From a virus, in the IMG/VR virus record IMGVR_UViG_3300001525_000041, positions 1 to 32,935 of that record: DNA of 32,935 nucleotides; one strand, 5' to 3'. Below are positions 1-32,935 of this stretch, one piece after another. The translations under genes and the position numbers were made by a program. The notes below the pieces were generated by a model. It saw nothing but the letters and a program-made list of their open reading frames with translations, was not told where the DNA came from and did no database searches. Numbering within the stretch: the stretch's first letter is position 1; every line of letters starts with the position of its first letter.

Positions 1-75
1 CTCAATGGAATCTCCAGGAGATAGACCAGGATACTGGTTGATTAGATCCATCAGTGCAGTAGTGACAACCTCTTG
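1..75. repeat. Terminal overlap copy 1 (identical to 32861-32935)
   Basis: Read directly: ctcaatggaatctccagg...gtgacaacctcttg occurs at both ends. Confidence 0.95.
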
Positions 76-124
76 CCCGTCAAGATCATAGACTACCGTT
101 TCTTTTTCTTCTTCCATTCTGCAC

Positions 125-571
125 CTACTTTCCTGTTACTTCAAAGTGTGGAATCACACCCAACTTGGCAACGGATGTCACGGCATATACACCATCGTAG
201 GTGCTGTTCATGTAATCGTAAAATCCGTTCTCATAATCATCATCCGGAACGGGATCCTCTGGCCATTCTCCCACATAGAAGAAGTCGAATTTTTCCCCCG
301 GTGTAAATGTGATGGTTTCCGGCAACAGATCATTCGTCTGACGATCCCATGCTTTGGGTGTAAGGTAGATTTTCCCGGCAATCTTGATGTCATCCTGCTC
401 TGTGATATACTGTACATTCAGAACAGCGTTGTCCTTGGATTCTTCCCCGTACTTCTGGACGATTGCAGACCTGTCCGCCATGACATTTACGTCATGTAAA
501 ACAGTAGGGTACCACATATCCCCCAAACGGCTCTCATATCTATTGAAAATCGTTACTGTATCGGAATACAT
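125..571 (-). CDS. Head-tail joining / neck protein (conserved Firmicutes-phage family)
   Basis: 148-aa ORF with RBS AAGAGGTGGGG upstream. Lies between the connector/holin genes and the tail terminator. The N-terminus MYSDTVTIFNRY...WYPTVL is typical of this family (recalled, not searched). Confidence 0.6.
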   Translation of the reverse strand: MYSDTVTIFNRYESRLGDMWYPTVLHDVNVMADRSAIVQKYGEESKDNAVLNVQYITEQDDIKIAGKIYLTPKAWDRQTNDLLPETITFTPGEKFDFFYVGEWPEDPVPDDDYENGFYDYMNSTYDGVYAVTSVAKLGVIPHFEVTGK

Positions 572-587
572 AGCACCCCACCTCTTA

Positions 588-845
588 CTATTTGCTCATT
601 TGCTTGTAAATCTGATTGACACCCGTAGCTGCTAATCCTGATACAATTCCTACGGCAATGGCTGTCACAACGTCGCTAGACGGGAAATCTGGCATAATAT
701 ACAAGCCAACTACACCAAGGATTCCACCAGCGGTGCCGCTAATAATAGGCAACCACTTGTTGTCAAGGCTAGTAGCCTTGGCTCCCTGCGAAACCAAGTA
801 GCAAATGACCGTAATAGCCGCTACACTTGCAATTCCAAAATCCAT
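588..845 (-). CDS. Holin-like small membrane protein (three predicted TM segments)
   Basis: 85 aa with RBS GGAGGTG. Three hydrophobic stretches, and a C-terminal GLAATGVNQIYKQ resembling Hol44/superfamily-V type holins. Confidence 0.55.
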   Translation of the reverse strand: MDFGIASVAAITVICYLVSQGAKATSLDNKWLPIISGTAGGILGVVGLYIMPDFPSSDVVTAIAVGIVSGLAATGVNQIYKQMSK

Positions 846-846
846 G

Positions 847-1299
847 TCACACCTCCATACAATAAGGATACACTCCGCCGTACAAGAGATTTACTCCGTT
901 TTTGTCTTTGGTTCCTCTTAGGTATTCGTTGATGGTATCTGCATATAGCTTAGACTGCGCCGCCTTGTCTTTCAGCACTGCGCCAATCAGACCGCCGCTG
1001 GTATCGTAAGATATGCTCTCATTACCAGCAGATACGGACGTTATCGTCTTGTTACCCTGAGCTTCTGTTTCTGCCTTGTCAATCTTTGCCATGATGTCCA
1101 CCATAGCACACTCACAGCGTTTGACCGCTTCGGAATCGCATGCCGCATCCGGGAATGCAAAATCCAGTTTGCATCTACCATCAACACCCGTCACAGCATT
1201 CTTGACAAGCTTTTCTGCATTCCAGATTAACCGGTTGAATGCCGTCTCATCAACAGACGTCCCGTATAAACTTTTAAAAAAATCATAGTCTACATACAT
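847..1299 (-). CDS. Head-tail connector (gp6-like adaptor) protein
   Basis: 150 aa with RBS CAGGAG. Sits immediately downstream of the major capsid gene; sequence pattern is typical of gp6-like connectors. Confidence 0.6.
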   Translation of the reverse strand: MYVDYDFFKSLYGTSVDETAFNRLIWNAEKLVKNAVTGVDGRCKLDFAFPDAACDSEAVKRCECAMVDIMAKIDKAETEAQGNKTITSVSAGNESISYDTSGGLIGAVLKDKAAQSKLYADTINEYLRGTKDKNGVNLLYGGVYPYCMEV

Positions 1300-1305
1300 G
1301 ACAAT

Positions 1306-1440
1306 TTACTCCTGTTGCGATAAGAACTCATCAATTATGTCTGCTTTCCTTGTCTTGTGTATGCTATAGCCCAACTCATCAGCCAAGGATCTGATTTCTG
1401 CCACGGTCATGCTGTTCAGATCCTCAGCTGTGTACGTCAA
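1306..1440 (-). CDS. Small HeH / Rho-N-terminal-like domain protein
   Basis: Own translation: (L)TYTAEDLNSMTVAEIRSLADELGYSIHKTRKADIIDEFLSQQE. This is the M-V-x-E-I/L-R-x-L-A motif common after capsid genes. Start is TTG at 1440 or ATG at 1410. Too short for the ORF track. Confidence 0.5.
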   Translation of the reverse strand: MTYTAEDLNSMTVAEIRSLADELGYSIHKTRKADIIDEFLSQQE

Positions 1441-1448
1441 GCTATAGC

Positions 1449-2378
1449 TTATGTGTTTCCCTGTGTTTCCGAGTCATCCGTCAGAGAGCCAGAAGATGCT
1501 TCTGTGATGGTACCCTTAACAACTCCGGCTGTCATATCAGCAAAGATCTTGATGCCTGACAGAATGGTGTCATCTGCGGTCAACCGATCGTAATCGGCAT
1601 ACTCATGGATAGCGATCATTCCGGTATCGTCAGAAATGAAGCTAAATGCCTTAGCCAGATCGCTCTCGTTTGCAGGTACATAGTAACCAACCATGTTCTG
1701 CTTAGCTGTCGCGAAAAATGTTCCGGCGGTGATTCCACTGTTGATGATTACAGTTCCGAGACCGAGGAAATTCTCTACATAAGAAAATCCAAACGCATTC
1801 TGAACGGTAATCTGTGCCTTACCGATGTAATCCGCAATATCCGTAGGATTCACAAAGTAAACCGTCTCCACGGTATCATTCTCGAATGCAACCTGCAGCT
1901 TAGCCCACGCCTGAGCAAGTGCCGCCTGGATGCCTACACCAGTTACGGTAGGCTGTCCAGAGATTGTCAGTGAAGAAATGATGCTGCTTCTGATGTCCGT
2001 CTGGATATCCTGTAACATCTTGGTTCTGGTCTCGTTCACCGCCTGATCGTATCCCTTGTCGAGGATAGCCTCTGCGGAAGTGGCTTTTCTCCATTTCCCG
2101 AGAGTGATCTCCCCGATAGGGGTGTCGGTTGTGGTGTACTGAGACAGAGGGATAACTTCACCCTCAGGTACTGCACCGCTCTGGAGAGTGCCAGATACGG
2201 TGTGTCTCTTAAGCAGGGTTCCTGCCTGCTTAGGAATCAACCTCATAACACCGAGCAGTTCCATCAGCTTCTTAGTTGAATAGCCGAAGCTAGACACGAA
2301 GTCAATCTGTCTTGCAGTTGCAAGGTTGGCATCCTTAATAAGATTTGTCTCTGCTGCTGTAGTAATGTTACTTGCCAT
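1449..2378 (-). CDS. Major capsid protein (HK97-fold type, scaffold dependent)
   Basis: 309 aa with RBS GGAGGT, directly after the scaffold gene. Confidence 0.8.
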   Translation of the reverse strand: MASNITTAAETNLIKDANLATARQIDFVSSFGYSTKKLMELLGVMRLIPKQAGTLLKRHTVSGTLQSGAVPEGEVIPLSQYTTTDTPIGEITLGKWRKATSAEAILDKGYDQAVNETRTKMLQDIQTDIRSSIISSLTISGQPTVTGVGIQAALAQAWAKLQVAFENDTVETVYFVNPTDIADYIGKAQITVQNAFGFSYVENFLGLGTVIINSGITAGTFFATAKQNMVGYYVPANESDLAKAFSFISDDTGMIAIHEYADYDRLTADDTILSGIKIFADMTAGVVKGTITEASSGSLTDDSETQGNT

Positions 2379-2400
2379 TTAAATACCTCCATTTTTTAAA

Positions 2401-3018
2401 CTATTGGAAGAAACTAGGGTTGTCAGCAATCAGCTGTGCTCTCTGCTCTGCTGTGTACTTGAATCTTCCCTTGTCGTCGGTGGCATATATGTCGTCCTTA
2501 GACTTAATGCTTCCACCTGTGTTGCCGCCCTTATTCACGCTAGTGAAGTGCGGCATGTTGCTATTATCTGCCTTGAACAACATCTTGCTGTCCTCAGCTT
2601 CCGTCAGAGCCTTAATTGCGCTCTCCACATCTGATTTCTGATTCTTAGATGCCTTAAGGGTAGGAATGTCCAGACATCCCATAATGGCTTTTTCGTTCAG
2701 ACCATTAGCGGCTTTAATTGATTCCCTCAAAAGGTCGTTGAAGTCTCTGTCAGCAAGCTTCTGCTTGTAATCTCTTTCAGCTTCTTCAGCTTTCTTTTTC
2801 CAGTCCTTAATGGACTGGTTCAACGCTTCGACATCTACACCATCAAAACCTTTTAGGGTTTCTTCTGCTGTGTCCGCTCTGCCTTTTTCCCTGTCTCGCT
2901 CAGCTGTCATATCTTCGAGATCCTTTTTGACCTTATTGATGTCCTTGCCGTTTTCTGCCATTACGAAAGAAATCTGCTCATCTGTTAAGCCCTGCGCCTT
3001 TAAGTCCTCTGTTTTCAT
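2401..3018 (-). CDS. Capsid scaffolding protein (GP20-like)
   Basis: 205 aa, highly charged coiled coil. N-terminus MKTEDLKAQGLTDEQISFVMAENGKDI is typical of phage GP20 scaffolds. RBS GGAGGG. Confidence 0.75.
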   Translation of the reverse strand: MKTEDLKAQGLTDEQISFVMAENGKDINKVKKDLEDMTAERDREKGRADTAEETLKGFDGVDVEALNQSIKDWKKKAEEAERDYKQKLADRDFNDLLRESIKAANGLNEKAIMGCLDIPTLKASKNQKSDVESAIKALTEAEDSKMLFKADNSNMPHFTSVNKGGNTGGSIKSKDDIYATDDKGRFKYTAEQRAQLIADNPSFFQ

Positions 3019-3102
3019 ACATGCCCTCCATTAAGTCGTTTAAGGTGGTTGACTATTCACCTTGTTGTTGTGTATGCTTGTCATTTTAGGTCTGCCGACC
3101 AA

Positions 3103-3169
3103 TTGCATGAGTCGGGATCGAACCGACATTGTGTTTTTTCACAGTTTTTGCCCCTTAAACTATCATGCA
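3103..3169 (-). ncRNA. tRNA-like element (acceptor stem, D-arm-like and canonical T-arm; non-canonical anticodon arm)
   Basis: Minus strand reads TGCATGA-TA-GTTT-AAGGGGCAA-AAAC-T-GTG-AAAAAA-CAC-AAT-GTCGG-TTCGATC-CCGAC-TCATGCA-A. It has a 7-bp acceptor stem and a GTTCGATCC T-loop. It is only 67 nt, and the anticodon arm is a 3-4 bp stem with an A6 loop. Confidence 0.45.
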
Positions 3170-3213
3170 AGCTAGGAGAGGAGAAAGAATATGGATTTCT
3201 TGCCCACATGATA

Positions 3214-3242
3214 ATTATATCACGCATGTTATTTTATGTAAA
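3214..3242 (-). promoter_or_regulatory. Near-consensus sigma70-type promoter for the capsid operon (TTTACA-17-TGaTATAAT)
   Basis: Minus strand reads TTTACAtaaaataacatgcgtgaTATAAT: extended -10, 17-nt spacer. It lies immediately downstream of the terminator at 3274-3302. Confidence 0.6.
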
Positions 3243-3273
3243 TATATAAAATATCGCATGTTATGTTTCTGTG

Positions 3274-3302
3274 CAAAAAAGAGAGCAGATTATCCTGCCC
3301 TC
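3274..3302 (-). terminator. Intrinsic terminator ending the accessory cassette
   Basis: Minus strand reads GAGGGCAG-gataat-CTGCTCTC followed by TTTTTTG: an 8-bp stem with one G-U pair. Confidence 0.7.
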
Positions 3303-3311
3303 TTTAATCAT

Positions 3312-3767
3312 TTACATTCTTTCGATCATTTTGATGTATTTTTCGATGGTTTCCCGTTCTTCCGGGGTGTCCGCATCACGCTTAAGCTCTTTTAGCTTAT
3401 CATGCATGTCTCCCATAAAGTCCTCAAGATCCGCAAGCATACTCTGTTTGGATGCCATAGAATGGTCGTTCCTGTACATCCGCTTGCTGTCCATGTACCG
3501 TTTCTCCGAATAGCGGCCATCTTCGTAAGAGTTACCGTCGTCATATCCACGGGAGTATCTTCCCATGCTATCTCTTTTTGCTCTTACACGGCCTCTCGCC
3601 TGACTGTATCGTTCATCTTCGTAATCTTCCATGCCTTCCACAGTCTTAAGATCCTTGTACATGTCGATCAACTTGAATGCTGTCTCGAGATTGCCCGTGT
3701 TCAGCCCCTTGTCCGCAATCTTGTCAATCTCTTCACAGATTACATCTAACATCTTATCATGTTTCAT
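3312..3767 (-). CDS. Hypothetical protein: helical ends, R/Y/D/S-rich low-complexity centre
   Basis: 151 aa with RBS GTGAGGTAG. No recognisable catalytic motif. Confidence 0.6.
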   Translation of the reverse strand: MKHDKMLDVICEEIDKIADKGLNTGNLETAFKLIDMYKDLKTVEGMEDYEDERYSQARGRVRAKRDSMGRYSRGYDDGNSYEDGRYSEKRYMDSKRMYRNDHSMASKQSMLADLEDFMGDMHDKLKELKRDADTPEERETIEKYIKMIERM

Positions 3768-3772
3768 TCTGT

Positions 3773-4153
3773 CTACCTCACATTCTCGACACGCAAGGTG
3801 CCGCTTACTGTTACACCAGCTGTATCAAGCTGTAAACCAATGGTGGCTACATTCGGATACTGAGCTATAACGGTTCTGATTGCATCCACGATAGGAACTG
3901 TCACGAATCCAGCCGCCGTAGTGGTAGCTGTTGCCGTAGCTCCAGTAGCTACTCCATCAGCCAAAACAGACACCGTCACGTCCCCGGCAACACCGGTCAT
4001 GGTAATTGCTACATCTATGTCCCATAGTCCACCCGTCCGAAGAGACAACAGACCGTTGCTGTTCGTGATTTTTCCGTTTGTATTTTTTTCTGTTAAAAAA
4101 GGGATATATTGACCTACTACCGAAGTCCATCCCGTTACTCGTCCTAAGAACAT
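3773..4153 (-). CDS. Hypothetical protein, possible BclA-C-terminal / C1q-TNF-like jelly-roll domain
   Basis: Start was moved to the ATG at 4153, which has a strong RBS (AAGAGGTGA). The longer ORF (to 4198) overlaps a hairpin. The A/T/V/G-rich beta pattern (LSLRTGGLWDIDVAITMTG...VTVSGTLRVENV) resembles BclA_C. Confidence 0.55.
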   Translation of the reverse strand: MFLGRVTGWTSVVGQYIPFLTEKNTNGKITNSNGLLSLRTGGLWDIDVAITMTGVAGDVTVSVLADGVATGATATATTTAAGFVTVPIVDAIRTVIAQYPNVATIGLQLDTAGVTVSGTLRVENVR

Positions 4154-4236
4154 GTTATTCACCTCTTTCTTGCAGGAAAAGGGCGCACCCGTAGGCACAC
4201 CCCGTTCCCGAATAAGCCTTACGCTCCAATTACTCG

Positions 4237-4974
4237 CTATGCAATTGTTGTTCCGTTGTAATAACCGGTGTAATTCTGGCCACAGCAGCAGTACGGGTTC
4301 TGAACCACATATGCCGGTGTAGGGCTAGGTCTTAACTGGTTTACAAGATACTGGTTCTGTGCGCTCTGGGATGCGGCAAGCTGTAAGGAGTTGATCTGCT
4401 GATTCTGCTCAGCAATTCTCTGATTGAGAGCTTCAACCTTGTTAGCCTGAATTGCATCAAGGATTGCACGGGTCCCGGCATTCTGACTCTCGATAATATC
4501 TCTAGTGTTGTTAGAGTTATTGAAGTTCGTTTGGCAGAAACCGGTCTGAATTGCATTGTTGGTGGTGTTTGCGTTCTGTAACGCATCATAGCGATTCTGG
4601 CAGCAACAGTCTGCGATCTGAGTCTGCAAGCTGTTGAATCCCTGCAACATTGCCATGTTGGTAGCATTACCCTGGGTAAGGATGTTGGTGTTTACACCGT
4701 TGATCTGCTGTGCCTGAGCATAGAAGCCGTCACACAGACCATTGTTGACACCGTCGATTTTGCGTTCGATGTTGGCAAAGTCGGAAGTCAGAATGTATCC
4801 GTCTGTTGCGGATCCAGAACCACCGCTAAAGCCTCCGAAGCCATTTCTTCCCCAGCCGAAGATCAGGAACAGAACAATCCACCACGCACCGTTCCCGCCC
4901 CACATGCCGTCGCCGTTGCCATCTCTGTTGCCCTGTAAAAGAGCAACATCACTTGCTGATAATCCGTCCATCAT
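4237..4974 (-). CDS. Hypothetical membrane-anchored N/Q-rich protein with two CCC triplets
   Basis: 245 aa with RBS GGAGGAG. Carries a Gly/Trp-flanked TM (WWIVLFLIFGW), a long N/Q-rich region, and the motifs DCCCQN and YCCCGQ. Confidence 0.65.
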   Translation of the reverse strand: MMDGLSASDVALLQGNRDGNGDGMWGGNGAWWIVLFLIFGWGRNGFGGFSGGSGSATDGYILTSDFANIERKIDGVNNGLCDGFYAQAQQINGVNTNILTQGNATNMAMLQGFNSLQTQIADCCCQNRYDALQNANTTNNAIQTGFCQTNFNNSNNTRDIIESQNAGTRAILDAIQANKVEALNQRIAEQNQQINSLQLAASQSAQNQYLVNQLRPSPTPAYVVQNPYCCCGQNYTGYYNGTTIA

Positions 4975-5026
4975 TGTATAATCTCCTCCGATTATGATTT
5001 ATTTGCTTAAGCCGTGTCGACCCGAC

Positions 5027-5230
5027 TTATTGCCGTAATAAAAACTGCATCTGTTGCGCCATTTGTTGTGCTTGATTAAGCTGTTGCTGGTTGATCTTCC
5101 CGGATTGAAGCATCTGCATCACCATGCTCCGGGGATCCACTCCTTGCATTTGCTGCTTGAATTGGTTGAATTGCTGTATCATAGACATAGAGTTGTTCTG
5201 ATTTATTTGCGCATACAATGGGTTACTCAT
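5027..5230 (-). CDS. Hypothetical Q/N/M-rich small protein
   Basis: 67 aa with RBS AAGAGGTAGTGG. Its start overlaps the stop of the upstream gene (ATGAGTAA), suggesting translational coupling. Confidence 0.55.
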   Translation of the reverse strand: MSNPLYAQINQNNSMSMIQQFNQFKQQMQGVDPRSMVMQMLQSGKINQQQLNQAQQMAQQMQFLLRQ

Positions 5231-5660
5231 TTTCCACTACCTCTTTCTTTTTTGCGGCAGGCCTGCCGGATGATTTTACCTGTTTTTCCAGCTCTTCATA
5301 TTTAGCCTTCAAATCGTCAAATTCATTCCGAGTGATATAATTATCATTGGACTGATTTAAAACGGTCTGTGCGGCTTGTGGAGCGTTCTGCGTGCGCTCT
5401 GTGTAATCAAACACCCGTAGAGGTAAAGGCATACCGCTGGCATCCGCTGATTTGAGATAAAAGCACTGGCTCTCGCTATCCATCAATAGTACAGATTCAC
5501 CTCTGCCAACAATCCACGACTTCGCCCCGCTTTCCCCGGACACCCAGTTGATCCCGTTAGAAGAGGGAGCAGGAGAGAATCCTTGCGATTGCATAGTCGG
5601 TAAAGCCTGTGGCTGATAACCGGTCTGATAATTCGTGTATGGGTTCTGCGGATACGGCAT
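5223..5660 (-). CDS. Hypothetical protein: P/Q/Y-rich N-terminus, beta-rich core, charged C-terminal helix
   Basis: 145 aa with RBS GGAGGA 8 nt upstream of the ATG. Confidence 0.65.
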   Translation of the reverse strand: MPYPQNPYTNYQTGYQPQALPTMQSQGFSPAPSSNGINWVSGESGAKSWIVGRGESVLLMDSESQCFYLKSADASGMPLPLRVFDYTERTQNAPQAAQTVLNQSNDNYITRNEFDDLKAKYEELEKQVKSSGRPAAKKKEVVENE

Positions 5661-5697
5661 GGGTCTTGTCCTCCAGTCTATTCAATTCGTCCATAAT

Positions 5698-5726
5698 ATC
5701 TCTATCATCCGTAGATAAATAGAGAT
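5698..5726. promoter_or_regulatory. Operator-like palindrome ATCTCTAT-N13-ATAGAGAT upstream of the cassette
   Basis: Perfect 8-bp inverted repeat. ATAGAGATT (5719-5727) is identical to the 9-mer in the spacer of the leftward immunity promoter (reverse complement of 21763-21771). It overlaps a TATTAT -10-like hexamer (5693-5698). Confidence 0.45.
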
Positions 5727-5764
5727 TGCTATAACCTGTTTTCATGTTTAAATTATGGCATAAA

Positions 5765-5807
5765 AATAAAGCCACTACGAGACCGTAAACGGCTCATATA
5801 TGGCTCT
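5765..5807 (-). terminator. Possible structured terminator after the sigma-like gene
   Basis: Nested stems AGCCA..TGGCT and GAGCCG-TTTA-CGG(T)CTC, followed by TTATTTTTA. The structure is imperfect. Confidence 0.35.
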
Positions 5808-5815
5808 CTTAGGTG

Positions 5816-6019
5816 TCACATGTGCAATTTATCAATTTTGCATTTTATACGCTTATTTAAGCGTTTGGCGGTGCTGAGAGATACATTCATTCTCTCTGCA
5901 CATTCTTCCAGTGGTACATCCACGCACCGCATATCGAACAAGGTGCGCTCATCCTCTGTAAAATTACATTCTGCCTGGAAATATCGGATCTCCGGCATCG
6001 TAAATTCACAGATTTTCAC
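5816..6019 (-). CDS. Stand-alone sigma-70 region-4-like HTH protein (putative transcription regulator)
   Basis: 67 aa, GTG start with RBS GGAGGA. FTEDERTLFDMRCVDVPLEECAERMNVSLSTAKRLNKRIKCKIDKL matches the region 4.2 pattern (ER.LF..R....PLEE.A..M.VS..T.KR). Confidence 0.6.
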   Translation of the reverse strand: MKICEFTMPEIRYFQAECNFTEDERTLFDMRCVDVPLEECAERMNVSLSTAKRLNKRIKCKIDKLHM

Positions 6020-6031
6020 TTTTTTCCTCCG

Positions 6032-6463
6032 TCACAAAAACAAATTGTTGTGGCTACATTTTTGATAGACCTTCTTAATGTGTTCAATTGCCATTACAGC
6101 CAAATTGTTCTTAAAATCTGGATGGTCATTGCAATAGGTTTCGTATACATCAATGTCATACAGTATCTGGTCGAAGTGTTCCTTAGTATGCTTTATATCG
6201 TGCAAAATTTCATCGTCGAACCGTAGGATACGATACCGTGATGACACAGCTGTGTTTTCCCCAACTCTTTTTTCGACATCTGCAAGGTTCTTTTCAATTT
6301 TGTCGACTTTTTGCATGACATCCTTGTTCAACAGTCCACCAATCCATGACCACGGGTTTATCTTAATTTTGGAAACCTCAAGAAAACTTGCAAGAACAAC
6401 TACAGTGATTGCCGTTAAGCCACTATATTCATTCATTATATCGAACACTTCTTTAGCCGTCAT
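6032..6463 (-). CDS. Hypothetical membrane-anchored protein
   Basis: Start was moved to the ATG at 6463, which has RBS AAAGGGGA. This removes a 52-nt overlap with the upstream gene. One N-terminal TM segment. Confidence 0.55.
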   Translation of the reverse strand: MTAKEVFDIMNEYSGLTAITVVVLASFLEVSKIKINPWSWIGGLLNKDVMQKVDKIEKNLADVEKRVGENTAVSSRYRILRFDDEILHDIKHTKEHFDQILYDIDVYETYCNDHPDFKNNLAVMAIEHIKKVYQKCSHNNLFL

Positions 6464-6477
6464 CCTTAGTATCCCCT

Positions 6478-32935: not shown

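Follow-up and report, generated by a model that had tools for sequence, protein, structure and literature searches.

A widespread gut-virus gene module, encoding a putative membrane protein and a predicted C1q/TNF-like jelly roll, interrupts the head-gene region of a phage genome

Layout and boundaries of the cassette

The window, a stretch of 32,935 nucleotides (positions 1 to 32,935 of IMG/VR virus record IMGVR_UViG_3300001525_000041), carries five closely packed minus-strand ORFs, named here A145 to E151. All five were confirmed by ORF calling, and each is preceded by a Shine-Dalgarno-like sequence. With their upstream partners and flanking signals, the features are as follows.

6478-6843, minus strand: g121, a papain-like candidate peptidase of 121 aa (phrog_3754, 1.2e-29)
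6032-6529, minus strand: g165, 165 aa with one strongly hydrophobic segment (phrog_37604, 1.4e-39)
5816-6019, minus strand: sig67, a 67-aa sigma-70 region-4-like HTH (sub-cut-off profile matches)
5761-5807, minus strand: upstream hairpin (5807-5768) and T-run, dG -21 kcal/mol
5752-5760, minus strand: TGCCATAAT, an extended -10-like element and candidate cassette promoter, 6 nt 5' of the small ORF's ATG
5557-5745, minus strand: small conserved ORF of 62 codons (MKTGYSNLYLSTDDRDIMDELNRLE...), overlapping the A145 start out of frame
5223-5660, minus strand: A145, 145 aa
5027-5230, minus strand: B67, 67 aa
4237-4974, minus strand: C245, 245 aa
3773-4153, minus strand: D126, 126 aa from the ATG at 4153
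3312-3767, minus strand: E151, 151 aa
3274-3305, minus strand: intrinsic terminator closing the cassette (hairpin 3305-3278), 11-bp stem and U-run
3214-3242, minus strand: near-consensus sigma-70-type promoter at which the scaffold/MCP operon restarts (TTTACA-17-TATAAT, 11/12 matches, upstream TG)

A sequence-only reading of this DNA had listed five genes, two hairpins and a near-consensus promoter, all of which are present. The fourth ORF may be read from a GTG as 141 aa (3773-4198) or from the ATG at 4153 as 126 aa, the start found in all homologues. The translational coupling proposed for the first two genes agrees with the 8-nt overlap between the B67 start and the A145 stop (5223-5230). 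In GC content the cassette (0.473) does not differ from its flanking genes (0.457-0.466).

The cassette had also been proposed to form a self-contained unit between terminators, and both hairpins are indeed more stable than their shuffled counterparts: none of 200 shuffles was equally stable for either the upstream hairpin (z -5.4) or the closing terminator (dG -15.9 kcal/mol, z -3.6). The upstream hairpin persists despite sequence changes in three related loci (L001, L009 and L022), and in Dulem virus 35 its place is taken by a different hairpin and T-run; the upstream hairpin looks like the intrinsic terminator of a portal-to-sig67 transcription unit. Immediately 3' of the T-run, the motif TGC[CAG]A[AT]AAT is kept in the window, L001, L009, L022 and L082. 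A two-hexamer scan found no cassette promoter in the 5752-5760 region; the sequence-only reading had found no good -35 element upstream of the cassette. The TATTAT that it offered instead (5698-5693) lies inside the small ORF and is superseded by TGCCATAAT, the better candidate for a predicted cassette promoter. In L001-L016 and L022 the N-terminal ~27 aa of the small ORF itself are preserved while third codon positions change; no clear Shine-Dalgarno sequence was found upstream of the ORF, which could represent either a sixth gene or a leader ORF.

The promoter at 3214-3242, from which the capsid operon had been suggested to restart, marks the cassette boundary and lies outside the cassette proper. 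Of the proteins downstream, the scaffold matches PF06810 at 5e-30 and the major capsid protein (MCP) matches phrog_544 at 9e-46.

Proteins of the cassette and its upstream partners

Four of the five cassette proteins match PHROG families at about 1e-19 to 1e-34, with hundreds to thousands of homologues, and the matches of A, B, C and E are solely to families of unknown function. Searches of Pfam, NCBIfam and PADLOC returned no enzymatic motif or known family for these four, as expected from the sequence-only reading, and nothing in the cassette matches a PADLOC defence model. Profile searches against PDB sequences gave no significant match for A, C or the D-slot family, and signal peptides are absent from A, B, D and E.

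The hallmark protein, C245, consists of an acidic N-terminal tail of ~29 aa, a Gly/Trp-flanked hydrophobic core (AWWIVLFLIFGW), a Gly-rich linker, an N/Q-rich region of ~160 aa that includes an invariant CCC and is presumably a coiled coil, and a P/Y/Cys-rich tail. Asparagine and glutamine make up 24% of the protein and cysteines stand at 81, 123-125, 147 and 229-231, giving the two CCC triplets and the N/Q-rich composition noted earlier. Conserved in 253 members, the core is extremely hydrophobic (median KD12 2.83). The transmembrane segment originally proposed is thus recovered as a hydrophobic, Gly/Trp-flanked core, but it measures just 12 aa here (family median 14 aa; 12-16 aa) and has nearly no K/R on either side, so that membrane spanning and topology, as predicted from sequence, are uncertain. 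C245 matches phrog_16490 at 1e-33 and aligns with homologues from crAss-like, Bacteroides and Methanomassiliicoccales viruses (hhalign E 1.2e-32). Its family lacks a Pfam model and counts over 7,500 clusters at 90% identity and 2,749 at 50% identity, with lengths of 155-340 aa among the best 150 of the 2,749.

A145 (phrog_21718, 4.3e-29; 1,276 homologues) is modelled by AF2 with a disordered, P/Q/Y-rich segment (residues 1-33), a small alpha/beta core (35-90; pLDDT >90), a helix (110-130) and a charged tail, and its fold has no significant match in the PDB (best E-value 0.5). B67 (phrog_22984, 7.4e-19) is basic (pI 10.3) and, in agreement with the Q/N/M-rich composition first described, contains 30% Q, 13% M and 10% N. 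In L009-L014 A and B are swapped as a pair (52% and 47% identity), whilst C, D and E remain 84-91% identical. E151 (phrog_28802, 6.7e-27) is rich in D, K, E, R, M and Y, with terminal helical segments around a low-complexity R/Y/D/S/G-rich centre; it has no Pfam or NCBIfam match and shares its architecture and a YMDSK motif with jumbo-phage versions.

The AF2 model of D126 has 10 strands (pLDDT 86.2, pTM 0.79). By Foldseek its closest matches include the BclA C-terminal domain (3tyj, 1wck, 2r6q; TM 0.78-0.79, E around 1e-5), and it also matches EDA, C1q and F-BclA, with C1q and TNF-family domains at TM 0.64-0.79, all at 6-16% sequence identity. On this model D126 is predicted to be a standalone C1q/TNF/BclA-CTD-type jelly roll, as its sequence pattern had first suggested. 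The modelled 10-strand fold resembles that of BclA-CTD/C1q-TNF domains (1wck, 3tyj; EDA-A1, 1rj7; F-BclA, 9h38). Unlike BclA, however, D126 stands alone, without a collagen-like or other stalk and without an exosporium-targeting N-terminus, and is phage-encoded, including in phages of hosts not known to sporulate. Its best BFVD matches are standalone phage proteins of 130-150 aa, two of them named 'BclA protein'. With only 58 homologues and no Pfam match, D126 is a rare sequence variant in a slot where at least four sequence-unrelated, beta-rich variants occur between conserved flanks. One member of the common D-slot family matches Pfam BclA_C at 5e-7, and hhalign links that family only weakly to D126 (E 0.0017, probability 15%).

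Upstream, g121 lies directly 3' of a MuF/SPP1-gp7-type minor head gene (PF06152). Its family is often the first gene of the module, and here g165 and sig67 stand between it and A145. Across an alignment of eight sequences D15, C16, H92, D98 and D103 are invariant, and among the listed records those of Bacillus phages Kirov, Izhevsk and KoopaTroopa label the protein 'putative peptidase' or 'peptidase'. The family also matches Lak megaphages, and Bacillus phage Tsamsa and Geobacillus phage GBK2 carry a member of it but no annotated A-E set. The most hydrophobic 15-aa Kyte-Doolittle window of g165 scores 2.23 (residue 38). The g165 slot is variable, being occupied in L001, L007 and L016 and empty or replaced in L002-L006 and L009-L015; in some close relatives an unrelated 97-aa protein of TM and coiled-coil type fills it. 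The profile matches of sig67 all fall under curated cut-offs (Pfam Sigma70_r4_2, 4e-4; TIGR02937, 8.6e-5; phrog_1190, 3.9e-8). In 60 of the 128 loci a homologue stands no more than 4.5 kb 5' of C, and the sig67 profile aligns with that of the HTH 5' of C in Bacteroidota phages (hhalign probability 87%, E 3.9e-6). The protein is a candidate dedicated regulator of the module.

Synteny and genomic positions of the module

Across 128 loci holding the C245 family, A, B, C, a D-slot protein and E keep a fixed order and spacing, even where portal and MCP have no detectable similarity to those of the window. A lies ~700 nt upstream of C in 121 loci, B is present in 102, a D-slot protein of any type in 107 (the common family in 90) and E in 106, and g121 adjoins C in 105. 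The set is usually preceded by a g121-type papain-like protein and a small sigma-r4-like HTH, in the typical order small HTH, small peptidase, A, B, C, D-slot, E and sometimes F. The five-gene unit initially proposed is real and co-inherited, but the conserved unit is larger, also comprising g121, sig67 and the lineage-conserved 62-codon ORF. No description of the module was found in the searchable literature, in keeping with the suggestion of an undescribed system: the cassette is a local copy of a very common, previously undescribed gut-virus module.

The cassette does split a head module, as first proposed. Relatives with an MCP 49-57% identical (L226-L228) run minor head, one small gene, scaffold and MCP without it, so the cassette is dispensable for this head type; all relatives with MCP identity of at least 77% carry it. 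Within a head module it is found in the window lineage and in Dulem virus 35. In at least five other lineages the module lies directly 3' of endolysin, small TM-like protein and HTH genes; it also lies at a prophage end beside the integrase (L133) or host genes (Vescimonas fastidiosa MM35), 3' of recombination genes in Bacteroides phage C3_41T2LP, and, in the crAss-like phage cr116_1, between lysis genes and scaffold/MCP.

These positions bear on whether the products are virion-associated, with C forming a fibre or whisker with a coiled-coil shaft and D a distal knob on the head or neck, or with the proteins packaged for ejection, in which case, on infection, the C segment would enter the target membrane, and maturation of the proteins would fall to the peptidase. 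The cassette sits among late genes, directly upstream of scaffold/MCP in the window, Dulem virus 35 and cr116_1, and g121 immediately follows the minor head gene. C1q/TNF-like domains are common phage fibre tips (BFVD matches include tail-fibre and collagen-like proteins), and the variable D slot recalls receptor-binding-protein exchange. Cassette and head genes have diverged to a similar extent in the window lineage (C 40% and MCP 37% identical to those of Dulem virus 35), which also fits a long-standing structural role and counts against an accessory one. An analogous Bacteroides phage protein matches phrog_473, 'virion structural protein', at 1.4e-8, but over its coiled-coil part only; the depositors' labels 'spike protein' and 'viral fiber' on crAss homologues likewise probably stem from weak coiled-coil matches, since a PDB profile search returned only HA2 (E 0.4-0.7). 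Against a virion role stand the absence of the cassette from relatives with homologous MCP and scaffold, the occurrence of the same module at non-structural positions in siphovirus-like, 117-190-kb, crAss-like and archaeal virus genomes, its own terminators and HTH, and the very hydrophobic segment of C, which is rare in soluble fibres. Overall, we regard a virion role as rather unlikely, whilst giving it real weight.

The lysis-linked positions raise another explanation, in which C, as a bitopic protein, would time or complete envelope disruption with its partners. In C, a hydrophobic stretch near the N-terminus precedes a long helical domain with conserved cysteines, a layout reminiscent of the i-spanin Rz and T4 holin T (antiholins RI/RIII), and the module, like those systems, has small soluble partners and often adjoins holin and endolysin genes. 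Where it lies directly downstream of endolysin and small hydrophobic proteins, the neighbours include CHAP+LysM, Amidase_2+Glucosaminidase, GH25+CW_7, Amidase_3+SPOR and NlpC/P60 enzymes and an annotated holin with an amidase. Unlike bitopic lysis proteins, however, the module shows no sequence or profile similarity to them and no lipoprotein partner, and it also occurs in viruses of monoderm and archaeal hosts; the barriers to exit differ among the monoderm, diderm and archaea-assigned virus hosts. The window's own endolysin (24010-25011) and holin (588-845) lie elsewhere, the C3_41T2LP module follows recombination genes, and cr116_1 already has an annotated holin, an endolysin-type enzyme and a candidate unimolecular spanin, called by reading a lipobox-like N-terminus and C-terminal hydrophobic segment. 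The end of a late operon, after the lysis genes, is moreover the usual site of cargo genes, and the post-lysis-gene position equally marks that site. A lysis accessory thus appears distinctly improbable.

Host range and a possible membrane complex

The C family occurs in Clostridia phages, crAss-like phages and viruses assigned to Methanomassiliicoccales, as well as in a cultured Bacteroides uniformis phage and a Butyrivibrio fibrisolvens phage, and some of the crAss-like, Bacteroides, Butyrivibrio and Methanomassiliicoccales carriers have an analogous gene set. A non-exhaustive pattern search of 185,579 species genomes returned only 45 loci, all on MAG or uncultured-bin contigs, many of ~31-48 kb; the sole cultured-isolate match lies inside a prophage.

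The sequence-only reading had also seen a resemblance to spore-coat and exosporium proteins, which would join or remodel the host spore surface. Consistent with this are the BclA-CTD-like fold of D126, the Cys-rich C and most D-slot proteins, the R/Y/S-rich centre of E, the absence of signal peptides from all cassette proteins and the small upstream HTH of region-4/GerE size. However, none of the Bacteroides, crAss-like, Butyrivibrio fibrisolvens or Methanomassiliicoccales virus hosts is known to sporulate. D lacks BclA's collagen-like stalk, Pfam and NCBIfam show no similarity to coat proteins, and the genome scan, with its MAG or uncultured-bin contigs, many of them phage-sized, also speaks against the idea, as does the prophage location of the sole cultured-isolate match. 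The spore-coat reading is largely refuted by the host distribution, and we consider it extremely improbable. The presence of the module in viruses of monoderms, diderms and archaea disfavours a wall- or spore-specific target, and this breadth argues for one that every cell has, for instance the cytoplasmic membrane.

We tentatively favour, at low confidence, a conserved mobile accessory module over head-assembly machinery: a moron-like, autonomously transcribed set of genes encoding a membrane stalk-and-knob complex. Morons are autonomous promoter-gene-terminator inserts in phage late operons, such as the HK97 gp15 superinfection-exclusion moron. Like them, the cassette is inserted between genes that adjoin in relatives, has a 3' terminator and a predicted 5' terminator and promoter-like element, occupies prophage ends in temperate relatives and includes a membrane-anchor-like protein. 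Unlike them, it comprises five to seven genes instead of one or two, bears no compositional sign of recent acquisition and occurs also in probably virulent phages (crAss-like, 117-190-kb contigs).

In the favoured accessory module, the extended -10 promoter would drive the cassette on its own, possibly tuned by the sig67-type HTH. C would place its short Trp/Gly-flanked segment in the host cytoplasmic membrane, its long N/Q-rich helical region forming an oligomeric stalk, and the exchangeable D, presumably a trimer like other C1q/TNF domains, would dock on it. The result may resemble a split type II membrane TNF/C1q ligand such as EDA-A1, with its N-terminal hydrophobic anchor, extended oligomeric stalk and jelly-roll knob; EDA also ranks near the top of the Foldseek matches to D126. 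This is an analogy, with no sequence homology: unlike in type II ligands, stalk and knob are separate polypeptides whose interaction is hypothesised, the stalk of C is presumably a coiled coil rather than collagen, and D has no secretion signal. As A, B, D and E lack signal peptides, a C-out stalk would be unable to meet D before lysis. The low-complexity A, B and E may help assembly or tethering, A and B acting as a pair.

Such a complex would probably act at the cell membrane, to the advantage of the virus, and not in building the particle. It would most likely exclude or compete with other viruses, or else control envelope events late in infection, although five to seven mostly low-complexity genes are unlike known superinfection-exclusion genes. 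C-D docking, the oligomeric states and the substrate of the peptidase are conjectural.

A peptidase would process some component of the complex, the counterpart role of ImmA/IrrE (M78)-type and polyvalent-protein peptidases being filled here by the papain-like candidate g121. Unlike those enzymes, g121 matches nothing in Pfam, NCBIfam or the PDB sequences and is a peptidase by prediction. Elsewhere an M78-like metallopeptidase may take its place: in 117-190-kb phage contigs the last gene of the module encodes an M78-like HExxH protein, and in Bacteroides phages the last protein carries the depositor label 'PolyVal metallopeptidase'.

Organisation and boundaries of the cassette

The genome on the 32,935-bp JGI contig that makes up the window is temperate and siphovirus-like, and reads for the most part on the minus strand. 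After the minor head gene come g121, g165, sig67, the five cassette genes, scaffold, major capsid protein (MCP) and then the head-tail genes, and the tail genes resume at the opposite end of the contig.

Principal features of the window
10213-11799: terminase candidate, first of the late genes in transcription order
8801-10213: portal candidate, the late gene after the terminase candidate; a Minor_capsid_2 protein is next
6843-8129: MuF/SPP1-gp7-type minor head protein (PF06152, 2e-60)
6478-6843 (-): g121, papain-like candidate peptidase
6032-6529 (-): g165
5816-6019 (-): sig67, with a region-4-like HTH
5223-5660 (-): A145
5027-5230 (-): B67
4237-4974 (-): C245, the hallmark protein
3773-4153 (-): D126
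3312-3767 (-): E151
directly after the cassette: scaffold (PF06810, 5e-30)
after the scaffold: MCP (phrog_544)
24010-25011 (-): endolysin, GH25 and PG_binding_1
21.8-24 kb: serine recombinase and Cro/C1-type repressors

All five cassette reading frames proposed by the sequence-only reading were recovered at the same coordinates, each with a Shine-Dalgarno-like sequence; D126 starts at the ATG at 4153 (126 aa), and the same start is found in every homologue. A145 and B67 overlap by 8 nt, in line with the proposed translational coupling, and the odd composition ascribed to the proteins was borne out (B67, 30% Q and 13% M; C245, 24% N+Q with two CCC triplets; E151 rich in D/K/E/R/M/Y). The boundaries also held. 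The downstream terminator (3305-3274; dG -15.9, z -3.6) and the upstream hairpin with its T-run (dG -21, z -5.4) were each more stable than 200/200 shuffled sequences, and the scaffold operon does restart from its own promoter, TTTACA-17-TATAAT at 3214-3242. The upstream hairpin, kept in relatives despite sequence change, looks like the terminator of the preceding gene, sig67.

The TATTAT noted earlier as the only promoter-like element upstream of the cassette is present, but falls within a conserved 62-codon ORF (5745-5557), and a two-hexamer promoter scan of the same region found none. A better promoter candidate is predicted in the conserved extended -10-like sequence TGCCATAAT at 5760-5752, behind the upstream terminator. 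The 62-codon ORF (5557-5745, minus strand; MKTGYSNLYLSTDDRDIMDELNRLE...) begins 6 nt past this element and, in a different frame, runs across the first ~100 nt of A145. Its first ~27 codons are conserved, with third-position changes, in the related loci L001-L016 and L022, and it may represent a sixth gene or encode a leader peptide. ARAGORN and Rfam found no RNA in the intergenic regions. A tRNA T-arm-like hairpin, GTCGGTTCGATCCCGAC at 3111-3127, lies inside the ~195-nt leader that runs from the 3214-3242 promoter to the scaffold start at 3018; across its full length this leader shows no unusual degree of structure (z about -1).

Every relative with an MCP at least 77% identical to that of the window carries the cassette. 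In three more distant loci (L226-L228, MCPs 49-57% identical), the order is minor head gene, one small gene, scaffold and MCP, and A-E-like genes are absent from between the minor head and scaffold genes. This arrangement agrees with the earlier view that the cassette splits the head module, and marks it, on gene order, as an insertion, dispensable for this capsid type. Formally the cassette looks like a multi-gene moron, because of its variable position, its own hairpins and the HTH gene; as in morons, it lies between genes that are adjacent in relatives and has its own terminator. Unlike morons, it is not distinct from its flanks in base composition (GC 0.473, versus 0.457 and 0.466 in the flanking genes). 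This match in GC argues against a recent acquisition, as does the divergence of the cassette between the window and Dulem virus 35, which is about equal to that of the head genes.

Recurrence of the module across gut viruses

Two pattern-based scans of IMG/VR, one with C245 and one with a crAss-type query, each yielded at least ~600 confirmed loci. Gene neighbourhoods were compared in 128 loci with a C homologue; these loci are not independent of one another, and they include contigs of 117-190 kb and lineages whose portal, MCP and scaffold show no detectable likeness to those of the window. Partners lie at fixed offsets from C: A in 121, B in 102, E in 106 and g121 in 105 of the 128 loci, with a D-slot protein, between C and E, in 107 (90 of a common family, 17 of the D126 type). 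A sigma-r4-like HTH gene occurs within 4.5 kb of C in 60/128 loci, and many loci have a seventh gene, either F1 (a ~105-aa helical protein, 26 loci) or F2 (an M78-like HExxH peptidase, 8 loci). The five genes thus do travel together, within a unit larger than five genes.

The position of this module differs between lineages. The window lineage and Dulem virus 35 have it between minor head gene and scaffold. At least five further lineages place it directly behind the endolysin gene, one or two genes for small hydrophobic proteins and the HTH gene; in temperate relatives among these it sits at the prophage end, and in one locus (L133) it adjoins the integrase. The cultured isolate Vescimonas fastidiosa MM35 holds a complete HTH-g121-A-B-C-D-E-F set in a prophage beside the host genes for lactate permease, LDH and miaB. 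In crAss-like phage cr116_1 the module lies between lysis genes and scaffold/MCP. Bacteroides uniformis phage C3_41T2LP, which is cultured, has a C homologue behind its recombination genes; the partners there are analogous, namely a beta-rich protein, one with beta and coiled-coil parts, an R/Y/D/E-rich peptide, a DUF7841 protein and a metallopeptidase.

Adjacency to lysis genes is the main basis for a lysis-accessory role, which we regard as improbable; this adjacency is not universal. C245 was rejected as a holin: it matches no holin family, the hydrophobic core of C is only 12-16 aa, and the window has its holin (588-845) and endolysin (24010-25011) elsewhere. A two-component i-spanin was likewise rejected, as A, B, D and E have no lipobox and the module occurs mostly in Clostridia phages; cr116_1 has a separate spanin-like gene besides the module. 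The window holin, of the Hol44 type (588-845, minus strand; PF16079, 1.6e-21), lies among the head-tail connector genes, far from the endolysin gene, and Dulem virus 35 has an annotated holin at the same odd site, behind its head-tail connector gene.

The C family occurs in Clostridia phages, and also in Bacteroides, crAss-like and Butyrivibrio phages and in two viruses assigned to Methanomassiliicoccales. Profile comparison detected homology across phyla for C (E 1.2e-32) and for the HTH (probability 87%), and none between the Bacteroidota partners (D', A', E' and peptidase) and those of Clostridia phages; by this measure, only C and the HTH are demonstrably common across phyla. In one of the Methanomassiliicoccales viruses, vir215, no A-, D- or E-like genes were recognised adjoining C.

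The sequence-only reading had also pointed to spore-coat or exosporium proteins. The family is not confined to phages of sporulating Firmicutes, and its likeness to spore proteins is confined to the D fold and to composition; the host range, which takes in Bacteroides, the hosts of crAss-like phages, Butyrivibrio and methanogens, argues against a sporulation-specific role. In a pattern-based, non-exhaustive genome scan, all matches fell on contigs of metagenome-assembled or uncultured bins, many of them phage-sized, and the module was not found beyond these contigs and one prophage.

The ordered module recurs in phages of both dominant gut bacterial phyla, and C also in viruses assigned to gut methanogens; the role of the module, whatever it is, probably belongs to gut viral life in general.

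Several neighbours of the module were recorded alongside. In vir215 (Caudoviricetes sp. vir215, locus L214; 3152-4186, 4878-5759) the C homologue is just downstream of an annotated reverse transcriptase and upstream of an integrase. An annotated I-HmuI-type DNA endonuclease lies immediately upstream of the C homologue in C3_41T2LP (L215, 5270-5890) and could provide a route for module transfer between genomes. In one ~50-kb temperate lineage (L131, 1-4381), a 2,953-aa polyvalent protein with MuF_C and ART-PolyVal domains is encoded upstream of the lysis genes and module. Across dozens of independent IMG/VR contigs of an approximately 50-kb lineage (L017-L060), the module ends 1.5-2.3 kb from the contig end, a recurrent distance that points to a fixed terminus of the genome, or to assemblies breaking repeatedly just past the module.

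The module proteins and their candidate roles

Clustered at 50% identity, the C family has 2,749 representatives; at 90% it forms more than 7,500 clusters. The best 150 of the 2,749 representatives are all single-domain proteins of 155-340 aa, and a Rosetta-stone search of these 150 found no domain fusions. Invariant features are, in order, an acidic N-tail, a Trp/Gly-flanked hydrophobic core, a Gly-rich linker, ~160 aa of low-Pro, N/Q-rich sequence with CCC, and a P/Y/Cys-rich tail; together these suggest that C is a membrane-associated stalk. The transmembrane segment previously assigned to C245 stands as a hydrophobic segment, but a short one, with a core of 12 aa in C245 and a median of 14 aa (12-16 aa) in 253 homologues, extremely hydrophobic and with near-absent flanking K/R. 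Two further ideas were dropped: a fusion of B to the N-terminus of C in the Bacteroidota and archaeal versions, suggested by eye from 'KGVDPNLMAML' (hhalign E 0.55), and an anti-sigma role for C, whose N-tail is too short.

For D126, the AF2 monomer model (pLDDT 86, pTM 0.79, ten strands) upheld the earlier guess of a BclA-C/C1q-TNF jelly roll. Foldseek placed BclA-CTD closest in the PDB (probability 1.00, TM 0.78-0.79), with EDA, C1q, collagen X NC1 and F-BclA behind it; 111 PDB chains matched at E <= 1e-3, and the best 50 were overwhelmingly TNF, C1q or BclA-type domains. In BFVD it lies closest to standalone proteins of 130-150 aa from uncultured gut phages, of which two carry the label 'BclA protein'. 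D126 had no Pfam match at E <= 0.1, including BclA_C (PF18573); one of 13 members of the common D-slot family did match BclA_C (5e-7). Unlike BclA-type exosporium glycoproteins, D126 starts at its first beta strand (MFLGRV...), with no targeting N-terminus, and lacks GXX repeats, that is, a collagen-like stalk. The D slot is the variable position of the module, filled by at least four beta-rich families whose mutual sequence similarity is undetectable. In one Clostridia-phage lineage (L073) it holds a 129-aa Cys-rich protein (8733-9119), and in the E slot (9119-9670) Pfam DUF7841 (7e-30) is joined to an R/Y/D-rich region; the analogous module of Bacteroides phages has DUF7841 as a gene of its own (L215, 8357-8758).

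For A, B, C and E there is one PHROG match apiece, to families of unassigned function (1e-19 to 1e-34). Against Pfam, NCBIfam and PADLOC, none of the five proteins, g121, g165 or sig67 gave a match above threshold, the weak region-4 matches of sig67 being the only ones seen. Profiles of A, C, the common D-slot family and g121 found only chance-level matches among PDB sequences (pleolipovirus VP5, 0.003, one helix only; HA2, 0.4-0.7; MtrC). The AF2 model of A145 has a small alpha/beta core at residues 35-90 (pLDDT above 90) and a helix at 110-130, and Foldseek found no significant PDB match for it (poxin and SH2 domains best, at E >= 0.5). (N/A)PY-type motifs shared by the N-terminus of A and the C-terminus of C hint at a common binding partner. 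In loci L009-L014 and L218, A and B have been exchanged together (52% and 47% identical to the window) and sig67, C, D and E stay 84-92% identical; this joint replacement points to a paired function of A and B. E151 and its Bacteroidota analogues are R/Y-rich polyampholytes.

Our tentative preference is for a stalk-and-knob complex that is associated with the membrane and would be expressed autonomously. C would form the stalk and D an exchangeable C1q-like knob upon it; A, B and E would be low-complexity assembly partners, with an associated peptidase. Such a complex would serve the virus at the cell membrane, in exclusion or competition or in the control of late envelope events. Our confidence in this is low because the partners have no secretion signals and no defence model was matched: a search of PADLOC-DB 2.0 with the eight proteins at E <= 0.01 gave zero matches to anti-phage defence systems. 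Should the complex serve in exclusion or competition, phage-phage conflict biology would gain a system of a new kind.

The main rival, which we consider unlikely, places the proteins in the virion, as a fibre, decoration or ejection protein. In its favour are the position among late genes, the frequency with which phage fibres end in C1q-like tips, and the variability of the D slot. If it is a virion fibre, the module would amount to an adhesin of a new, modular kind whose C1q-like tip can be swapped. The published paper on Butyrivibrio phage Ceridwen contains no proteomics. A bolder proposal, to which we give very little credence, makes C and D a split viral analogue of type-II-membrane TNF/C1q ligands within a hitherto unrecognised, cross-domain viral membrane organelle: C would supply the anchor and a coiled-coil stalk and D the exchangeable jelly-roll knob, and the Q/N/Y-rich A and B and the R/Y-rich E would help assembly. 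Were this true, the complex could mediate virus-virus exclusion, or govern how infected cells, or membrane debris, interact with their gut surroundings.

Whichever role applies, the module and four of its five proteins had no described counterpart in the Pfam, NCBIfam, PADLOC and PDB sequence searches run or in the searchable literature; the familiar parts are the D fold and the generic classes of HTH and peptidases only. We place the module outside known kinds of system, 'new' here meaning undescribed and functionally unassigned, and not a demonstrated new principle. The C family is as large as many well-studied families, yet has no Pfam model, annotation or mention in the searchable literature. 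Once the module is defined, a set of 'hypothetical proteins' becomes one testable unit, and cultured entry points exist in the V. fastidiosa MM35 prophage (NZ_AP023416.1, about 240-255 kb), phage Ceridwen (MN882553) and Bacteroides phage C3_41T2LP (OR296439).

The associated HTH and peptidase genes

sig67 scored 20.4 bits against Sigma70_r4_2, below the cut-off of 25.7, and 22.2 against TIGR02937 (cut-off 42.9), with the last ~45 positions alone matching. With these sub-threshold scores, 67 aa and no region 2, it was rejected as a sigma factor and is described as a region-4-like HTH only.

In g121, C16, H92 and D98/D103 are invariant among eight aligned sequences (39-63% identity). The order Cys...His...Asp is of the catalytic type expected of a papain-like enzyme; Pfam, NCBIfam and PDB sequence searches gave no match. 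In three of the Bacillus phage records listed, depositors labelled the homologue 'putative peptidase' or 'peptidase'. Processing of a double-glycine bacteriocin leader by g121 was rejected, as B shows no conserved GG motif and any such leader would be too short; a transglutaminase cross-linking Q-rich proteins, a possible reading, was set aside, other lineages using a metallopeptidase at this place.

By its distribution, the g121 family is a module in its own right, a frequent but not constant companion of the cassette, because it is present alone in some phages. Members without an annotated A-E set occur in Bacillus phage Tsamsa (L129, 4968-5363) and Geobacillus phage GBK2 (L130, 4980-5369), and the family also matches Prevotella Lak megaphages.
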